Positions 1 to 64,000 of a stretch of 64,000 nucleotides of DNA are shown piece after piece (within the stretch, counting starts at the first letter, position 1; every line of letters starts with the position of its first letter). Under the pieces are notes generated by a model. The model had not been told where the DNA came from, made no database searches, and saw only the letters and a program-made list of their open reading frames with translations. The translations under genes were made by a program, and so were the position numbers. This DNA comes from a virus. Its lineage: Duplodnaviria; Caudoviricetes. The stretch lies in IMG/VR virus record IMGVR_UViG_3300032038_000001, positions 160,001 to 224,000 of that record; one strand, written 5' to 3'.

Positions 1-1107
1 ATGGAATATAACGTATATTTCTATAAGGATGAGAAAAAGATGCTTGTTCATCTTTTTCAGTTAATCAATAAATTAAAACTTGATTTTATTGGAATTTGGA
101 ATATATCATTTGATATTCCATTTATAATTGATAGGTTAAAAAATATGGATTTAGACCCAGCTCAAGTAATGTGTCATCATGATTTTCCTATCAAACAATG
201 TTATTTTAAAAAAGATACTATAAACTTTCAAGTTAAAAATAAATCAGATTTCTTTCATATTTCATCTTATACAGTTTTCTTTGACCAGATGATTAATTAT
301 GCGGCAATACGTAAAGGTGGTCAGGAACTTCGTTCAAATAAACTTACGTATGTTGCACAAAAAGAACTTAATGATGAAAAGCTTGATTATAGTGAAGACG
401 GCGATATCAAAACGTTATCATATAACAACTGGTTATTGTATTTTCTTTATAATATAAAGGACGTTCTTCTTCAGAAAGGTATTGAAGAAAAAACATCTGA
501 TGTAGATACCTATTATCTTACATCATATAAAAATATGACACCATACGAGTCCGAGTTTAAACAAACCGTGAAGCTTAGGAACGTACAATATAAGTCGTTT
601 GCTAAACAAGGATTGGTACCTGGTGAGAATATTAATAAATTTATTTATAATTCTCAAGAAAGAGAAGCAGATGACTATGACGATGAAGAAGAAGAGAAGA
701 AAACCAAGTTTGAGGGTGCTTTAGTAGGTGACCCATCATTAATAGATAAATTCGGAGAACGAATGTTTGGTGAAAAAACAAACTGCATATTTAAATATAG
801 TATTGATATGGATATGTCAAGATTTTATCCATCATGTATAGCCGCTATGAATATTGAGCCAAGTTGTCTTATTTTTAAAGCATCGGTAGACCCCAGCGAG
901 TATGATGTACGTGATGGCGATATACCATTTAATGGGATAACTGATGTTCAAATAAATAAACACAATAATGATTCGTTTGAAACAGATATAGCAAAAGAAA
1001 TATTTGATAATTTTCAGACAAGAAATTATTTGTCGGTTGCCCATAAGTGGTTAAATTTTCCATCAGTTAATGATGTATACGAACGATTAAAAGATGAACT
1101 TGATTAA
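1..1107 (+). CDS. Family B DNA polymerase, exonuclease plus motif A portion (5'-partial; apparently split gene)
   Basis: ExoII WNISFDIPFI, ExoIII YNIKDV, palm motif A DMDMSRFYPS; ORF stops about 100 aa after motif A with no motif B or C. Confidence 0.8.
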   Translation: MEYNVYFYKDEKKMLVHLFQLINKLKLDFIGIWNISFDIPFIIDRLKNMDLDPAQVMCHHDFPIKQCYFKKDTINFQVKNKSDFFHISSYTVFFDQMINYAAIRKGGQELRSNKLTYVAQKELNDEKLDYSEDGDIKTLSYNNWLLYFLYNIKDVLLQKGIEEKTSDVDTYYLTSYKNMTPYESEFKQTVKLRNVQYKSFAKQGLVPGENINKFIYNSQEREADDYDDEEEEKKTKFEGALVGDPSLIDKFGERMFGEKTNCIFKYSIDMDMSRFYPSCIAAMNIEPSCLIFKASVDPSEYDVRDGDIPFNGITDVQINKHNNDSFETDIAKEIFDNFQTRNYLSVAHKWLNFPSVNDVYERLKDELD

Positions 1108-1121
1108 TGAGGTAAAAAATA

Positions 1122-1715
1122 ATGGCTAAAAAAATAACATTTAGAGATTTGCTTGTTAAAATAACAACTATTCTCTCATCAGATCTATATCTGATAAACA
1201 ATCAGTATATAATAGGTGGTCCGAAATCAAATGATAATAATATAGGATATTTTGTATTTAAATTAAATCCAGATATTATTAATGTATGCAACGAAACCAA
1301 TTTTCTTGATGCATCTGAGTCATATTATTTTGCTGATGCTAAGGCCGCAAAAGATGACCTTGAAAATAACTGCTGTAAGCTTACTAAGCCATCCCAAATT
1401 ACATGGTCTAAAAAAATGCTTTCTACTGTCATGGATATTGTAGATAATATAGAAACATGGAATAAATTTAATTTTACTGATAAAGAAATAGATGCATTAT
1501 TTGATGAAAACTGCACTATAGATTTATTTGCAGATAGTACTGAGATATCTACAGTAACAGTTAGTAAAACTTTATTCCCTTTAACAAACGAAAAAAATAT
1601 ATCAGACTTATATTATACCGTAGATAAACATGAAGATTTCAATAATTTGATATTATCATTAGATTACTCAATGTTTCAGCTTTATATGTTATATAGATAT
1701 ATTGATGTTGACTAA
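1122..1715 (+). CDS. hypothetical protein
   Basis: 197-aa ORF with GAGG RBS, directly after the polymerase, followed by a terminator. Confidence 0.75.
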   Translation: MAKKITFRDLLVKITTILSSDLYLINNQYIIGGPKSNDNNIGYFVFKLNPDIINVCNETNFLDASESYYFADAKAAKDDLENNCCKLTKPSQITWSKKMLSTVMDIVDNIETWNKFNFTDKEIDALFDENCTIDLFADSTEISTVTVSKTLFPLTNEKNISDLYYTVDKHEDFNNLILSLDYSMFQLYMLYRYIDVD

Positions 1716-1761
1716 TAATAGAGATGTAGTGTATACATACACTACATCTCTATTATTCTTT
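1716..1761 (+). terminator. intrinsic terminator
   Basis: aataatagagatgtagtgtat / atacactacatctctattatt inverted repeat followed by a T run. Confidence 0.8.
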
Positions 1762-1784
1762 ACTGCATATTTTTCCTATCAGAA

Positions 1785-1796
1785 AACATTGAATTA
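1785..1796 (+). promoter_or_regulatory. late-type promoter AACA-N6-TA
   Basis: AACA ttgaat TA about 20 nt before the portal start; the same motif recurs before most structural genes. Confidence 0.7.
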
Positions 1797-1816
1797 ACAT
1801 TTAAATACTGAAAGGA

Positions 1817-4273
1817 GTGATCAATTTGCCGGCTAATAATAAAAAAGCAGGTAGTAAAAAATCTAATACTGAAATTTCTGAATTAGAAAGAGCATCTTCT
1901 ATATTAAAAGATAAGAGTGTTAGAAGAAATCTATCTCAAATTGAAAATATATTAGGTCAAGCAAATTTAAACTTATACGGTACAGACAGAACTTCTGAAG
2001 TAGATACGTTGAATTCTAAATTTCAATCTCTTCTTCATGAAGAAATAGGTGTTTTGACTCAAAAGGATGACGAAGATGTAACGTCATTTATTAATAAATT
2101 ATATTCAGCAGATAAGAAGAGTACCGCTGCTTCAAATCTTTTAGATAATCAATTTGTATCTATGACTGGAGAAGAAGTACAAGCAGTACAAGGATTTTTA
2201 TATGATGTATATAGAAATAGACTTCTTGAACAAAATGACCTTCATGAGGTTGCTTCTCAACTTATTGAATTAAGTGAAGCGATATTAATAACTCGTGATG
2301 CGATAGTTTCAGCTGATGTAGTTGAAGGACGTATGTCTAGAACTCTTAAATTTGATAAAATTGATCAGGAAGATGCTGAGAATACTTTACCAATAGTGGA
2401 GTCTCTTGAGAAACGATTCTCGCTTCTTGAAAAAATAAAAAACTTTGTTATACCAAAAACTCTTGAATATGGAGAGTACTATGCATATTGTATTCCATAT
2501 TCAAAGATTTTTAATGATTTTATGAAAAATAAAAATAATACAAAGACTGGAAATATGTATAAAGAAACATCTTTATACGAAAGTGTTTCAGATAACACTG
2601 TTACCCGAAGTGGCAATAAAAATAGTAATAAAAGTAATAAATTTATTGATGATATTTTCACGGAATATGTTAGTAATTTTCCTGAAAGTAAACAAAGTGA
2701 AATAAAATCTAAAGAAAAAGAATTTAAAGAAGATGTCTCTAATATTCTTAAAAATATAATAATATGTAATGATTCAGTTCCACTTCCTGTAATGGAAGAA
2801 GGGTTTGCTTCAATAAAAACATATATGGATGAATATGTTAATGAAAGTGGTGATACATTTACAGAAGCAAAAACCGTAAGGAAAGATAAGAAATCAGTTG
2901 ACTCTTTATTTAACAAGATAATCAATGATGATACAAAAAATGGTATCACATTTGTTGATGATACAAAATCAAAAGGAAAAGCTAAAGATGACTTTTCAGA
3001 TATCAAGGATTGCTATCTTAAACTTATAGAACCTACTAAAATTATTCCTGTAAAGATAATGAATCAGACTATTGGGTATTATTATGTACAAGAAGAGGAT
3101 ATCACACCTCTTGCTGGAATGATTTCATCAACTTTATACTATAATAAATTTGATGAAGCAAATCAGCAGCAATCTATAGTTGATTCTATTGCAAAAAGAA
3201 TAGTAGATTGTTTTGATAAGGATTTTCTTAAAGATAATATAAAATTTAAGGAAACAATAGTTGAGGCTATTAACTATTATAATTTAAATGAAAAAAGACT
3301 TAAATTCCAGTTCATTCCTGTAGAGTACATAGTTCCTTTCAAGATTGACCAAGACGAGTATGGTAATGGACAATCAATGATAAAGAAATCATTATTCTAT
3401 GCTAAACTTTATTTAATGCTTCTTCTATTCAAAATCATGTCTATTATATTAAATAGTAATGACCAAAAGGTAAACTATTTAAAAACATCTGGTATTGATA
3501 AAAATGTAGCTAATAAAGTACAAGAGATTGCACGTATAAAACAGTCACGTCAAATTAATATGTATGATTTATTTAATTATACCACATTAATCAATAAGGT
3601 GGGTAACGGAACAGAAGTCTACATACCTACTGGTAGGTCTGGTGAAAGACCTATTGAAACAGAGATTTTATCAGGCCAAGACGTACAGTTAAATAGTGAA
3701 CTTCTTGAAATGTTAAAGAACTCATATATACTGGGAACAGGTGTTCCTGCAGCTATTATTAACTATTTAAATGAAGCAGATTTCGCTAAAGTCATCGAAC
3801 AAAACAATACTAAGTTTAATGGTAGAGTAGTTAACTATCAACTCGATTTTAATCCTAGTATAACTGAATTATATCAAAAGATAATGAGATGGTCAACAAA
3901 TATACCGGATCAAATGGTAGACAATTTTGAATTCGCATTACAACCTCCTAAAACAGTTGCATCTACTGCTAAAGGTGAAGCTATTAATGCATTCAATCAG
4001 TTGGTTGAATTTGTTGTTGGTATTAAGTATGGTGACCCTGGTCAGGCCGAAGCTGATAATCCCAGTATAAATAAAGAAATAAGAAGATTTAAAGAACTTT
4101 ATGCTGCAGAGCAACTTCCTCTTCTTAATATGGATAGGATTAATAAACTATGTGAGCAGGCTGCTATTGATGTTAAAGAAGAGACTCTCAAGCCTAATCC
4201 TAACAATGGTGATAATGGTGAAGATGATGGTATAGACGGTCTTGACTTAGACGGTGAAGAAGGAGAAGAATAA
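1817..4273 (+). CDS. portal protein (jumbo phage type)
   Basis: 818 aa; T4 gp20-like features (GQSMIKKSLFYAKLY, ..GVP..), acidic C-tail; next to tube/sheath; late promoter. Confidence 0.7.
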   Translation: MINLPANNKKAGSKKSNTEISELERASSILKDKSVRRNLSQIENILGQANLNLYGTDRTSEVDTLNSKFQSLLHEEIGVLTQKDDEDVTSFINKLYSADKKSTAASNLLDNQFVSMTGEEVQAVQGFLYDVYRNRLLEQNDLHEVASQLIELSEAILITRDAIVSADVVEGRMSRTLKFDKIDQEDAENTLPIVESLEKRFSLLEKIKNFVIPKTLEYGEYYAYCIPYSKIFNDFMKNKNNTKTGNMYKETSLYESVSDNTVTRSGNKNSNKSNKFIDDIFTEYVSNFPESKQSEIKSKEKEFKEDVSNILKNIIICNDSVPLPVMEEGFASIKTYMDEYVNESGDTFTEAKTVRKDKKSVDSLFNKIINDDTKNGITFVDDTKSKGKAKDDFSDIKDCYLKLIEPTKIIPVKIMNQTIGYYYVQEEDITPLAGMISSTLYYNKFDEANQQQSIVDSIAKRIVDCFDKDFLKDNIKFKETIVEAINYYNLNEKRLKFQFIPVEYIVPFKIDQDEYGNGQSMIKKSLFYAKLYLMLLLFKIMSIILNSNDQKVNYLKTSGIDKNVANKVQEIARIKQSRQINMYDLFNYTTLINKVGNGTEVYIPTGRSGERPIETEILSGQDVQLNSELLEMLKNSYILGTGVPAAIINYLNEADFAKVIEQNNTKFNGRVVNYQLDFNPSITELYQKIMRWSTNIPDQMVDNFEFALQPPKTVASTAKGEAINAFNQLVEFVVGIKYGDPGQAEADNPSINKEIRRFKELYAAEQLPLLNMDRINKLCEQAAIDVKEETLKPNPNNGDNGEDDGIDGLDLDGEEGEE

Positions 4274-4320
4274 ATTCGTAAAATAAAAAATTATAATGAT
4301 ATATTATATATGTGTAATAA

Positions 4321-4450
4321 GAAGATTATAAGCCACGTATAATCTTCACCCAGATAAACTAAGTTTAACATCAGACTGCAGCTGATGTAGAAATCTTAAA
4401 TTATGATGCTCGTGGCTTGCCGGCTTACATAATTTGAGATTCACTTAGTT
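4321..4450 (+). ncRNA. candidate structured RNA (hairpin plus three-way junction, loop-loop complementarity)
   Basis: stems 4321-4330/4338-4347, 4357-4364/4443-4450, 4368-4374/4382-4388, 4392-4405/4428-4441; loop AGCCACG (4331-4337) complementary to CGTGGCT (4411-4417); ATATATTAT at 4299-4307. Confidence 0.6.
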
Positions 4451-4511
4451 ATATTATATCGAAAAAGGAGTGAAAAGGTAGTTATATTATATCGAAAAAG
4501 GAGTGAAAAGG
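4446..4511 (+). repeat. exact 33-bp tandem duplication containing an RBS
   Basis: tagttatattatatcgaaaaaggagtgaaaagg at 4446-4478 and 4479-4511. Confidence 0.95.
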
Positions 4512-4540
4512 ATGATTAATAGAATCAAAATTCCCTGATT

Positions 4541-4587
4541 AGACCGCACGTATTAATATCAATTAATACGTGCGGTCTTCTTTTTTT
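4541..4587 (+). terminator. intrinsic terminator of the small cassette
   Basis: agaccgcacgtattaat / attaatacgtgcggtct followed by a T run. Confidence 0.85.
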
Positions 4588-4646
4588 ATATTTTTTATAA
4601 AAAAAATGATGGTGAAAGTAATACTTTCACCATCATTATTATTTTT

Positions 4647-5564
4647 TTAGGTAGTGGACTCCCAGGTACTTGCAGGTAATACTGCATTCGATGTACCCGT
4701 TTCTACTTTTTCTAAAAGCTTACCAGTCTTAACATCATAACTCTTACCATTACCATCATCAACGTCAACAGTAAACCCACTATAGAAGTTAAGCGAGTTA
4801 GCAAGCATTTTATATTTTTCAAGTAACTTACAAGCCACAACGTTAATCTGAATCGATTCGTATTTTGTACATGTAAAGTTGATATCAACGTCTACAATAT
4901 TATGGGTACCTGACTCATAGTTGAATGCATCAGTATTTATACCCTTAGGGAAGCAGTTGGCAAGTAAACAAGCATATTCAACTTTTTCACCAGTGTTATC
5001 AGTAGCAACATAGATAAACTCTGCTGTCTGATTAGACTGTTTTCTCTTAATTGAAGGGTCAACTCCATGATAAGTTGCTAAACCTGTTAACAGGTCAGTT
5101 GTACCATTAATCCATGTATGAAGAACTTCACGAATAGGTGAACCTGAGAACTCATAAACCTTAACAGTAAATTCATTGGTGCCGTCTTCAGCTGCCATAG
5201 GTATTTCAAACTGTTTACCTACATAGCCACCTTTAAGAGGTTCAAAGTTAACAGAAACATCACCTATACCAGAAACTGCGGTATTACCATATTCGAGTAT
5301 ATGCTTAAATATAGCCATCTGAGGAGGCATGAGTTCTGAAACAAATAAAGGTGTTCTAACCATAAATAAACGGCCATAACCGGTCTTAAGAGGATCATAC
5401 TTTTCAAGTACATCATGAGTGACATTAGTACCGCCTAAAAACAGTGCGTATTCAGTCAGTGATGCATCCTGAAAGGTTTTCATTGAACTGCCGCCACCCT
5501 GAATAGAATTGTTGTGACTAATACTATTATTAGTAGAGCTATCTGCCTGTGCATATTGTGCCAT
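4647..5564 (-). CDS. tail tube protein
   Basis: 305 aa directly downstream of the sheath; tube-like pattern (FTVKVYEFSGSPI..W, NCFPKGI, VDVDINF). Confidence 0.75.
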   Translation of the reverse strand: MAQYAQADSSTNNSISHNNSIQGGGSSMKTFQDASLTEYALFLGGTNVTHDVLEKYDPLKTGYGRLFMVRTPLFVSELMPPQMAIFKHILEYGNTAVSGIGDVSVNFEPLKGGYVGKQFEIPMAAEDGTNEFTVKVYEFSGSPIREVLHTWINGTTDLLTGLATYHGVDPSIKRKQSNQTAEFIYVATDNTGEKVEYACLLANCFPKGINTDAFNYESGTHNIVDVDINFTCTKYESIQINVVACKLLEKYKMLANSLNFYSGFTVDVDDGNGKSYDVKTGKLLEKVETGTSNAVLPASTWESTT

Positions 5565-5584
5565 ATTTCATTTCACCATCCTTC

Positions 5585-8575
5585 TTACAGCATAACAGTT
5601 CCAGTGGTAGAACTATTATTATCAGTGTTAGTGCTTTCATCATATGTTCTCTTATTGATATCAATTTCGAGAATAGCACGCTTCTGAAGACCTCTAAATA
5701 CAACTGCAACATAACAGTGTAAAATAGAACGATCAAACTCCCACTTATTAACTCTAAATTCTACATCAATTGAAAGAACCTTAGAACCAGTCCAATCAGA
5801 GAACTTAGCTTTTTCAAATGCAGAGAAGTGCTCTCTTTCACTTGCATCAGCAAAGTCATAGAGTCTACTATGAATATCTGTTTCAATTATTCTCTTGATT
5901 GCATAGAGAGTAAATACATTATTCTCCTCAGAGAGGTCAGTCAGATCAGTCTGTGCTGTTGTCTGAGTAGCTCTCTGGAATACATTATCATCAAGAGTCT
6001 CAAAATAGTTGAAGTTATTCTGATACAGCTCTTCCTTGAGATCAGCCTCATAGTCTTCAATAGAGGGCTCGAGAGTATCTCTAATATGACCAGTAAGCTG
6101 TGCCTTTGCTTTAACCATAGGAATATGAGTTCCATAGTTAATAACATGATCAGCAAACTGCTGAGCAAGGAAATAAGTAATAGAAACCTTAACTCTCTTC
6201 TGAGAAGGAGTTTCTCTTACCATGAAGTGTTGTGTATTCTTCGAGATCAGGCAATGATTATCAATACCAGTCTTATCAGAACCTATAGTACTGAATACAG
6301 CATAATCACGAATGAGGCTAGCGATATTAGACTTAGAGAACGACTCCATTTCAATACCACAGTCGAGATACAGAGGAGCATCATTTCTTACAACTACAAG
6401 TTCTGCAAGAACCTGCTTAACCTCATAACTATAGTTTGCATCAAACCATGCAGTAACAGGAATTCTTCTTGAAGAAAGAATCTTTCTATCAAAAGTGCCA
6501 TTAAATGCATTCTTATAGCATTCATCAATTTCCTGTGCTACCGTCCACTGTGTAACATCAGTAGTGCATTCCTTACCATCTTCATAGTAATACTTGGAAG
6601 CATTAGTATTTATAGGTTCAACACCTTCTGTAACACCATCTTCACGATAATACTTTGTTACAGTAACAGTCTTATCAGGATCAGTATCTTCAACACGAGT
6701 AAGTTCACCAGCTTCAATCTTAGCTGTAACTTCTTCTGTGTTAACAACTTCGTCTTCCTTTGTTACAGTCTTGGTTACATAATCACCAACAACTACAGAG
6801 ATGCCAGTAACTTCACCGATCTTAATCTGTGTTTCAGCATCAAAAGGAACTTCTGTCTTGGTTACATAATCACCAACATTTACGGTGATACCAGTAACAT
6901 CGCTAATCTTGATCTGTGTTGCAGGATCAAAAGGATCAGCATCATTAGCTACAACTTTAAGAGCACCAGCATCACCAGAAGCGGCTACAGCATATACTGT
7001 TTTACCAGTATAGTCATTAGCTACAACTTCAAGAGCACCTTCAGTCGTGGATGTAGCCGTTGCAAATGTAACAACATCAACTTGAACAATTGTGCCATCA
7101 GCATTGTAATGTGTATAAACAGGAATAGTAGCTGTACCACTATTGATATAATAGCTATTATCACTTGAATCTACAAATTTAACGATTGTTGCGGGAACTT
7201 CAACTTCCTTAGGGAATACAGTTTCTCCCTCTGCATCAACTGCAACGGTCTTCGAAGTTACAATGAATCCATCAGTATCAAGAATTCTGGGATTATCAAA
7301 GTAACCATTTGTACCATAGTTTACTCCAACACCCTTTACGTCGCCAAATGAAGACATAAGCTTTGTTGTAGTATAATCTGCAGGGTTTGCACCAGCAGGA
7401 ATACCACCCTTCGGAACCTCTGAAGGATACATGATACAAGGAAGCAGTTCATTGCTTGCAACCTTCTTTGCGAAGATCGGGTCAAACTCGTCAATGTCAA
7501 TAATATTATCAGGATCAGAATCCTTTATCATCGACATTAATTTCTGAAGTTCTGATACAGCATCAGAGAGCTTTACATCATTACCGTCAGCATCCTTTGC
7601 GATAATACCGGTAGGAACTCTCTCACTACCATTAACCATATTGGTAAGTGACTCTCTGCTAATAGATACGTTTGCAAAAATTTCAGCATACTTAGCAAAT
7701 GTCTCATCATACTCTGCCTCAAGTAAAGGATTGAGTTCAGTAAGGAATGATACATATGCATCGTATACATCTTCAACACCAGCTTCGTTCATGTAAATAT
7801 AAACCGGAATATCACCGATGTTGCTATTTTCAAGGATATCATTAATAAGAGTTGATGCATCATACTTAGATGATGAAACAACTGAACCAGTATAGGTTGC
7901 AATCTTGTTAAGGCCACCCTCATTGTTCATGATAACAAAATCATACATTTTGATACCATATTCTTTTTCATATGACTTATTTGTGTCAATATGAACAGAG
8001 TAGTTATCGCCGTACTTGCCTCTACCAGCAACACGGATACCCATAACAGGAGCCTGAGTGTATCCCTCGTTATCAATATACTTATCATTAACTAACTCTG
8101 TGCCATCAAGTTCAACATACTTCTTATTGAATGTTTTAGCATCACTGATACCTTCAAGGAACTTAACTGTGAACTTCAGACGGAAGCGTCTTTCACTAGC
8201 CTTAACAGTATCATTAGTTTCGTCAGCCTTATAATACAGAGAAATAACTGCATTAGAATATGTAGCATTCTCAGGCATTACACGCATACCCCATACATAA
8301 GTATTGGGCTTTCTCAGAAGTGCCAGAGGCATCATCAGAGGCTGACCATATTTCTTATAATTAGAAGTGCCATATGTCGATACAAAACTATCGTACGACG
8401 TTTTTCTTACAAATACATTGTCCACACCCTTAGATGAAACGAACGGAAATGCATAAGTTACTGAAGGATCAATTCTAGTATCGATATTTGTCTCAGCAAC
8501 CTTTGTATTATCATTGATTACAGTTTCAACGTACGGATATGAGTACTTAGGTACTATCTGTATAGATTGCGGCAT
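5585..8575 (-). CDS. contractile tail sheath protein with inserted repeat domain
   Basis: N-term PYVETVIND..SYDSFVSTYG and C-term DLSEENNV..KRIIE..LYDF sheath patterns; internal V/T-rich insertion; late promoter 8644-8655. Confidence 0.85.
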   Translation of the reverse strand: MPQSIQIVPKYSYPYVETVINDNTKVAETNIDTRIDPSVTYAFPFVSSKGVDNVFVRKTSYDSFVSTYGTSNYKKYGQPLMMPLALLRKPNTYVWGMRVMPENATYSNAVISLYYKADETNDTVKASERRFRLKFTVKFLEGISDAKTFNKKYVELDGTELVNDKYIDNEGYTQAPVMGIRVAGRGKYGDNYSVHIDTNKSYEKEYGIKMYDFVIMNNEGGLNKIATYTGSVVSSSKYDASTLINDILENSNIGDIPVYIYMNEAGVEDVYDAYVSFLTELNPLLEAEYDETFAKYAEIFANVSISRESLTNMVNGSERVPTGIIAKDADGNDVKLSDAVSELQKLMSMIKDSDPDNIIDIDEFDPIFAKKVASNELLPCIMYPSEVPKGGIPAGANPADYTTTKLMSSFGDVKGVGVNYGTNGYFDNPRILDTDGFIVTSKTVAVDAEGETVFPKEVEVPATIVKFVDSSDNSYYINSGTATIPVYTHYNADGTIVQVDVVTFATATSTTEGALEVVANDYTGKTVYAVAASGDAGALKVVANDADPFDPATQIKISDVTGITVNVGDYVTKTEVPFDAETQIKIGEVTGISVVVGDYVTKTVTKEDEVVNTEEVTAKIEAGELTRVEDTDPDKTVTVTKYYREDGVTEGVEPINTNASKYYYEDGKECTTDVTQWTVAQEIDECYKNAFNGTFDRKILSSRRIPVTAWFDANYSYEVKQVLAELVVVRNDAPLYLDCGIEMESFSKSNIASLIRDYAVFSTIGSDKTGIDNHCLISKNTQHFMVRETPSQKRVKVSITYFLAQQFADHVINYGTHIPMVKAKAQLTGHIRDTLEPSIEDYEADLKEELYQNNFNYFETLDDNVFQRATQTTAQTDLTDLSEENNVFTLYAIKRIIETDIHSRLYDFADASEREHFSAFEKAKFSDWTGSKVLSIDVEFRVNKWEFDRSILHCYVAVVFRGLQKRAILEIDINKRTYDESTNTDNNSSTTGTVML

Positions 8576-8694
8576 AATCTATAAACCTCCTTTTAAATTT
8601 TTTATTAGTTATAGATTTTATAAAGTCTATAAATTATAGATTTTATATATTTGTTTTGAGGATTTATATAGGTTTTACTATAAAAAAATACTCA

Positions 8695-9429
8695 TCACAT
8701 TTTAATGATTTGTTCAATTGGGGACTGAGCTTCTGGGATCTTATCTCTAGACCTATTTAAAGATGAAGTAATCATACTGTCAATATCTTCAAATGTTACT
8801 GCGGTGAAAGTTGACGTGTATTGGCATATCTGTCGAACTGATGCCATTTTATAATCATATAACGATACACCTTTAGGGTCTTTACCAATTACATGAGCAA
8901 ATTTACTTGACGGATTATTTTTATCACGATATGATGCTGATAATATTAGTTCTTCAATAACTGAAGGAACACCGAGATTTACACCATTCATTTGTTGATT
9001 TTTTCTCCATAGAGTAATAGACTTATCATATGGAACCGATGCAGGTATTTTACCTTTAAGAATAAAGTCCAGATAAGTTTCAGCGTTTGTACTATCCTCA
9101 ATAACCGAACTTTCCATAACTTTATTACCATGGAAGAATTTTAAAACCTTACATGATACTGGAACAGGTTCTCCGGGTAATTCAACTCTTCGTATTTCAT
9201 AGTCATAGACATAAATGTTTATCCATGACGGAAGATTCAATATCTTCATTTCTTTTAATTGACCATTCTCATAAAAACCTATATTAAATATTCCAAGAAC
9301 TTTAATAACTTGACCAGCATCTTCTGCAAATTTACCTGATGTATCAAAATAATCCATTGGTATATAAAACTCACAGTATGGTCTTTCAAGATAAATAAAT
9401 TTTTGGTCTGATCTAAAATAACTACTCAT
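8695..9429 (-). CDS. hypothetical late protein, probably virion-associated
   Basis: 244-aa ORF, strong RBS, AACA-N6-TA at 9461-9472. Confidence 0.6.
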   Translation of the reverse strand: MSSYFRSDQKFIYLERPYCEFYIPMDYFDTSGKFAEDAGQVIKVLGIFNIGFYENGQLKEMKILNLPSWINIYVYDYEIRRVELPGEPVPVSCKVLKFFHGNKVMESSVIEDSTNAETYLDFILKGKIPASVPYDKSITLWRKNQQMNGVNLGVPSVIEELILSASYRDKNNPSSKFAHVIGKDPKGVSLYDYKMASVRQICQYTSTFTAVTFEDIDSMITSSLNRSRDKIPEAQSPIEQIIKM

Positions 9430-9545
9430 TTCTTATACCTCCTTTCACAAGAAGAGTTCTTAAGATTCTGTTTTATTTATCAATGATAATACAAAAAAAG
9501 AGAGATGAAGATATTGTCTTCATCTCTCTAAAAAATACTATATAT

Positions 9546-10808
9546 TTATTCTTCTATGTTGTCAGTTACTGAATTTTCGGGCTCATCAAAAGCCTCATCA
9601 GTAACGGTATCATCAATATCATTTTCTTCTTTCTTCTCAGGAAGCTGTTCCTTTATCATTTTATCAAGTGACTCATTCAAGTACTGTTGAAGTTCATCAG
9701 CAGATGCATTGGGATCATAATCAGTTATCTTCATTTCATTCATTTTATTAATAAGGAGTTCACGTCTCTCCTTATTGTAACGATTATCTGATTCAATTCT
9801 TGTTGGATGATTAGGTGCTGTTTCATTATTTTTCTCAAAATATTCTCTATATTCATCAAAGTAAGATACAACCTTTCTGATTATAGAAACAAAATTATCC
9901 TCTGATGTAGTTGAATCAAATCTATGATAAATAAGATTTGTCATAGATGTTACCATGGCATGTACATAGAGCTTATCAGTCTTATTATATGGATCATAAT
10001 GAACAACTGCTCTCATAAATATAAACAGGAAAAGATTATTAAAACAATGATATTCTTCCTCAAGGAAATTCTCCTCAAGATTTAAGAAATATCTATAAAG
10101 TTTATGGTCAAAACCAAACTTAATAATTTTCTTTTTATATCTATCAACAATTTCTTTTCCAAGTTTTGCATCAAAAAATGCATTCTTAATTGATTTAATT
10201 TCTTTAGAACCTATTGAATTAAATCTTTCGAAAATAAATGAAAGAGTTTGTGATGCTTCTATTGCATTTATTTCTCGCATCATCTTTCTTTTTTTACCCT
10301 CGTCAGACTCCTTTTCAACAGCTTCTTTTAATGTATTAAGACGCTGAATTCTAACTTCTTTTGCTTTAGATGATGATGCATAATTAAAATATTCTTCAAG
10401 TATTTCTTTCGAATCTTTACGAATATTATCAGCCTCAATCTTAGCCGAAAGAATATTTAATGAAGTCTCTTTAACAGCATCCATAACTTCTAATGGATCA
10501 TGTTCATCATTGATATTAATATTATATTTATGAGCTTTAAGAAACTTTGCAGCATCTTCTTTACTCATTTCCTTTATATCATTTTTAGTTATTGGAATTA
10601 TATCTATAAGCGTTTCCGGCTTAAGATCATATGCAGTATGAATTGTCTCTTCACCTAAAGACTTCAATGTTTTATACTGATCTTCCATTTCATTAATAAG
10701 ATCAACTATAACCTTATAATTCATAGGATTGGATTCATTTTCCTCTGAATTGATAATTTCTGAGTTAATGGTATTTTCTTCAATAGACATAATCATGTCT
10801 CCTTTCAA
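9546..10808 (-). CDS. hypothetical helical protein (true start probably 10790)
   Basis: long ORF, GAAAGGAG RBS, followed by a hairpin terminator. Confidence 0.7.
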   Translation of the reverse strand: MKGDMIMSIEENTINSEIINSEENESNPMNYKVIVDLINEMEDQYKTLKSLGEETIHTAYDLKPETLIDIIPITKNDIKEMSKEDAAKFLKAHKYNININDEHDPLEVMDAVKETSLNILSAKIEADNIRKDSKEILEEYFNYASSSKAKEVRIQRLNTLKEAVEKESDEGKKRKMMREINAIEASQTLSFIFERFNSIGSKEIKSIKNAFFDAKLGKEIVDRYKKKIIKFGFDHKLYRYFLNLEENFLEEEYHCFNNLFLFIFMRAVVHYDPYNKTDKLYVHAMVTSMTNLIYHRFDSTTSEDNFVSIIRKVVSYFDEYREYFEKNNETAPNHPTRIESDNRYNKERRELLINKMNEMKITDYDPNASADELQQYLNESLDKMIKEQLPEKKEENDIDDTVTDEAFDEPENSVTDNIEE

Positions 10809-10888
10809 TAAAAAATTATAGTAACGTTATAATGATAATAAAACCGTATATTCAAAATAAATACATATATATTATTTTTTTGCATAAA

Positions 10889-11060
10889 AATAATACAAAT
10901 AAAAAATAATGGTTTTAGAGGATACGAACCATTATTCGTATTATTATCTATTTACGGGATACTTAAAAAAATAAGGAGGTGGATAAAATGTATCCTGATT
11001 TTAACGACACAGACATCGTGATTGAATAATTTCAATCACAACATGAAACCGTAAATAGAT
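10889..11060 (+). ncRNA. candidate structured RNA enclosing a 13-codon micro-ORF
   Basis: stems 10889-10896/10938-10945, 10905-10914/10927-10936, 10946-10957/11049-11060, 11018-11026/11031-11039; ATATATTAT at 10867-10875; terminator 11065-11114. Confidence 0.5.
10988..11029 (+). CDS. micro-ORF MYPDFNDTDIVIE
   Basis: perfect AGGAGGT RBS (10974-10980) 7 nt before ATG; own promoter-like motif and terminator. Confidence 0.45.
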   Translation: MYPDFNDTDIVIE

Positions 11061-11115
11061 ATGTAAAAAGATACAATATAATCGAGAGTAAAGATTATAT
11101 TGTATCTTTTTTTTG

Positions 11116-11513
11116 TTAAAATCCGTTTATATTATTGAAAAAGCTCAGGTCTATAGAACCATCTGTATCATCGTCCATCTGTTCAATTATTTCTCCAGGT
11201 GTATTATTATAAACCGTGTTTTGAATTTCACCAGCTTTTACTAGTTTATATGTATCTTTCTGTGCTTTAATAGCAGCTTCTTTCATTAACTGTTCCCATT
11301 GTTTCTGTTGTTCTATTTGTTGCTCTTGTTTTTTTACCGACTCTATCAACCTAGGATCAACTAATGATGGATCGATTTCAGAAGCATGTTTCAATCCTTT
11401 ATTCTGTTCATCTTCGTTTAATTTACCTTTAATAATTCCAAATACAGGGAGATTATTACCATGATAGTAAACATAAAGGCACATTAGATAGCTCATTACA
11501 GAGTCATCATGAA
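11116..11513 (-). CDS. terL: terminase large subunit, exon 2
   Basis: splicing gives ..KIEAGPG-F-HDDSVMSYLMCLY, restoring the RNase H-like nuclease HDD motif in frame; spliced product 709 aa. Confidence 0.9.
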
Positions 11514-12701
11514 CAATATAGACTATATCATCATCTTCATATTCTATTATCAAATATGAAGAGCTCCCCATTTCGTTTTAATAGAATTACATATGGCTAA
11601 TATCACCATAAAACTAACCTATAAATAGGCACTACTCTACTCACTTCTTTACTTAAGTATTTCTCTTAAGCTATGCTTTCGATAGTCGTTGAACCTTGCT
11701 CTTAATAAGAGCCTTGGCTGCGGATTGTCTCTATTCTTAACCTTTTTACTATACCTAAGGAATTACCCTTCGCCACTAATATAAATATTAGTTTAGTAGT
11801 TAAGACCTAACGAGAGTTCCCCGCAATTAAAGGAGTTTATCCCGGTCCTCATGATGACTGTTTTTAATTTTTGATTTTATATATTTAACTCGTCCCCTAT
11901 TAAGTTCGGTATATTCCCAACCCATTTTTATCACCGTCTCTTTAACAGAATGATTTTTTAATAATCTTTCAATTTTTTTTATTTCTTCATATGATAAAAT
12001 GGAACTGAATTTTCTAATCTTTGGGAAATTGTAATTTTTACTAATAGATTTCCAGGTATCTCCACGCCTTATGTGTAATATAAAATCATACCCATATCCA
12101 TATTTAGCTTGGATTTTTTTAGGTGACATACCGGATTCTAAAAGTTCACATACTTTTTTAACATCTTGCTTTGTATGTGTAGATAAATTACATGTTTCAG
12201 AACCAACTATATTTGGACTTTTTAAACCATTTTTATATGCCCTAGAATTATTTTCTGAATAGGTACACCATTCTAAATTGTCTAATTTATAATTCATTTT
12301 ATTTCCATCCAGATGATCTATCACAGAATAATTGTGAGGATTTTCAATAAATGCGTTAGCAACTAGTCGGTGTATGGTTTTAGTTTTATATTTACCTTTT
12401 TTACCTAGTTGTATATTGATAGCCGGATATTGTAAACTTCTGGAGGATGGATTCATGTTAATCTTAAGTTTTTTATTAGTCTTAATATTATATACATTTC
12501 CATCCTGTGTTATCATATAATTCGTATCTTTATCATTTATAGTTATTATTTTACCAATGACACCATTTTCGAGTAATATTAATGATGAATAAAAACACGA
12601 ATCATAATTTCTGATAATATAAATATATGACATTAAATCAACTCCTATTAAATAATTATTGACTTGTTGTGCATGTATTTATCCAGATTACATTTTTTTT
12701 G
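11514..12701 (-). mobile_element. self-splicing group I intron (IA2-like) in terL, 1188 nt
   Basis: P AATTGCGGGGA (11828-11818), Q AATCCGCAGC (11726-11717), R TTCAACGACTATC (11693-11681), S GATATAGTC (11529-11521), P3 CTCCTT/GGGGAG; exon 1 ends in U (12702), intron ends in G (11514); IGS at 11859-11841. Confidence 0.93.
11827..12633 (-). CDS. intron-encoded HNH homing endonuclease (NUMOD4/I-HmuI-like)
   Basis: YMITQDGNVYN, IHRLVANAF, IDHLDGNKMNYKLDNLEWCTYSEN; own RBS and late promoter 12657-12668. Confidence 0.9.
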   Translation of the reverse strand: MSYIYIIRNYDSCFYSSLILLENGVIGKIITINDKDTNYMITQDGNVYNIKTNKKLKINMNPSSRSLQYPAINIQLGKKGKYKTKTIHRLVANAFIENPHNYSVIDHLDGNKMNYKLDNLEWCTYSENNSRAYKNGLKSPNIVGSETCNLSTHTKQDVKKVCELLESGMSPKKIQAKYGYGYDFILHIRRGDTWKSISKNYNFPKIRKFSSILSYEEIKKIERLLKNHSVKETVIKMGWEYTELNRGRVKYIKSKIKNSHHEDRDKLL

Positions 12702-14433
12702 AACCGGGTCCGGCTTCAATTTTACCAGATGATGTCCTTATCAATCTCGATATATCTCTTGTTATGTTTTGAGTAATAAATTTTTCTTTATATTCTTGAA
12801 CATGTCTTACTAGAATAGCCATCATATCTTCACGAGATTTGGTACCTGTATAAACTCCATAATATGATTTCATTGATGCTTGTTTTTTAAGCATGGATTC
12901 AATAGTACCAGATGCTATCGCATTATCTTCAACTAAATCTTTAGCTCTATCATAATAAAGATTTGCACGTATTCTACTATTAAGAAGATGGTCTATAATA
13001 GAATCACCAACACTATTTCTTTCGATACATAATACTGCTCTAGGTAAAATACTTATTAGTTCTATAAGCAATGCCTCAAATTTTGTTTCACCAATATATG
13101 AACATTCAAATTCAGCTTCTACTTCTAACGTATATGGATTTAATATTGTAATAGCATTATTATCTCCGTTAGTTCCCGTTGAACAGTCAACGCCGATAAG
13201 ATAAGCTGTGCGTGGATTGAGTTTTTTGTATATATCAAATCTATAATATTCAAGTAACCACATTTCATCTATTGGTTTATGAGCAATCTCAATAAGATAT
13301 TGAATATCTTCTTGATTAAATGGAGAAAGTGATGAACCGTGTAATCTTTGAAGTAGTATTTCACGTCTTACTGTCAAGGGATCTCCAATTTTAGCAGATA
13401 TATTTTTTAACCAATCTTCAGTTAGTCCTATTTGATAATACTGATATTCTATATAAAGAATCTTGTTACAATCTTTACCTTGTGAATCTATGTATTCCTG
13501 TATTTCTTCTTCGGTCATATCATAAAGACGTTCGGTCCATTTAGCAGTCTTATCTAAAATCTCCTGTGCCTCTTGACCAGCGGGTGAATCAAGATCTCCA
13601 GGTGTGCTAGTAAATATACGAGCATACATAGCACCATTCGCTTTAGCTCTAGCTGCTGCAGTTTCATATGTGGATACTGAGTTTGCTACTATAGTTTTTA
13701 TATGAGGTGTAAACTCAGCCTCATCGAAATGCTGTATTGGCGATGTAAGACCTCTAGCTAATGATAATGCTGTATCATATGATGTTGCTTTAGCTTTAGT
13801 GATAATAGTATTACCATTTATAGGATGTCCCATTTTTGTAGCATTATTAGTTGCTTTTGTAACCTTGCCATCATCATCAGTAAATGATTCAAATCTTAAA
13901 TATTCAGGTAAAAATCTTATTTGGTCACCAGTTCTCTTAAGATTTGTTTTACTATCTTCACCTGATTTATTTATGTATATAAATTGAGATTGTGAAGTAC
14001 CAAATGAGTACATCCATGTTTCCATAGCAATTGCTGACTGCGTTTTACCTTGTTGACGTGTTAAATTTAACCACGAGTCTAAACCATGTAAAATACACCA
14101 TGCCTGTGCAATATTACCTCTATTTGCCTTATATGGCACAGCAGTACCACCTGGATCAGGAATTCTGGATATTTCACGAAGATAATACCAAGGATTTCTC
14201 ATACATTCTGTCATAATTCTAGTTATTTGATCTTGCGTTAAATTAGTATGACCATCAGGTCCAACAGAGAACGGGTTAATATTTACCAAACTATAATCAT
14301 ATATCTCAAGCATAAAATAGCAATTTTTGATTCCAACTGTTTGTAAATCTTTTGCAACCTGCAAAAATGACCTATTCTGTGTTCCTAAGTCATATAACTT
14401 ATCATCTATTCTTGCAATACGAGATTTAGCCAT
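12702..14433 (-). CDS. terL: terminase large subunit, exon 1
   Basis: Walker A TRQQGKT, Walker B QHFDEAEF, coupling motif FTSTPG, nuclease IGVDCSTG and CIERNSVG. Confidence 0.92.
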
Positions 14434-14571
14434 ATTTTTCTCCTTTCAAAAAATATTGATTATAATAAAGTATTTATGTTTAAAAAATAAACGATACGAA
14501 TGGTATGTCAATCCATTCGTATCGTTTAAATATTAAGATAAAACTTCGGAGGTACTTTTTATATTTTTGTT

Positions 14572-15510
14572 CTATTCATCAATTATCACGCATATACTAT
14601 TTTTCAGATGATTCTGAATAAACTGTTGATGTGTAAACTTTTCACCATCATCTTCTTTTGATATATATTCAGTTGTAATCTTGGGTATCAAATCAAGAAT
14701 ATAATATCCAATATCACTATCACATATATCATGAATATTAACTTCAAATGCTATATGAGTATCATTTGGCATAGTTTTCTTAAGTGTACTTAAAATCTTA
14801 CAAAGATGTTTATTTTTGCCTACAGAGAATCCAAAATAGTTTCCAAAATATTTTGTCTCATCATCATTCTTAAAATTGATATTGTCAATCCCACAAGATA
14901 ATGATTTATTAATATTTCCTGCAGTAATAGCATGATAAAAATTCATAGTAAGTAGTCTTGGTATTACAGCGCTATTAATGCTTGAATATGTTTCGAAATC
15001 ATCCTGTAAATCACTAAGATGATTTACAATATCATTTTCATCGGTTATGATGTGCATATAAGGTGTACTATTATAATGAAACAGAAAATCATAAAGACAA
15101 AGTAATTGTAGCGTTACTATTCGCATTTCTGATTTCTTTGTATCACCAACTACAAAAAAAGGTATCTTATTTTCGTAACACCAAATCATGAGTAATGATG
15201 TTTTATTTAGAGGAAATTGCATTGAATGATCATACGTACTGTCTTGCCCTATAATTGGTATACGCACAATCTCTCTAAAGAAAAACCATATATTTTTTTT
15301 ACATTCTGATAGAATCATATCATAATAACTTCGTCCAGATATTGGGTCTGATTCTGGCATATTTTGATAATCAAAATCTAGTAACGATTTATTCTCAGTT
15401 TTGAGTATTTCTGATGAACCAACATAGTTTATTCCTTTATCCTGTAGTTCATAAAACATATTCTGAAATGTTTTATTTTTAGTATTTTTATCAATATACA
15501 TATTATACAC
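14572..15510 (-). CDS. degenerate paralogue of the terminase large subunit N-terminal region
   Basis: KNKTFQNMFYELQDKGI..ILSECKKNIWFFFREIVRIP aligns with TerL QNRSFLQVAKDLQTVGI..IMTECMRNPWYYLREISRIP; no Walker A. Confidence 0.65.
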   Translation of the reverse strand: MYNMYIDKNTKNKTFQNMFYELQDKGINYVGSSEILKTENKSLLDFDYQNMPESDPISGRSYYDMILSECKKNIWFFFREIVRIPIIGQDSTYDHSMQFPLNKTSLLMIWCYENKIPFFVVGDTKKSEMRIVTLQLLCLYDFLFHYNSTPYMHIITDENDIVNHLSDLQDDFETYSSINSAVIPRLLTMNFYHAITAGNINKSLSCGIDNINFKNDDETKYFGNYFGFSVGKNKHLCKILSTLKKTMPNDTHIAFEVNIHDICDSDIGYYILDLIPKITTEYISKEDDGEKFTHQQFIQNHLKNSICVIIDE

Positions 15511-15616
15511 TTCCTATTTAAAAAATTTTAAAGAAGTGTATTAGATAATTTTCATATTTATACACAAAAAAAAAACAAATTGATAAAGTTATTATACTTG
15601 AAAGGACTGATTCTTA

Positions 15617-16345
15617 ATGACTACTAATATTATTGATGATATTATATTTGAAAAATATAATGAAGGTAAGTTATCTGAAGATAAGATGCTACTTTTATTA
15701 GAAGCAAGTAATACAAATAAAGAAGAAATAAAAAGAATAAAAGAAAAGATAAAGAAGAAAGAAAAACTTAGTGAAGCCGAGAAAAAGAAATATGAAATGT
15801 ATAAAAAGTCAAGAAATAAAAAGATAGCAATTGGCGTTGGTATTGGTGCTGCTGGTATAGCTGCTGCTGGTATAGCTGTAAATCATCGTCTAAAAGAAGA
15901 AGATAAAGCTTTACAAGAACAAATTAAACGGTCTCATGAGCACGATGAACAAGAAAGAAAGAAGCGTGAAAAAGAAAGATTAGAACTAAAGGAACAGGAA
16001 AGAAAAAAACGAGATGAAAATGAAAGAATTAGAAATGATAACGCTGATTTGATTAACCAACTTCAAAAAGAAATAAGGATGTATACCAGAGATTTATTTG
16101 CCAATAAAGAGCTCCTTAGAAAAATCGAAAACCAACTTGATGAAACAGATAAAGAAATTAATAACATGAGGAATAAGATGGGTCCTAATGAGTCAGTAAA
16201 TAGCGTATATAAAGATACGATAGCTGGTCTTGAACGTTCAAAAGAACGTATATATAAAGCTTATAGTGAAACTAAAAAAGCTATAGAGAAATGTGAAACG
16301 GAAATATGGAGACGTAATAACAAGTTAGACAAAATTAATCCATAA
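15617..16345 (+). CDS. coiled-coil protein with hydrophobic Gly/Ala segment, probable head/ejection protein
   Basis: LLLEAS motif, IAIGVGIGAAGIAAAGIAV, long coiled coil, late promoter 15574-15585. Confidence 0.55.
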   Translation: MTTNIIDDIIFEKYNEGKLSEDKMLLLLEASNTNKEEIKRIKEKIKKKEKLSEAEKKKYEMYKKSRNKKIAIGVGIGAAGIAAAGIAVNHRLKEEDKALQEQIKRSHEHDEQERKKREKERLELKEQERKKRDENERIRNDNADLINQLQKEIRMYTRDLFANKELLRKIENQLDETDKEINNMRNKMGPNESVNSVYKDTIAGLERSKERIYKAYSETKKAIEKCETEIWRRNNKLDKINP

Positions 16346-16483
16346 AAAATAGATTGATAAGTAATAAAAACTTTTAATCAATTTATATAACTTATGGTTA
16401 CTAAATAAGAATAAGCTAGGAGAATTTAATTCTCCTAGCTTATTCTTTTATATAATTAATTATTTTTTTAGTTAATCTAGTTA

Positions 16484-17380
16484 TTAAATCAACCCAGACG
16501 CTTTTCCTTTATTTAATTCCATATTAATTCCATTTAAGATATTTATTATTATACGTGTTAAAAAACTTGAAATTTTCTTTACGAATTCAGAAAATTTAGC
16601 GGTAACCTTTTGCATTACACTTATTTTCTTATTAGCCGTGCCAGATTCATCTATCTTCTTATTAGCCGTGCCAGATTCATTAATCTCAACATCATCAACT
16701 TTAGCTTCTGTTTGTTTCTGTAATTTACGAACATGTTTATCAGCATCTTCCATCATAGCTATTAAACGCTTATTATTCTCTTCAATGATTGACATATCAC
16801 AGCATATTCCAATAGACTGCCAATCTTCAGATGTCCAATTGAAAAATGCATCAACACTACCGATATTTTTTGATCTAAGAATAGATTCAGCTTCTTTTTC
16901 ATACTTAGAAAATATTTCATCAGCTTCAGAAGCGGATGAGCTATTTAAAATAGCAGTTGCAGTCTTTTCGCTTAATCGTGATATTTTAACATATGCATCT
17001 TCAGCATTTTTTATCATTTTCATTACATATTTAGCCGCATCCTTGTTCATTGTTCCACTTTTAACCATATCTTTAAACTGTTCTTTTTTAATCTTATTTA
17101 ATTCTTTAAATCCCTTTTTCAGTTTTATATCAGCCATTTTTTCTCGAATGGATGTAATACACTTATTAATAAAATCACGAATAGCCTTAATTATAGCATT
17201 AAATGTTTTCTTAATCTTCTCTTTAACTTCAGCAGTACCTTCATACATAACACTTTCTGAATATATAGCAGACTCGACAGTATAAACGCCCAGGGCATAT
17301 TCAAAGAATGTATTAATCTTAGCAAGATTAATATCAAATTCTTTCTCATAAATAGATAATTCTTTCATGATTATAAACAC
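16484..17380 (-). CDS. probable head protein, paralogue A
   Basis: highly similar to 17527..18444 including flanking intergenic DNA; xES motifs near the N-terminus. Confidence 0.65.
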   Translation of the reverse strand: MFIIMKELSIYEKEFDINLAKINTFFEYALGVYTVESAIYSESVMYEGTAEVKEKIKKTFNAIIKAIRDFINKCITSIREKMADIKLKKGFKELNKIKKEQFKDMVKSGTMNKDAAKYVMKMIKNAEDAYVKISRLSEKTATAILNSSSASEADEIFSKYEKEAESILRSKNIGSVDAFFNWTSEDWQSIGICCDMSIIEENNKRLIAMMEDADKHVRKLQKQTEAKVDDVEINESGTANKKIDESGTANKKISVMQKVTAKFSEFVKKISSFLTRIIINILNGINMELNKGKASGLI

Positions 17381-17526
17381 TCCTTGTTTAAAAATATTTA
17401 TATTATTGTCATTTTTATCCCATCACTGAAGAAATTATATTTTTTAATCAATTCATGTAACTTGCGGTTACTAAATAAAAAATAAGCTAAGAGAATTAAA
17501 TTCTCTTAGCTTATTCTTTTTTACAA

Positions 17527-18444
17527 TTAATTATCTTCAGTCTGTTTTGTTTGTCTTGATTGTTTAGGTTGTTTAGTTTTTAACACGTAACCTTTCCTTT
17601 CAGTTAAAACCATATTAATTCCACGCATGATATTTATTGTTATACGTGTTAAAAGGCTTGAAATTTTCTTTACAATTTCAGAAAATTTAGCGGCAATCTT
17701 TTGTATTACAATTATCTTTTCATTAGCTACACCAGAATCATCAATCTCAGCATCATCAACTTTAGATTCTGCCTGTTCCTTTAATTTTTGAACATGATCG
17801 TTGGCATCACGCATCATAGCTGTTAAACGTTTATTATTCCCTTCAATGATTGACATATCACAGTATATTCCAATAGACTGCCAATCACTAGATGTATAGT
17901 TGCTAAATACTGTAACATCACCAGTAATTTGTTCTGATTTAAGAATAGATTCGCACTCTTTTTCATACTTAGCTAATATTTCATCAGCTTCAGCAATGGA
18001 TGAACTATTTAAAGTATCAGCTACAGACTTTTCGGTTAATCGTGATATTTTAACGTATGCATCTTCAGCATTTTTTATCATTTTCATTATATCTTTAGCG
18101 GCATCCTTGTTCATTTTTCCACTTTTAATCATATCTTTAAACTGTTCTTTTTTAATCTTGTTAAATTCTTTAAAACCTTTTTTCAGTTTTGCGTCAGCCA
18201 TCTTTTCTCGAATAGATTCGATACACTTATTGATAAATTCATGAATAGCCTTAATTATGGCATCAAATGTTCTCTTAATTTTCTCTTTAACCTCAGCGGT
18301 ACCTTCATATATGACACTTTCTGAATATATAGCAGACTCTGCAGCGTAAACGCCGAAAGCATATTCAAAGAATGTATTAATCTTACCAAGGTTAATATCG
18401 AATTCTTTTTCATAAATAGTTAATTCTTTCATGGTTATAAACAC
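17527..18444 (-). CDS. probable head protein, paralogue B
   Basis: tandem duplicate of 16484..17380. Confidence 0.65.
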   Translation of the reverse strand: MFITMKELTIYEKEFDINLGKINTFFEYAFGVYAAESAIYSESVIYEGTAEVKEKIKRTFDAIIKAIHEFINKCIESIREKMADAKLKKGFKEFNKIKKEQFKDMIKSGKMNKDAAKDIMKMIKNAEDAYVKISRLTEKSVADTLNSSSIAEADEILAKYEKECESILKSEQITGDVTVFSNYTSSDWQSIGIYCDMSIIEGNNKRLTAMMRDANDHVQKLKEQAESKVDDAEIDDSGVANEKIIVIQKIAAKFSEIVKKISSLLTRITINIMRGINMVLTERKGYVLKTKQPKQSRQTKQTEDN

Positions 18445-18479
18445 TCCTTATTTAAAAATATTTATATTATTGTCATTTT

Positions 18480-19736
18480 TTATCCATCATAGTTTTCAGG
18501 CCATGCAATTAATAATCCCCGCTGTCTTTCGGGAATTCTAAATGCCATTGCATTAGCTCTAGACTGAAGTAGTTTCTTTTTAATCATTTCAAGTTGTTCA
18601 ATAGAATATGGTATGATATATTTCTTTGAAAGTTTTGGGTCATTAAGTATAGATATATAATATTCAACTATATCTAACTTACTATGAATATAACTTACTA
18701 TCATCATCTTATCAGACTCAGATTTAATTTCTTGAATCTTTATATCTATATAATCAAAAGTCGCAGGATCAATTTTTTCCAGTTTTCGCGTTAAAAGACT
18801 CTCTGTTGTATATATAAGATACTCAACTCTTTCATTCATGCAGCGAAGTTTCTTCTCACTACTCATTGAACTATCTTCATGCTCCTGAAAAAATGTATTA
18901 TAGAAATCAGTTATAACACTTTCAATATACGGACTAGCACATTCTTTCTTAAGTGATATAAGATTTCTTTTCATTAATTGATCTTGGCGTGTTCTGAGCT
19001 GATCAATAGTTTCCATAGAAAATTTTGTTACAGCTGCCATATCTTTATCAGGATTGCCTTTGGGATACATATTCGATTTGAGTAATTTGTTCAATACACT
19101 AAATAATTCTTTGCTATATCCCATTTTCTTAGCAAACTTATCAGCCTTTAATTCAAATTTAATTGAATCCTTTGATTTACCGTCAGCTACACAAGCATTA
19201 AGAATAGGAAGAGATAAAATTTTTCTAAAGAATTGATCTTTAAGTAGTATTTTATTTTCCATATGTGACTGAGCAATCTCATATTGAAGAATGGTCGTTA
19301 CTCTGTATGGTACAGAATTAGAGAATACTACATGACCAATCTCATGCATTAATAAAGCCGTTAGTTCTCTAGGAGTAAATTCTATCACAGTTTTATCAAA
19401 AATACGTTCATCAATTTCTATAACCCAGTTTGTATTCTTTTCCCATATCTTTCTTATAATATCATCCTTTTTATTACCATCTGATGATACTACATTTATT
19501 ATTTTACTAATAGTATCCATCTCAGGAAATACTGACATAATAAAAAATGGAGACATTTTACCATTAACAGGGCTAACTACATTGATAGTAAATTTTCCTT
19601 TAAAACATTCAGCAAGAGATTTCTCTATAATTTCAACGGCTGCTTTATTATGTGGGTCTTCTATTAGGACTGAAAAAGCTTGATCTATAGAGAGAAATTT
19701 ATCTTTATTTAAAGAGAAATTCATTATTATAAACAA
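18480..19736 (-). CDS. zincin-like (HExxH) metallopeptidase-domain protein, probably virion
   Basis: ELTALLMHEIGH and downstream ELKADKFA..GY. Confidence 0.7.
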   Translation of the reverse strand: MFIIMNFSLNKDKFLSIDQAFSVLIEDPHNKAAVEIIEKSLAECFKGKFTINVVSPVNGKMSPFFIMSVFPEMDTISKIINVVSSDGNKKDDIIRKIWEKNTNWVIEIDERIFDKTVIEFTPRELTALLMHEIGHVVFSNSVPYRVTTILQYEIAQSHMENKILLKDQFFRKILSLPILNACVADGKSKDSIKFELKADKFAKKMGYSKELFSVLNKLLKSNMYPKGNPDKDMAAVTKFSMETIDQLRTRQDQLMKRNLISLKKECASPYIESVITDFYNTFFQEHEDSSMSSEKKLRCMNERVEYLIYTTESLLTRKLEKIDPATFDYIDIKIQEIKSESDKMMIVSYIHSKLDIVEYYISILNDPKLSKKYIIPYSIEQLEMIKKKLLQSRANAMAFRIPERQRGLLIAWPENYDG

Positions 19737-19812
19737 CTCCTTTCATCATAGAAATCATTATAATAACGTTATCGTAAAAAAAGGTCATAATCTTATAGAT
19801 TATGACCTTTTG

Positions 19813-19906
19813 ATTTTACTTATAAATTATTTTTTTTTACAACTGCATTAATTCAGATTAATACAATTCTTCTGTATTAGTAAACATACGCTGAGCTGGA
19901 TACCCT
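19813..19906 (-). repeat. degenerate copy of the major capsid gene 3' end and trailer
   Basis: matches 25464-25554 (ttttacaactgcattaat.cagattaata..ctggataccct) with substitutions and indels. Confidence 0.9.
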
Positions 19907-19932
19907 ACCAAAAAAAAATTTCCAAAAACAAG

Positions 19933-21267
19933 CTAAGTTATCCCATATTTAGAACGCAAAAATTGCAAGTTTTGGGCTATTTGTTCATTAGTGTGTGCAG
20001 AATATGCCACTGCCGCAGCTAATAGTGTTGAATTAGGACCACTAATAGAATCGTCCATTCTAGTAGTCAGTAGGATCCGATAATATATTCCAGTTGACGG
20101 TAGGGTGACAGTAAACGTTCCAGCGACTGTTCCGTCATCTTTTATAGCCTCAACAAAATTGTTTTCTGGAGTAAATCTCATTACAAAGCATGCTTTACCT
20201 AGATCCTCTGGTGTTGCGGTAACATATTCAGGTCTTCCTTCTGAGCGAGCGTCAGGCTCAAAAAGTCCATTCACGAGGAAATTATTACCGTTTGAAAACA
20301 TCGCACCGTTTTCGTCGTTGAAATCAGTTCCATTTGTAGATGACATTATAGTTAGTAGTGCTGTCCATCCAGATGTCCTGTTAGGGGTGAAAGCTCCAAC
20401 GATGTATATTGTAAACCCAGTCGTAAGTATATTATTTGAAATGTCGATTGTGGAATCGGAATACACACCGCCATTGGAAACATATGACCATCTTCTTTGC
20501 GACGTTCCTTTTTCAAAACGTCTTCCGCTGATATTATCGTTCCACGACATGTCATAAGGATTATAATCTTCACTATAAAGAAGAATCGCCACGTCGTTCA
20601 TCACAGGCAGCGGGTCTGGATAAATCTCTGGAAGTTCGCTATAACCGAACAACACACTGCCATCGGAAATTATTCGGCATTTGTCGATACATATGTGATA
20701 ATCGTCTTCGGGTAGTAATCTCAATCTGTCTTGTCCGGCATTGCATCCAAAACAAAACCTATCAGAAGTCGCCGACAATGTAAAGCTCGATATATCAGTT
20801 GTGTCGATTACGGTCCACGTTTTTCCATCAGTGCTGTAACTAACTGTTATTGTATGGGTTTCTGAATTATGCGACAGCTTAATGTAATTGTACGAATTTT
20901 GTGTAAACGACACAGAAACGGTCTTACTGATTGCATCCCACGACCAGTTAGTGCTCGATACGCCATACCATATTCCTGTGCTCAAACGTATTTCTAGCGA
21001 CGGATACGCATAATAGTGACTATCCTCAAGCGTGCCAAAAGCGGCATGAGAATCTGATGTAGCAGTGTGACCTTCGCCCCACCAAAAGCAACATATTATG
21101 TCATATGATTTTGTAGGGTCAAAATTTCTGCCAGCTCTAGGCGCCGATATTCCATACGGATTTCCAATATACCCATTAAATTTTGGAATCTTTTCATGCA
21201 CAACATCATTAAGTAACGTATCACCAAGATAAAGTTTTGCTTTGGTGCTACCGATAAATTCTGGCAT
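19933..21267 (-). CDS. ConA/LamG-like lectin-domain fibre or adhesin protein
   Basis: beta-rich aromatic sequence (YNYIKLSHN..ITVSYSTDGKTW, GFTIYIV); N-terminal AKLYLGDTLL shared with 24591..25223; higher GC. Confidence 0.6.
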   Translation of the reverse strand: MPEFIGSTKAKLYLGDTLLNDVVHEKIPKFNGYIGNPYGISAPRAGRNFDPTKSYDIICCFWWGEGHTATSDSHAAFGTLEDSHYYAYPSLEIRLSTGIWYGVSSTNWSWDAISKTVSVSFTQNSYNYIKLSHNSETHTITVSYSTDGKTWTVIDTTDISSFTLSATSDRFCFGCNAGQDRLRLLPEDDYHICIDKCRIISDGSVLFGYSELPEIYPDPLPVMNDVAILLYSEDYNPYDMSWNDNISGRRFEKGTSQRRWSYVSNGGVYSDSTIDISNNILTTGFTIYIVGAFTPNRTSGWTALLTIMSSTNGTDFNDENGAMFSNGNNFLVNGLFEPDARSEGRPEYVTATPEDLGKACFVMRFTPENNFVEAIKDDGTVAGTFTVTLPSTGIYYRILLTTRMDDSISGPNSTLLAAAVAYSAHTNEQIAQNLQFLRSKYGIT

Positions 21268-21419
21268 TATTCAGTCGCCTCCTCATTTAGTATTATTATA
21301 TCGTGAGATATCATGGCGTTGTATTTGGTCTGTGTATATTTAACAAGACTGATGTCACCTATTCTATCCACTGCAGCGTCTATTTCAGCTCTGGTATGTG
21401 TGCTTATATAGTTTGTCAT
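21267..21419 (-). CDS. 50-aa fibre adaptor-like small protein (not in ORF track)
   Basis: MTNYISTHTRAEIDAAVDRIGDISLVKYTQTKYNAMISHD..; GGAGGT RBS; TAATG coupling to the next gene. Confidence 0.65.
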   Translation of the reverse strand: MTNYISTHTRAEIDAAVDRIGDISLVKYTQTKYNAMISHDIIILNEEATE

Positions 21420-21714
21420 TATTTACCTCCCTTTGTATCTTATGTACATTTCATTTTTTTTAAATTAATGTTTTATATGATAAAAAATAGTTGGGGTTCT
21501 TATCCAGGATTAGATTTTGATATAACTTTAAAAAAAGTAAAGAGAAACCATAGGAAAGGTTTCTCTTTATATTAATTTCTACATCACTATATGTTGGTTT
21601 TATTACCTTAAAACCCCATGCTATTACTGCATTTTTTTAACCTTGATTACGGCAAACCCAGCCTTTTCATGAAAAAAGACAAATACCAAAATTGAGGGCT
21701 GTAAAACGCTGTAA

Positions 21715-22008
21715 TTACGTGGGATTTTGCTTTTGATTTTTCGAATAAAAGTTGGATTTTATTTGATTACGTTTTATTTTAGCACCTTTGAAATTTCTTT
21801 CTATTGTTTCAACAATTGCAAAGTTGACTATTTCAGGATGTGTTTGCCCTGTTGGTTCATACCAATCATCACCGAGAAAATAATTACACAACTCGTGCAA
21901 CGCTTCTTGAGCGGTCATAGATGGTAACGGCTTAGCATAATTATCATTTTCGACTGCGTAACCGCAAACATCGTTAATCAAGTGTTTATAGTCTAACTTC
22001 TTACGCAT
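21715..22008 (-). CDS. hypothetical protein
   Basis: 97-aa ORF inside the island. Confidence 0.5.
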   Translation of the reverse strand: MRKKLDYKHLINDVCGYAVENDNYAKPLPSMTAQEALHELCNYFLGDDWYEPTGQTHPEIVNFAIVETIERNFKGAKIKRNQIKSNFYSKNQKQNPT

Positions 22009-22163
22009 AACAGAATCGCCACTCTTTTACGAACTTTGATGTTTTTTTACCTTGCTCATGATATTATCTCTCTTTCAAAAATTTGTTTTCACCCGTCCCA
22101 AACGACGGTAGCGTTTGTTGAGCCCCACGGCACGTCGCTTATGTTGCCATATGTAAAAGTGAA

Positions 22164-23900
22164 TTAAGAGACTGCTACTGAACGACAATAAATCTCATTT
22201 CCGTTGCCAACTGATATCGGATTTGTCCGAGCCAGCCAATCTTCGATTGTCGCATACCACGTATATGTACGCGTCTCGTCCTGTGATGTTGTGGGGAGAG
22301 TTGCGCCACTGTTGTAGGTTGTATATTCGACATAATCAACAATTGGTGAAACGGGATAATTGCTCGCGGTTGTATAATCGTCATATGTACCAAGTGGAAT
22401 ATAAATAATTGATATGTTGGTATTAAAAGTATTATTGGTTATAGTTGGTGGTTGAAGAGTCATAAATTTTACGGAAGTCAGTGCATTGCAGTACTTAAAT
22501 GTATCATTACCCATGCTTGTAACACTGTTCGGTATGGTTACAGAAGCCAGTGCTGAGCACCCGCTAAATACTTTGGCACCTATGTTTACAACACTGTTCG
22601 GTATGGTTACAGAAGCCAGTGCTGAGCAATTGATAAATGCACTCTCACCTATGCTTGTGACATTGTCCGGTATGGTTATAGAAGTCAGTCCATAACAGTT
22701 CTTAAATGTACCGTAACTCATGCTTGAAACACTGTTCGGTATGGTTACAGAAGTCAGTGCATAGCAAACGGTAAATGCATTGTCACCTATGCTTGTAACA
22801 CTGTCTGGCATGGTTACGGAAGCCAGTGCTGTGCATCCGGAAAATGCACTCGCACCTATGCTTATAACACTGTCTGGTATGGTTACAGAAGCCAGTGCTG
22901 TGCATCCGGAAAATGCACTCTCACCTATGCTTGTAACATTGTTCGGTATGGTTACAGAAGTCAGTGTACGGCAACTGCCAAATACACTGTTACCCATGCT
23001 TGTAACACTGTACGGTATGGTTACGGAAGTCAGTGCTGAGCACCCTCTAAATGCATTCTCACCTATGCTTGTAACACTGTCCGGTATGGTTACGGAAGTC
23101 AGTGCATCGCACCCGTTAAATGTATTATTACCAATGCTTGAAACACTGTTCGGTATGGTTACAGAAGTCAGTGCTGAGCACATGCTAAATGCAAACTTGC
23201 CTATGCTTGTAACACTGTTCGGTATGGTTACAGAAGTCAGTGTATCGCACCCGCTAAATGCGTCTTCTATGGATGTAATTCCATCTCCAATTCTTACATA
23301 TGTTACTCTGCTATCAGGTGTGTTAGACAGCATCATAGTAGTATCGTCCTCAATAGGTGTTACAGTTATATCATATTTACCACCATTTGAATAGGTATGC
23401 TCTGGCTGAGAGTCCACAGTTTCAGCACTGCTACCATCGCCCCAATCAATAGATGCTTCACCCATTATTTCTAATGGCAGAGTAACTAGCACTGAGTCGT
23501 TTTTCAATGCTACTCCGAATCTAGTCTTACCATCAGAGGTATTATACATCTGCCCGATATTAAGTTTGCCAAAAGCAGCAACATAAGTCTTAGCATCAGC
23601 TAAAGTCCAGTTCCAGCCTTGGGCGGTAAGACCCGTATGTGTGGGATTACTTGGCATTGCGGAAAGATTTGCAAAATCGGAAGCAGAATAGCTATGAAGT
23701 ATCGTACCGTCATAATCGTAGAAGATGACGTCATTTGAAGCTCCCGTGCTACCTGTCTGAATAGTAGCTATGTCGCTGGCAAACTCTTCTAAACCGTCAT
23801 TAGCACCAACAGTGCCGCCTTTAGCTGTTATTGCATTACCTATTGCAGTCTTAGCATTTACAAGTCTTGCAAGATTTTCAGCTATTGTGTATTCAGGCAT
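22164..23900 (-). CDS. BspA/TpLRR-type leucine-rich repeat protein with PKD-like domain
   Basis: about 12 repeats of 23 aa (LTSVTIPNSVTSIGxxAFxxC); IDWGDG..HTY PKD-like motif; phage fibre-like N-terminus. Confidence 0.9.
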   Translation of the reverse strand: MPEYTIAENLARLVNAKTAIGNAITAKGGTVGANDGLEEFASDIATIQTGSTGASNDVIFYDYDGTILHSYSASDFANLSAMPSNPTHTGLTAQGWNWTLADAKTYVAAFGKLNIGQMYNTSDGKTRFGVALKNDSVLVTLPLEIMGEASIDWGDGSSAETVDSQPEHTYSNGGKYDITVTPIEDDTTMMLSNTPDSRVTYVRIGDGITSIEDAFSGCDTLTSVTIPNSVTSIGKFAFSMCSALTSVTIPNSVSSIGNNTFNGCDALTSVTIPDSVTSIGENAFRGCSALTSVTIPYSVTSMGNSVFGSCRTLTSVTIPNNVTSIGESAFSGCTALASVTIPDSVISIGASAFSGCTALASVTMPDSVTSIGDNAFTVCYALTSVTIPNSVSSMSYGTFKNCYGLTSITIPDNVTSIGESAFINCSALASVTIPNSVVNIGAKVFSGCSALASVTIPNSVTSMGNDTFKYCNALTSVKFMTLQPPTITNNTFNTNISIIYIPLGTYDDYTTASNYPVSPIVDYVEYTTYNSGATLPTTSQDETRTYTWYATIEDWLARTNPISVGNGNEIYCRSVAVS

Positions 23901-23901
23901 A

Positions 23902-24504
23902 TTACAGCACCCCCTCTAAAACCGTATTAATGTTGCCGATTGTCTGTTGAATCGAAGCGATGTCTGTTTTGTTTGTAGTTATCTGCGCAAGCTGAGCTGC
24001 CGTTGCAAACTTGTTGGTAGAATTTGCATCGTCTACAAGGTCTGCGGACAGTTTGTTTTGAGCTGTAATCTCAGCCTGTAACCCGTTGATAATATCCTCA
24101 AGAGGTATTGTGATTGTTTGCCCTGACACCAGCGTCAGTATAAGCGACTTGCTTTGTGAATTGTACGAGCCGTTTACCACTGTGCTTTCTAAAGGCAAGT
24201 CAATGCTTTGCGCTTCGCCGAGAGGATCGCTGTTCTTATCCAGCAGCTGGACAGTCATAACGTATGTAGTCGTGTTTATTGAGATTGATATTCCAGTTGC
24301 ATAATCTTCACCGCCACTAGAATCACTTTGAACTTCGTTCCAATGACCATTAAACTTAGTATACTCAGATAAAACTTTTTTAGTAAGTTCGTCTATTACA
24401 TATGCGACATCTCCATTGTATCCATACGTATCAGTAAGACGTGATGCATCCGATACATATGTGGTACTACCAATATATTTTTTATTTACCATAATAAAAA
24501 TCAA
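23902..24504 (-). CDS. fibre/adaptor-like protein (true start probably 24492)
   Basis: IDLPLES..VVNGSY motif and coiled-coil C-terminus; coupled to the LRR gene. Confidence 0.55.
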   Translation of the reverse strand: MIFIMVNKKYIGSTTYVSDASRLTDTYGYNGDVAYVIDELTKKVLSEYTKFNGHWNEVQSDSSGGEDYATGISISINTTTYVMTVQLLDKNSDPLGEAQSIDLPLESTVVNGSYNSQSKSLILTLVSGQTITIPLEDIINGLQAEITAQNKLSADLVDDANSTNKFATAAQLAQITTNKTDIASIQQTIGNINTVLEGVL

Positions 24505-24578
24505 CTCCTTTTATTTTTTTTTTAAATTATTGTCTTATATAATAATAGTTGAGGTTCTTATCCAAGATTGATTTTTGA
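24454..24578. repeat. about 125-bp promoter/RBS/gene-start repeat, second copy 25292-25417, partial copy about 21455-21520
   Basis: tacatatgtggtactaccaatatattttttatttaccat ... ataatagttgaggttcttatccaagattga nearly identical in both copies. Confidence 0.9.
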
Positions 24579-24590
24579 TAAAAATTTTGA

Positions 24591-25223
24591 TTATTCGCCT
24601 ACAAACAACATTTGATCAGTTTCACGATTAGTGGCCATCTCAGATGATGTGAGTATACGATTATAGAATCGTCCACTGTATACGCTACCTGGTAATATTC
24701 TATCACTGATTGTGCCGCACCCTACATACAGTTGCCCGCCTCTGCTAGTCATACCGCTAGTATTTGTATTTATGTTAGTAAATGTGTCAACAACTTCACC
24801 ATCGACATACAGGTACGCTATTGCATTAGGTATATCGACTACAATTGACGCAGTGAATAGTTCATTTACAGGCCATTCATAATCATTGTTATGATGAAAC
24901 CAGTCACCGTTAATAGCTATGTCATGCACACCATAGTTCATTGACGCTATAACCGTTGCCGAATCTATACTACTGCCATATGGCGCAAACTCAAGTAAAC
25001 GAAAATATTGCTGGTCTACAGAAGTTATCTTTGTACATGCCTCGAAAGTATACCCGTTAGAAAAGTCGAGCCCTGCACCGATTCTTACCTGGGTGCCAGC
25101 AGGTCCTATATCACGGTTTGTGTACCAAAACAAGTCGGAAGATACGTATTTTGGGTCGTCTCTACTGAGAAGGGTATCGCCTAAATAAAGTTTAGCGTTC
25201 ACGTCACCAATCATTATGCTCAT
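24591..25223 (-). CDS. LamG/ConA-like domain protein
   Basis: YTFEA, AYLYVDG, LYVG, GRFYNRILTSSEM LamG pattern; AKLYLGDTLL N-terminus. Confidence 0.75.
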   Translation of the reverse strand: MSIMIGDVNAKLYLGDTLLSRDDPKYVSSDLFWYTNRDIGPAGTQVRIGAGLDFSNGYTFEACTKITSVDQQYFRLLEFAPYGSSIDSATVIASMNYGVHDIAINGDWFHHNNDYEWPVNELFTASIVVDIPNAIAYLYVDGEVVDTFTNINTNTSGMTSRGGQLYVGCGTISDRILPGSVYSGRFYNRILTSSEMATNRETDQMLFVGE

Positions 25224-25330
25224 TCACCCACCTCCAAATCTGGGATTACTATGTACGGTGTATCAGAATCGTGAGATATCATGGCGTCTATTACATATGT
25301 GGTACTACCAATATATTTTTTATTTACCAT
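25220..25330 (-). CDS. 36-aa chimeric small ORF (not in ORF track)
   Basis: MVNKKYIGSTTYVIDAMISHDSDTPYIVIPDLEVGE; AAGGAG RBS; ATGA overlap with the next gene. Confidence 0.55.
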   Translation of the reverse strand: MVNKKYIGSTTYVIDAMISHDSDTPYIVIPDLEVGE

Positions 25331-25433
25331 ATATGAAAATCAACTCCTTTTATTTTTTTTTTAAATTATTGTCTTATATGATAATAGTTGAGGTTCTTAT
25401 CCAAGATTGAATTTTGACAGAAATTTAATAAAA

Positions 25434-25468
25434 AAAATGGAGAGTACAGAAACTGTACTCTCCATTTT
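25434..25468 (-). terminator. intrinsic terminator after the capsid gene
   Basis: aaaatggagagtacag / ctgtactctccatttt. Confidence 0.8.
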
Positions 25469-25495
25469 ACTCATAAATCATTTTTTACAACTGCA

Positions 25496-27307
25496 TTAAT
25501 CCAGATTAATATAATCTTCTGCATTAGCAAACTTAAGCTGAGCCTGGATACCCTGAATAGATGCATTAGTATATCTAGATACACCCATCAGGTTAGTCAT
25601 AGATCCACCAGGGAGATCAGGTGCCCGATAAGCAGAGTTCTGAGCGGTCAGAATATGAGTTGTGTACTTATAGTGCTTGAATGTAAACTGTTCGTTAGAA
25701 AGCGGGAAAGGAATAATACGAATACCGCTAAATTCCTTCTTCTCTTCATCATACGAAGCATTAACCTTCTTAGTAGAAACTACCTGAACCTTAACATCAC
25801 CAGATGTCATGATACCATAGCTATAGTCAAGCTTTACGCCGTTAGCAGTGGAACCAGGTCTTGTAATCCAGTTTACTACAGGATTCAGCAGAGAAATAAA
25901 TCTGGGGTTACCGTAGATAACGAAGGTCATATCCTCAAGCTTAGCTTTATCACAGATATCAATGATAAGTCTGTCAATCTTAAACTTGAGCATCTTCTCA
26001 ATGTACTCATTAGGCAGAGCAGTTGTCAGTGAAGTAGAATCACAGTCGAATACTCTCTTGGTGATAAATGAACCCCAACCAAGGATATCATCCTGAGAAA
26101 TCTCAACACCATCATACAGATTAAACTGCTCATCCAGCCATGAAAGAATAGTTGAATCTTCCATCTGAGTCATATAGTCTGCGAGGTTATTATATGTCTT
26201 CTTATAGAGGTCAATATCCATCAGTGCCTTAGCGTCCTCAAGCTCCTCAAGAGAATAAGGAACGTTTACTCTGGTACCGTCTTCAATCTTCCACTCAATC
26301 TCTTCACGAGCGTAATCAAATGTTACGTGTCTCTCGTTCTTTTCATTTGACAGGTAACCGTCAAATACAACACCCTTAACAACACCCTTCAGGCTGTTTA
26401 CAGATGTTCTCTTAGTAACAAAGTCAACAACACCGGTAACGATATCATCAACGTGCAGTTCAGTACCTTCAGAACCAGTAACAGTAGTATCAATCTTACC
26501 ACCGAGCCACATATTATCTGAGAGGTTAATTCTCATAGGTCTGTTCAGAGGTACTTCAATAGTCTTAGTATCATCATCAGGATCTGCTACAACAAACTTG
26601 ATGATCTTCAGGTCCATAGTAAACTCTTCTCTTGCAGCGTTTGTCTTTGAACCCTCAGCATTAGCATCAGTCAGATTAGCAACTACATCATAGTCAACAG
26701 CAGGAAGATTAACAACGGTATTCTTGATAGGAAGACCCTTACCTGCTGCATATACTTCCTTGAATTCATCAGTGAAGAAGCACTGAGGATACTTCCATCT
26801 CTTAGTCTTATCATTGTTATCAACAATATAAGTCTGCTCGATATGCTTCTTGATTATAGGGCTCTTTGTAACCTCAGTCTGAATAATATCCTTAGTAGCA
26901 AGCTTCAGCTGCTGCTTAATCAGAATAGGGAAATCAATAGCCTTGATAGGCAGAAGCTGAGGAACTCTGGTAGACTCCTTAACGAAGTCCTCACAGCAGT
27001 TATCAAACATCTGCGAAACCTGCTCATACAGATGAGCGTGTGTACCATAGCTGCCATCAGGATCATCCATATTAGCGCACTCAGTCTTAAGTTCGCCCAG
27101 AAGAGCCTCCTTAACAGCGTTCAGCTTAGCCTTATTCTTAATAATGGGATTGATATCAATCATCATATCGACACCGTTATTAAGCATAGAGTTATAAGCC
27201 TCAGTAAAAATGTCATCAAATGTGTTCTTTACACCAGCGCCGAAACCACCAACGGTTGCGGTCTCCTGGAAATCCTTAGCGGATTCAGAAATGAATGTTA
27301 ATGCCAT
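25496..27307 (-). CDS. major capsid protein
   Basis: 603 aa, strong high-expression codon bias, HK97/T4-like elements (YSLEELEDAKALMDID, FVIYGNPRFISLL, SRY), late promoter 27428-27439. Confidence 0.75.
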   Translation of the reverse strand: MALTFISESAKDFQETATVGGFGAGVKNTFDDIFTEAYNSMLNNGVDMMIDINPIIKNKAKLNAVKEALLGELKTECANMDDPDGSYGTHAHLYEQVSQMFDNCCEDFVKESTRVPQLLPIKAIDFPILIKQQLKLATKDIIQTEVTKSPIIKKHIEQTYIVDNNDKTKRWKYPQCFFTDEFKEVYAAGKGLPIKNTVVNLPAVDYDVVANLTDANAEGSKTNAAREEFTMDLKIIKFVVADPDDDTKTIEVPLNRPMRINLSDNMWLGGKIDTTVTGSEGTELHVDDIVTGVVDFVTKRTSVNSLKGVVKGVVFDGYLSNEKNERHVTFDYAREEIEWKIEDGTRVNVPYSLEELEDAKALMDIDLYKKTYNNLADYMTQMEDSTILSWLDEQFNLYDGVEISQDDILGWGSFITKRVFDCDSTSLTTALPNEYIEKMLKFKIDRLIIDICDKAKLEDMTFVIYGNPRFISLLNPVVNWITRPGSTANGVKLDYSYGIMTSGDVKVQVVSTKKVNASYDEEKKEFSGIRIIPFPLSNEQFTFKHYKYTTHILTAQNSAYRAPDLPGGSMTNLMGVSRYTNASIQGIQAQLKFANAEDYINLD

Positions 27308-27455
27308 TTAAAATTTCAACTCCTTTTCTAAATTTAATGGATTAAACTTTTTTGTAATTATTACCTGTTAATAAGAATAAGTAATTCAAGTATTAACAGA
27401 AATTAATCCATTCGGATTAACTATAATTATTTATATGTTTAAATAATGAATATCA

Positions 27456-29258
27456 TTATTTGTTGATTTTCTTTGTTTTGGTAAGAAGTTTAAATATTAA
27501 CTGAACAGAAACTACTAAATTTTGATAAAAGAGCAATGATTGAATATACGAGTTGGTTTCAAATTTAATCATCATATAATCATATGCTAAATCCTTAACT
27601 TCTCTTAATTTAGAAACTGCTGTTTTTACAATCTGATTAACTGCTAAGTCATCTTTGATATTTGTATCAAGTTTTGATATGTAGTTATCTATTGCATTGT
27701 AAAGTGACATATATTCTCTGAAAAGATTGTACTTTCTAGTTGTATCATATTCCAAACCAGGTTTTTTCTTTTCATTATTTTGAGCAGCTTGAACTGTATT
27801 ATTTGGATTTGTTCCTGTTCCATTAAAATTTGTATCTGTTTGGCTAGCATCATTATTTTGATTATCATCATTCATCGGTTGGATATCGCCAGATGCATTA
27901 TCAGTATTATTATTAAAATTTGTATCTTGAGTATTTTGGTTTTCACCATTTGTTGTTTGGTCATTGCTTTGTGATTGATTTTCATTATTCGCATCTTGAT
28001 CATCGTTCATAGGTTCTATATCACCAGTTGCATTATTATCGGTAGCTTGATCGTCTTGATTCTCATTATCATTCTGATTATTATCATCAATTGGTTGGAT
28101 ATCACCGGATGCATCAGATGAGTCATCAGAACCACTGGAATCATTATTTGTTGGGTCTTCTTCTGATGTGGTATCATCTTCTATTGGTTGAATATCACCA
28201 GTATTATCAGAAGCATCGTCTTCCAATGGTTCAATGTTATTAGAATCAGTTCCATCATCAATAGGTTTAATATCGTTAGTGGTATCATCTTCTATTGGTT
28301 GTATATCACCAGTATCATCAGACGTATTATCTTCCAATGGTTCAATGTCATCAGAACCGGTTTCATCATCAATAGGTTTAATATCGTTAGTGGTATCATC
28401 TTCTATTGGTTGAATATCACCAGTATCATCAGAAGCATCGTCTTCCAACGGTTCAATGTTATTAGAATCAGTTCCATCATCAATAGGTTCAATTTCCACA
28501 TCAGATGAGTTATCAATAGGTTCGATATCATTAGTAGTGCTATCATCTTCTATTGGTTCAATATCATCATCATCGGAGACATCGTCTTCTATTGGTTGAA
28601 TATCACCATCATCAGATGTATCATCTTCCAAAGGTTCAATGTCATCAGAATCAGTCGCATCATCAATATGTTCAATTTCGACATCAGATGAGTCATCAAT
28701 AGGTTTGATATCGTTAGTAGTGCTATCATCCTCTATTGGTTCAATATCATCATCAGATGTATCATCTTCCAATGGTTCAATGTCTGATATATCATCATCA
28801 CTAATAGGTTCGATGTCAGCTATATCCATTGAATCGATATCTTCCAAATTATCTTCGTTTTCATCATCTAATGGTTCAATATCATTGATATGTTTATCAT
28901 CATTTTTATTAGATTTTTTTTGTGGTTTCTTTTTTTTAGTCTTCTTCTTTTTAGGTTTAGGAATTTTTGGGATATCTTTGATATCAACATCATAATCGTC
29001 TTCGTCTAATTCCGCAATATCCAGATCAATAGGAAGTTCATCATCTTCCAAATCCATATCAGATAAGTCCACATTAAATTCCAAATCATCTATTTCATCA
29101 TCGGTAATATCTATTGATGATAATAAGTCTATATCATCTTGTCTTTTCTTCGTTTCAATAAATATTTCCTGTGTATCTGGTATTGTATTGACACTTTCAT
29201 CAGCTAGAAAATATTTACCATATTTGTTGTTTATCCTTTTAGGAGTTTTGAGCAACAA
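27456..29258 (-). CDS. very acidic repeat protein, candidate scaffold or inner-head protein
   Basis: more than 20 DI(E/Q/K)P(I/L/M)(E/D)DD repeats, helical C-terminal domain, immediately upstream of the capsid gene. Confidence 0.6.
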   Translation of the reverse strand: MLLKTPKRINNKYGKYFLADESVNTIPDTQEIFIETKKRQDDIDLLSSIDITDDEIDDLEFNVDLSDMDLEDDELPIDLDIAELDEDDYDVDIKDIPKIPKPKKKKTKKKKPQKKSNKNDDKHINDIEPLDDENEDNLEDIDSMDIADIEPISDDDISDIEPLEDDTSDDDIEPIEDDSTTNDIKPIDDSSDVEIEHIDDATDSDDIEPLEDDTSDDGDIQPIEDDVSDDDDIEPIEDDSTTNDIEPIDNSSDVEIEPIDDGTDSNNIEPLEDDASDDTGDIQPIEDDTTNDIKPIDDETGSDDIEPLEDNTSDDTGDIQPIEDDTTNDIKPIDDGTDSNNIEPLEDDASDNTGDIQPIEDDTTSEEDPTNNDSSGSDDSSDASGDIQPIDDNNQNDNENQDDQATDNNATGDIEPMNDDQDANNENQSQSNDQTTNGENQNTQDTNFNNNTDNASGDIQPMNDDNQNNDASQTDTNFNGTGTNPNNTVQAAQNNEKKKPGLEYDTTRKYNLFREYMSLYNAIDNYISKLDTNIKDDLAVNQIVKTAVSKLREVKDLAYDYMMIKFETNSYIQSLLFYQNLVVSVQLIFKLLTKTKKINK

Positions 29259-29272
29259 CTTTCATCACCCCT

Positions 29273-31132
29273 TTATACATATTTACTATTCATTCTTACA
29301 CGAACTCTTTCAGCTTCAAGAGCTGATTTAATTCTCATGAGCTTATACTTTTCAGCATTATCTCCATTAGAACTTGCATCATTAATCTTTTCATCAGTAA
29401 TTTTGATTTCAGTATCAATATCTCTTACGAGTTGATTACGTATACGGGCATCTTTCTTTTTACTAAAATGACGGCAAATCTGAATAACTGGAATTAATGC
29501 TAAGTTAACTCTTGCAGCACCACCATACAGCGTTGCTAAACGTAAGTTACGTAAAGCTTTTTTCCTAAAACCCGGTTCTGACATATATTTCATACGTCGA
29601 TCATCATCTGCCTTATCTATTTTAGCAATTTGATCTTTTACATCATTCATTACATTTTTAGGAAGTTGAGTAACTGCCTTAGCCGCATTTCTAATTTCTT
29701 GCCCCTTTTGCTTTGCGACAGCACGTGATTTATTCTGTTTCACTTCAGCGTCCATAGCTTTAAATTGAACTTTATTAGCAAGATTCTTAGCCTTAGGTGC
29801 TTCAGGCTTGCTAGATAAAGATCTTATAGGACTACTACTAGTATCATCAGATTTATCGTTCACGCTATTTTTCTCAGACTTGTGCTCAGAGGCATTAGAT
29901 TTTTTTGATGCGTCACCGTCATCATTTATTTCTTTATCCATACTATCAATATCATCATCAGTAACATCTTCGTCATCACCGACAGGTTTTTCAGTAATAA
30001 TACCAGCAAATTCAGCAGTATCATTACACATTTCATTTATAATTCTAAATGCATCTTCAATGCTTGTATTTTCATTAAAGAATGAAAATCCTGTAATAGG
30101 TGCATTAACGTCATCACACATCTGATATTCAGATGTTATTATGTCTCTGACATATTCTAATACTTCCAAACGGATTCCATATCTTTCACGCTTATAATTA
30201 TTATTATCTTCTCTGAATAACTCCTCATCAATTTCATCATCAAAGATATTATTAACTGCTGAATTAGGACTTACATAATATGTTTCAACTGAATTAACTC
30301 TTTCAGTTATAATTTCATCAAGCTGTTCAATTATGTTTTCATTTGCTAATTCTGTGAATACTATTCTATCCATTGCTTTGGGAATATTCGATACTGCTTC
30401 TTGATATGCTTTATCAGCAAATAACTTAGAAACAATAACTGACTCATTTATCCTTGTAGCAGGATCAGTACTATTACCTTCAATTTTAGATATAGCTATT
30501 CCGGAAGCTGAAGAATTCGGAATAGCTTTATTAACAAAAGGAGCATAAGTTAGATTAGTTTCTTTATCTGAATTTCTAAATACAGTATCAAGTTCCTCTT
30601 TAGCTTCCTTGCACTTATTATTGTTATTTTCTTTAAGACCCATCTTATAATCAAATAACGCATTAGAAATCTTATTTGATACTTTATCTTCTATTTCGGG
30701 AGTTTTATCATCAACTCTTTGTGCAATAATAGTAGTATTCTTACACTCGTTCATTTTATTTACAAGCTTATCTCGTAAATCTGTATACATTTTTAGTTGT
30801 GCCGGATCCATATTGTCCCGATTTTCGTCAATATATCTATTAATTTTTTCAAGTTCAACTTCGTACTTTGGGAACATACAAAGTTCTTCATCTCCAGTAA
30901 TAATATCTGAATAAAATTCATAACCATAAAAAGGTTCAGCAAATATCATTCTTGAATTTTCTAATATGAAAGATAAAGGTTGATTCATATATAATTCAGA
31001 ATATTTTTGTGCTGTAGACTCATTAAAATCTTTCTTTAATTCATTATAACCGATAATAAGTCTCTTTTTAGGAGAACCGTTGAGAATCTTATCAGTATCT
31101 AAATATGCCATATAGTTCATTCCTTTCTTCAA
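29273..31132 (-). CDS. probable head structural protein
   Basis: 619-aa ORF in the head module, late promoter 31155-31166. Confidence 0.6.
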   Translation of the reverse strand: MKKGMNYMAYLDTDKILNGSPKKRLIIGYNELKKDFNESTAQKYSELYMNQPLSFILENSRMIFAEPFYGYEFYSDIITGDEELCMFPKYEVELEKINRYIDENRDNMDPAQLKMYTDLRDKLVNKMNECKNTTIIAQRVDDKTPEIEDKVSNKISNALFDYKMGLKENNNNKCKEAKEELDTVFRNSDKETNLTYAPFVNKAIPNSSASGIAISKIEGNSTDPATRINESVIVSKLFADKAYQEAVSNIPKAMDRIVFTELANENIIEQLDEIITERVNSVETYYVSPNSAVNNIFDDEIDEELFREDNNNYKRERYGIRLEVLEYVRDIITSEYQMCDDVNAPITGFSFFNENTSIEDAFRIINEMCNDTAEFAGIITEKPVGDDEDVTDDDIDSMDKEINDDGDASKKSNASEHKSEKNSVNDKSDDTSSSPIRSLSSKPEAPKAKNLANKVQFKAMDAEVKQNKSRAVAKQKGQEIRNAAKAVTQLPKNVMNDVKDQIAKIDKADDDRRMKYMSEPGFRKKALRNLRLATLYGGAARVNLALIPVIQICRHFSKKKDARIRNQLVRDIDTEIKITDEKINDASSNGDNAEKYKLMRIKSALEAERVRVRMNSKYV

Positions 31133-31292
31133 AGATTTTATTATGAAATCAACTTAAATATTTGTTTTCAGTATATGTTTTTCATGAAAAATGTATACTT
31201 ATTTATTCTATTAAATATTATAAGATATGCATCTGAGAGGTACATAAAAGAAGAAGACAAGGAACCTTAGCGCCTTGTCTTCATATTCTTTT

Positions 31293-32072
31293 TTAAAATG
31301 CATCTATTAATATTGATTTTTTCCGTTTATTATTGTTATCTGTAAGAGCTCTTCTTTCAGACTTGTCTTTTGAATCTGCAACTACTTTTGCTGTCAATAA
31401 GTTCAATGCGGCTGTACCAAAACTATCTTTTTGTGCTTTACTAGCTTTTTGACCAGTTGCTTTAATAGCAGTATCCTGTTTTTTAATATGTTCAGCCATT
31501 GTACTCATTTTTTTATTAAACTGCTCTCTATCATTTTCATATGTTTTCTTTTGTTTTTCTAATGTTTCAACGGTTTGTCCAACTTTTCTTCCTAATTTTT
31601 TTAAAGTTTCTCTTGTACTTTTAACCGCATCATTCAACTGATCAAGTTGTCCGTTTGGACCATCTATTTTACTTAATCTACTATTTAATCTTTTAGTTCT
31701 AGACTCTAGATCATCAACGCGAGACTTAGTATCCTTTTGTGAATCGTTCAATTTATTCGTAGCTTTTGTTAATTGAGTAACTCTTCTTTTTAAGTCTTCG
31801 TTGTCATGTTTAAGACCATTTAATGTATCTTTGAGATCATTTACTTGTTGTTCATACATTTTTTTATTAGCATAATTATTAGCTAACCATATTCCTAAAC
31901 CAATACATGCTAAACATAAAACAATGGCTTTTTTAATCATTTTTTGTGTTTGTTTACTATCATTAATTGTTTTTTTTGCTTCATCTATATGCTGTTTTCT
32001 TGTATTGGAAGTACTCTGATTTTGAACCTCCTCAACCATGTAATCAAGATATAAATCTAAATAATCATTCAT
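31293..32072 (-). CDS. coiled-coil protein with one hydrophobic segment and MNDYLDLYLDY leader
   Basis: heptad pattern, AIVLCLACIGLGIWLA. Confidence 0.6.
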   Translation of the reverse strand: MNDYLDLYLDYMVEEVQNQSTSNTRKQHIDEAKKTINDSKQTQKMIKKAIVLCLACIGLGIWLANNYANKKMYEQQVNDLKDTLNGLKHDNEDLKRRVTQLTKATNKLNDSQKDTKSRVDDLESRTKRLNSRLSKIDGPNGQLDQLNDAVKSTRETLKKLGRKVGQTVETLEKQKKTYENDREQFNKKMSTMAEHIKKQDTAIKATGQKASKAQKDSFGTAALNLLTAKVVADSKDKSERRALTDNNNKRKKSILIDAF

Positions 32073-32095
32073 ATCTTTATCTTCCTTTCTATTTT

Positions 32096-33514
32096 TTATC
32101 CTGGCATTCTATCAATTTTATTTTCTAATTTTACTGTTTCTTGTCTTAATTTAAAACAATTCTTCAGAATTTTTTTGCGACACAGATTCAGTTCCTTTGC
32201 AGGATCACCACTTTTTGATGCTTTAACTATTATACTAGTAATTTCTTTTATTGCTAATATTGCAAATGGTGCTGCTAAGGCAATCTTTTCTCGTGTTCTA
32301 TTACCATTCCTATATTTTTCATAAGAATCTTTCCAATCATTTTGAGCTTTATAATAATATTCCGATTCATCGCCATATAACTTTCTAGCTTGATCTAAAG
32401 TTTCATGTTTGGATCTAACGTCCCCACCAAATATTTTTTCATCAGCTTTTGAAAGTTTGTCTGAATACTTGTTTCCAAGTTTAGTTTCTTCGAGGAAAGC
32501 AGTTACTCCTGCAACCACTGCCAGAACTTTAAATGCATCAATAAGTCCTTTTTTCAGTTGGCTCATTACCACACTTAATGTGCTAATATCCATGGTATTT
32601 ACAATTTTTATCACGTCATCTATGTTCTGTTTAGCATATTTAACTTCGTTAATAGCCTCTTTTTTCTTTTTATGTTTTAATGCCACTTTTGCATGACCCA
32701 TATGTTCTTTATATTCATTTAAATTTTTCTTATATAATGCAATCATTTCACGATTAGCAGGTTTTTTTACCTTTTCAGGTTTTTTACTACTCTTATCTTT
32801 TTCACTGCTCTCCTCAACAATGTAATCAAGATATAAATCTAAATAATCATTCATATTTTCATCCTCTTTCTCAATATATTTTTCTTGATAATTAAATTTA
32901 TTATATATTTTATTTTTTACTTTTTTTAGATTAGAAATAGTCACTTTTGGATTATACATGTACATATCCGTACCGGCATTAACTAATGATATATTATTTA
33001 AATCTTTTAATTCCTGAGGTCTATATAAAGATGGAAGTTTTCCTAACGGTACTCCCTGACCTATTACTTCAGCAACAAAACGTGAACAAAAATATTTTCG
33101 ATGACTTTCACTATCTTTATTACGAGCAATATTAGCTAAACCTACAAAATCATATTTAAAATCTTTTTCATGCGATGAAAAATAATTAACACGATCTTTC
33201 ATTTTCTTTATCGCAAATTTATTTACATACATCACATATACTAAATACTTAGTTTGTTTATGCTTATACCAGTCATCAGTAGTTCCTTGATATGTATATC
33301 CAAATAATGAGTGAGGACCTTTTATTTTTTGTGTCCGAGTTGCAAAACTATACATAGGTGATAGCTCTGGATTAAATGATATAAGTGAGTGAGTCCATTC
33401 ATCACCAGTGAAATGCTTTATTGCCATACCTAATGGGTTATCACTATATGTCAGTACAATAAATACAGGATATCTATTTTCATCATTATAATCAGCCTCT
33501 TCATTTATATACAA
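32096..33514 (-). CDS. permuted papain-like NlpC/P60 (YiiX-like) domain fused to a helical head-type protein
   Basis: WTHSLISF ... YDF ... YFCSRFVAEV (His before Cys); internal RBS plus ATG at 32854. Confidence 0.7.
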   Translation of the reverse strand: MYINEEADYNDENRYPVFIVLTYSDNPLGMAIKHFTGDEWTHSLISFNPELSPMYSFATRTQKIKGPHSLFGYTYQGTTDDWYKHKQTKYLVYVMYVNKFAIKKMKDRVNYFSSHEKDFKYDFVGLANIARNKDSESHRKYFCSRFVAEVIGQGVPLGKLPSLYRPQELKDLNNISLVNAGTDMYMYNPKVTISNLKKVKNKIYNKFNYQEKYIEKEDENMNDYLDLYLDYIVEESSEKDKSSKKPEKVKKPANREMIALYKKNLNEYKEHMGHAKVALKHKKKKEAINEVKYAKQNIDDVIKIVNTMDISTLSVVMSQLKKGLIDAFKVLAVVAGVTAFLEETKLGNKYSDKLSKADEKIFGGDVRSKHETLDQARKLYGDESEYYYKAQNDWKDSYEKYRNGNRTREKIALAAPFAILAIKEITSIIVKASKSGDPAKELNLCRKKILKNCFKLRQETVKLENKIDRMPG

Positions 33515-33656
33515 TAAATATTCACCTCACTTACTTGAAGATATGATATTAATGTTATGTTTTATCATATCCGTAAACTAACTTTATTGAAATAAAAAAA
33601 AGAGAGTAGTGAATTTTATTATATCACTACTCTCTTTTTTTATTTATCATTGAAAT

Positions 33657-36047
33657 TTATCCAAATATTTTATAAGCAACAACCTTATCGCCTTTAGGAG
33701 TCTTTATCATTTTTTCTCCTTTTGCAATTCTTGTACTTACTTTAATATCATTTAAATTAATCTCTACTGGTTCAGAGTTCTTTCTGTATACCATAACAAC
33801 ATCATTCTTACTTACAGATGATATTCCTATAAGTGTTTCATTTTTATCAAGCGATATAAGTGATAAAGCTTCATCTTTTCTCTGCATAACAGGGAAATAT
33901 TTTGTTTCAGTTAATTTCACACGACCGCTTGATGTTACATAGAATAAGAGTTTTTTACTAGGATTGATTTTACAAGCGTTCACAACATATTCATCTTCTT
34001 TAAGATTTATCTGTTTAACGCCTTTAGCCTGTTTTCCCAGTGTTTTAATGTCATTAATTGATATACGAATTCCATCACCTAGGTTCGTACAAATTATGCA
34101 ATCTTTACTACTCTTATCAAATGAAAACATTGCTGCTGCAACTTCATCATCAGGATTAAGAGTAATACCCATTTTGTAGTCGGTGATTTTATTAAACTCG
34201 TTTATCGGTACTTTCTTTGCCAAACCGTTCTTGGTAACAAAGATAATACATAAATCATCATCTTTTGATTTCAGTATATCCATGTTTGGTAACTTCATCA
34301 GAGATATTATCTTACCATCTGACGTAAAGTATCTGTTTATCTCAACACCAATATCTTCATACTTCATATCAGGAATAGCTGATACTGATATTTTAGATAC
34401 CCTGCCAGAGCTATCAATAACGAGAATATTCTCCCTATTATTGATTTGCATCACTGACAGATTTCCATTCTCTTTACCAACTAAACCAATACTACTATTA
34501 TCTTTAATAGAAAGCTTCTTTATATATCCACTTTCACTAATACCGATAAGGTGCTCAGTATTTGGTATTTCTTTTTTATCATCATCATTTTCCTTAACTA
34601 CCTTAGACATACGGGGGCGACCCCATTTCTTTATACCCTCTTGTAACTGTCCAATTATGAACTCATCAATCTTACTACTATGCTTAAGCCTATCTTTAAT
34701 ATCTTTTAATTCAGCTTCAAGCTTTTGTTTTTCCTCTTTATAACGATTATAAGAGTCTGCATTAAAATTATAGACATGCATATCTGCTATAGTAGCAGCC
34801 TGAAGAGATGTTATCTTATATCTTTTCATAAGCTTATCAATAGTATCTTTACGTGAAGATGAGTTCTTAGCAATTTTAACAGTAGTTTCAATATTATCTT
34901 TATTGAATACCATTAAAAGAACCTTATTCATATGAAGTTTCTCCATTGTAATCTGAAGATTATTTAAAAACATTGAACGAACTATATCTCTGCGATACTC
35001 AATCCATTCAAGAAGTAAATCTTTAACTCCATACTCATATGCCACATAATCATCAATAACTGTAATTCCAACTGGGTATGTCATTTTAAGACCAGTGTTC
35101 TTCTTATAAAGAGTATTGAGAATCTTATCAGGATTAGCATCAGACTTAAGGAGTATCTGGAATTCAACCTCACCTTCCTTAGTATAATCCTTAATATCAT
35201 ATATTTCAGGAAGTTTTAATGCGATTATTTTATCAATAACCTGCATTGAAGTCATCTGAAGAGGAAGACTGGTAAAAGTAATAATATTATTCTGATAATC
35301 AATATTAGATGTTGCTCTCATTGTCAACTTACTCTTACCAGTCTTATTTATCTCCTTAAAATTACCCTCATCAATTATATCCGCTCCAGTCGGTGAATCA
35401 GGTATAAGAAGAATTTTTGCTTCAGGATCTTTCATCAACTTTATAGTTGCATTCAAAACCTCAGTTACATTAAATGGTGGGATATTTGAAGCTAATGCCC
35501 ATCCTATTCCTGAAATCTGAGGATTGAATAATATATGCGGATATTTTGCAGGAAGATACTCTGGTTCTGGAGATACTCCATCATATGCCATTTTCATAGG
35601 CACGCAATACTTGTCAAAATCATCGAAGAAACAATCAATCATGTATTCTCCAATACAAGCTTCAGCATAACGACCAGCTGCAGCTTGGTCGCCTCTTATA
35701 TTTCCATAAGAACCCTGAGGTACAATGGCCATTACATTATTATTCCAATACTGACCTTCACGCACAATTAAATCTGCCATTGCAGCGTCACCATGTGGAT
35801 GATAAGCCATTGCATTAGAACTGATAGTTCCGGCTTTAATAAACCTAAGTTTCTTAAGTGTATCTTTAGAGGTGTCTTTTGGTCTTTTTTCAGTTAACCA
35901 CCAAGACCAATACAGACGACGTTTACCCGGTTTAATTCCATCTTGTATAGACGGAGTTATTCTATACACATTTTTATTTGCACCAAATAAGCATGAGTAT
36001 TCAAGTGTAGCATCAGCAACATTCTGCTGACTAAGCTTTTCAGACAT
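33657..36047 (-). CDS. gyrA: type IIA topoisomerase subunit A (GyrA/ParC-like) with beta-pinwheel CTD
   Basis: DGIKPGKRR, YHPHGD, AAAGRYAE catalytic Tyr, GIGWALASNIPPFN, C-terminal blade repeats. Confidence 0.92.
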   Translation of the reverse strand: MSEKLSQQNVADATLEYSCLFGANKNVYRITPSIQDGIKPGKRRLYWSWWLTEKRPKDTSKDTLKKLRFIKAGTISSNAMAYHPHGDAAMADLIVREGQYWNNNVMAIVPQGSYGNIRGDQAAAGRYAEACIGEYMIDCFFDDFDKYCVPMKMAYDGVSPEPEYLPAKYPHILFNPQISGIGWALASNIPPFNVTEVLNATIKLMKDPEAKILLIPDSPTGADIIDEGNFKEINKTGKSKLTMRATSNIDYQNNIITFTSLPLQMTSMQVIDKIIALKLPEIYDIKDYTKEGEVEFQILLKSDANPDKILNTLYKKNTGLKMTYPVGITVIDDYVAYEYGVKDLLLEWIEYRRDIVRSMFLNNLQITMEKLHMNKVLLMVFNKDNIETTVKIAKNSSSRKDTIDKLMKRYKITSLQAATIADMHVYNFNADSYNRYKEEKQKLEAELKDIKDRLKHSSKIDEFIIGQLQEGIKKWGRPRMSKVVKENDDDKKEIPNTEHLIGISESGYIKKLSIKDNSSIGLVGKENGNLSVMQINNRENILVIDSSGRVSKISVSAIPDMKYEDIGVEINRYFTSDGKIISLMKLPNMDILKSKDDDLCIIFVTKNGLAKKVPINEFNKITDYKMGITLNPDDEVAAAMFSFDKSSKDCIICTNLGDGIRISINDIKTLGKQAKGVKQINLKEDEYVVNACKINPSKKLLFYVTSSGRVKLTETKYFPVMQRKDEALSLISLDKNETLIGISSVSKNDVVMVYRKNSEPVEINLNDIKVSTRIAKGEKMIKTPKGDKVVAYKIFG

Positions 36048-36063
36048 TACTTATCTCTCCTTT

Positions 36064-38541
36064 TTAATTATCTAAATCATCACGTTTAATCTGATATTTT
36101 TTCATTAGTTCCTTTCGCCGTTCCAAATCTTGTTTTCCAGGACCATGGATCATGTTCATAATTGAAAGTTCTCTTTCAACATCTTCAACCGTAAACTGAA
36201 CAGATACACGGTTATTCATATCAAGAGTTGTACTTCTAAGCTGTTTGCCTGAAAGCTCGCCTAATCCTTTGAATCGGGTTTTTATCTTAAGCGAATATTT
36301 CATGGCATCATCAAGGAATTCTCCTATAGTCATTTCCTTAAGCTCTTTACCTTTTTCCTGAACCTCGAGAATATAACCATATTCTCTAATTACTGGAATA
36401 AGTCCATTATTCTTACGAATAAACCGATTGGAAACATTAATACTGCAGAATTTTCCTTCGACAACTCCGCTTAAAACAGTTTCATCATCGTTAACGATTT
36501 CTGGAAATTTACTCTGAATATTACTCATAAAGACCTTTACAAATTTCTGATTGGAGAAAACTTTTTTAAGGTCATCATAATCTTCTGATGTTCTTACAAT
36601 ATTCAAAAGTACCAGATAAGCTATGATTGCTTCTATGAGATATTTATTTACATTACCCATATCTTTAGCAACTCTTATAAGATTTTCTCTATAATCATAC
36701 GTATCCATTAAGAAATTATAAAGTTCATTCTTATCCATAAATTTCTTTTCTCCTTTAATACGTATCTTATAGTTCTTAACGAGTTTCTTATGATACAACT
36801 CTACCATTTCAGCTTTGTTTGCAACATAGGGATGTTCTTTATCAGCAAGGGCATAGAGAGGTGAGAATACTTTATATATCTTACCAGCCTCAATAAGTGG
36901 TCTATAGTACTTATAAAAGAATGCCAACATACCACTACTAATATAAGCACCATCAATATCAGCATCTGTAAAGATGTTGATTCTATCGTAGTATAGCTTG
37001 TTGGGATCAAATGTTGGTCCAATTCCACATCTCATTACTGTTACCAAGTCATGCAGTTCTTTGTTTTGCATAATCTCTGAAAGAGAGCATTTAAAACTAT
37101 TAGCAACAACACCTCTAAACAAGAAAAATGCCTGAGTATCTGGGTCACATCCATTACGAGCAGAACCTGAAGCCGAGTTTCCCTCTACAAGAAATAACTC
37201 TTTGAATTTCTTACCAGTATTATTAGCTCTTATGAAGTTCTTCATACCATGTTCAACAAAAGAATTTACACGTTCTTTTTTGACAGCAGATTTGACTTTA
37301 CTAGCTTCAACTCTTGCTTTAGCGTTAAGCTTAATAATCTTAATAAATTCATTAAGACAATTCTGGTTTTCACTGAAGAACTTATCAATTTCTCTATTAA
37401 GAATTTCAGCTAAATATGGTATCAGTGTATCAGATCCGATTTTTGTTTTAGCATTACCAACAAATCCTACCTGTGCATTGGTTGAAAGATTGATAACACA
37501 ACAGAGACCAGAACGAATATCATCCCAAAGTATAGGAGTTTTTTCTTTCTGGTTATCAGTCATTGTTGCTTTGACTTTATTCTGCATATAATTACAGAAG
37601 CATCTTTCAAAAGTATCCTGATGAATACCACCATCTATTGTGTTGGTGTAGTTACAATATGTGTCATAGTAAGTTACTGAATCAGGGACATATCTAAGAG
37701 CGACGTCAATATGAATATTTTTCTTAACTATTTCACTCTTTGTATTAACTTTTCCCGTTTCAGGGTCTATGACAGATTTCATAACTTTTTCTTTTATAAC
37801 AGTATCGCCACTGAAGTTACACTTAGGAGAGTATTTAGTATCAGTTGCTATTTTATCAAGGAGTTCATCAAACTTCCTCGGTTTAAAGGTGTATGTTTCT
37901 TTAAGCTTCATACCTTTGAAAACATCTACCTTTATCTTTAATTTCTTTTTACGAATAAAGAAAGTCATTTTCTCTATCCATTCAATCATATCTTTATATG
38001 GAATAACTGTATTCGCACCAAGATATTTTCTTGCTGGAATAAATGAAATCCTCGAACCATGCTGAGGATCAGACTTCTTTAACGGTACTTTTTCATCACT
38101 AATTTTCTCACCATCAGCAAATGTTATTGTATGCTTATATCCTTCATCTTCTCTGAATGAGGTAATGATAAATTTATCAGAAAGTGCGTTGACGACCGTT
38201 AAACCAACGCCGAACTCTCCTGCACTCTCACCACCTTGGTCTCTAAAGAACTTAGAGCCACTCTGGTTCTTAGTACAAAAAATATCAAGAGGATAATCCT
38301 TCTCAGGAAATCCTCTACCATCATCTTCACAAATAAGCATGTCAGATTCTTTATCATAAGATATATAGATATTTGAACCATTTGATTCAGGGTCTATACA
38401 TTCATCGATATTATTCTGTATAATCTCACGTGCTAAATGAAAAGCACCAGCAGGACCATACTTTTGAATATACAGATTTGTTTTAGTTTGAATCTTCTTT
38501 ATATCAGATTCGATATAAAACATTTGTACATCTTTTGCCAT
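36064..38541 (-). CDS. gyrB: type IIA topoisomerase subunit B (GyrB/ParE-like)
   Basis: EIIQNNIDE, DDGRG, GVGLTVVNALS, ELFLVEGNSA, TDADIDG, RFKGLGE. Confidence 0.93.
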   Translation of the reverse strand: MAKDVQMFYIESDIKKIQTKTNLYIQKYGPAGAFHLAREIIQNNIDECIDPESNGSNIYISYDKESDMLICEDDGRGFPEKDYPLDIFCTKNQSGSKFFRDQGGESAGEFGVGLTVVNALSDKFIITSFREDEGYKHTITFADGEKISDEKVPLKKSDPQHGSRISFIPARKYLGANTVIPYKDMIEWIEKMTFFIRKKKLKIKVDVFKGMKLKETYTFKPRKFDELLDKIATDTKYSPKCNFSGDTVIKEKVMKSVIDPETGKVNTKSEIVKKNIHIDVALRYVPDSVTYYDTYCNYTNTIDGGIHQDTFERCFCNYMQNKVKATMTDNQKEKTPILWDDIRSGLCCVINLSTNAQVGFVGNAKTKIGSDTLIPYLAEILNREIDKFFSENQNCLNEFIKIIKLNAKARVEASKVKSAVKKERVNSFVEHGMKNFIRANNTGKKFKELFLVEGNSASGSARNGCDPDTQAFFLFRGVVANSFKCSLSEIMQNKELHDLVTVMRCGIGPTFDPNKLYYDRINIFTDADIDGAYISSGMLAFFYKYYRPLIEAGKIYKVFSPLYALADKEHPYVANKAEMVELYHKKLVKNYKIRIKGEKKFMDKNELYNFLMDTYDYRENLIRVAKDMGNVNKYLIEAIIAYLVLLNIVRTSEDYDDLKKVFSNQKFVKVFMSNIQSKFPEIVNDDETVLSGVVEGKFCSINVSNRFIRKNNGLIPVIREYGYILEVQEKGKELKEMTIGEFLDDAMKYSLKIKTRFKGLGELSGKQLRSTTLDMNNRVSVQFTVEDVERELSIMNMIHGPGKQDLERRKELMKKYQIKRDDLDN

Positions 38542-38732
38542 TTTTATTCACAACCTTTCATCTTAACTATCTTTTTATTGGCATTACATACTTATTTTTT
38601 TGTTTATTATTTAATTATATTTTATCCGTAGAGGTATACGAATAATAAACAAAAAATTAAGATGACGTTAGGAATTTCTTCCTAACGTCATCTTTATGCA
38701 AAAGAGAGTGATTCCCTCTCAAAGGGACATTA

Positions 38733-39212
38733 TTAATCAGTTCCCCATGAACCGAATTGCGATGATCCGCCACCGTTTTCATGGTTCTTGTTCTTCTTTC
38801 TACCGCCAAGCTTGCTTGACTTAACGGCAACATTACGTACTTTCTTGTACGCTTTCTTACTGTTCTTTAAAGCAACCGATGTACCTGAGAACAGCTCTGC
38901 TGCATCATCGGCTCCAATTGCGACCGACATAAATTTTGCCTGGTCGATGACCTTATTGATATCATCGAATATCTTTGTTAGGTCGTCATCCTTGTACGGT
39001 GACGCACTAAACTTAGCACCACACATTGTGCAGGTACAAGTTCCATCACCTGCATTATAAATTGTAGGCTTCTTCTTACCCTTTTTGTTGAAACGCCAGT
39101 GTTCACACTTAGCTTTCAACTCTTTGGTTTCTTTCTTATTCTTTCCCTTGAGTTTTCCCTTTTTTGTCACGTTAGCTGATATCAGCCTTAAAGTGCTTTC
39201 TTTCTTTGCCAT
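38733..39212 (-). CDS. basic zinc-finger protein
   Basis: CEH..CTCTMCG, Lys-rich; early-like motif 39281-39289. Confidence 0.6.
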   Translation of the reverse strand: MAKKESTLRLISANVTKKGKLKGKNKKETKELKAKCEHWRFNKKGKKKPTIYNAGDGTCTCTMCGAKFSASPYKDDDLTKIFDDINKVIDQAKFMSVAIGADDAAELFSGTSVALKNSKKAYKKVRNVAVKSSKLGGRKKNKNHENGGGSSQFGSWGTD

Positions 39213-39315
39213 GATTAAATCATCCTTTCAGAATTTATTGATGTATTTTTCAAGTCATTTATGACTTCTTATACTTAAATATAATATATAATCAAATCAC
39301 TAATTTGAGTTTTGA

Positions 39316-40386
39316 TTATCTTCTTGAATAGCTCTTACCTGTACTGATATCAAGAGCTATAACATTTCTTATGCCATACTTCTTAAGAAGCTCAATAGGA
39401 ATATCAACGTCAATAGTTGTTATTGCCGATATATGGTCTTTTTCAAGACTTGCAAGATAAGTATCAAGAATACGTTCATTTTCTTCATCAGTCTCACCAG
39501 TAAGAGAAGTAATCTCATATTTAAGTTTTGTATCCTTAAATCTTTCAAAGAGATAATCATCAACCTCACTATTATATGATGAAGGTCTATCATTATCAGT
39601 AGGATCGATAGTTACCGTATTTGCAGGTATTTGTTGACCCTTGGCTTCTACCATACCATTTTCATCCGCCTTACAGATAAACACCTGAGTTAGCATTGAA
39701 TTTTCATCGGGTCTTATTCTTATCTTGAGACTTCCCTTATACTTGTTATTGAGAGACTTAAGTTTTGCAACCGCATTACTATCAGCGTCATCAATTCTGA
39801 AATCAGGATTGCCATTACCGTCAATAATAATTGATGCAGTCTTATAAACCTTTGATTCAGTATCGAAGAAACTAATCTTAAATACTGTATCGGTTTCAGC
39901 GAACATATGGGCCATACTATCTACTACAGCAACACATCCAGTATACTTGTCTGTTTTACCAAAACTTGAAAGTATCGGATAATCTGTAGCATAAGTAAGA
40001 ATCTTATATCTAGGCTGTTCTACAGCAATATATACAATGTGATACTCAGATGCTTCAGCATCCTTGGGAACAAAGTTTGTAAACAGCATCGGCTTAAGAT
40101 TTTTTCTGTTATTTACAAACTTATATGCCTTGTCGGCATTCTTATAAAGTTTATACTGTTCAACTGAAAAAGGAATAGAAACATCATTCCTTTCACTTAC
40201 CTCAAAATCCTTGATAAATGACTTAATATCAGGTTTTCTGAGCATTTGCAGTGAGTTTACATTACTCTTTATCTGCAACTTCTGTCTTATATCAGGAAAC
40301 TCAAAAAATTTGTTTCCATATTTATCATATGTTACATCAAGGTTCCTATCTTCGGATATAGTTCCGATTGTAAATTTGTAAATCAT
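39316..40386 (-). CDS. hypothetical protein
   Basis: 356-aa ORF with AAGGAG RBS. Confidence 0.7.
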   Translation of the reverse strand: MIYKFTIGTISEDRNLDVTYDKYGNKFFEFPDIRQKLQIKSNVNSLQMLRKPDIKSFIKDFEVSERNDVSIPFSVEQYKLYKNADKAYKFVNNRKNLKPMLFTNFVPKDAEASEYHIVYIAVEQPRYKILTYATDYPILSSFGKTDKYTGCVAVVDSMAHMFAETDTVFKISFFDTESKVYKTASIIIDGNGNPDFRIDDADSNAVAKLKSLNNKYKGSLKIRIRPDENSMLTQVFICKADENGMVEAKGQQIPANTVTIDPTDNDRPSSYNSEVDDYLFERFKDTKLKYEITSLTGETDEENERILDTYLASLEKDHISAITTIDVDIPIELLKKYGIRNVIALDISTGKSYSRR

Positions 40387-40481
40387 TGTAGATTCTCTCC
40401 TTTTATTTTTAAAAAATAAACTAACCCCGAAACTTAATCCGGGGCTAGTTTTTAATTTACAGTTAGTACTAAAATAGCTTT

Positions 40482-41429
40482 TTAACTAAGGTACTTTTTA
40501 TTTACCTCTGATTCAGATACCTTTTTCTGAACCATTTTGAAGATTCTCGGGTAATCTGTTTCAGACAGACTTGTCAGAGAATATCTTCTGGGTGAGTCTT
40601 TACCCTTAGACTCATCTATCTTTCGAGCCTGAATAATAGTATCCAGAACTCTCTCAATAGAATCTCTATCGAGAGACTCTAATGTATCGAAACACCAATT
40701 TGATACGCTAAGGTAAAATGCCTTCTGATTATCGGTCAGATGGCCAAACACTTCCTTTCTCTCACAAAGGAAGAACTTTATGAATGGAGCGTACCACTCC
40801 TTGTCAACCAGAAGGTTCATGATTTCAGCAAAAGGTATAACCTTTGCCTTCGAATGTTCGTACAGGACCTTCTCGAAACTTGCTATCCTGAAGTTGTAAG
40901 ACTTTTCAAGACAGCTGTCTGTCGGTATTATCGACAGAACGTCGAAAGCGATGTTTTCATCAATTCCTGCTTTCGTAAACTTCTTGATTTTCTTACTCAG
41001 AATCATCTGTCCGAGTTCTATCAAGTCATTACCTGTATACACAGTAGCGTTTGGATTCTCGGCAAGAATCTGTGCATTCTGGGAGTTAATTGTCTCAATC
41101 ATCTCGCCAATTATAATCGGGAACAACTTGATATTTTTTATCTTATTCCCTCGCTTAAGTTCTTTCTTTACAGACTTTATAAAGTCTTCGTTGCAGAACT
41201 TATTAAGAACAGCATTGTAAATTTCAGGCTCCTCACGCTTAATGAGATAGCCATATTTTACCATCGCTTCAATTACTTCAGGAAGCATATCCACGAGGTA
41301 AAGGTTGAATGACTTCATAGCCTCTTTCTTACTATCAAAGTCATTATGCTTCTTGTACTTCTTATAAGAAGCTTTGGCGAATTCTTTTACCTCACTAGGT
41401 ACTTTAAACTTGTTCTTGTTTTCCGACAT
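40482..41429 (-). CDS. hypothetical protein, high-expression codon bias
   Basis: 315-aa ORF; early-like motif 41541-41549. Confidence 0.7.
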   Translation of the reverse strand: MSENKNKFKVPSEVKEFAKASYKKYKKHNDFDSKKEAMKSFNLYLVDMLPEVIEAMVKYGYLIKREEPEIYNAVLNKFCNEDFIKSVKKELKRGNKIKNIKLFPIIIGEMIETINSQNAQILAENPNATVYTGNDLIELGQMILSKKIKKFTKAGIDENIAFDVLSIIPTDSCLEKSYNFRIASFEKVLYEHSKAKVIPFAEIMNLLVDKEWYAPFIKFFLCERKEVFGHLTDNQKAFYLSVSNWCFDTLESLDRDSIERVLDTIIQARKIDESKGKDSPRRYSLTSLSETDYPRIFKMVQKKVSESEVNKKYLS

Positions 41430-41558
41430 GTCCGAAAACTCCTTTCAAAATATAAATTTTTTTAAACCGGTTTGTGGTTAGATAATTGTGAGTAATGTGA
41501 TAAAATATTATTATCACATTACTCACAATATATCGTATATATAATATATGATTTCAAC

Positions 41559-42719
41559 TTAAATCATGAATTTATCAAAGATATCCTTTAAATCAACTTC
41601 CTTTACATCACTAGATGATTTGGTATCTTTTGATGCAACTTCGCCACTAAGCTTAGAAAGTTCTATTTCATTTAAAGCATTATCTTCGTCAAGAGCTCTT
41701 TGTTTCTCTTTTATTTCGTCAACTCTATCTGATATCTTATGTATCTTATCATTTACAGGTGTGAGACCTGATAGAATAAGAAATACATTATTAGGAAGTT
41801 TACGTTCCTCATTAATATAGATATGATTAAAATCATGAATCGGGTCTCCAATAAAATCACGTACCTTGGGTACATGATTATCAAATGTTTCCGATATTGT
41901 AGTTGATAAATTTGTAATAATGCCAGATGCGGTTATCTTCTTATCACGCTGTGCTTCAACATGGCAATTTTTCTTAATCACATCTATCAACATATCTTCA
42001 ATGGTCTTATTATCCAGATCTTTCTCAGCAATCTTTTGAAGTCTTGCCACTACAATACGTCCAGGGAATGAAATAAGTCTCATCATATCCTGTTCGTCTA
42101 TAGAATCAAATCTGGTAGTCATATTATATGTACATCTAAGTACATCAATGTCGTTTACTATTTCTTCATTAACTTTTTCCATCATCTGATATGACGGTAA
42201 TGAAGCAAGCTTGTCATTATCATACAGCATATATGTCTGATTTGATAATTGTGTATAAAGCTCATTGAGATATTCAAGTGTGTTAACATGAGCACTCAGA
42301 GCTTCATTATTAACTGGTAATACACCTATGAGTATGACCTTAAGATCTACATATGTAGCCTGAATAATATTAGCCATAAGAGGTGCTGTTCCACTACCAG
42401 TTCCACCACCAGTAGAACTAACAATAAATAACACATCGAGTTCGTCTATAAAAGATTGTACATCATTGGCTGATAAAAATGCCATAATACTATCTTTTAA
42501 ATAACTCTTTGCAAGTGCACGATTTTTACCAGCACCTTGTGATAAACCGTCTGCACTGGATATTAATTTTCTAGGAATAGATGCAGGAACTGTTTCAAGG
42601 TCTTTTTCACTGCTATTTATAGCAAGCACCGGTATCTTTAGTTTATCCTGAGCTAGAGCAGCAACCTGATTTCCCGTATTTCCTATTCCCACTATACCTA
42701 CTTTTAGCATAGTATTCAT
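41559..42719 (-). CDS. FtsZ/tubulin-family GTPase (PhuZ/TubZ-like)
   Basis: GIVGIGNTGNQ, GAGKN, signature GGGTGSG, LYDND, IDEQD T7-like loop. Confidence 0.9.
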   Translation of the reverse strand: MNTMLKVGIVGIGNTGNQVAALAQDKLKIPVLAINSSEKDLETVPASIPRKLISSADGLSQGAGKNRALAKSYLKDSIMAFLSANDVQSFIDELDVLFIVSSTGGGTGSGTAPLMANIIQATYVDLKVILIGVLPVNNEALSAHVNTLEYLNELYTQLSNQTYMLYDNDKLASLPSYQMMEKVNEEIVNDIDVLRCTYNMTTRFDSIDEQDMMRLISFPGRIVVARLQKIAEKDLDNKTIEDMLIDVIKKNCHVEAQRDKKITASGIITNLSTTISETFDNHVPKVRDFIGDPIHDFNHIYINEERKLPNNVFLILSGLTPVNDKIHKISDRVDEIKEKQRALDEDNALNEIELSKLSGEVASKDTKSSSDVKEVDLKDIFDKFMI

Positions 42720-42783
42720 TCTCCTTTACTAAATATTTTAATGAATTACTTCAATAAAATATTGTACTAAATAAAATGTATTA

Positions 42784-43821
42784 TCAAGCACCATATACTC
42801 TGTAAATAATATTGAGGTCTCTAGATAATGTAAGATACTCTGTAGGAATTGTAAGTTTAGAAAATAATCTTACATCTTGATAATCTCCATCAGTATCAAG
42901 GGTTCCTTCGGTAATAAATCTTCCACTAAATAAAGCAATCGTATTAACACGTGCTCTATCTTCTTGACCAAGAGCAGCAAACCACTCTTTTACATCCTTT
43001 TTAGAAATCTTTAAGAAAATTTCGGTAAATGATTCAACATCATTTAATGAATTGGTATTTTTACGTACATCTTCTTCAGATACTACGTTTTCTGCATCAT
43101 CTATTTCCTCATCTTCACCAATTTTCCATACATGTTTGATAGTGGGTTCGGCTTCAAATCGTTTAAGATAGTATGATATAATACCTTCATCATTTCTAAC
43201 TTTACCAAAATACTTTTTACGTTCACTTTCAGCTTGAAGCTGAGTATTGGTGTACCTGAAAGGTACCATTGTACCCTGAATAGTCTGACCATCTTCAGAT
43301 GCAATACTTATATCAAGTGAATTTTCCCTGTAGTTCACAGGAAATTTAGTTATATCATTTTCAGCAGTACCAGTGATACCAATACCAAAAAGCTGTACTA
43401 AATGTCCATGTCTATAAATAATAGTTTTTTCACCATCAGGGGTTGTATATGTTTCATCGGGAGGAACTGAATTAGGGGGTCCTACGGGATGCTCATAACT
43501 AGCAAAATGAGCAAGACTGCTATCATTTGTATTAGTTATATCGTAAAGGGTAGGAATCTCAATTTCTCCTTTAACACCGAAAAGTTGTTCCATGACAAAT
43601 TGGACTCCTCCAAGAGGAACCATATTGGATGATATTGAAAATGGTGAACCTGGTGCAAAAGATGACTTACCATTTGGATTATTGACTATTTCTCCATTAC
43701 TACAGAGAATTTCTGTCTTTCTCCATAATGTAGGGGACTTCTTCAATATTTCAGGGAAATCAGGCATAGCAACATGACGCTGGTCCTGAATAGATAATTT
43801 ATCTGATGCGATTATAGGCAT
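42784..43821 (-). CDS. probable baseplate/tail structural protein
   Basis: late promoter 43856-43867; C-terminal NTIALF..LFSKL..LNIIYRVY pattern; follows a large structural gene. Confidence 0.5.
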   Translation of the reverse strand: MPIIASDKLSIQDQRHVAMPDFPEILKKSPTLWRKTEILCSNGEIVNNPNGKSSFAPGSPFSISSNMVPLGGVQFVMEQLFGVKGEIEIPTLYDITNTNDSSLAHFASYEHPVGPPNSVPPDETYTTPDGEKTIIYRHGHLVQLFGIGITGTAENDITKFPVNYRENSLDISIASEDGQTIQGTMVPFRYTNTQLQAESERKKYFGKVRNDEGIISYYLKRFEAEPTIKHVWKIGEDEEIDDAENVVSEEDVRKNTNSLNDVESFTEIFLKISKKDVKEWFAALGQEDRARVNTIALFSGRFITEGTLDTDGDYQDVRLFSKLTIPTEYLTLSRDLNIIYRVYGA

Positions 43822-43880
43822 TTATAAATCATTCCTTTCTTGAATATTTTTATGTTATTATGATGTTTTCGGTTGATATT

Positions 43881-46800
43881 TTAATCAAGCGAACCAATAT
43901 ATTTATTATAGAGCCATTTTGTATTTTCTTGTAACTCTGAACTATTGTGATTAATATTAGCAACCAGATATGCTTTCATTTGAATACCACACATATAATG
44001 TGAATATCCGTCGTGAACATCTTTAAATCCTTTACCAATATTATTATTTGGCATTACTTTCACATTGAAATCTGCTGTATCACCATCATCAAAATCTCCA
44101 AGATTTGAAAATGTATGGTCAAGACAACGTTCGCCATCAATATAAATTTTAATTGTATTATTTGATTGAGATATACCTATTACGTGCCAATCTCTAACAT
44201 CTTTATTTGTGATTATTTCGACAAAATCATTTTTGAGTTCTATTGAACTTGTCTTTGGAATATATTCTCGTATATTTATATTTGTGGTTCCTAATCCAGA
44301 ATGTATATCAACAATTGGTGTACTTATAAATCTGACACTAGGACCTTTACCAGCATCAGGAAAACCTGTAAAATCACCAATATCATCTGATTTACAAATT
44401 ATATATGCAGTATATTTATATCTATCCGGTATAATATAGTCGGGACTAACATTAAAGAAACCACCATTATAACTTAATGGATCATTTGTATATCTCTCAT
44501 CATAAATCAGATTAAAATAATCATCAATTAATTCAACAGCAGGTGATGATATGAGCATTGATATAGATGAGTCTATTTCTCCTTCACTACCACTACTTCC
44601 GCTCATTAAATTTGATAATAATACAGAAGTTGATACTGATGTTATAGTTGATGTAGAATCATACCATGCAAATATACCACGCTTTGACGGCATTTTTCCA
44701 GTATTATCAGGATCAGTAAACCATGGTTTTGGGATTATATCAGCAAATTTACAGTTATCATTAAGATTGTAATTTACATATGAAGAAATACTATCCCAGA
44801 AACTAAAGTTAAGTGTTTCTTTAGGAACTATTGTTTTATCGATATAATGTACCTTATCAATTAATCGTAATAAATTTTCTTCTTTAAAATCACATATAAA
44901 AATGATATCTAAACCTATGAAATCAACAGTGAATGATTTTATAAATTTAATCATTTTCATTAATAATTCTTCGAGTAATGATGATACACCATTCAACATA
45001 TGTGAAAAATTAATATCATCAATCAACGTCTTTAATCTTGATATAATATGGTTTATAAAGTAGTATATCTTTGAACTAATGAAACTTGCATTATTAGCTT
45101 CGCCCTCAGTTATACCGCTTATATTATCATATTTAACATCAATTAAACCAGCATTAACTGCTTGCTTAAATCCGTTATAATCCTCGGGATTACTAAATAT
45201 TTTTACTCGATCTCCAACTTTAACATTACTAATATGTGAAGTTACATCGCTGTAATGTATCTGATTTTCTCCGAGAGGGTCACTATCATCTACAACTAAA
45301 AGAGAATCGGGGTCATCAACTGTGCTATATATGAATGTAGGAAAATTACGAGTTCTCTTAAATATATCATATTCTTCATCTATATCAAAATGAAAAATTG
45401 ACCTATACAGCATCGGATTTATATAATATAAATACTCAAAAAATGATTTAGCAATCCTTTTCTGAGTAGAGCCATCTATATCTGTATAAGAAATAGTAAA
45501 TATGTCTTGTATTTCCTTAGCATAAAAAGCCGCTTGATAAAAAGTCCTGAGAGAATTGTATCTATATTTATCATCTTCATCAAGAAGTTTTTCATTTATG
45601 AATCTATATAATCCTTTTATATTTTTATATACAAGATTTAATGCTTCAAGTTTTTCAGCTCTTGATTTTTGTTCACCTTCAAGGGCTAAAACATTTTTGA
45701 TATAATTTTCAAATCTATCAACATCATCTCCATGAATATCAATAGACCCTTCTACAACTTTTCCCTCTTTTATAAGATTTTCTACAGTATAATGATTTAC
45801 ATTTTTTTCAAGTACAACAGGTTTATCATCTACTGTTTTACTACCAGAATAATAGGTATAAAACGGAGAATTATCAAAAACATAATAATTTCCATCTTCA
45901 TCAATTAAGCCATGAACTATCTTACCAAGAGATTTTTTAACATTTTCAATATCTTGTATACCATCTTCAGACATAAGATAATCGAAATCAAAAGAAAATG
46001 TATCAACTAAACCAAGTTCTGTTTGGTTTCTTGAATTAAGATAATCTAATACTGATATGATGGATGTAGGAAGAGAAATTATATCTCCACTCAAATTATG
46101 TTTCCGTAATACAAGACAGATTAAAAGTATAACAGTATCAAATAAAGATACTGTAGCACCATTAATAATTTTAGGTATAGAAACACTAACACCATCAATA
46201 ACTTCCTTATAATGAAATATAGATTTAAGAAGTAATATATTCTCAAATAAAACTTCTGTCATATTATATTCAAGGCCTAAACTCAAATATTTTGTTTCGA
46301 CAAAATTATATTCGGTCTGATACTTACGGTCTATAAGATTTTGATCTTCATACCAGAATGCATCATCAAGTGTTATATTATTATATTCAACTCTATTTAC
46401 CTGAGAATTAAATGAACGTATGAAATCATTCTCCATAAGTTCTTCTTTTTGGAAATAAATATCATACATTGCAGGATAATCTGGTACGGTTTCTTTATAC
46501 CCAGTATCAGTATTGAATTTCTCAACCGTTTTAAATATAGGACAACCATATTGGTCCATCTTGTGTTTTTTTGCAAGATAATATTTATACGCAGTCATAT
46601 TATTAAAGCCAAGTAAATTAGCGATATTATATATAACTTTATTTGTAGCCTTATTAATAATAATCATATTCAAATTCTGTGCTATCAGATTTTGTGTATC
46701 TATATCAGCATAGATGTCATATGGCATATTGTATGCTTCATACAACATTCTTACCGCATAAGTATCAAAGAAATTTCTTTTAACTTCAAACGGTATCTGT

Positions 46801-47963
46801 TTAGTTATCAGTTGCAACTCTGCCATAAGCATTATACACATAGCCATAAAATTATCATAATATGCCATAAAAGATTTAAACTCATGCTGATAAACTACGG
46901 TCATGATATAATCTCTACATTGGTCATATACATTAATAAATGTATCATACACATTTGATCTAACTATATTCTTATCAAGATATAATATAGAAAAATTTTT
47001 GGCTTTTCTTGCAGTTTGTACGCTTATCCTATGGGAGCCCAAATAATTAAGATATGGAGATGCTTCAGCATTGGTAGTACCTTCAATATTTACTGAAGTA
47101 TCAACCTTTTTCCATCCAGTATTTGTACCCATTATCCAATCATCGACAGTAAGTGACATACCAGCAAAAGAACCAACTGTTGTCACTCTATAGTAAATAT
47201 TCTTATTAGCTTTATATCCGGTAATTGGAGTTGTATCATTGGTTAAATTTAATCTTATTGATGTAGTCTTTAATGCTGATCTTGCAGCAGGTGTAAGCGT
47301 AGCAACACCAGCGGATAATGAACCACCGTATATCATTGCTTCACTATGTGTTTGATATGCATTCTTTGAAGCATTCTTTAATATATCAATAAAGCCAGTT
47401 CCCTCAAGAATAACCATAAGTTGGTCACCTCTGTCTGGGAATTCAGGATCAAGATTATTATAATAATCTTGTATTTCATGTATTGGTATATTCGGGTCAA
47501 TATTATATTTTTTACAATATTCACTATCGACATAGTAAAAAAATCTTTCGTCAGCCCCAATGTCTGGCTGTCCATTTAACATACGATAGTAATTATTAGG
47601 TTCTTCATATTCATCAATAACTCGTTGCCTTCTTCTTTCCAGGAGTTTTTGTCTATACTGCGTACCTTTTCCAGTTTTCTCATTATAATTATCAACAGGA
47701 ATAGCACGGATATCTGTGAGAGCTTTTTTTCTTATTTCATAATCATATAAACCAACAGCATCAAAATCTTTTTCAGTATAGTCACGATATGTAAAAAATG
47801 TATCTTTTTTATCCAATGCATCCAAGTAGTTATTTGCATTTCGAGTCATTTCGACAGTCTCAAATTCATCAGCTTTATTATTATACTTAATTACCATATT
47901 ATTTAACATAATAAGGAATTCATTATAAAGGTTAGCCAATGGATTAATATATTCTAAACTCAA
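43881..47963 (-). CDS. large baseplate-wedge-like structural protein with C-terminal LamG-like domain
   Basis: 1360 aa; YEEPNNYYRMLNG; NKATNKVIYNIANLLGF; C-term WHVIGI..IKIYIDG. Confidence 0.55.
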   Translation of the reverse strand: MSLEYINPLANLYNEFLIMLNNMVIKYNNKADEFETVEMTRNANNYLDALDKKDTFFTYRDYTEKDFDAVGLYDYEIRKKALTDIRAIPVDNYNEKTGKGTQYRQKLLERRRQRVIDEYEEPNNYYRMLNGQPDIGADERFFYYVDSEYCKKYNIDPNIPIHEIQDYYNNLDPEFPDRGDQLMVILEGTGFIDILKNASKNAYQTHSEAMIYGGSLSAGVATLTPAARSALKTTSIRLNLTNDTTPITGYKANKNIYYRVTTVGSFAGMSLTVDDWIMGTNTGWKKVDTSVNIEGTTNAEASPYLNYLGSHRISVQTARKAKNFSILYLDKNIVRSNVYDTFINVYDQCRDYIMTVVYQHEFKSFMAYYDNFMAMCIMLMAELQLITKQIPFEVKRNFFDTYAVRMLYEAYNMPYDIYADIDTQNLIAQNLNMIIINKATNKVIYNIANLLGFNNMTAYKYYLAKKHKMDQYGCPIFKTVEKFNTDTGYKETVPDYPAMYDIYFQKEELMENDFIRSFNSQVNRVEYNNITLDDAFWYEDQNLIDRKYQTEYNFVETKYLSLGLEYNMTEVLFENILLLKSIFHYKEVIDGVSVSIPKIINGATVSLFDTVILLICLVLRKHNLSGDIISLPTSIISVLDYLNSRNQTELGLVDTFSFDFDYLMSEDGIQDIENVKKSLGKIVHGLIDEDGNYYVFDNSPFYTYYSGSKTVDDKPVVLEKNVNHYTVENLIKEGKVVEGSIDIHGDDVDRFENYIKNVLALEGEQKSRAEKLEALNLVYKNIKGLYRFINEKLLDEDDKYRYNSLRTFYQAAFYAKEIQDIFTISYTDIDGSTQKRIAKSFFEYLYYINPMLYRSIFHFDIDEEYDIFKRTRNFPTFIYSTVDDPDSLLVVDDSDPLGENQIHYSDVTSHISNVKVGDRVKIFSNPEDYNGFKQAVNAGLIDVKYDNISGITEGEANNASFISSKIYYFINHIISRLKTLIDDINFSHMLNGVSSLLEELLMKMIKFIKSFTVDFIGLDIIFICDFKEENLLRLIDKVHYIDKTIVPKETLNFSFWDSISSYVNYNLNDNCKFADIIPKPWFTDPDNTGKMPSKRGIFAWYDSTSTITSVSTSVLLSNLMSGSSGSEGEIDSSISMLISSPAVELIDDYFNLIYDERYTNDPLSYNGGFFNVSPDYIIPDRYKYTAYIICKSDDIGDFTGFPDAGKGPSVRFISTPIVDIHSGLGTTNINIREYIPKTSSIELKNDFVEIITNKDVRDWHVIGISQSNNTIKIYIDGERCLDHTFSNLGDFDDGDTADFNVKVMPNNNIGKGFKDVHDGYSHYMCGIQMKAYLVANINHNSSELQENTKWLYNKYIGSLD

Positions 47964-48075
47964 AAGTAATCAGCTCCTTTTTATTTAGAGTTATTAAAAG
48001 ATTGTCTTTTAATGAATATAATTTTTAGTAATATACAAAAATATAACATAAAAATACTAGGAGGGAACATAGAAA

Positions 48076-48702
48076 ATGGCAAAAGTATTACCAGATATTA
48101 TATTTAGTACTGAAAAAAATACACCAATCATAGATGCAAAGACATCATTTTATAATATCCCATATTATAAGAATATAGAATATTTTTCAAATTATGAAAG
48201 TTATGTTAATTTCATAAAAGGTTGCGAAAAGCTTGTGAGACAGAATGATAGATACAGTAAATATATAAGATATCTAAAAAAAGAAATTAAACTTGATAGA
48301 TGTCAAGTTTTAAAAAATATTACTGATGAAGATGCATCAATTGAAATGCACCATGGACCGATATTTAATTTATTTGATTATTGTGCAATAGTCCTTGAAT
48401 ATTTTATACTTAAAAAGTGGAAAATAACGACTGCTCGTATTGCTGATGTTGTTCTTGATGAACATCAGAAAAATAGAATACAAGTAGTTATGGTTAGTGC
48501 ATCAGTACATGAGCAGATACATGCTGGAAACATATTTATCAACTATCATCAAGCATATGGTAACCTAAAAGAATTTATAGACAAATATGGAATAGCAATA
48601 ACTGATGAGTATAGAGAACAACTAAACAGATACATAGATCGGTCATTATTATATGACTCCAATGATTTCGGTGTTCTCGAATTAAATAAGAATTTAATAT
48701 AA
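48076..48702 (+). CDS. HNH-like (beta-beta-alpha-metal) protein, paralogue of 56516..57190
   Basis: C..IEMHHGPIF..VMVSASVHEQIH. Confidence 0.55.
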   Translation: MAKVLPDIIFSTEKNTPIIDAKTSFYNIPYYKNIEYFSNYESYVNFIKGCEKLVRQNDRYSKYIRYLKKEIKLDRCQVLKNITDEDASIEMHHGPIFNLFDYCAIVLEYFILKKWKITTARIADVVLDEHQKNRIQVVMVSASVHEQIHAGNIFINYHQAYGNLKEFIDKYGIAITDEYREQLNRYIDRSLLYDSNDFGVLELNKNLI

Positions 48703-48737
48703 AAAAAGAACGGTGAGATTTCTCTCACCGTTCTCTT

Positions 48738-49826
48738 TTACACACTTTTAAACATCTCCTCCTTTTCCTGTGTTTCATACCCACGATTCCTTTCAACCTT
48801 ATCAGTCTTCCGTGGTACTAATACAGGAATTTTAATTTCGGTATCTGAAAAGTGGTCATCAACATTTTCGTTGATTGCCAACAGTTCTTTTCGGAGTTGT
48901 TTCTCAGTATATACCGAGAATGTCACCGGATAATACTGATGAACGTATCCGATGGCCTCATATGTTGTTGTAACTCCAGTTACAGCAACATATGACTTTT
49001 CGAATCCCTTCGAATATATTTCATCATCCGAAGGTATGCTGGTATGAAAAATTCCCCAACATATTAAGGTTACGACAAACAATAAAATTGAAATAAATTT
49101 TATGTTTGTTTTTACCTTCTTTTCAAAACGGTCATCATTTTCAAGATGCCTTTTGATTGCAATAAACGCCTCGCAATCATGCGGCTCGATGCCCATCTCA
49201 ACACATTTGTTGTAGTATTTCTTGTAGTCATTATAGACTTTATCGTACGCACCGTACGGTTTAGTACTCACACGGTCGTACTCTTTTACACTACCGACGT
49301 CTTTTTCGACTCGACTTTTTCTTACCATTATTTCAGGTAAGAAAAGCTTGTCATTAAGATTGTCATTTACGACAATCTTAAACGGCAGGGTCTTAGCGCC
49401 CTTCTGTATAATATTATGATAAATATCATACAGAATTTGAGCATGACGACGTGGATACGACATCATTAACGCGTCCAGAAATACTTGCTCTTTGGGTGTA
49501 AAGTTTGTGTCATATTTCACTAACTTCACAATGAGATCGGAAAACTCATCAGAGTTTCCTTCAAACTCATAATATTCCACGTCGTCACCCTCAACGACAC
49601 GACGTGTCGTATCGTTGAAGTACTGTTGACGATATTCTATATCAGCTTCAGTTAAAAACCGATTAGAATACATCTCAGAGATGTATGTTAGTACATCTTC
49701 ATCACTGTGCTCTTCAAACAGTCTCTTATCAAGACCTCCGAAAAGCACAATCTTTCTTTTTCCTGTGAAAGGAGTAACTGTTAGAACAGTTAAATCACCC
49801 TCACGTTTTAATGATAATTCATTCAT
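48738..49826 (-). CDS. hypothetical membrane protein
   Basis: one TM segment FISILLFVVTLICWGIF; early-like motif 49871-49879. Confidence 0.65.
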   Translation of the reverse strand: MNELSLKREGDLTVLTVTPFTGKRKIVLFGGLDKRLFEEHSDEDVLTYISEMYSNRFLTEADIEYRQQYFNDTTRRVVEGDDVEYYEFEGNSDEFSDLIVKLVKYDTNFTPKEQVFLDALMMSYPRRHAQILYDIYHNIIQKGAKTLPFKIVVNDNLNDKLFLPEIMVRKSRVEKDVGSVKEYDRVSTKPYGAYDKVYNDYKKYYNKCVEMGIEPHDCEAFIAIKRHLENDDRFEKKVKTNIKFISILLFVVTLICWGIFHTSIPSDDEIYSKGFEKSYVAVTGVTTTYEAIGYVHQYYPVTFSVYTEKQLRKELLAINENVDDHFSDTEIKIPVLVPRKTDKVERNRGYETQEKEEMFKSV

Positions 49827-49968
49827 AATAATTAACCTCCTATTTTTTTATTAATGATGAATACATTTATATGATGTATAATTATGTATTTACATTATAC
49901 ACTCATTTTAAAGTTATGTAGACGACATTATCATAACTTAAATATTAAATTATAATGGAGGAATTTTC

Positions 49969-50478
49969 ATGCCTTTTTTACATAATCAAATGATAATGGA
50001 AATTATTATTTTCAGTTTAGTTTGTGTTGGAGCAATAACTATAATGTACGGTTTTATAACGATTATTACATTAATGAGACAAATTCGTATTAGACTTAAG
50101 GCTAAAACTGAAATTGAGATAGCGAATCTAACTAAACCGATAGATAGAACATTGCCAACAAACACACAAATTGAAATAACTAAGGATGTAATGGACTTAA
50201 TTAATCAACTAATTCAAATAGAAAGTGATGCTAAATTAAAAATATACGCACCACTAAATAGAAAATATGAATATACAACTTTAGCTGAAGACATTGAGAG
50301 CATATCTAAATCCGTATATGAGGGATTACGAAAAGAAATGATATTCGATAATCCCAATGTATTTATATCTAATGAATATATTATGAAATACATTTCTCAG
50401 CAAGCTAGTATTATATTTATGGGTCTAGTTCTTCAGTATAATAATAATTATCGAAACCCAGATACTACGGATTTATAA
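49969..50478 (+). CDS. hypothetical membrane protein
   Basis: N-terminal TM helix, GGAGG RBS. Confidence 0.65.
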   Translation: MPFLHNQMIMEIIIFSLVCVGAITIMYGFITIITLMRQIRIRLKAKTEIEIANLTKPIDRTLPTNTQIEITKDVMDLINQLIQIESDAKLKIYAPLNRKYEYTTLAEDIESISKSVYEGLRKEMIFDNPNVFISNEYIMKYISQQASIIFMGLVLQYNNNYRNPDTTDL

Positions 50479-50525
50479 AAAAATAAGTGGAAGAAATCAT
50501 ATATGATTTCTTCCACTTATTTATG

Positions 50526-51191
50526 TTATATATTCCAGATACATTGATGTATTCTTCTTATAACCTCTGCATCAAATAGAGAGTTATGCTTAATTCCTGT
50601 AGGAAGTTTAACATTAAGAGATTCAAGTATCTTTTCTCTACTCATTGAAAATGCACATGCATCAGTTGTATCTGCTTTCTTTCTAGCATTTTCATCCATA
50701 TAAAGATGAAGCGCAATATCTTGATTTATATCATGGCAAACAGGCGATATCCAGTTAGGTAACTGGATAGCAGTATATTCAGGATTATTAAGAATCAAAT
50801 CAATTAAAAGTACGAAATCATAATGAGACACATCGCTTACAAATTGTATGCGTCTATCTGAATACTGTGAAAGCCATTCACGAAGTTTTTCGGATATTTC
50901 TTCTCGCCGTCCAGTCATTGTCCAATAATCACGATATTCATCGAAATGATTCTCTGGTGATGAGAGATTACTGATAACGTTTTCATCTATCCAATCATCT
51001 ACTTGTGAACTATTATAATCCTCAAATTCTGCATAGAATTTTTTACCATTACAGTCAACAAGACCAATGGATATCAAAGTTGTGTCCTTTCTCAAACCAG
51101 TGAATTCAGTATCAAAATATATGAAACATGTTCTATCACCGGGTGTGTAATCAATGTTATTGATTTCATTATTGTTTAGCATAGCTATCAT
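50526..51191 (-). CDS. DEDDh 3'-5' exonuclease (Rv2179c/DUF5051-like)
   Basis: YFDTEFTGL..LISIGLV, HYDFV, HNSLFDA. Confidence 0.85.
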   Translation of the reverse strand: MIAMLNNNEINNIDYTPGDRTCFIYFDTEFTGLRKDTTLISIGLVDCNGKKFYAEFEDYNSSQVDDWIDENVISNLSSPENHFDEYRDYWTMTGRREEISEKLREWLSQYSDRRIQFVSDVSHYDFVLLIDLILNNPEYTAIQLPNWISPVCHDINQDIALHLYMDENARKKADTTDACAFSMSREKILESLNVKLPTGIKHNSLFDAEVIRRIHQCIWNI

Positions 51192-51199
51192 TTCCTTTC

Positions 51200-51958
51200 T
51201 TACAATGGTATTTTAATTAATTTTAATAATATATTGAAATAATTATAAGATATATCAACTTGGTCTTTCTCATCTTCCCAATATTGCATATACTTATTAT
51301 CATCTCCTATGATTGTAAAATCTGATTTTTCGTTAAAATTACGATAAAATCCTAATGCTAATTCTCGTGATTTATATTTATCAATAAAAGACCTAGTAAA
51401 GTCTATTACAGTTTTACTATCAGATGTTTCCATCTTTTTAAAATATAAACGAAGAAATTTAATCATATATTCATTATGAAGTTTAGTTCGTTCATCACCT
51501 ATCCCTTTTACTGAAAAATCATCAGGACTATAATATAGTTCTAATCGTTTTCCTAAACGAATATATGATGAATAATAATGTTTGGGACGAAAATTTATAT
51601 GTTTACCTATTTCTTGATGACTACAATACTTAATTACAAATATAGCGTCTTTCTTAATAGATATAACATCATTTTCATCTATATCATTCATCACGAAAAA
51701 TGAATGTCTAGCATCTTGAAAAGCCAGTTTTAAGTTAGATTTTAAATCTTCATTTTTTATTTGTATCTTACCAATTTGTATCTTCCTTTTATCTTTACTC
51801 ATTTTTTTAAGTTGAGATATTGTGTCGTTGGGAAGAAGTCCATATTCCTGTATTAATGAGAAACCAGCTTCTTTCATATCATATTCAATAATATCTTTAT
51901 TGAAAGTGTATATGATATTATCATTAAGAAAAGTATCTTTTTCCCATATATTTTCCAA
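51200..51958 (-). CDS. small divergent PolB-palm-like protein
   Basis: IIEYDMKEAG (motif A-like), ISIKKDAIF (motif C-like), FSVKGI. Confidence 0.5.
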   Translation of the reverse strand: MENIWEKDTFLNDNIIYTFNKDIIEYDMKEAGFSLIQEYGLLPNDTISQLKKMSKDKRKIQIGKIQIKNEDLKSNLKLAFQDARHSFFVMNDIDENDVISIKKDAIFVIKYCSHQEIGKHINFRPKHYYSSYIRLGKRLELYYSPDDFSVKGIGDERTKLHNEYMIKFLRLYFKKMETSDSKTVIDFTRSFIDKYKSRELALGFYRNFNEKSDFTIIGDDNKYMQYWEDEKDQVDISYNYFNILLKLIKIPL

Positions 51959-52031
51959 TATGCATCACATTCTTTCATATTTTTAATTAAAAAAATGTGT
52001 GACGTTTTATAAAACGTCACACATACATTTT

Positions 52032-52694
52032 TTAGTTCAGAACAAAGAGCTCATAAACTTCAACCATCTCTTTTCGACTCATACCATCAATATATAGGTC
52101 TCGTCTTTCGAGTTCTTTTTTCATTTTCTTTTTCGGCAATGATTTGAATTCTTTTTTGAGTTCTTGTCGCCCTCGTTCGGTTTTCATTTTTTCATGACGA
52201 CTTTTTAAGGAAGCTTCTTTACAATATTTTTTACATTCTTTAAGAACTTCCTTTTTCTTATACTTTAGTAGCCCAATCTTACCTTTTGAATACTTTCGAT
52301 ATTCATACACAGGATAGCCAAATGTTAAGTATATATACTCAGAAAGATATTGTAAATAATGAAGTTTATCTTCATTTTTTGCACATATAAAAATTATATT
52401 ATAATCTTTCTCTATACAACCCATAACCAAAATAGCTAAGAGTGCACGCTTTTCATCGAGCTGTTCAAAATATGCTTCCCGTTTAGACTCTTCGTCTAGT
52501 TTAAGCATAGACGAAGAGTTAGGAAACAGGTCATTATGAGCCAGTACAATATTGTCAAATCTATTACTACTTTTACGTATTCTTGTAGAAATGACCACAT
52601 ACTGTGCATCCAAAATGGCATCATCCGGTTCATTTTCCAGAAAATCATTTTGGAATACCTTGCTGTTCATAATGAACATCATACGATGAATCAC
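52032..52694 (-). CDS. hypothetical protein
   Basis: 220-aa ORF in operon, basic C-terminus. Confidence 0.7.
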   Translation of the reverse strand: MIHRMMFIMNSKVFQNDFLENEPDDAILDAQYVVISTRIRKSSNRFDNIVLAHNDLFPNSSSMLKLDEESKREAYFEQLDEKRALLAILVMGCIEKDYNIIFICAKNEDKLHYLQYLSEYIYLTFGYPVYEYRKYSKGKIGLLKYKKKEVLKECKKYCKEASLKSRHEKMKTERGRQELKKEFKSLPKKKMKKELERRDLYIDGMSRKEMVEVYELFVLN

Positions 52695-52697
52695 TCC

Positions 52698-53990
52698 TTA
52701 TTTTTTGTGTCTTATAGGAAGTTTCATTGAACCATCATTATCAGACTTCAATGATTCTATTTTAGTTTCTTCTGATGTTTCATTAATATCAAAATCAATT
52801 TCATCAGCAGATATTTCCATTATTTCTTCATCAGTATCATCATCCCTTATAGGTTCATATGGGGAAAATTCATTATAGTTTATATTATCTGATGAAGTAT
52901 CGTTTTCGTCATCCTCTTCTTCGTTGTCGTCTTCATCTACTCCTTCATCAGTGTCATCATCCCTTATAGGTTCATAAGGGAAGAATTCGTTATAGTCTAT
53001 ATTATCTGATGAAGTATCGTTTTCGTCATCTTCGTCTTCGTCTTCATCAGTATCAAGAAGTTCTTCATAAATAGTTTTGACGGTTCTTTCTAAAACATCG
53101 TCATCATAAATATCATACTCATTGTGAGCATTGATATCTCCTATGGCGTTAAAAATAGTATCTGAATCATTATCGATTAAATTCAGATACCTTTTAACAG
53201 CATCTTCACCCCGTAAATTCTTTACAGCAGTTACATAGTTGCTGTTATAACGATAAAATGCGACATTACCGAGTTCCGACTGGGTAGCAGCGTTAACCCA
53301 GAATTTGAGTCTCTGAACATCATCTGTCAATCCAAATATATCAGGAAGTGTCATAAGCGTCTTATGATCACTGTCACTAATATAGTAGAGGCAGTAGTGA
53401 CCACTTATTGCAACAATAAAGAATTTATTTGTATTTATATTTCTATATCTTCTGAACAAGTTTTCGTATTCATCCAGTGTTACTATTGCGAATGGATGCT
53501 TATTAATTAATGTAAAGCGCATTAATGTTTCACATACATCACCAATATAATCAGCATCATAATCAGCAGTATATACACTACTATTCAAATCTACATATTC
53601 AAGTGTCGGAATTGATAATACAGTGGGTGCAATTCCATCATCTATTACAATCCTCCCAAGATTGTAATTATATGATACATGTATACCATCTGTATCATCA
53701 ATTGAAGGAGTGTCTATGACATGTGGATCAGACACTTCTTCAATCTCCTCAAATATAAGAGGATTAAATGCTTCTTCTATATCGTATGACGGTGCTGTCG
53801 GCTCATCGTTACTCAAAGTTGCGACCTTTTTATTGCGTGATTTGATACGGTTGTTTAAATCGTTAACAAACCCAGTAGGTCTGTCACAACCCATGAATTC
53901 ATCAATCGAAATTTCATTAGCTTCCAGTTCAGCTAACCGGTTCATTGCATCCAGCTGGTTGCATTCTTTGTTATATTTCTTTTTACTCAT
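52698..53990 (-). CDS. hypothetical acidic protein with duplicated C-terminal segment
   Basis: DDENDTSSDNI.YNEF.PYEPIRDDDTDE twice (52826-52913, 52943-53030). Confidence 0.7.
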   Translation of the reverse strand: MSKKKYNKECNQLDAMNRLAELEANEISIDEFMGCDRPTGFVNDLNNRIKSRNKKVATLSNDEPTAPSYDIEEAFNPLIFEEIEEVSDPHVIDTPSIDDTDGIHVSYNYNLGRIVIDDGIAPTVLSIPTLEYVDLNSSVYTADYDADYIGDVCETLMRFTLINKHPFAIVTLDEYENLFRRYRNINTNKFFIVAISGHYCLYYISDSDHKTLMTLPDIFGLTDDVQRLKFWVNAATQSELGNVAFYRYNSNYVTAVKNLRGEDAVKRYLNLIDNDSDTIFNAIGDINAHNEYDIYDDDVLERTVKTIYEELLDTDEDEDEDDENDTSSDNIDYNEFFPYEPIRDDDTDEGVDEDDNEEEDDENDTSSDNINYNEFSPYEPIRDDDTDEEIMEISADEIDFDINETSEETKIESLKSDNDGSMKLPIRHKK

Positions 53991-54013
53991 TATAATTTAC
54001 TTCCTTTCAAAAA

Positions 54014-54991
54014 TCAATTTTCATCAAAATCATCAAAGCCAAACATTAAGCTTTGTTCTTTACGTTTTTTCTTTTCGGCTTTTAAAGCTTTCCTAGCTTC
54101 ATCAGCAGGGTCAACTTTCTTTTTCTTCTTCTTTTCAGGCTTTATATTTTCAAAGTCTGGATTTACTGGTACCAGTTCTTCAGGCTTTGTTATATTATAC
54201 CCGAGTCGACGAATATCACCGATTTCATCTTCTTGATTCTTTGCAGTTATACGTTTCCGTATTTCTGCAAATCTATACTTTTTCCCACAATGTGGGCAAA
54301 TTAAGACATTGTAATCTTTATCATAATTTAGTATGCTCTCATCGTCGCAAGTGCATACAAATAATTTATACTTGACCGAGTATATATACGCAAAATCAAG
54401 TATGCATATTGTACCGTCATTACGTAAACCCCAGTTTACGTAATTCTTACCGCTTATTCCAACATCTCCTATCAAGAAGAAATTCGAAATCTCCGATAAG
54501 ATTTCACGCATATCTTCTTGATAACTATGAAAGTCATCGAGTGTGAATATGCTGACGTATTCCGTTACTGCCAGCAAGCCGTTCTGTGTACATTCATACA
54601 CTTTTACGACATGCGGTTGTAACTCTCGTGTATATAAGAATTCACGGCGGTTGTCTATCATACCATCTTTATCTAATCCGATTTTAACAGCATACCCATC
54701 TATTAAAACGGCCATTCTGTTTGTTCCGCTTCCTAATGAAGTATATGGTACGTTATACTTTGTCAGAAGATCCTTGATAATTTTACCTTTTTCATTATTA
54801 TCAAGGATATGCTCCAATGTAACTTTAAAGATTTCATCCTTAAGTTCCATGGAGAAATAATTCTGAATAAGTGATCTCCTTTTAATCATTTGAGGCTCAC
54901 TCATTTTTATCACTCCCTTTATAAATATTATCCCATGACCAATCCAATGATTCTTCTTTATAATCATCAAAATCTTCATGTGAACTTTCAA
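54014..54991 (-). CDS. protein kinase-like protein with C-terminal Zn ribbon (start probably 54904)
   Basis: Gly loop LGSGTNR, AVKI, helix C Glu NRREF, GDV..N catalytic loop, ILDFAY; CTC..CPHCG. Confidence 0.75.
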   Translation of the reverse strand: MKVHMKILMIIKKNHWIGHGIIFIKGVIKMSEPQMIKRRSLIQNYFSMELKDEIFKVTLEHILDNNEKGKIIKDLLTKYNVPYTSLGSGTNRMAVLIDGYAVKIGLDKDGMIDNRREFLYTRELQPHVVKVYECTQNGLLAVTEYVSIFTLDDFHSYQEDMREILSEISNFFLIGDVGISGKNYVNWGLRNDGTICILDFAYIYSVKYKLFVCTCDDESILNYDKDYNVLICPHCGKKYRFAEIRKRITAKNQEDEIGDIRRLGYNITKPEELVPVNPDFENIKPEKKKKKKVDPADEARKALKAEKKKRKEQSLMFGFDDFDEN

Positions 54992-55055
54992 CTGTATTTA
55001 GCAGAATACAATCAATCGCTTCTCTTGCATTATGCTTATATGATTTTAATACATC

Positions 55056-56330
55056 TTAATCATCTCCATCATTTTTTACTTTATTTTTTTTCTTCTTTTT
55101 CTTAGAAACTACGTCATCACCCATACGTCGTTTCTGACGTTTCTGAACTTTAAGAAGTTGATTCTTAAGTTTCTTCTCACGTTCTTTATCACGCTTCTGA
55201 GCTTTACGAAGTTTCTTCTCACGTTCTTTATTATCAGAGAATGCCTTGATATTCCATCCGGAATCTTCAAGCACCTCTTTTATTTCAAGTTCTTTAATGG
55301 CACCTAATGTCTTAAGACGACCATGATAGTCTTCTCTGATATTCTCATCAGCATATTCGTCAAGTTCCATCATGAACCTATTATAATTATCATCATCAAG
55401 AATACTACCTATAAATTCAGGTATATCTGATAATGATTTATAATTATGCTTTCTGTCATATTCTTCAATATGACTAATGTCGTCTGCTGTAAGTTCAAAC
55501 GCGAACGAACTCAAGTGTTTAGTACTAGACTGATTTCTCTTTATCCTTTTGATAGTTTTGAATATCTCAGGACAATATTTAAGCACCATTTTACTTTCTT
55601 TCGACGTTAATGATACTGCAACAGATCTTTCTGTATCATCATTTTCATCATCAGGATCATAATACATTGTATCTTTAGATGTATCTGCATTGATGTATTC
55701 GTCAACAGTCGAATCAAGTTCAGATTCGTCAAACATTTGAGGAATATCGTCAATCAATTCATCATCGGTAAATATATCCGTTTCTTGATGAAGTAATTTT
55801 TTAGGGTCTTCATCCGAGAGAATAAATTCAGAAAGATATTCCCATGAAATATCTTTCTTATTCTTTCCCTTATATTTAGGAAACTTTAAACCATTTATAT
55901 ATATCTTATTTCGCATAAAGAGTTTCTTGAATTCATCTGGTGTATATACACCATTGTTTTCTGCAACTACATCTAAACAATGCAGTGCTTCCCTCATAAC
56001 TGTAACATACTCGTCGATATGTCTATAGTTATTCTTAGCTTTTCTAAGAATTTTAAATGTTTCATAAAAATGGTTTTTAGCTTGGCGTTCTTCTTCACTT
56101 AGATGATATTCATCACCAAAATCGTGAACAACAGCACAGTCCATTCCAGCTTCAATCACCTTCAAACGTTCGGGTGAAATAAACACTGGCTTACGTTCAA
56201 CCTTTGAAAAAAGTTGACCTTGTGGTTTAGGCTCTTCCTCGGCTTCGTCGAAGATTTCTCGTATATTTTTTTCCTCCTCTTCGTCAAAACCTATCAGTAA
56301 CATTCTTTCGTCTTCCATAAAATTAACCAT
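55056..56330 (-). CDS. hypothetical protein, basic C-terminus
   Basis: 424-aa ORF, first of operon, early-like motif 56363-56371. Confidence 0.7.
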   Translation of the reverse strand: MVNFMEDERMLLIGFDEEEEKNIREIFDEAEEEPKPQGQLFSKVERKPVFISPERLKVIEAGMDCAVVHDFGDEYHLSEEERQAKNHFYETFKILRKAKNNYRHIDEYVTVMREALHCLDVVAENNGVYTPDEFKKLFMRNKIYINGLKFPKYKGKNKKDISWEYLSEFILSDEDPKKLLHQETDIFTDDELIDDIPQMFDESELDSTVDEYINADTSKDTMYYDPDDENDDTERSVAVSLTSKESKMVLKYCPEIFKTIKRIKRNQSSTKHLSSFAFELTADDISHIEEYDRKHNYKSLSDIPEFIGSILDDDNYNRFMMELDEYADENIREDYHGRLKTLGAIKELEIKEVLEDSGWNIKAFSDNKEREKKLRKAQKRDKEREKKLKNQLLKVQKRQKRRMGDDVVSKKKKKKNKVKNDGDD

Positions 56331-56515
56331 TCCTTTCTATGGTAATATTTTCTTACTATGAAATAATATATAAACTAATAGAAAATATTAAATGAGAGTT
56401 TGATTCAAGTTTATTTTTAATTTTTATAACATAGAAATAAAACTGAAAGAAATTTATTATTCGTCGGATTCCTTAAAAAAATGAAGTTGTACATTTTTTT
56501 GTACAACTTCATTTT

Positions 56516-57190
56516 TTATATTACTGCACTTGATGTTGTCTCCATTTTACTAACATCATTAAATCCATCGACATCTATATATGTAAACTCCCTACGTATT
56601 GCTTCAAATGACTCGGGTGTTAAGTTTTTAGTCATATCGAGCTTACGTTGAAGTTTATCATACATGTCATCACTTATATATTTCTCATATTTTTCCAAAA
56701 ACTGAGAATAATCACCATATACCATATTTAACGGTACTATAAGCTTTGATGAATTGTGTATAACTTCGTGCATTGTTTTAGATAATGGTACAAGACCGAC
56801 CATATTCAAATAATGAAGCTCAAGGACTTCATCGGCAATTAATAAATCATTAAGAGGAAGACCTTCGTCTTGAAATTTTGATAAAACTACTTCCACATAG
56901 TCATATAATGTAAAAGGTTCATGATGTAATTCAATACTCACTCTTCCTCGTTTATTTTGTTCTTTATTTGAAGTAATATTTTGAAAGAATATACATTTAT
57001 TCAAGTCTAGATGCTCTTTCAAAAATTGAATATAATCACGATATTCCATGGATGTCCTGACTATTTTTTCAATCCTTTTTATATATTTACATCTATCTTT
57101 ATCCGTATCTATATTAACATAATATTCCATTGGCTCTGGAGTAGTTATAGATACCGTATTGATATAGTCATTCAAACTTTTTTTCGACAT
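56516..57190 (-). CDS. HNH-like protein, paralogue of 48076..48702
   Basis: C..IELHHEPF..LVPLSKTMHEVIH. Confidence 0.55.
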   Translation of the reverse strand: MSKKSLNDYINTVSITTPEPMEYYVNIDTDKDRCKYIKRIEKIVRTSMEYRDYIQFLKEHLDLNKCIFFQNITSNKEQNKRGRVSIELHHEPFTLYDYVEVVLSKFQDEGLPLNDLLIADEVLELHYLNMVGLVPLSKTMHEVIHNSSKLIVPLNMVYGDYSQFLEKYEKYISDDMYDKLQRKLDMTKNLTPESFEAIRREFTYIDVDGFNDVSKMETTSSAVI

Positions 57191-57227
57191 TCAGATTCAC
57201 CTCACTTAATAAATTGTAGACTGTTTA

Positions 57228-57788
57228 TTATTTAAACGTATCACCATATAAAGTAATAAAATATGCGAGTTCATCGTATTTCCACTCAGATAATTTATTA
57301 TAGAGGGATTCCTCATACGACATTTGATCAACCATGACAAATAATTTATATCCATCAATGAAATCAAGATATTCCAGTGCTTTCATTATCTTTTTATTAA
57401 ATAATAATTTAAAAGTATCAAATGATAACCACCATCCTTCATCATTTAAAGGTATTTGTGGTTCTTTGACAAATTGATATTCATCCTGAGTTACTAGTAA
57501 CTCAACATTAAATATCCTCTGCGAATTAGTATTTTTATTTTCAACAGTTCTTATTTTTTGTAATGACAGCACTTTACCTCTATGTGAATTAGCAAACTCA
57601 GCATATTCTTCTCTACTGACTTTAGTAACTCTCTTAATAAATCTATTCATGTCACGCTCTTTTTCAAAGCGCTTTGCTAACTCCTTATCGACAGTTAACG
57701 CATATAGATTGTACTTACTAGTTGAAGGGAAGTCATCCTCTTTTAATTCTGCATCAGTAGGTTTTTTAATGTATCGCCATAAATGCAT
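57228..57788 (-). CDS. hypothetical protein, LYAxT family member 4
   Basis: LYALTVDKELAKRFEKERDMNRF. Confidence 0.7.
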   Translation of the reverse strand: MHLWRYIKKPTDAELKEDDFPSTSKYNLYALTVDKELAKRFEKERDMNRFIKRVTKVSREEYAEFANSHRGKVLSLQKIRTVENKNTNSQRIFNVELLVTQDEYQFVKEPQIPLNDEGWWLSFDTFKLLFNKKIMKALEYLDFIDGYKLFVMVDQMSYEESLYNKLSEWKYDELAYFITLYGDTFK

Positions 57789-58393
57789 GCATCACACATC
57801 CTTTCTATATTATACGTATTTTCAAATTCATGAAAATATAATGCGAATAAGTTTATTTCAAATGAATAAAAGGGCATTGAATCCATTTGTCTTACCCAGC
57901 CTATAAAATCATAATAATTAAATATTCTTTTTAATATATTAGATATTGTATCATTAAATATATCTGGGGAGATTAGTGATAAGTTTTTATGAACTTCATC
58001 AAATATTAGATGTAATGAAGATATACCATCAAAATATACTTTATTGAATTCTTTTCCAGTACTAAGAATTAATATGATATCAGTGACTATCTTATCATTT
58101 TTAATAGACCTAGTTTTATACCCTCTGAATTTTATAACGTAATCATCGTATTTTTCAGAAAATGATTCATATTCATCTTTACTCATATCTTCTATCTTAT
58201 AATAAAATATATCCATATTGCGAGTATTGATGAATTTGTTTCTAATAGATTTATCGTTAGTGAATCCATATAATGCATAAAACGTATCACCATTTCTTTT
58301 AACATTATCATTACTGATACCTGGGAAGTAGGTCTCTGTAAGAAATTCATGAACTAAATAAAACATGTATACTTTCATTATTTTTCCTTTCAA
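57743..58393 (-). CDS. hypothetical protein, LYAxT family member 3
   Basis: LYGFTNDKSIRNKFINTRNMDIF. Confidence 0.7.
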   Translation of the reverse strand: MKGKIMKVYMFYLVHEFLTETYFPGISNDNVKRNGDTFYALYGFTNDKSIRNKFINTRNMDIFYYKIEDMSKDEYESFSEKYDDYVIKFRGYKTRSIKNDKIVTDIILILSTGKEFNKVYFDGISSLHLIFDEVHKNLSLISPDIFNDTISNILKRIFNYYDFIGWVRQMDSMPFYSFEINLFALYFHEFENTYNIERMCDACIYGDTLKNLLMQN

Positions 58394-59064
58394 TATATCA
58401 TAGATTTTATATACTGAATCAGCATTTGTAATTTATCAGCGCAAATATCAAAATATCTACGTCCAAATACTGTAAATCCATAGGATTTATTATATTCAGC
58501 AAATTCAGATCGTTCGGTTATTTCATCATCGGTAAAACATTCTGGATCACCGCCAACCATAAGATCATACTCAGTTGTATAAGATATTACATCGAGAGCA
58601 TCAATTAATGTTTGATTAAATGGATGATAATCAACCATTATTTCAGGCATATAATTATAGTACATTTCACTGTATCCTTCAGCACTATCAGTAAGTAGAA
58701 ATTCAAATAGTGTTGAAGGAAATATGGTTGATGATACATTAGCCATATCACCACGATCATATTTATAATACCCAAGTTTATACTCTGAATATGTCTCCTT
58801 AAATTTTATATAATCATCTTTAGAAAAATCTTTTTTCAACGGAATATAATATTTACATCCTGAACGAATATTCATAAAATCATTAAATAGATTTTTTTTC
58901 TTTGTCCAAGCATATAACCCAGTGTACTTTTCTGTTTCATCATCATATGACCAATCTTTAGTGTTTGGTATAACACCAGAAACTGAGTCAATAAAAACCT
59001 TTTTTGGCACTGCGGCATAAATACAATAAATCGTCATATTAATCCTTTCTAAGATATTTTCCAA
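58390..59064 (-). CDS. hypothetical protein, LYAxT family member 2
   Basis: LYAWTKKKNLFNDFMNIR. Confidence 0.7.
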   Translation of the reverse strand: MENILERINMTIYCIYAAVPKKVFIDSVSGVIPNTKDWSYDDETEKYTGLYAWTKKKNLFNDFMNIRSGCKYYIPLKKDFSKDDYIKFKETYSEYKLGYYKYDRGDMANVSSTIFPSTLFEFLLTDSAEGYSEMYYNYMPEIMVDYHPFNQTLIDALDVISYTTEYDLMVGGDPECFTDDEITERSEFAEYNKSYGFTVFGRRYFDICADKLQMLIQYIKSMIY

Positions 59065-59605
59065 ATGCCTTTATAAACCCACCAAATATATCAAATTCAT
59101 AATCATATTGTGCATTCGGAAATATATCTTCTATTTTTTCAGGTTCATAGCAATACATATAGCTATATACATAATCAATATACTTTAAAGCATTAAAAAT
59201 TTTCTTATTAAAACAAAATGGATTTACACGTGCCATCGAAAATATTTCATATGAGATAAACGAATCATAAGATGAAATTAGACTCATCTCTTCAGCCTCT
59301 GTGACAACTAATGAAAAAGGAACAGGTATACCTGGATTATCTATATCTTTAGTATAACCATTCATTAGCATCAGATTATTTGGCTGATTATATTTAACTA
59401 AATTATTCACAGTACTTCTGTCAAATTTCATCACCCTTTTATGAAATAAATTCATATCTCGTTCTTTTTCGAATTGCTTTGCTAATTCTTTATTATCGGT
59501 ATATGCATATAATTCTACATTATCATCTATATTTTCATCATATAGATAATATAAATAGTACTTATATTTATTAGTAGTTTTCATATTTTGATAACCACTC
59601 CTCAT
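59039..59605 (-). CDS. hypothetical protein, LYAxT family member 1
   Basis: LYAYTDNKELAKQFEKERDMNLF. Confidence 0.7.
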   Translation of the reverse strand: MRSGYQNMKTTNKYKYYLYYLYDENIDDNVELYAYTDNKELAKQFEKERDMNLFHKRVMKFDRSTVNNLVKYNQPNNLMLMNGYTKDIDNPGIPVPFSLVVTEAEEMSLISSYDSFISYEIFSMARVNPFCFNKKIFNALKYIDYVYSYMYCYEPEKIEDIFPNAQYDYEFDIFGGFIKAFGKYLRKD

Positions 59606-59777
59606 TCATACATTTTTCAAAATCCTCTTCATCAAGATATTCCTTTAACTTTTTCAATTTCTTTTTAATTTTCTTAGGACTTTTATCTAATGAATTGTAA
59701 ATCAAAAAATCAGAAAGCAGTAAGAGATCATCAACTGATTCTTTTATATTTTTTATATCTTTATCAAATTTATTCAT
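59571..59777 (-). CDS. small hypothetical protein
   Basis: AAAGGA RBS; early-like motif 59812-59820. Confidence 0.6.
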   Translation of the reverse strand: MNKFDKDIKNIKESVDDLLLLSDFLIYNSLDKSPKKIKKKLKKLKEYLDEEDFEKCMNEEWLSKYENY

Positions 59778-59841
59778 ACATTTTCATATCCTTTATCTAA
59801 AGTATATGAAGATGATATATAAGTAATTCACAATTCATTCG

Positions 59842-60039
59842 GTGTACTTTAATATAAACATCAACAAGGGGGAATTTTTTATGAATAATGATTGTCTCAA
59901 TAACTATGATGATTCAGAAATTGAATCATATTTCGGAGAATCAGATGATTCTATTAAAAAATGTAATAAATGTCCTCATCTTATATATGAAAATGGAACA
60001 ATAACATGCGACAAAATTATAGAAAAGGAAGATCAATAA
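59842..60039 (+). CDS. small Cys-containing protein (start probably 59881)
   Basis: CNKCPH..TC; AAGGGGG RBS; TAATG coupling to the next ORF. Confidence 0.55.
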   Translation: MYFNININKGEFFMNNDCLNNYDDSEIESYFGESDDSIKKCNKCPHLIYENGTITCDKIIEKEDQ

Positions 60040-61295
60040 TGATTGTACAGAATGTAGAAATGTCAAATATTGACAAATTGTATGAAGCTATTGCAATAGG
60101 TAAGCATAATCCAGATTATGATAAAAAAATATATGATAATATTAATAAATTACTATCTCATACCACTATAACTTTTTTCATTGATGACTTGACTTTATTT
60201 GAAGAGTTTATCATGAAAGTCTTTACAAACTCGGAAATTATTCCAGTAGCGACATTTTATGACAATGAAGCATTAGGTGATAAATATAAACAAGTTATAG
60301 ATAACATTTTAACGTTATCTGACAGTATTAATCGTGATGCCGATATAAAATATTCAATTGGTCAATACTTCCTAACGGCTGGCTGTATAACTAAGAGAAT
60401 TATTTTGTCGTTATCTGGTCCACAGTTATTCTCTATTTTTGGTATGATGCCTGATGTATTTTTTATGAAAACATTTGGATATCAATCAAACAGTGATTTT
60501 TCTCATGAAATTCTCGATTATAAAGTTCTCGAGGATTCATTAATTACAAACTTTGTTAATAATTTTTATAGTTATTATCAGTCATATGTAAATAAAATTG
60601 ATGCTGTTATTGATTCATACATTCATAGTAATTTCTATAGTTTTATCGATGATAAAAAAACTTCTGTAGCATTATCAGATGTTGTATCTCCTACGGGTTC
60701 AATATCGTTTTTTGGTGATAAAACCGATAATATACAGACAGATATGATGCACACATCTAGTGTATTTTTAGATGTAATAGATGATGTACGTGGTTTAATG
60801 TACAAATCAATAAATCTATATTTTGTTATAAATTGCAGTTTTTATGCGTTCCTAGAGATGTCTATAGCTCTTCCTAATGTATTTTTCATAGACCATCAGG
60901 ATATGAAACTTTTATTTAGAGAAGATGCTAAAATGATAATACCAGAAGGATTAGATAAATATAGTATGAGATTATCATCTAAACTTGGAGATATAAAAAA
61001 GATGAAAGATGAAGTATCTTCTAAACATGAAGCTAATCTCACAAGATATAAATTTATTCCATTAAATACATCAATTAAATTTAGTATGAAGATTTCTCTG
61101 AATGACATTTCTTCAACTTTATTGAAGTATGAAACAGCGATTAGAGATAATCATATTTATAATATGAATTCGGCTTTAAGTAACGAGATACTCTATATAA
61201 TTAATTCAATTAAATCAACATCAAAAAGTATTTATGATATATTATTATCATCATCGAAAGAACTTGAACGACGTGTATTTGATGATAATAACTAA
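60006..61295 (+). CDS. hypothetical protein (start probably 60039)
   Basis: long ORF followed by terminator aaatgggtctatag / ctatagacccattt. Confidence 0.7.
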   Translation: MRQNYRKGRSIMIVQNVEMSNIDKLYEAIAIGKHNPDYDKKIYDNINKLLSHTTITFFIDDLTLFEEFIMKVFTNSEIIPVATFYDNEALGDKYKQVIDNILTLSDSINRDADIKYSIGQYFLTAGCITKRIILSLSGPQLFSIFGMMPDVFFMKTFGYQSNSDFSHEILDYKVLEDSLITNFVNNFYSYYQSYVNKIDAVIDSYIHSNFYSFIDDKKTSVALSDVVSPTGSISFFGDKTDNIQTDMMHTSSVFLDVIDDVRGLMYKSINLYFVINCSFYAFLEMSIALPNVFFIDHQDMKLLFREDAKMIIPEGLDKYSMRLSSKLGDIKKMKDEVSSKHEANLTRYKFIPLNTSIKFSMKISLNDISSTLLKYETAIRDNHIYNMNSALSNEILYIINSIKSTSKSIYDILLSSSKELERRVFDDNN

Positions 61296-61535
61296 GAAAT
61301 GGGTCTATAGAATTAAAAATCTATAGACCCATTTTTAATATATTTTTTATACTAATATACGTAGAAAAAATTGACTATTACGTATTTTATACGTAATAGT
61401 CAATTGATTTGGATAATATTCTGAAAGGAGACTAGAACTAGAATGTGAATTCATCTTTATTTAAATGTTATGAAAGATAACTAATAAATTAAGTCATCAT
61501 TTATATATGAATTATCATTTTTAAGTTATTCAAGG

Positions 61536-61701
61536 TTTTCCTTTTTTCTCTTTCTTATCCTATTTATTTTTTTATCTTTCTCTTTTTTTTATTTTTCTCT
61601 TTCTTCCTTTTTCTTCTCTTTTTTTTTATTTTTTTATCCCCCATTTGTGGGCTCGCTTTTCGCTCCCCCAGCCGGTAGGGGTTCCCCCTTAATAGAATGT
61701 T
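61536..61701 (-). other. late-type promoter followed by G-run block and about 100-nt polypurine tract
   Basis: AACA ttctat TA (61701-61690), then GGGGG..GGGGG..GGGGG and an A/G-dominated tract on the minus strand. Confidence 0.6.
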
Positions 61702-61788
61702 ATAGAAAAATAAAATTTAATTTTTAACTTCAATTTATACATCATATTTAAGATAAAGTATATTTCATATATTTTATATATTTAAATT

Positions 61789-62238
61789 ATGGAGGTTTTA
61801 AAAATGTCAAAAGCTAAGAAAAAGAAGGAAAGTAAGAAGCCGATATCAATTATAAATGAGGTTGATAAGACTTTGAATATGACATACGATGCCATTATGT
61901 CAGAAATTGAAGAGCTTCAGTTGGAACTTTATCTTGCTGAAGAGAAAGCTCGAAAGAAGGCAAGAAAGAAGATAAAGAAAGATCCTTATTATTTTGATAA
62001 CTCTCTTGAACGAATAGAAGCTCGAAAGGAAGTGATTCAGAGAATAGAAGGAACTAATCTTCTTGATAGGATAGAAAATATTTTCAAGGACATATGTCCT
62101 ATTGTAATTATCATAGCAAGATTAATTGCTTCGTTAATTCTTGCTATTTTATCATTTGAACCAGTTAAGGTTCATATTAAACCTGAGACACTTCTAAAGT
62201 TACAGAATGTTTATCAGAGCTCGTTAAGTATAAAATAA
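61789..62238 (+). CDS. hypothetical protein with hydrophobic C-terminal segment
   Basis: GGAGG RBS favours start at 61804; early-like motif 61737-61745. Confidence 0.65.
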   Translation: MEVLKMSKAKKKKESKKPISIINEVDKTLNMTYDAIMSEIEELQLELYLAEEKARKKARKKIKKDPYYFDNSLERIEARKEVIQRIEGTNLLDRIENIFKDICPIVIIIARLIASLILAILSFEPVKVHIKPETLLKLQNVYQSSLSIK

Positions 62239-62252
62239 AGGAATGATAAAAA

Positions 62253-62684
62253 ATGAATAATACTGGAAAAGATAGAGTACTACTTGATATTAAACACCCG
62301 ATATCAAAAATGAACACTTTTGATATTAAGTTGTACAATTACGAGTTGGCTGAGTTTAAGTTAACCAGTGAACAAGAGAAACAATTAATCACTTACGGGC
62401 ATATTCATCTTGAAAATGATGAAAAAATTATAGATATACATCTAAAATTTTTAGATGATAACCTTATGAAAGATGAAAGCCTCGAAGCACTTATTGATAA
62501 TTTTATCTATAATGCATCAGATGAAAAAGAGTTAAACGAGTTCAAAATAAATGGCTACGATTACTGTAAGACTCGAGTCGCAAATAATGGTAGATTAACA
62601 GAAACCGAAGCCAGTAGATATCTTATGGATTTTATGCAGACTGAACAAGTAATATCTCTTGAAATTTGTTATCCAAATGATTAA
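62253..62684 (+). CDS. hypothetical protein, tandem paralogue A
   Basis: shares IHLENDEKI and VANNGRLTETEASRYL with the next ORF. Confidence 0.7.
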   Translation: MNNTGKDRVLLDIKHPISKMNTFDIKLYNYELAEFKLTSEQEKQLITYGHIHLENDEKIIDIHLKFLDDNLMKDESLEALIDNFIYNASDEKELNEFKINGYDYCKTRVANNGRLTETEASRYLMDFMQTEQVISLEICYPND

Positions 62685-62696
62685 GGAAGTGATGAA

Positions 62697-63125
62697 ATGA
62701 ACGAAAAGAAAAGGATTGACTTGACAATTAAACAGCCACTATCCAAACTAGATACTTTTTCATCACTTGATGAATATATACCTGATGAGTTTGAGATAAC
62801 CAACGAGCAATGGAAACAATTACTCACACAAGGGTATATTCATCTTGAAAATGATGAAAAGATTTTGAATATTAAAATCGAAATAATCAGCGATGAACTT
62901 TTTGATGATGAATCAGTAGAGTCATTTATTGATAAATTTATCGAGAATGCATCCAATGATAAGGAATTGATTAAATTCAAAATAAATGGCTGTGATTACT
63001 GTAAGTCTCCAGTCGCAAATAATGGTAGATTAACAGAAACCGAAGCCAGTAGATATCTTATAGACCATATGTCTATTGAAAAGATAAACCTTATAGAGAT
63101 ACAGTATGCAGGAGAAGATTCTTAA
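62697..63125 (+). CDS. hypothetical protein, tandem paralogue B
   Basis: duplicate of 62253..62684. Confidence 0.7.
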   Translation: MNEKKRIDLTIKQPLSKLDTFSSLDEYIPDEFEITNEQWKQLLTQGYIHLENDEKILNIKIEIISDELFDDESVESFIDKFIENASNDKELIKFKINGCDYCKSPVANNGRLTETEASRYLIDHMSIEKINLIEIQYAGEDS

Positions 63126-63582
63126 AATGTACTATGTGGTTGAAAACGGAAAAACAATTATTGCCTTTCATCATGAAAAGCGAGTAGTACAAAAATACTG
63201 TGAACTACTATTACAAAAATATGATGATTTAAATCTCTCTATTAATAAAGAGAAAAATAAAAAATCATATAAACGGATAGAGTTTGATGATTTATATCTA
63301 GTACGGTATAAAGAAACCTTTATCCAAAGAAAGTATATTGAAACTCTTGAATTGTATGATAATGGGTATACAGACGATTTCATTACTGTTAAGGATATTT
63401 TGTTAAGGACTGTTCAAACATATGATATTGGTAAAAAAGATTTAAAGGCAATACACAAAGTCATAATGTTGATGGAAGACTTAGCAAAAGATGAGGGTTC
63501 ATTCACACCTAGTCTAAAAGATCTGAAAGAAATGGAATCGGATATGAACTATTATATATACAATACAAGATATGGGAGGTGA
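63106..63582 (+). CDS. hypothetical protein
   Basis: 158-aa ORF in operon. Confidence 0.65.
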   Translation: MQEKILKMYYVVENGKTIIAFHHEKRVVQKYCELLLQKYDDLNLSINKEKNKKSYKRIEFDDLYLVRYKETFIQRKYIETLELYDNGYTDDFITVKDILLRTVQTYDIGKKDLKAIHKVIMLMEDLAKDEGSFTPSLKDLKEMESDMNYYIYNTRYGR

Positions 63583-63588
63583 TAAATT

Positions 63589-63741
63589 ATGGATATAAAC
63601 AATATCGACATATCTATGTTGCTGGAGGATGGTAAGTTGGATATATGTTCACCAAACTCTACAGGAGTGACATACGATAATATATCAACAACTGATGATA
63701 TATTAAATGCGCTGAAGGATTATATGGAAAATCAATTATGA
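63589..63741 (+). CDS. 50-aa hypothetical protein (not in ORF track)
   Basis: GGAGGTG RBS, MDINNIDISMLLEDG.. Confidence 0.55.
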   Translation: MDINNIDISMLLEDGKLDICSPNSTGVTYDNISTTDDILNALKDYMENQL

Positions 63742-63763
63742 AAAATGAAAGGACGAAAAAACA

Positions 63764-64000
63764 ATGAAAAGACCTATAAAAACAGAAAAGCTTGATAAAT
63801 TAACATACTCAAAAAAGGTTGCGTATGTTAAATTCAATGATGTGATAAACTACTATACACATCATGATGATGCATGCAAGTATGAAGTGTTATCGGAAGA
63901 CGACAGTTGGAATTTTTATACTCCTTCGGGTATAAAACTGCCAGAAGCGAACTCTTTAATTATGACAAAAATACCGTCATATTATCCGATATGTACGAAG
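63764..64000 (+). CDS. hypothetical protein, 3'-partial
   Basis: GAAAGGA RBS, frame open to the window end. Confidence 0.55.
   Translation, partial: MKRPIKTEKLDKLTYSKKVAYVKFNDVINYYTHHDDACKYEVLSEDDSWNFYTPSGIKLPEANSLIMTKIPSYYPICTK

Follow-up and report, generated by a model that had tools for sequence, protein, structure and literature searches.

Several described systems share features with the locus reported here. The phi29 pRNA is essential, its structure is conserved at 12% sequence similarity, and both of its interlocking loops are carried on arms of one three-way junction (PMC5066667). Kissing and palindromic loops are found in ROOL, GOLLD and OLE, RNAs of phages or Bacillota without known function, and ROOL is non-essential (PMC12286853). 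In CreT of P. aeruginosa, a small RNA toxin of the tRNA-sequestering type that works through proline codons, a hairpin protects the RNA (10.64898/2026.06.02.729485); tandem rare or tandem proline codons define CreT. RNA anti-CRISPRs include the Racrs (PMC10651486), rAcrVIA1 and rAcrIIA1 (10.64898/2026.06.03.729762), and viral crlRNAs (10.1101/2024.10.29.618823). Leaderless communication peptides such as SIP/RopB are products of very short ORFs, and pairs of this kind were not found in phages in PMC10518010.

As judged from sequence comparison, the locus described here encodes an undescribed small structured RNA, probably an early one, that contains a conserved mini-ORF; it is present so far in one clade and is unrelated to portal function. 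With ROOL, GOLLD and OLE it shares a palindromic loop and probable kissing loops, but it is four to six times smaller, with three helices and one probable pseudoknot, lacks an Rfam match and occurs in a narrow clade, and its multimers are only predicted. With CreT it shares an SD sequence, a very short ORF with rare codons and a proline before the stop, and a stable 3' hairpin. It differs from CreT in having a single CCC before the stop, 7–8 codons and no two consecutive rare or proline codons, in its early phage promoter and the large kissing-loop domain upstream, and in lacking CreA and a CRISPR-cas locus, its flanks being portal and tail tube genes. Because the codons that define CreT are absent, the cassette may work like CreT without being one. 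The lambda bar minigenes, likened alongside the CreT toxins, have a similar short-ORF layout.

The 8-codon ORF with its SD, its mostly aliphatic peptide and the Bacillota setting also recall SIP/RopB. However, the peptide has Lys, Pro and polar residues and the genome has no Rgg, RNPP or AimR receptor. A communication peptide or arbitrium role was rejected because no RRNPP receptor was found in the complete genome; searches of it with TIGR01716, PF18768 and PF22871 gave no match, and each of them matched its control genome.

Genomic context

The window, by which we mean the whole stretch of 64,000 nucleotides that was analysed, is part of a complete genome of 250,395 bp and 31% G+C from an AR9/PBS1-like jumbo phage. 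Kinship with AR9, PBS1 and Staphylococcus phages points to a Bacillota host, and record names suggest the ruminant gut as habitat. The genome has three tRNA genes, Lys(TTT), Ser(TGA) and Gln(TTG), at G000:C1:49533–49695 and 91584–91654. The spacer between the portal gene and the convergent tail tube gene, behind which the sheath gene comes, is 373 bp long and holds the RNA cassette and a second, bidirectional terminator. The cassette consists, in order, of an early-type promoter, a fold of about 137 nt (P1 and a three-way junction), an SD, an ORF of 7–8 codons and a terminator. Features of the window are as follows.

1785–1796: late-type AACA-N6-TA motif ahead of the portal gene (motif match)
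1817–4273, plus strand: portal gene, 818 aa (portal vertex proteins from AR9, PBS1 and jumbo phages of Staphylococcus matched by tblastn)
4277–4313, plus strand: putative early-type promoter, with CGTAAA box, core and 6-nt spacer (match to the AR9 consensus)
4277–4282, plus strand: CGTAAA box, upstream promoter element that recurs with other promoters of the genome
4299–4307, plus strand: early core motif ATATATTAT, followed by N6-G
4314–4320, plus strand: predicted 5' end of the transcript, able to pair with 4452–4458 (helix P0) only in the alleles of the window and L146
4321–4347, plus strand: hairpin P1, 10 bp (4321–4330/4338–4347), loop L1 AGCCACG (4331–4337) (folding, alleles)
4348–4356, plus strand: single-stranded linker J12, 8–11 nt across alleles (56% identity)
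4357–4450, plus strand: three-way junction domain with closing helix P2 (4357–4364/4443–4450) (folding, alleles)
4363–4394, plus strand: CRISPR-repeat-like stretch of 32 nt with ends GTT...GAAAT, a weak lead
4365–4391, plus strand: arm P3, 7 bp (4368–4374/4382–4388), loop ACUGCAG (4375–4381) (folding, alleles)
4392–4441, plus strand: arm P4, 14 bp (4392–4405/4428–4441), with motif CGUGGCU (4411–4417) complementary to L1
4446–4511, plus strand: 33-bp tandem duplication (4446–4478/4479–4511) (sequence)
4499–4503, plus strand: functional SD AGGAG, 8 nt ahead of the ATG
4512–4538, plus strand: mini-ORF, MINRIKIP-stop (SD, ATG and frame kept in alleles)
4541–4587, plus strand: intrinsic terminator of the cassette, 17-bp stem and U tract (terminator search)
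4605–4637, no strand: bidirectional terminator adjoining the tube gene, equivalent to the one feature present here in cassette-free relatives
4647–5564, minus strand: tail tube gene, convergent with the portal gene (PHROG tail tube, Pfam PF23806)
12688–14433: large terminase gene (matches to terminase large subunit families)

Elsewhere in the window, a group I intron match at 11501–11912 (minus strand; 46.1 bits, E 3e-10, slightly below the gathering threshold) is located downstream of the large terminase ORF and adjoins an HNH endonuclease gene (ORF 11827–12633); the terminase gene is probably split by an intron.

Distribution among relatives

The same interval was fetched from about 45 loci of relatives by means of their tube and portal proteins. 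Among these, the cassette was found only in phages whose portals are 97–100% identical to that of the window, with six distinct RNA alleles in two subclades: the window and L146 in one, and L001, L028, L147 and L153 (L001-type) in the other. In sister phages with portals 80–84% identical (L032, L034, L036, L161, L167), a bidirectional terminator of 48–60 bp is all that is present at the site, an absence that holds for the portal–tube site. Other relatives have unrelated genes there: a 94-aa orphan that follows the same promoter in L037 (4904–5379), a 220-aa orphan in L002 (4995–5810), and two BspA-type LRR ORFs in L005 (5000–5892). By this comparison the element is an accessory insertion. The portal–tube junction, where two operons converge, is a hotspot for such insertions, and a place next to the portal gene is therefore no sign of a role in packaging.

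In three loci of a more distant clade (L018:4903–5042, L022:4819–4950, L023:4903–5035), a spacer of 130–138 bp follows the portal terminator and contains an AT-rich promoter-like stretch, an SD, small hairpins and a shared CCAAGCCTAATG motif; it is possibly another micro-cassette, unrelated in sequence to the kissing-loop RNA. The terminator of the L001 type (L001:4972–5030, minus strand) has a tip 16 nt longer that contains AAAGAACGAT, which also starts the terminator of the sister lineage (L032:4891–4940). This tip may be the footprint of an insertion or a recombination event.

No homologues were found outside the clade. Scans by pattern across collections of viruses, metagenomes and genomes returned the L001 clade and chance matches, one of the scans giving single matches only among the matches listed. 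Covariance models recovered L001 only from 21 related records, and a covariance model gave no match in seven near-complete, more distant genomes; the best extra covariance-model match, L208, was rejected as it is inside a DNA polymerase gene. These searches are blind to relatives with changed loop sequences. The comparison with Rfam that the earlier note on this DNA had called for returned no significant family for the window and L001 alleles, nothing coming near a gathering threshold (generic hairpins, a plant snoRNA, and CRISPR-DR13 at E 1.3).

Predicted early promoter and transcript

An early-like motif had been pointed out at 4299–4307, and it does fit the AR9 early promoter consensus, AAATATATATTAT-N6-G, which was mapped by experiment (PMC5312081). 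Eleven of 13 positions match, the predicted +1 is G4314, and the promoter is kept in all six cassette alleles. Copies of TATATTATAT inside the cassette (4450, 4483) were rejected as promoters, having neither the N6-G start nor the upstream box. The strong terminator proposed behind the mini-ORF is present at 4541–4587 and shows one C-G to U-A double change plus wobble changes across alleles. Helix P0 is not predicted in L001-type alleles. The RNA gene is probably expressed early.

In having its own early-type promoter and terminator, the element agrees with the stand-alone RNA of the earlier note, with one qualification that concerns the portal transcript. The terminator search of the spacer found none between the portal stop and the early promoter, and late portal mRNA should therefore read through the element as well. 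The element should thus occur in two forms, as a stand-alone RNA made early and as the 3' end of the late portal mRNA.

Nine other transcripts of the genome have the same promoter class, with structured leaders of similar length and unrelated cargo genes, so that promoter, folded leader, SD and cargo constitute the normal early layout of this phage.

The nine copies of promoter plus leader, about 200 bp each and fused at the ATG to unrelated genes, are outside the window (loci L109–L112), on the minus strand of G000:C1 near 12517, 13464, 14464, 90026, 91461, 131751, 132480 and 133707 and on the plus strand near 103408. This leader has a long 5' hairpin, in which a core (AACTTCATAG...GAAGG) is conserved; the hairpin is followed by two crossing stems, GUGGU/ACCAC and CUCUGUUU/AAACAGAG, and these by the SD. 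The leader has no Rfam match. Its GUGG/CCAC helix is similar to the central part of the probable L1–L4 kiss described below, perhaps by coincidence. A second copy of the kissing-loop RNA was not found in the genome.

Similarity to a cultured phage is confined to the early promoter region of Listeria phage LPJP1 (L026:5001–5049), and the matches that blastn gave among GenBank phages were all AT-rich promoter stretches, this one among them. This suggests an extended promoter motif common to AR9-like phages.

Predicted fold and its conservation

Folding of 4318–4455 gave a z-score of −5.4, and none of 200 shuffles was equally stable. Two elements read earlier from the letters, a perfect 10-bp hairpin with loop AGCCACG and a three-way junction having an arm with the palindrome CUGCAG in its loop, are reproduced as P1 and as P2 and P3. 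Two extra pairs, U-A and Y-G, probably close the junction on the far side of an A-A mismatch. The proposed 14-bp arm with CGUGGCU is present as far as its stem and motif are concerned, but its tip is not a tidy 7-nt loop; it is a larger loop or a weak 2-bp helix.

Fourfold-degenerate sites of the flanking genes, which are 83–89% identical between the subclades, served as the neutral reference; at this level the invariance of a 7-nt loop is by itself uninformative. In P1 the loop is invariant in all six alleles, the stem shows U-A to U-G and G-C to G-U changes, and one terminal pair is broken in L028. In P3 the loop ACUGCAG is invariant, one whole G-C pair is gone on both sides in the L001 type, a U-A pair is U-G in L153, and the junction pair is U-G or C-G. 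The 3' strand of P2 is 89% identical between the subclades amid two strongly diverged segments. P4 has 38% identity between subclades and still pairs, over 14 bp or, in the L001 type, 11 bp, with the tip motif CGUGGYU in all six alleles; its double changes, read from an alignment fitted to the structure, stem from a single replacement and are counted once. Every substitution in the interior of the P1, P2 and P3 stems is compatible with wobble pairing, and pairs are broken only at stem ends. In the fitted alignment 98% of cells are paired, a value reached by none of 500 shuffles, and an unfitted alignment also recovers P1, P2, P3 and the two pairs closing the junction. The comparison of portal-to-tube spacers suggested in the earlier note has thus supported the fold, nearly all stem changes keeping the pairing. 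On this comparative evidence the structured RNA is real, under selection and undescribed.

Probable pairing between the loops

Loop complementarity of at least 7 nt arose in 5 of 1500 dinucleotide shuffles (0.3%), which is locally significant but amounts to an event of about 10% across the 37 long spacers of the genome, so that the case for a kiss rests on conservation. The statement that such GC-rich complementary loops are unlikely by chance is accordingly correct for the locus and only suggestive for the genome as a whole. The L1–L4 duplex has an energy of −10 to −12.5 kcal/mol. L1 is invariant, and L4 varies at one position, where C is replaced by U and a G-C pair becomes G-U; a compensatory double change across L1–L4 was seen in none of the six alleles. 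The kissing-loop RNA that had been proposed is therefore probable in its loop–loop pairing, with one compatible change to its credit and no double covariation, and we regard L1–L4 pairing as likely to form. Only one other site in the genome could pair through CGTGGCT, C1:52262, and it is inside coding sequence.

The mini-ORF

The 8-codon ORF MINRIKIP at 4512–4538 had been noted earlier and given too little weight, considering that none of the six alleles has lost the SD, the start or the frame. The RBS duplication noted with it is indeed present in the window, as a 33-bp repeat, but it is absent from the five other alleles, including that of the nearest relative, L146, while the SD is retained in all. 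The peptides of the relatives are MIGIKIP, MFTIIKIP, MITIIKIP, MIAIIKIP and MFAIIKIP. Despite a rewritten upstream spacer, the SD is 8–10 nt before an ATG in frame with IKIP-stop in every allele; L146 has an in-frame deletion of 3 nt, and stop codons swap between TGA and TAA. Codons 2–4 change freely. The last four codons (IKIP) are invariant and include ATC (11% of Ile) and CCC (9% of Pro), the rarest Ile and Pro codons of the phage. There are no synonymous changes in these codons among the alleles, so that constraint on the RNA and constraint on the peptide are inseparable. At 85%, the identity of the ORF is no higher than the neutral 83–89%, and the case for translation thus comes from the SD, the start and the frame and not from any surplus of conservation. 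No other mini-ORF/terminator unit was found in the genome; MFKSV, considered as a second mini-ORF, was rejected because it is the end of a 362-aa gene.

Discussion

The reading that we tentatively prefer, at somewhat less than even confidence, is that of an early RNA of CreT-like layout whose pseudoknotted 5' domain is protective and whose effect comes from the translation of its mini-ORF. The accessory early unit would have entered one tight clade of AR9-like jumbo phages at a point after the portal stop codon and ahead of the older bidirectional terminator, and the virion RNA polymerase would make from G4314 an RNA of about 240–275 nt. Its first ~137 nt would fold, as conservation indicates, into P1 and the three-way junction, and the P4 loop would most likely fold back onto the P1 loop in a kissing pseudoknot of 7–8 bp. 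The compact domain could shield the 5' end from 5'–3' decay and the terminator hairpin the 3' end, giving an abundant, stable RNA with its SD outside the fold. Ribosomes would translate the 7–8-codon ORF, and the translation event itself may be the output. CreT and minigene RNA toxins reportedly slow termination or tie up tRNA or ribosomes, and the rare Ile and Pro codons with Pro-stop beside a hairpin might do likewise. Alternatively, the output may be the short hydrophobic peptide itself. Either output would help to shift host translation or defence early in infection. Protection from decay, the effect on translation and the activity of the promoter are what we infer in taking translation as the effector.

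This reading is favoured because the layout equals that of the nine other early units, with the mini-ORF as cargo. SD spacing, ATG and frame persist in six alleles whose spacer before the ORF is rewritten, through an in-frame deletion and a stop swap and with an invariant rare-codon ending; the fold has the support of both alignments; and this is the sole mini-ORF/terminator unit found in the genome. The arrangement of SD, mini-ORF, Pro-stop and hairpin matches that of P. aeruginosa CreT (10.64898/2026.06.02.729485). Against it stand the neutral level of ORF identity with codons 2–4 free, the absence of the tandem rare or tandem Pro codons that CreT requires, a three-way junction and an invariant palindromic loop that exceed the needs of a protective leader, the lack of homology between this RNA and the nine-copy leader beyond the promoter, and the need of a lytic phage for ribosomes of its own.

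The analogy with a phi29 pRNA-like prohead ring working with the neighbouring portal, which the earlier note had drawn, now appears extremely improbable. It appeals to the position behind the portal gene, to the three-way junction and two complementary loops of a phage noncoding RNA of about 120–140 nt, and to a length similar to that of pRNA domain I (PMC5066667). It fails on distribution, motor type and topology: the element is dispensable, being absent at the site in relatives with 80–84% identical portals and unmatched by the covariance model in the seven more distant genomes; the phage has a large terminase and not a phi29-like gp16 ATPase motor; and L1 is on a separate 5' hairpin instead of a junction arm. 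The 7–8-bp kiss, the extra palindromic loop and the mini-ORF that follows are further differences. The earlier suggestion of a riboswitch or self-cleaving ribozyme organised by kissing loops fares little better, and we hold it to be highly improbable. Purine riboswitches, cobalamin riboswitches and hammerheads often have a three-way junction with loop–loop contact, and CUGAUG and GAAA are found near the junction in the window allele. Yet no Rfam riboswitch or ribozyme matched even at E 5–10, the hammerhead-like C is missing in the L001 type and stem II is lacking, hardly any nucleotide of the junction is unpaired, no regulated gene is downstream, and SD and terminator are outside the fold, where opening the kissing loops alters neither in folding. 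By eye, against consensus features, the hammerhead, hairpin ribozyme, T-box, anticodon mimic, 16S complement and sgRNA were all dropped, since core elements were missing or not conserved. An antisense target was sought among 228 phage start regions, none of which rose above shuffled controls. Self-association independent of the portal, in which P3 palindromes would homodimerise and L1 and L4 would pair between molecules into rings or networks, seems to us rather unlikely, even though natural RNA multimers are built by conserved symmetric kissing loops (PMC12286853). In its favour, the palindromic P3 loop is invariant even across the stem-length change, its self-duplex has −8.7 kcal/mol, cofolding prefers a P3-exchanged dimer by about 16 kcal/mol, and the path through P4, kiss and P1 (about 31–36 bp by rough geometry) would be long for an 8–11-nt linker and P2, so that an intramolecular kiss would need strong bends. 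However, no palindrome-to-palindrome switch is seen among the alleles, an invariant 7-nt loop is unremarkable at 11–17% background divergence, the P3 loop can also fold as a bulged A and a C(UGCA)G tetraloop, favourable cofolding is expected of any palindromic hairpin, and self-association is compatible with the other readings and by itself supplies no function.

The main rival, although we think it unlikely, is that the folded RNA itself is active as a decoy, to be bound by a defence protein or an RNA-binding protein of the host, and possibly as a structural mimic of crRNA; the mini-ORF would then serve only to load a protective ribosome. In the crRNA-mimic form P3 would possibly be the repeat hairpin and P4 a pre-paired spacer. 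At its ends and in its length the stretch at 4363–4394 resembles a repeat, and its alignment with Rfam CRISPR-DR13 runs from end to end; the subclades diverge exactly after GAAAT; and the segment that follows in the L001 type, 35–37 nt, has the length of a Clostridium I-B spacer. As in RNA anti-CRISPRs, an accessory intergenic phage RNA behind a promoter has a hairpin unit of 30–32 nt with GTT...GAAAT ends and then a variable segment of 35–44 nt. The intergenic place, a strong early promoter just upstream (within 250 bp), the absence of adjacent cas genes and the patchy distribution fit Racrs (PMC10651486), and rAcrVIA1 mimics crRNA with negligible sequence similarity (10.64898/2026.06.03.729762); a structure-only mimic of that kind is a candidate. 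On the other hand, the CRISPR-DR13 score (17.9 bits, E 1.3) is half of the gathering threshold of 37 and was not recovered for L001, and the 19/30 match of the L001 allele to a published Clostridium I-B repeat (PMC4022347) is equalled or beaten at 53 sites of the genome. Similarity to repeats is thus not significant and far below solitary-repeat thresholds; as a solitary repeat unit the stretch was rejected, with 17.9 bits against at least 41.1 for SRUFinder, in a comparison with a few repeat families. Moreover, the unit is inside the three-way junction with both ends buried in junction helices, L147 lacks the 5' GTT, no sgRNA layout, second repeat or target was seen, and divergence from inside P4 is also expected from conservation of the junction. 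Another view, that of an emptied cassette in which promoter, leader, cargo and terminator lost the cargo, start was fused to stop, and the fold is a relic or decaying, we find doubtful. The site takes promoter-plus-gene cassettes in other relatives, the other leaders of the genome are fused at the ATG to unrelated genes, and the clade is young, with portals 97–98% identical; but nearly all recent stem changes within subclades leave pairing possible, several indels have left SD and frame in place, and no locus was found with the RNA ahead of a long gene. A composite, a self-assembling counter-defence RNA that joins a dimer or network RNA, a CRISPR-repeat-like decoy arm and a Pro-stop mini-ORF slowing host translation, is very unlikely.

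The RNA can be tested directly, being about 140 nt long, or 275 with the ORF, and its natural alleles are ready-made compensatory mutants. If the fold is a decoy for Cas or other defence proteins, RNA anti-defence would extend to lytic jumbo phages and would include mimics missed by searches for repeat similarity. If, as in the reading that we prefer, the mini-ORF is the effector, a lytic phage would be using a CreT or minigene strategy offensively.

Follow-up and report, generated by a model that had tools for sequence, protein, structure and literature searches.

A putative mobile group I intron in the terL gene of an AR9/PBS1-like phage, with its guide sequence inside the reading frame of an HNH endonuclease

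The interrupted terminase gene

The window, i.e., the whole stretch of 64,000 nucleotides analysed here, belongs to a phage record of 250 kb with a genome completeness score of 100%. Its minus strand carries, one after the other, an open reading frame of 581 codons (14433-12688, ending in ..SSGKIEAGPGSKKM and a stop codon), one of 268 codons (12633-11827), and one of 151 codons, the homologous part of which opens with ..HDDSVMSYL. A profile search assigns the first of these frames to the terminase large subunit (PHROG phrog_32359, E 4e-45), and the relatives found for it by tblastn are the TerL proteins of AR9, PBS1, BpSp, and phiR1-37; the kin of the window's TerL are the jumbo phages AR9/PBS1, the Staphylococcus S6-like phages, and Yersinia phage phiR1-37. 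The locus is composed of the following features.

12702-14433, minus strand: terL exon 1 with 577 codons, followed by the first base of a split Phe codon
11514-12701, minus strand: predicted group I intron of 1188 nt, IA-like with P7.1/P7.2 and without P2 or P9; omega-G at 11514
12688-12690, minus strand: UAA ending the exon-1 frame, 12-14 nt into the intron (..GPGSKKM, stop)
12642-12646, minus strand: AGGAG Shine-Dalgarno sequence, 8 nt before the HNH AUG
11827-12633, minus strand: ORF of a putative HNH homing endonuclease, 268 aa, I-HmuI-like, in the frame shared with exon 1
11116-11513, minus strand: terL exon 2, based on the ORF list and the gapless junction alignment to relatives

Exon 1 ends with CCCGGTT (12708-12702) and exon 2 begins with TTCATGATGACT (11513-11502), both read on the minus strand. 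Joining position 12702 to 11513 yields ..GKIEAGPG-FHDDSVMSYL.., which restores the HDD motif of the terminase nuclease as well as full-length TerL homology, the codon of intron insertion directly preceding this conserved motif. The joined protein aligns without gaps with the uninterrupted TerL proteins of BpSp (GKIEHRDGCNDD), phiR1-37 (GKIEHEQGMHDD), and Machias (GRIDHPPGGHDD). Among 80 related loci, exon 2 starts with HDDS[IV]MSYL, and of the 80 IMG/VR loci found by an exon-2 search, about 60 lack an intron and show G.G[FM]HDD. The GPG/FHDD junction of the initial annotation is confirmed by the gapless alignment of these roughly 60 intron-less alleles, and its expectation that an intron-less terL should read ..GPGFHDD.. 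is matched exactly by L011/L184, which is 78% identical to the window in the last 233 residues encoded by exon 1. As judged from the sequences, 12702/11513 is the only pair of splice sites that preserves both frame and protein length while leaving U as the last base of exon 1 and G as the last base of the intron, and the ligated junction is expected to read GGACCCGGTT joined to TTCATGATGAC. The annotation is corrected to the effect that terL represents one spliced gene instead of two fragments and a free-standing HNH gene.

Guide sequence and ribozyme core

The RNA of the minus strand at 11859-11841 reads AGTCATCATGAG GACCGGG and is complementary to both sides of this junction. The strands involved are as follows.

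11848-11859, minus strand: guide, P10 strand AGUCAUCAUGAG, read as codons S H H E
11841-11847, minus strand: guide, P1 strand GACCGGG, covering codons D R and the initial base of the D that follows; the pair with the splice-site U is formed by G11847
12702-12708, minus strand: exon side of P1, CCCGGUU, with U12702 as the U of the 5' splice site
11502-11513, minus strand: exon side of P10, UUCAUGAUGACU, which encodes F H D D in the nuclease motif of TerL

P1 consists of 7 bp ending with the U(12702).G(11847) pair, plus one C-G pair contributed by the first intron base, and P10 consists of 12 bp, the guide pairing with 19 consecutive positions of the ligated junction. The continuous pairing, the 7-bp P1 with its U.G pair, and the 12-bp P10, all of which had been proposed in the initial annotation, hold up well: the 19-bp run is the longest within the intron, the runner-up reaching only 9, and none of 2000 shuffled introns attains it (mean 9.9, maximum 18). 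The 3' end of the guide lies 5 nt upstream of P3, and in group I introns lacking P2 the guide is located directly 5' of P3. The G that pairs with U-1 lies 854 nt away from the 5' splice site, or 842 nt if the P10 strand is excluded, in agreement with the P1 loop of about 840 nt suggested previously. A local guide close to the 5' splice site (AAUCUGG, around 12686-12680) was rejected because it contains a mismatch and offers no U.G pair; the best alternative run comprises only 9 bp.

The terL codon interrupted in the window is likewise split by an intron in ten other alleles, namely L182 (=L010), L185 (=L017), L186, L191, L196, L212, L213 (=L012), L220, L226 (=L087), and L107 (=L209). The tally for this codon amounts to 11 intron-bearing alleles, including the window, versus about 60 intron-less ones; six of the 11 are ORF-less and five contain an HNH ORF in L1. 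In all 11 alleles, the guide stands directly before the ..AAAC[CU].. strand of P3, P1 comprises 6-9 bp and ends with a U.G pair, and P10 comprises 5-12 bp. At the junction, the exons differ by codon changes that are synonymous or nearly so, and the guide bases change alongside them; covariation of the P1 exon strand with the guide is seen in L213, L226, L186, L191, L196, L212, L220, and L107. The variants of P1 are listed here with the exon strand before the guide strand.

exon CCCGGUU, guide GACCGGG
exon CCUGGUU, guide GAUCAGG
exon CCAGGCU, guide GGUCUGG
exon CCAGGUU, guide GACCUGG
exon GAAGGUU, guide GACCUUC
exon GCUGGGU, guide GCUCAGC
exon GUACGU, guide GCGUAC

In P10 of L185, the exon change from CAU to CAC is accompanied by an A to G change in the guide, converting U-A to C-G, and one G-C pair is replaced by G.U, with all 12 bp being kept. 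A motif screen for ORFs ending near P3 mostly retrieved upstream exons, not endonucleases, and brought up L087.

The core helices P3-P8 are present in canonical order and are supported by covariation: RNAalifold applied to 10 allelic cores recovered P3, P4, P5, P6a, and P8, with 18 of the 33 pairs maintained through double changes. The core elements of relevance here are the following.

11830-11835, minus strand: P3 5' strand CUCCUU, encoding L L, whose partner strand is GGGGAG at 11569-11564, with three compensated pairs (RNAalifold columns 15-20 with 325-330)
11827-11829, minus strand: J3/4 UAAU with the HNH stop codon UAA, directly before P4 (UGCGGGG, 11825-11819)
11683-11687, minus strand: P7 5' strand GACUA, pairing with UAGUC at 11525-11521 (Rfam alignment)
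11534-11562, minus strand: P8 hairpin, with compensatory changes in 5/5 counted pairs

P7 is invariant in all 10 alleles and therefore offers no covariation. A feature of subgroup IA is found in the stretch of about 110 nt with hairpins between the 5' strand of P7 and the 3' strand of P3 (11682-11570), and the P3-P7 segment is about 73% identical to the polA intron of Staphylococcus phage K/A5W. In the covariance-model check suggested at the outset, Rfam RF00028 matches at 11912-11501 of the minus strand over the full model length (E 3.8e-10), but the score of 46.1 bits stays just under the gathering score of 50 bits because the P1 and P9 ends of the model are forced. The "P1" (11912-11890) and "P9" of this alignment were rejected as forced fits, since they contain non-canonical pairs and "P9" is located inside exon 2. 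An Rfam scan of the whole 64,000-nt window at E 0.01 returned no match, as long input is filtered more strictly; targeted and genome scans detect the intron. From this anatomy, we infer that the element is a group I intron, for which self-splicing is predicted.

Most group I introns contain P2 and P9, both of which are missing from the window's intron. The gap between P7 and the terminal G spans only 7-14 nt in the window, L182, L185, L186, L191, L196, and L212, and these seven alleles are therefore considered to have no P9. The P10 helices of the P9-less alleles comprise 8-12 bp, while L213 and L226 show a P9 hairpin together with a 5-bp P10, and L220 a small P9 together with an 8-bp P10. A long P10 may thus be able to substitute for P9, as suggested by a correlation across few related sequences.

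The endonuclease gene and its variable end

The product of the 268-codon ORF matches Pfam HNH_3 with 29.2 bits (cut-off 24.8), I-HmuI (PDB 1U3E) over residues 36-133 (E 1.6e-10), and phrog_59 (E 1.6e-40). The ORF ends with AGT CAT CAT GAG GAC CGG GAT AAA CTC CTT TAA, coding for S H H E D R D K L L and stop, and the translation of 12633-11827 shows that the guide bases indeed encode the C-terminus of the endonuclease (..SHHEDRDKLL, stop), as had been noticed before. The overlap with the ribozyme core comprises the guide's P10 and P1 strands as well as the 5' strand of P3 and measures 33 nt when counted through the stop codon; the ORF runs through all of these strands to the UAA of J3/4 because it has no earlier stop codon of its own. 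The further claim that nearly the entire HNH gene is located in L1, with only its 3' end overlapping the guide and P3, is corroborated by an ORF-less allele as well as by the covariation in P1, P10, and the core. At the start of the gene, a hairpin sequestering the ribosome-binding site was not found, the predicted local hairpin being no better than those of shuffled sequences (z -1.18). The AGGAG-AUG start is good, and damping of ORF translation would be expected if translation harmed splicing. A scan for sigma-70 promoters was uninformative (24 sites versus 23.7 expected); phages of the AR9/PBS1-like kind use their own RNA polymerases. A literature link of AR9/PBS1 to chimallin was not found.

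In the last 233 residues encoded by exon 1, the TerL of the ORF-less allele L010/L182 is 98% identical to that of the window. The intron of this allele comprises 369 nt, versus 1188 nt in the window, with flanks of 96-98.5% identity, and differs by a single missing block.

11875-12694, minus strand: block of 820 nt missing from L010/L182, identified by blastn, with 4 nt of ambiguity at the borders (AAAA at either end)

The 5' splice site of L010 is followed by CAAAAAAUCAAAAAUUAAAAAGCA and then by the guide, forming an ordinary short P1 hairpin that RNAfold predicts in its MFE structure as well as in its centroid structure. This allele retains the bases corresponding to the last 15 HNH codons plus the stop codon (11874-11827 in the window), and these bases therefore belong to the ribozyme whether or not the gene is present. 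Of the 15 codons, the first four (S K I K) align with the C-terminus of the L226 HNH protein (..LKSKFE), which points to loss of the ORF in L010 rather than its gain in the window; given the A-rich, low-complexity sequence, this evidence is thin.

Homologous HNH genes are present in L1 of five alleles, i.e., the window, L226, L212, L191, and L107. The window's protein shares 50% identity with that of L226 (=L087) over 250 residues and 40% with that of L107 over residues 11-268, while the kinship of the L191 and L212 proteins was judged by eye from N- and C-terminal similarity. The genes end at graded positions relative to the guide.

L226: TAG, 4 nt before the P10 strand
L212: UGA inside ..CGUGAG/G.., at the P10/P1 boundary
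Window, L191, and L107: UAA of J3/4, in one frame in all three

Beyond its TAG, the frame of L226 would likewise reach the UAA of J3/4, and the ORF of L191 is continuous with exon 1. The HNH tails are unrelated past a common ..KSK.., except for the H-x-E-D residues fixed by pairing, which are the antisense of the F-H-D-D codons. According to the model of core creep, an ORF first settles in a loop at the periphery of the ribozyme and is subsequently lengthened until the core supplies a stop codon in its frame (Edgell, Chalamcharla and Belfort 2011, PMC3073962). As read from these alleles, the graded series of stop positions fits this published model: bases are common to the ORF and essential pairings, the stop positions vary, and extension ends at the next in-frame stop codon. 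The overlap is dispensable because L226 stops before the guide, L212 stops within it, and six alleles are ORF-less altogether. It is best explained as a by-product either of core creep or of a fusion after a small deletion, and the last 11 residues of the HNH protein are best explained as being set by the pairing needs of the RNA, not by protein function.

Proposed working and relation to known systems

Group I introns choose their splice sites by pairing with the guide, and attack by an exogenous G is followed by ligation of the exons. The anatomy, the junction, the covariation, and the homologies of ribozyme and HNH protein described here were computed, and from these we infer splicing, endonuclease activity, homing, and interference by ribosomes. 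P1 would form after transcription across a loop of about 850 nt, pairing the guide with the end of exon 1, whereupon an exogenous G would attack after U12702. The unusually long 12-bp P10 would align exon 2, and ligation would restore ..GPG-FHDD.. and an intact TerL. On the precursor, ribosomes translating exon 1 would stop at the UAA 12-14 nt into the intron, and the HNH protein would be translated from its own AGGAG start. A ribosome on the last 10 or so codons, terminating at 11829-11827, would unwind the P10 and P1 guide strands as well as P3 and would cover P4, and because a finishing ribosome would melt P1, P3, and P4, translation of the ORF and splicing should compete on one unspliced molecule. 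The excised intron RNA, by comparison, would be translatable at no cost to terL. The HNH protein presumably nicks or cuts intron-less terL during co-infection, thereby spreading the intron; alleles resembling such a target occur among the intron-less loci. A coupling of endonuclease translation to the maturation of the terL mRNA, as put forward initially, would be physically plausible and has a precedent in the td/I-TevI system of phage T4, in which ribosomes in core bases of the intron reduce splicing (Gibb and Edgell 2010, as summarized in PMC3073962 and PMC3984707). The element is very probably a mobile group I intron in the terL gene of an AR9/PBS1-like jumbo phage, whose L1 HNH gene overlaps the guide as a by-product.

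The same overlap may also be regarded as a selected switch, in which translation of the HNH gene to the J3/4 stop and folding of P1/P10/P3 are mutually exclusive, either throttling or timing the TerL mRNA or allowing splicing to shut off the endonuclease made from the precursor. We consider this unlikely. The J3/4 stop and its frame recur in the window, L191, and L107, which represent three diverged ORF-bearing alleles, the ORF of L191 is even continuous with exon 1, strong SD-AUG starts are present in the overlapping alleles, and the td intron offers a precedent for ribosomes in core sequences lowering splicing, as far as the summary in PMC3073962 conveys it (Gibb and Edgell 2010). However, the recurrence of the stop is expected by default because the UAA in UAAU is near-invariant, and the P10/P1 strands, which are antisense to conserved codons, are free of stops in this frame. 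Moreover, of the related HNH genes in this loop, that of L226 terminates ahead of the guide and that of L212 where P10 meets P1, and the guide is kept in six alleles after loss of the ORF, indicating that the overlap is not required. The more elaborate version, according to which the overlap was selected for timing TerL or for limiting the endonuclease to the precursor and the 12-bp P10 evolved to replace P9, seems slightly less credible again.

Lower still is the probability we assign to a decaying or non-autonomous intron that, with an L1 of about 850 nt and neither P2 nor P9, needs a protein helper (a host factor or a maturase-like protein) or ribosomes keeping L1 unfolded. The RF00028 score below the gathering cut-off and the absence of P9 and P2 would be compatible with such a dependence, as would the finding that some introns of Bastillevirinae phages are spliced in vivo, not in vitro (PMC11878797). 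The core is nevertheless 98.5% identical to that of an ORF-less allele with all pairings kept, terL is essential in a genome scored as 100% complete, and the P9-less alleles all have P10 helices of 8-12 bp, which possibly stand in for P9 in docking the 3' splice site. A 19-nt complementarity arising by chance, or of a nature other than a guide, e.g., a remnant of the endonuclease target copied into the intron, has a negligible probability. Exon-derived sequence can end up in L1, as evident from a 24-nt exon-like remnant inside L1 of L191; a search of the window's L1 for such a remnant gave nothing significant (score 8 versus a null mean of 7.5). The match observed here is antisense to the junction, not sense, exceeds everything obtained by shuffling (0/2000 reaching 19 bp), is located exactly where a group I guide is required, and covaries with the exons in 10 other alleles.

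An overlap between an endonuclease ORF and the ribozyme core constitutes a recognised class (Hausner et al. 2014, PMC3984707), and the window's intron is a further example of this known phenomenon, not a new mechanism. Its alleles form an unusually complete natural series, with six being ORF-less, one having its stop before the guide, one inside it, and three at J3/4, one of which is fused to the exon. This series matches the prediction of core creep for endonuclease genes settling into ribozymes and represents a set of ready-made constructs for studying the competition between ribosomes and ribozyme folding. The intron in the tRNA-fMet gene of Synechocystis PCC 6803 encoding I-Ssp6803I resembles that of the window in containing its ORF in P1 and overlapping core pairings (61 nt with P1/P2), while I-PpoI is encoded in P1 without any overlap (PMC3073962, Table 1). 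However, the I-Ssp6803I system involves a bacterial tRNA as host gene and a PD-(D/E)XK enzyme, whereas the window combines a phage protein gene with an HNH enzyme and an overlap with P10/P1/P3, in an intron without P2. The td intron of T4 with I-TevI is likewise a phage intron of the IA type in a protein gene, with the 3' end of the ORF lying within essential helices, but this ORF is located in P6, overlaps P6a/P7 by 20 nt, codes for a GIY-YIG enzyme, and is preceded by an RBS that a hairpin sequesters in early transcripts, delaying translation; in the window, the ORF is in L1, the overlap involves the guide and P3, and an RBS hairpin is not significant.

A related endonuclease is found in the intron of the SPO1 DNA polymerase gene with I-HmuI, also a phage group I intron in an essential gene, where the ORF overlaps P8 by 9 nt (PMC3073962, Table 1). 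The I-HmuI ORF is located in P8, unlike that of the window in L1, and the host gene and the periphery of the ribozyme differ as well. The polA intron of Kayvirus with I-KsaIII (phages K and A5W) belongs to the same ribozyme lineage as the window's intron, as judged from their identity in the P3-P7 segment, but its HNH ORF starts after the 5' strand of P7 and not in L1; the different ORF sites indicate that one ribozyme family hosts ORFs in different loops. The terL introns of Bastillevirinae and AR9 are also of the IA type, often contain HNH genes, and interrupt the terminase gene of large phages of Firmicutes (PMC11878797), as is predicted for the window's intron. The terL gene of AR9 is annotated as a join of five pieces, with none of its introns at the window's codon, the match being continuous across this site. 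Unlike the introns of AR9 and the Bastillevirinae, the window's series of G/xHDD alleles comes from uncultured IMG/VR phages.

Peripheral helices and position of the endonuclease ORF

The terL intron of the window lacks P9 (11514-11530) and P2. Among the terL alleles compared, P10, the pairing of the internal guide sequence with the start of exon 2, comprises 8-12 bp in the alleles without P9 and 5 bp in two alleles carrying a P9 hairpin, the exception to this pattern being L220, which combines a small P9 with an 8-bp P10.

Introns of the same ribozyme lineage occur in other phage contigs, with endonuclease ORFs (NUMOD/I-HmuI-like, HNH_3):

L050:3668-5050, intron with an endonuclease ORF
L089:11750-12715, intron with an endonuclease ORF

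As both ORFs terminate at the core joint J3/4 or just upstream of it, an ORF position 5' of P3 is recurrent in the lineage.

Other terL interruptions and neighboring sequences

The terL genes of the cultured relatives AR9, Machias and phiR1-37 are also interrupted, at positions differing from that in the window: AR9 terL is annotated as five joined pieces, that of phiR1-37 is split around g144, and in Machias a homing-endonuclease gene is followed by terL. Two further features were recorded in the phage genome itself:

14572-15510 (minus strand), 312-aa ORF immediately 5' of terL, paralogous to the N-terminal part of TerL and diverged from it
G000:C1:71346-71480 (plus strand), weak second match to the Rfam group I intron model RF00028, outside the window

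The 312-aa ORF matches phrog_32359 (E 4e-10) and, by BLASTP, residues 15-113 of TerL (E 4e-8), the similarity ending ahead of the ATPase Walker A region. The second RF00028 match (35.1 bits, E 2.7e-8) is only 135 nt long and could represent a further small or partial group I intron.

Exon 1 reading frames entering the intron

Three ORF-less alleles have no early in-frame stop past the 5' splice site, and their exon 1 frame extends into the intron for 56 nt (L182), 254 nt (L185) and 125 nt (L220), crossing the guide and core helices. Such read-in is unusual among phage introns.

The related allele L191 (intron 883-2161) shows two features within the intron:

intron nt 29-52, 24-nt stretch in L1 with 21/24 identity to the exon 1 end of another terL allele, L197
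intron nt 60-962, HNH ORF, with no stop separating it from exon 1

The exon-like stretch scores 18 against a maximum of 14 among 500 shuffles and looks like an exon remnant from recombination during acquisition of the intron or the ORF. The HNH ORF also has a GGAGG-AUG start of its own. Translation of the L191 precursor would yield a TerL(N)-HNH fusion, and this predicted product resembles the fused ORF arrangement of mitochondrial introns.

Follow-up and report, generated by a model that had tools for sequence, protein, structure and literature searches.

The large terminase gene (terL) of an uncultured jumbo phage is broken by a stretch that resembles a group I intron, in which only seven nucleotides lie between the 3′ strand of P7 and the predicted 3′ splice site. 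This raises the question of whether such an RNA, apparently lacking both P2 and P9, is a genuine intron of unusual design, or whether the splice site was misplaced or splicing was lost. The window, by which we mean the whole 64,000-nt stretch of DNA that was analysed, comes from a source virus record rated 100% complete. In the sequences below, a slash marks a splice junction, and the prefix L denotes individual contigs.

The terminase reading frame and the intron boundaries

The 581-aa ORF at 14433..12688 (minus strand) was found by tblastn to be a jumbo-phage large terminase with 26-34% identity, and the alignments ended at residue 577/578. At its 3′ end exon 1 reads ...GGA CCC GGT T, and the unspliced frame continues from there to a stop at 12688. 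Downstream, a non-coding stretch of approximately 255 nt was present between the HNH ORF and the ORF containing HDDSVMSYLMCLYVYY. No tblastn match to cultured phages was obtained with the exon 2 protein at E 1e-5. The coordinates of the exons and of the intron parts are given in Table 1.

The last nucleotides of exon 1 are ...CCCGGUU at 12702, and exon 2 starts with UUCAUGAUGAC at 11513. After G11514, the sequence UU CAU GAU GAC supplies (F)HDD and encodes (F)HDDSVMSYLM, placing the insertion at GPG/F/HDD of the terminase. The cultured homologs BpSp and SA1 have the motif G-x-I-x-H-x-x-G-x-(H/N)DD, in which a single residue separates G from (H/N)DD. For comparison of the splice sites, the window terminase was set against ten IMG/VR relatives, and two of them are intron-less at this position: L011, whose terminase is 79% identical, reads GGT TTC CAT GAC GAT (GPGFHDD), and L013 reads GGT TTT CAT GAT GAC (IGFHDD). 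In addition, the guide 5′-AGUCAUCAUGAG/GACCGGG (11859-11841) can pair without interruption to CCCGGUU/UUCAUGAUGACU, the sequence of the joined exons; both nucleotides that flank the junction form G.U pairs. Thus, the predicted 3′ splice site is fixed by three independent lines, namely the cultured homologs, the intron-less alleles and the guide complementarity.

A second stretch complementary to the guide (GUUCACGAGAUGA; 9-10 bp) was observed approximately 97 nt into exon 2 of L014 and L100. It could serve as a cryptic in-frame 3′ splice site whose use would delete the HDD motif, or it may be due to chance.

Table 1. Positions of the terL exons and of the predicted intron parts in the window
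Feature	Position	Strand	Basis
terL exon 1 (large terminase)	12702..14433	-	tblastn to jumbo-phage terminases
P1 5′ strand CCCGGUU, last 7 nt of exon 1	12702..12708	-	pairs with GACCGGG 11847-11841
Group I intron, 1188 nt	11514..12701	-	Rfam RF00028; boundaries from intron-less alleles and P1/P10 pairing
HNH homing-endonuclease ORF, 268 aa, in P1 loop	11827..12633	-	Pfam HNH_3
Internal guide: P10 strand AGUCAUCAUGAG (11859-11848) and P1 strand GACCGGG (11847-11841)	11841..11859	-	complement of ligated exons
J1/3 AUAAA	11836..11840	-	direct reading of sequence
P3 5′ strand CUCCUU	11830..11835	-	pairs with GGGGAG 11569-11564; Rfam alignment
P4-P5 domain	11718..11826	-	P4 11826-11820 with 11724-11718; P5 11815-11812 with 11731-11728
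P6/P6a hairpin	11693..11717	-	Rfam alignment
P7 5′ strand GACUAU, in R element GUUCAACGACUA	11682..11687	-	pairs with AUAGUC 11526-11521
P7.1/P7.2 region, several hairpins and conserved GAGUAG	11570..11681	-	ortholog covariation by eye
P8 hairpin: UCUUCAUAUU, 9-nt loop, AAUAUGAAGA	11534..11562	-	Rfam alignment
S element GAUAUAGUC; P7 3′ strand AUAGUC 11526-11521	11521..11529	-	Rfam alignment, high posterior probability
3′ tail UAUAUUG, 7 nt	11514..11520	-	direct reading
terL exon 2, begins (F)HDDSVMSYLMCLYVYY...	11116..11513	-	HDD/NDD motif of BpSp and SA1 terminases; IMG/VR homologs
P10 3′ strand UUCAUGAUGACU, first 12 nt of exon 2	11502..11513	-	pairs with 11859-11848

A group I core lacking P2 and P9

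The intron was missed when the whole window was searched with Rfam, both at the gathering threshold and at E 0.01; it was detected only when a short stretch was searched. On 11501-11912, RF00028 scored 46.1 bits (E 3.8e-10), below the gathering cut-off of 50. The alignment covered P3, P4, P5, P6 and P8 as well as the P, Q, R and S elements, with the P3/P7 pseudoknot present and an exact R element at 11694-11683. P1 is formed by 7 bp with the final U of exon 1 paired to G (the canonical U.G), the intron ends in G11514, and P10 is formed by 12 bp; P1 and P10 are directly adjacent on one 19-nt guide. P1 is closed by an 855-nt loop bearing the HNH gene, whose HNH_3 match (29.2 bits, E 7.3e-7) is above the Pfam cut-off of 24.8. 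The P5 extension is a three-way junction carrying GGCGAAGGGUAAUUCCUUAGGUAUAGUAA.

The additional P7.1 and P7.2 hairpins of subgroup IA2 were present, and the extended IA2 3′ domain (P9, P9.1 and P9.2) was absent, as were the P9 hairpin and P9.0 expected from RF00028. The P7 3′ strand is followed by UAUAUU (11520-11515) and the terminal G (11514), which form neither P9 nor P9.0, and the tail region folded no better than shuffled sequence (z 0.0). A P9 imposed by the Rfam model was rejected as spurious, since it sits in the exon (11512-11503) and consists of UCAUG/AUGA without a loop. P2 is likewise absent, because J1/3 runs straight into P3, which Rfam places there and which co-varies. The sequence-only reading had also pointed to a long P7.1/P7.2 region. 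Its length was borne out, with approximately 112 nt and several hairpins between P7 and the 3′ strand of P3, and siblings have similar regions, so that it is not unusual for the family. This region folded no better than shuffled sequence (z -1.4).

The same design is found in same-site orthologs

Introns at the same site were found in six further uncultured jumbo-phage contigs, L010, L012 (=L129), L014 (=L035), L041, L042 and L100. In the three hosts measured, L010, L012 and L014, the terminase was 99%, 77% and 60% identical to that of the window, respectively. The tail from AUAGUC to the terminal G, 7 nt in the window, was 7, 9, 8, 13, 14 and 7 nt in the six contigs in the order given. The ortholog tails are A/U-rich and differ in sequence, and no conserved or shared pairing was found in the tails of the seven same-site introns. 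The equivalent of J1/3 was 4-7 nt long in all of them. These findings uphold the earlier claims that both P9 and P2 are missing, and the spacing between the S element and the terminal G that the sequence-only reading had suggested looking for among jumbo-phage introns does recur at this site. A minimal P9.0, in which an A-U pair of the tail would close a small loop, was considered and rejected, as it is not conserved; in L100, where the tail is UACACAG, the terminal G is not preceded by a U.

Pairing in the orthologs was assessed in a six-sequence alignment. The proportion of pair cells that were paired was 90.1%, compared to 39-45% when the partners were slid, 13 pairs had changed on both sides, and the observed covariation score was reached by none of 500 shuffles. 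In P3, 100% of the cells paired and two pairs had changed on both sides; two pairs had also changed on both sides in P6/P6a, and covariation was seen in the P5, P5a and P5b helices. P4 and P7 were invariant across the alignment, and these two helices are therefore assigned by homology to the Rfam model. The S element and the P7 3′ strand were likewise invariant in all orthologs, and P8 was present in every ortholog with a different sequence in each. Four P1 sequences were found, each fitting its own exon (CCCGGUU with GACCGGG, GUGGUU with GACCAC, GUACGU with GCGUAC, and GCUGGGU with GCUCAGC). P10 was 9-12 bp, and one of its pairs alternated between A-U and G-C across the orthologs, tracking a silent switch of an exon codon from CAU to CAC. 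Since P1, P10 and core pairing are kept by compensatory changes across the orthologs, the RNA appears to be under selection to splice. Taken together, these comparisons argue that the P9-less, P2-less architecture is an inherited, working natural variant recurring in related uncultured phages.

Homologous HNH ORFs occupy the same P1 loop in L014 and L042, and no ORF was present in L010, L012 or L100. Comparison of L010:5738-5775 with window 12701-11860 revealed the same intron without the HNH gene, having a P1 loop of 36 nt; L010 matches the window on both flanks of the insertion of approximately 820 nt, which is a clean endonuclease presence/absence pair. It was also observed that the last codons of the HNH ORF (..SHHEDRDKLL-stop) cross the guide, J1/3 and P3 (11827-11859, minus strand), with the stop formed by the conserved UAA of J3/4. 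The L014 ORF ends in the same manner (..HREDHVKPL-stop), and that of L042 stops at a UGA within the guide. With the end of the ORF overlapping these elements, ribosomes translating the endonuclease would compete with the folding of P1, P10 and P3.

P9-less introns in the wider family

The best core match among cultured phages was the DnaB intron of the Bacillus jumbo phage vB_BspM_Internexus (MW749003.1), with 61% of the query aligned at 70% identity (blastn). The Internexus introns have P3, J3/4, P4, R and S nearly identical to those of the window intron. They differ at the 3′ end: in the DnaB intron the S element is followed by a P9 formed by UCUCUAUG-GAAA-CAUAGAG, and a GNRA-capped P9 of 7 bp, with P9.1 and P9.2 after it, was present in each of the 19 Internexus introns checked. 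A GNRA-capped P9 was also found in sibling introns at two other sites in the terminase genes of the IMG/VR relatives. The close relatives thus agree with the earlier view that the window architecture is non-canonical.

At least 16 of approximately 56 distinct module-bearing introns, at about six insertion sites, lacked P9. This census is approximate and rests on a manual count, because the automatic splice-site caller, which took an open reading frame together with P1 and P10 as its cues, gave noisy results, including wrong downstream sites for L014 and L100; each additional P9-less intron was backed by guide complementarity, by an intron-less allele, or by both. The P9-less introns of L030 and L057 cut the Walker A motif of the terminase (RQ/QGKT), intron B of L013 and the intron of L120 cut at TP/GDLD, and those of L047 and L048 cut an RNA polymerase beta′-like gene just before NADFDGD. 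Further P9-less introns were found in L063, L097, L101 and L124. All four combinations of P2 and P9 exist; examples are L030 and L013 intron B with P2 only, L055 with P9 only, and L094 with both. RF00028 scores were 38-51 bits for P9-less introns and 64-82 bits for most P9-bearing siblings. P9-less introns being common, which the sequence-only reading had named as an outcome that would speak against an exceptional architecture, was found to hold among uncultured jumbo-phage introns and not in curated models.

A pattern scan located the P5 module GGCRANGGGUAAYNCCNNAGRUAURGUAA (window 11732-11811) in over 111 IMG/VR stretches; the module is common among introns of uncultured jumbo phages and missing from simpler siblings. 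The idea that this three-way junction compensates for the loss of P9 fitted the first nine introns, before the IMG/VR pattern scan, and was rejected when the module was found in P9-bearing and P9-less introns alike.

Several other arrangements were seen in the family. At L013:5093-5680, the terminase gene contains two tandem group I introns separated by an 8-nt mini-exon (GUACGCCU), the first intron with P9 and the second without; the mini-exon restores ..IFTCTPGDLD.., as in the single-intron allele of L014. At L030:560-910 (=L057), the 5′ exon apparently ends in C paired with G and not in the canonical U.G; the guide CCUUGUU/GCCG complements CGGC/AACAAGG, and this intron has a P2 with a GCAA loop and no P9. 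L055 (IMGVR_UViG_3300045988_176405), L101, L048 and L135 carry 3-5 family introns with a spacing of approximately 375-625 nt within about 1-2 kb, and single genes are consequently cut into many very short exons. In the same genome as the window, an RNA polymerase beta′-like gene (..LLINRNPTL/..) at C1:143396-146457 (L006, minus strand) has two family introns, one with a 57-codon ORF in P6 and a GGGA-capped P9, and the other with a long HNH-like ORF downstream of the S element, much as in T4 sunY.

Relation to known group I introns

The window intron shares the P, Q, R and S core with the IA2 introns of phages (T4 td, nrdB and sunY; Twort orf142; the DNA polymerase introns of SPO1 and phage K), and its P3-P7 half was 73-77% identical to phage K-like, SPO1-like and crAss-like phages (blastn). 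Both also have several hairpins in the P7.1/P7.2 region, carry a homing-endonuclease gene, HNH or of another type, in a loop, and interrupt a gene that the phage cannot do without. The T4 td, nrdB, sunY, Twort, SPO1 and phage K introns have P9, usually together with P9.0, P9.1 and P9.2, whereas the window intron ends 7 nt after P7. Moreover, its endonuclease gene lies in the P1 loop, and not in the P6a, P8 or P9 region as in the IA2 phage introns.

Group I introns, many of them with HNH genes in their loops, are described in terL of Bastillevirinae phages (PMC11878797), and the authors of that study also state that phage introns fit existing subgroup models poorly. These introns are likewise in large-terminase genes, a likeness that concerns the host gene. 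A term search of that study and of papers on gut jumbo-phage introns did not find a P9-less, P2-less architecture. In the searchable literature, a scope that stops short of older subscription papers, the only natural P9-less case found was the Prasinoderma coloniale rnl intron Pa.rnl.1, a mitochondrial, trans-spliced group IB intron that was modelled without P9 and that its authors called 'very unusual', suspecting a missing third piece or accessory factors (PMC3873408). Pa.rnl.1 is in trans-spliced pieces, whereas the window intron is a single piece of conserved design. A review notes that P2 can be absent and counts P9 within the catalytic P3-P9 domain (PMC3984707). Circular-RNA designs retain only P9.0 and the terminal G (PMC11417360), and that paper cites earlier work in which removal of P9.0 or of P10 alone was tolerated and removal of both was not.

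In the minimal ribozymes derived from Tetrahymena and sunY, the 3′ domain can largely be removed if other pairings hold the 3′ splice site. Such deletion ribozymes, in which P9 is not strictly needed for in vitro catalysis, are laboratory constructs, whereas the window architecture appears natural and inherited. The terminal G is positioned by P9.0 and P10 rather than by P9, which mainly provides the L9-P5 tertiary clamp. The premise of the sequence-only reading, that P9 helps to position the terminal G, finds no support in that form.

How the intron may work

We consider that this locus most likely contains a genuine group I intron of the phage type (IA2-like) that has a reduced periphery and is spliced in vivo, with a probability of roughly 70%. 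From the conservation and the P1/P10 covariation, we infer that it is self-splicing and guanosine-initiated. In the proposed mechanism, the 19-nt guide would pair with both exon ends, forming the 7-bp P1 and the 12-bp P10 side by side, so that, once the first step is complete, a single continuous helix would hold both the 5′ exon and the 3′ splice site. The terminal G would be tethered 6-13 nt from P7 (6 nt in the window), next to the P7 binding pocket. The guide helix and the short tether would then jointly select the 3′ splice site, a role usually shared by P9.0 and P10, and the L9-P5 and L2 tertiary clamps would be dispensed with. A chaperone or another externally supplied factor could still take part.

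The sequence-only reading had proposed that an unusually long P10 substitutes for P9. P10 is indeed long, and compensatory changes have preserved it; its role as the substitute was not established. P10 was 8-11 bp in P9-bearing siblings with clear splice sites and 7-12 bp in P9-less introns, with only approximately 4 bp in L013 intron B, which speaks against a specific replacement. Because the P10 of P9-bearing siblings is equally long, a long P10 is better seen as a family trait that may permit the loss of P9. A bolder generalization can be offered only tentatively, namely that introns of a large jumbo-phage family, most of it unannotated, can freely do without the P2 and P9 modules, that the members without P9 and P2 are minimal natural ribozymes able to carry out both steps of splicing unaided by protein in physiological conditions, and that docking of the terminal G, otherwise a task of P9.0 and P9, is taken over entirely by the tether and a P10 of at least 7 bp.

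Without the L2 and L9 tetraloop clamps, the fold may be unstable unless helped. An alternative is that the intron is real and not autonomous, and that a protein makes up for the missing P2 and P9, be it the intron's HNH enzyme acting as a maturase, a different phage protein or an RNA chaperone of the host. The clamps normally found at the periphery are both absent, many HNH genes are present in these genomes, and protein dependence is frequent among natural group I introns whose periphery is weak. We nevertheless regard this explanation as unlikely: the only domain matched was HNH_3, with no maturase-type domain found, and the ORF-less introns of L010, L012 and L100 keep the same P9-less, P2-less core and tail, so that the intron's own HNH protein, which had been put forward earlier as a possible cofactor, is not an obligatory partner.

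That the intron has decayed and lost splicing, leaving a terminase made as two polypeptides or non-functional, is very improbable. The Rfam score under the cut-off would fit this, as would the stop codon of exon 1 and the ATG at 11571, which lies inside the intron core and opens a frame into exon 2. However, this ATG is ACG in L012, L014, L042 and L100, and no ribosome-binding site was found upstream of it. As the gene is interrupted immediately upstream of the conserved HDD motif and the ATG lacks conservation, exon 2 would not be made alone, and splicing would therefore be needed for the terminase. Furthermore, compensatory changes maintain the pairing of P1, P10, P3, P5 and P6 across the orthologs, and the design persists across hosts with terminases 60-99% identical where measured. 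Finally, a true 3′ splice site further downstream with a P9 in between, to which the placement of P9 by the Rfam model and the second guide-complementary stretch of L014 and L100 might point, has a negligible chance of being correct and is ruled out by the intron-less alleles, in which (F)HDDSVMSYLM right after G11514 is continuous with exon 1. The Rfam 'P9' has no loop, and use of a downstream site would delete the HDD motif.

Meaning for jumbo-phage introns and genes

A genuine intron with a stripped-down periphery, in a conserved and recurrent single-piece P9-less design, would show what nature can strip from a group I ribozyme. The ORF-less orthologs of approximately 365-380 nt provide a test system for the positioning of the terminal G, and they could be of use for engineering compact ribozymes or circular RNAs. 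As P9-less introns score 38-51 bits against a cut-off of 50, standard annotation misses most of them, and essential phage genes therefore look like broken fragments in metagenomic annotation.
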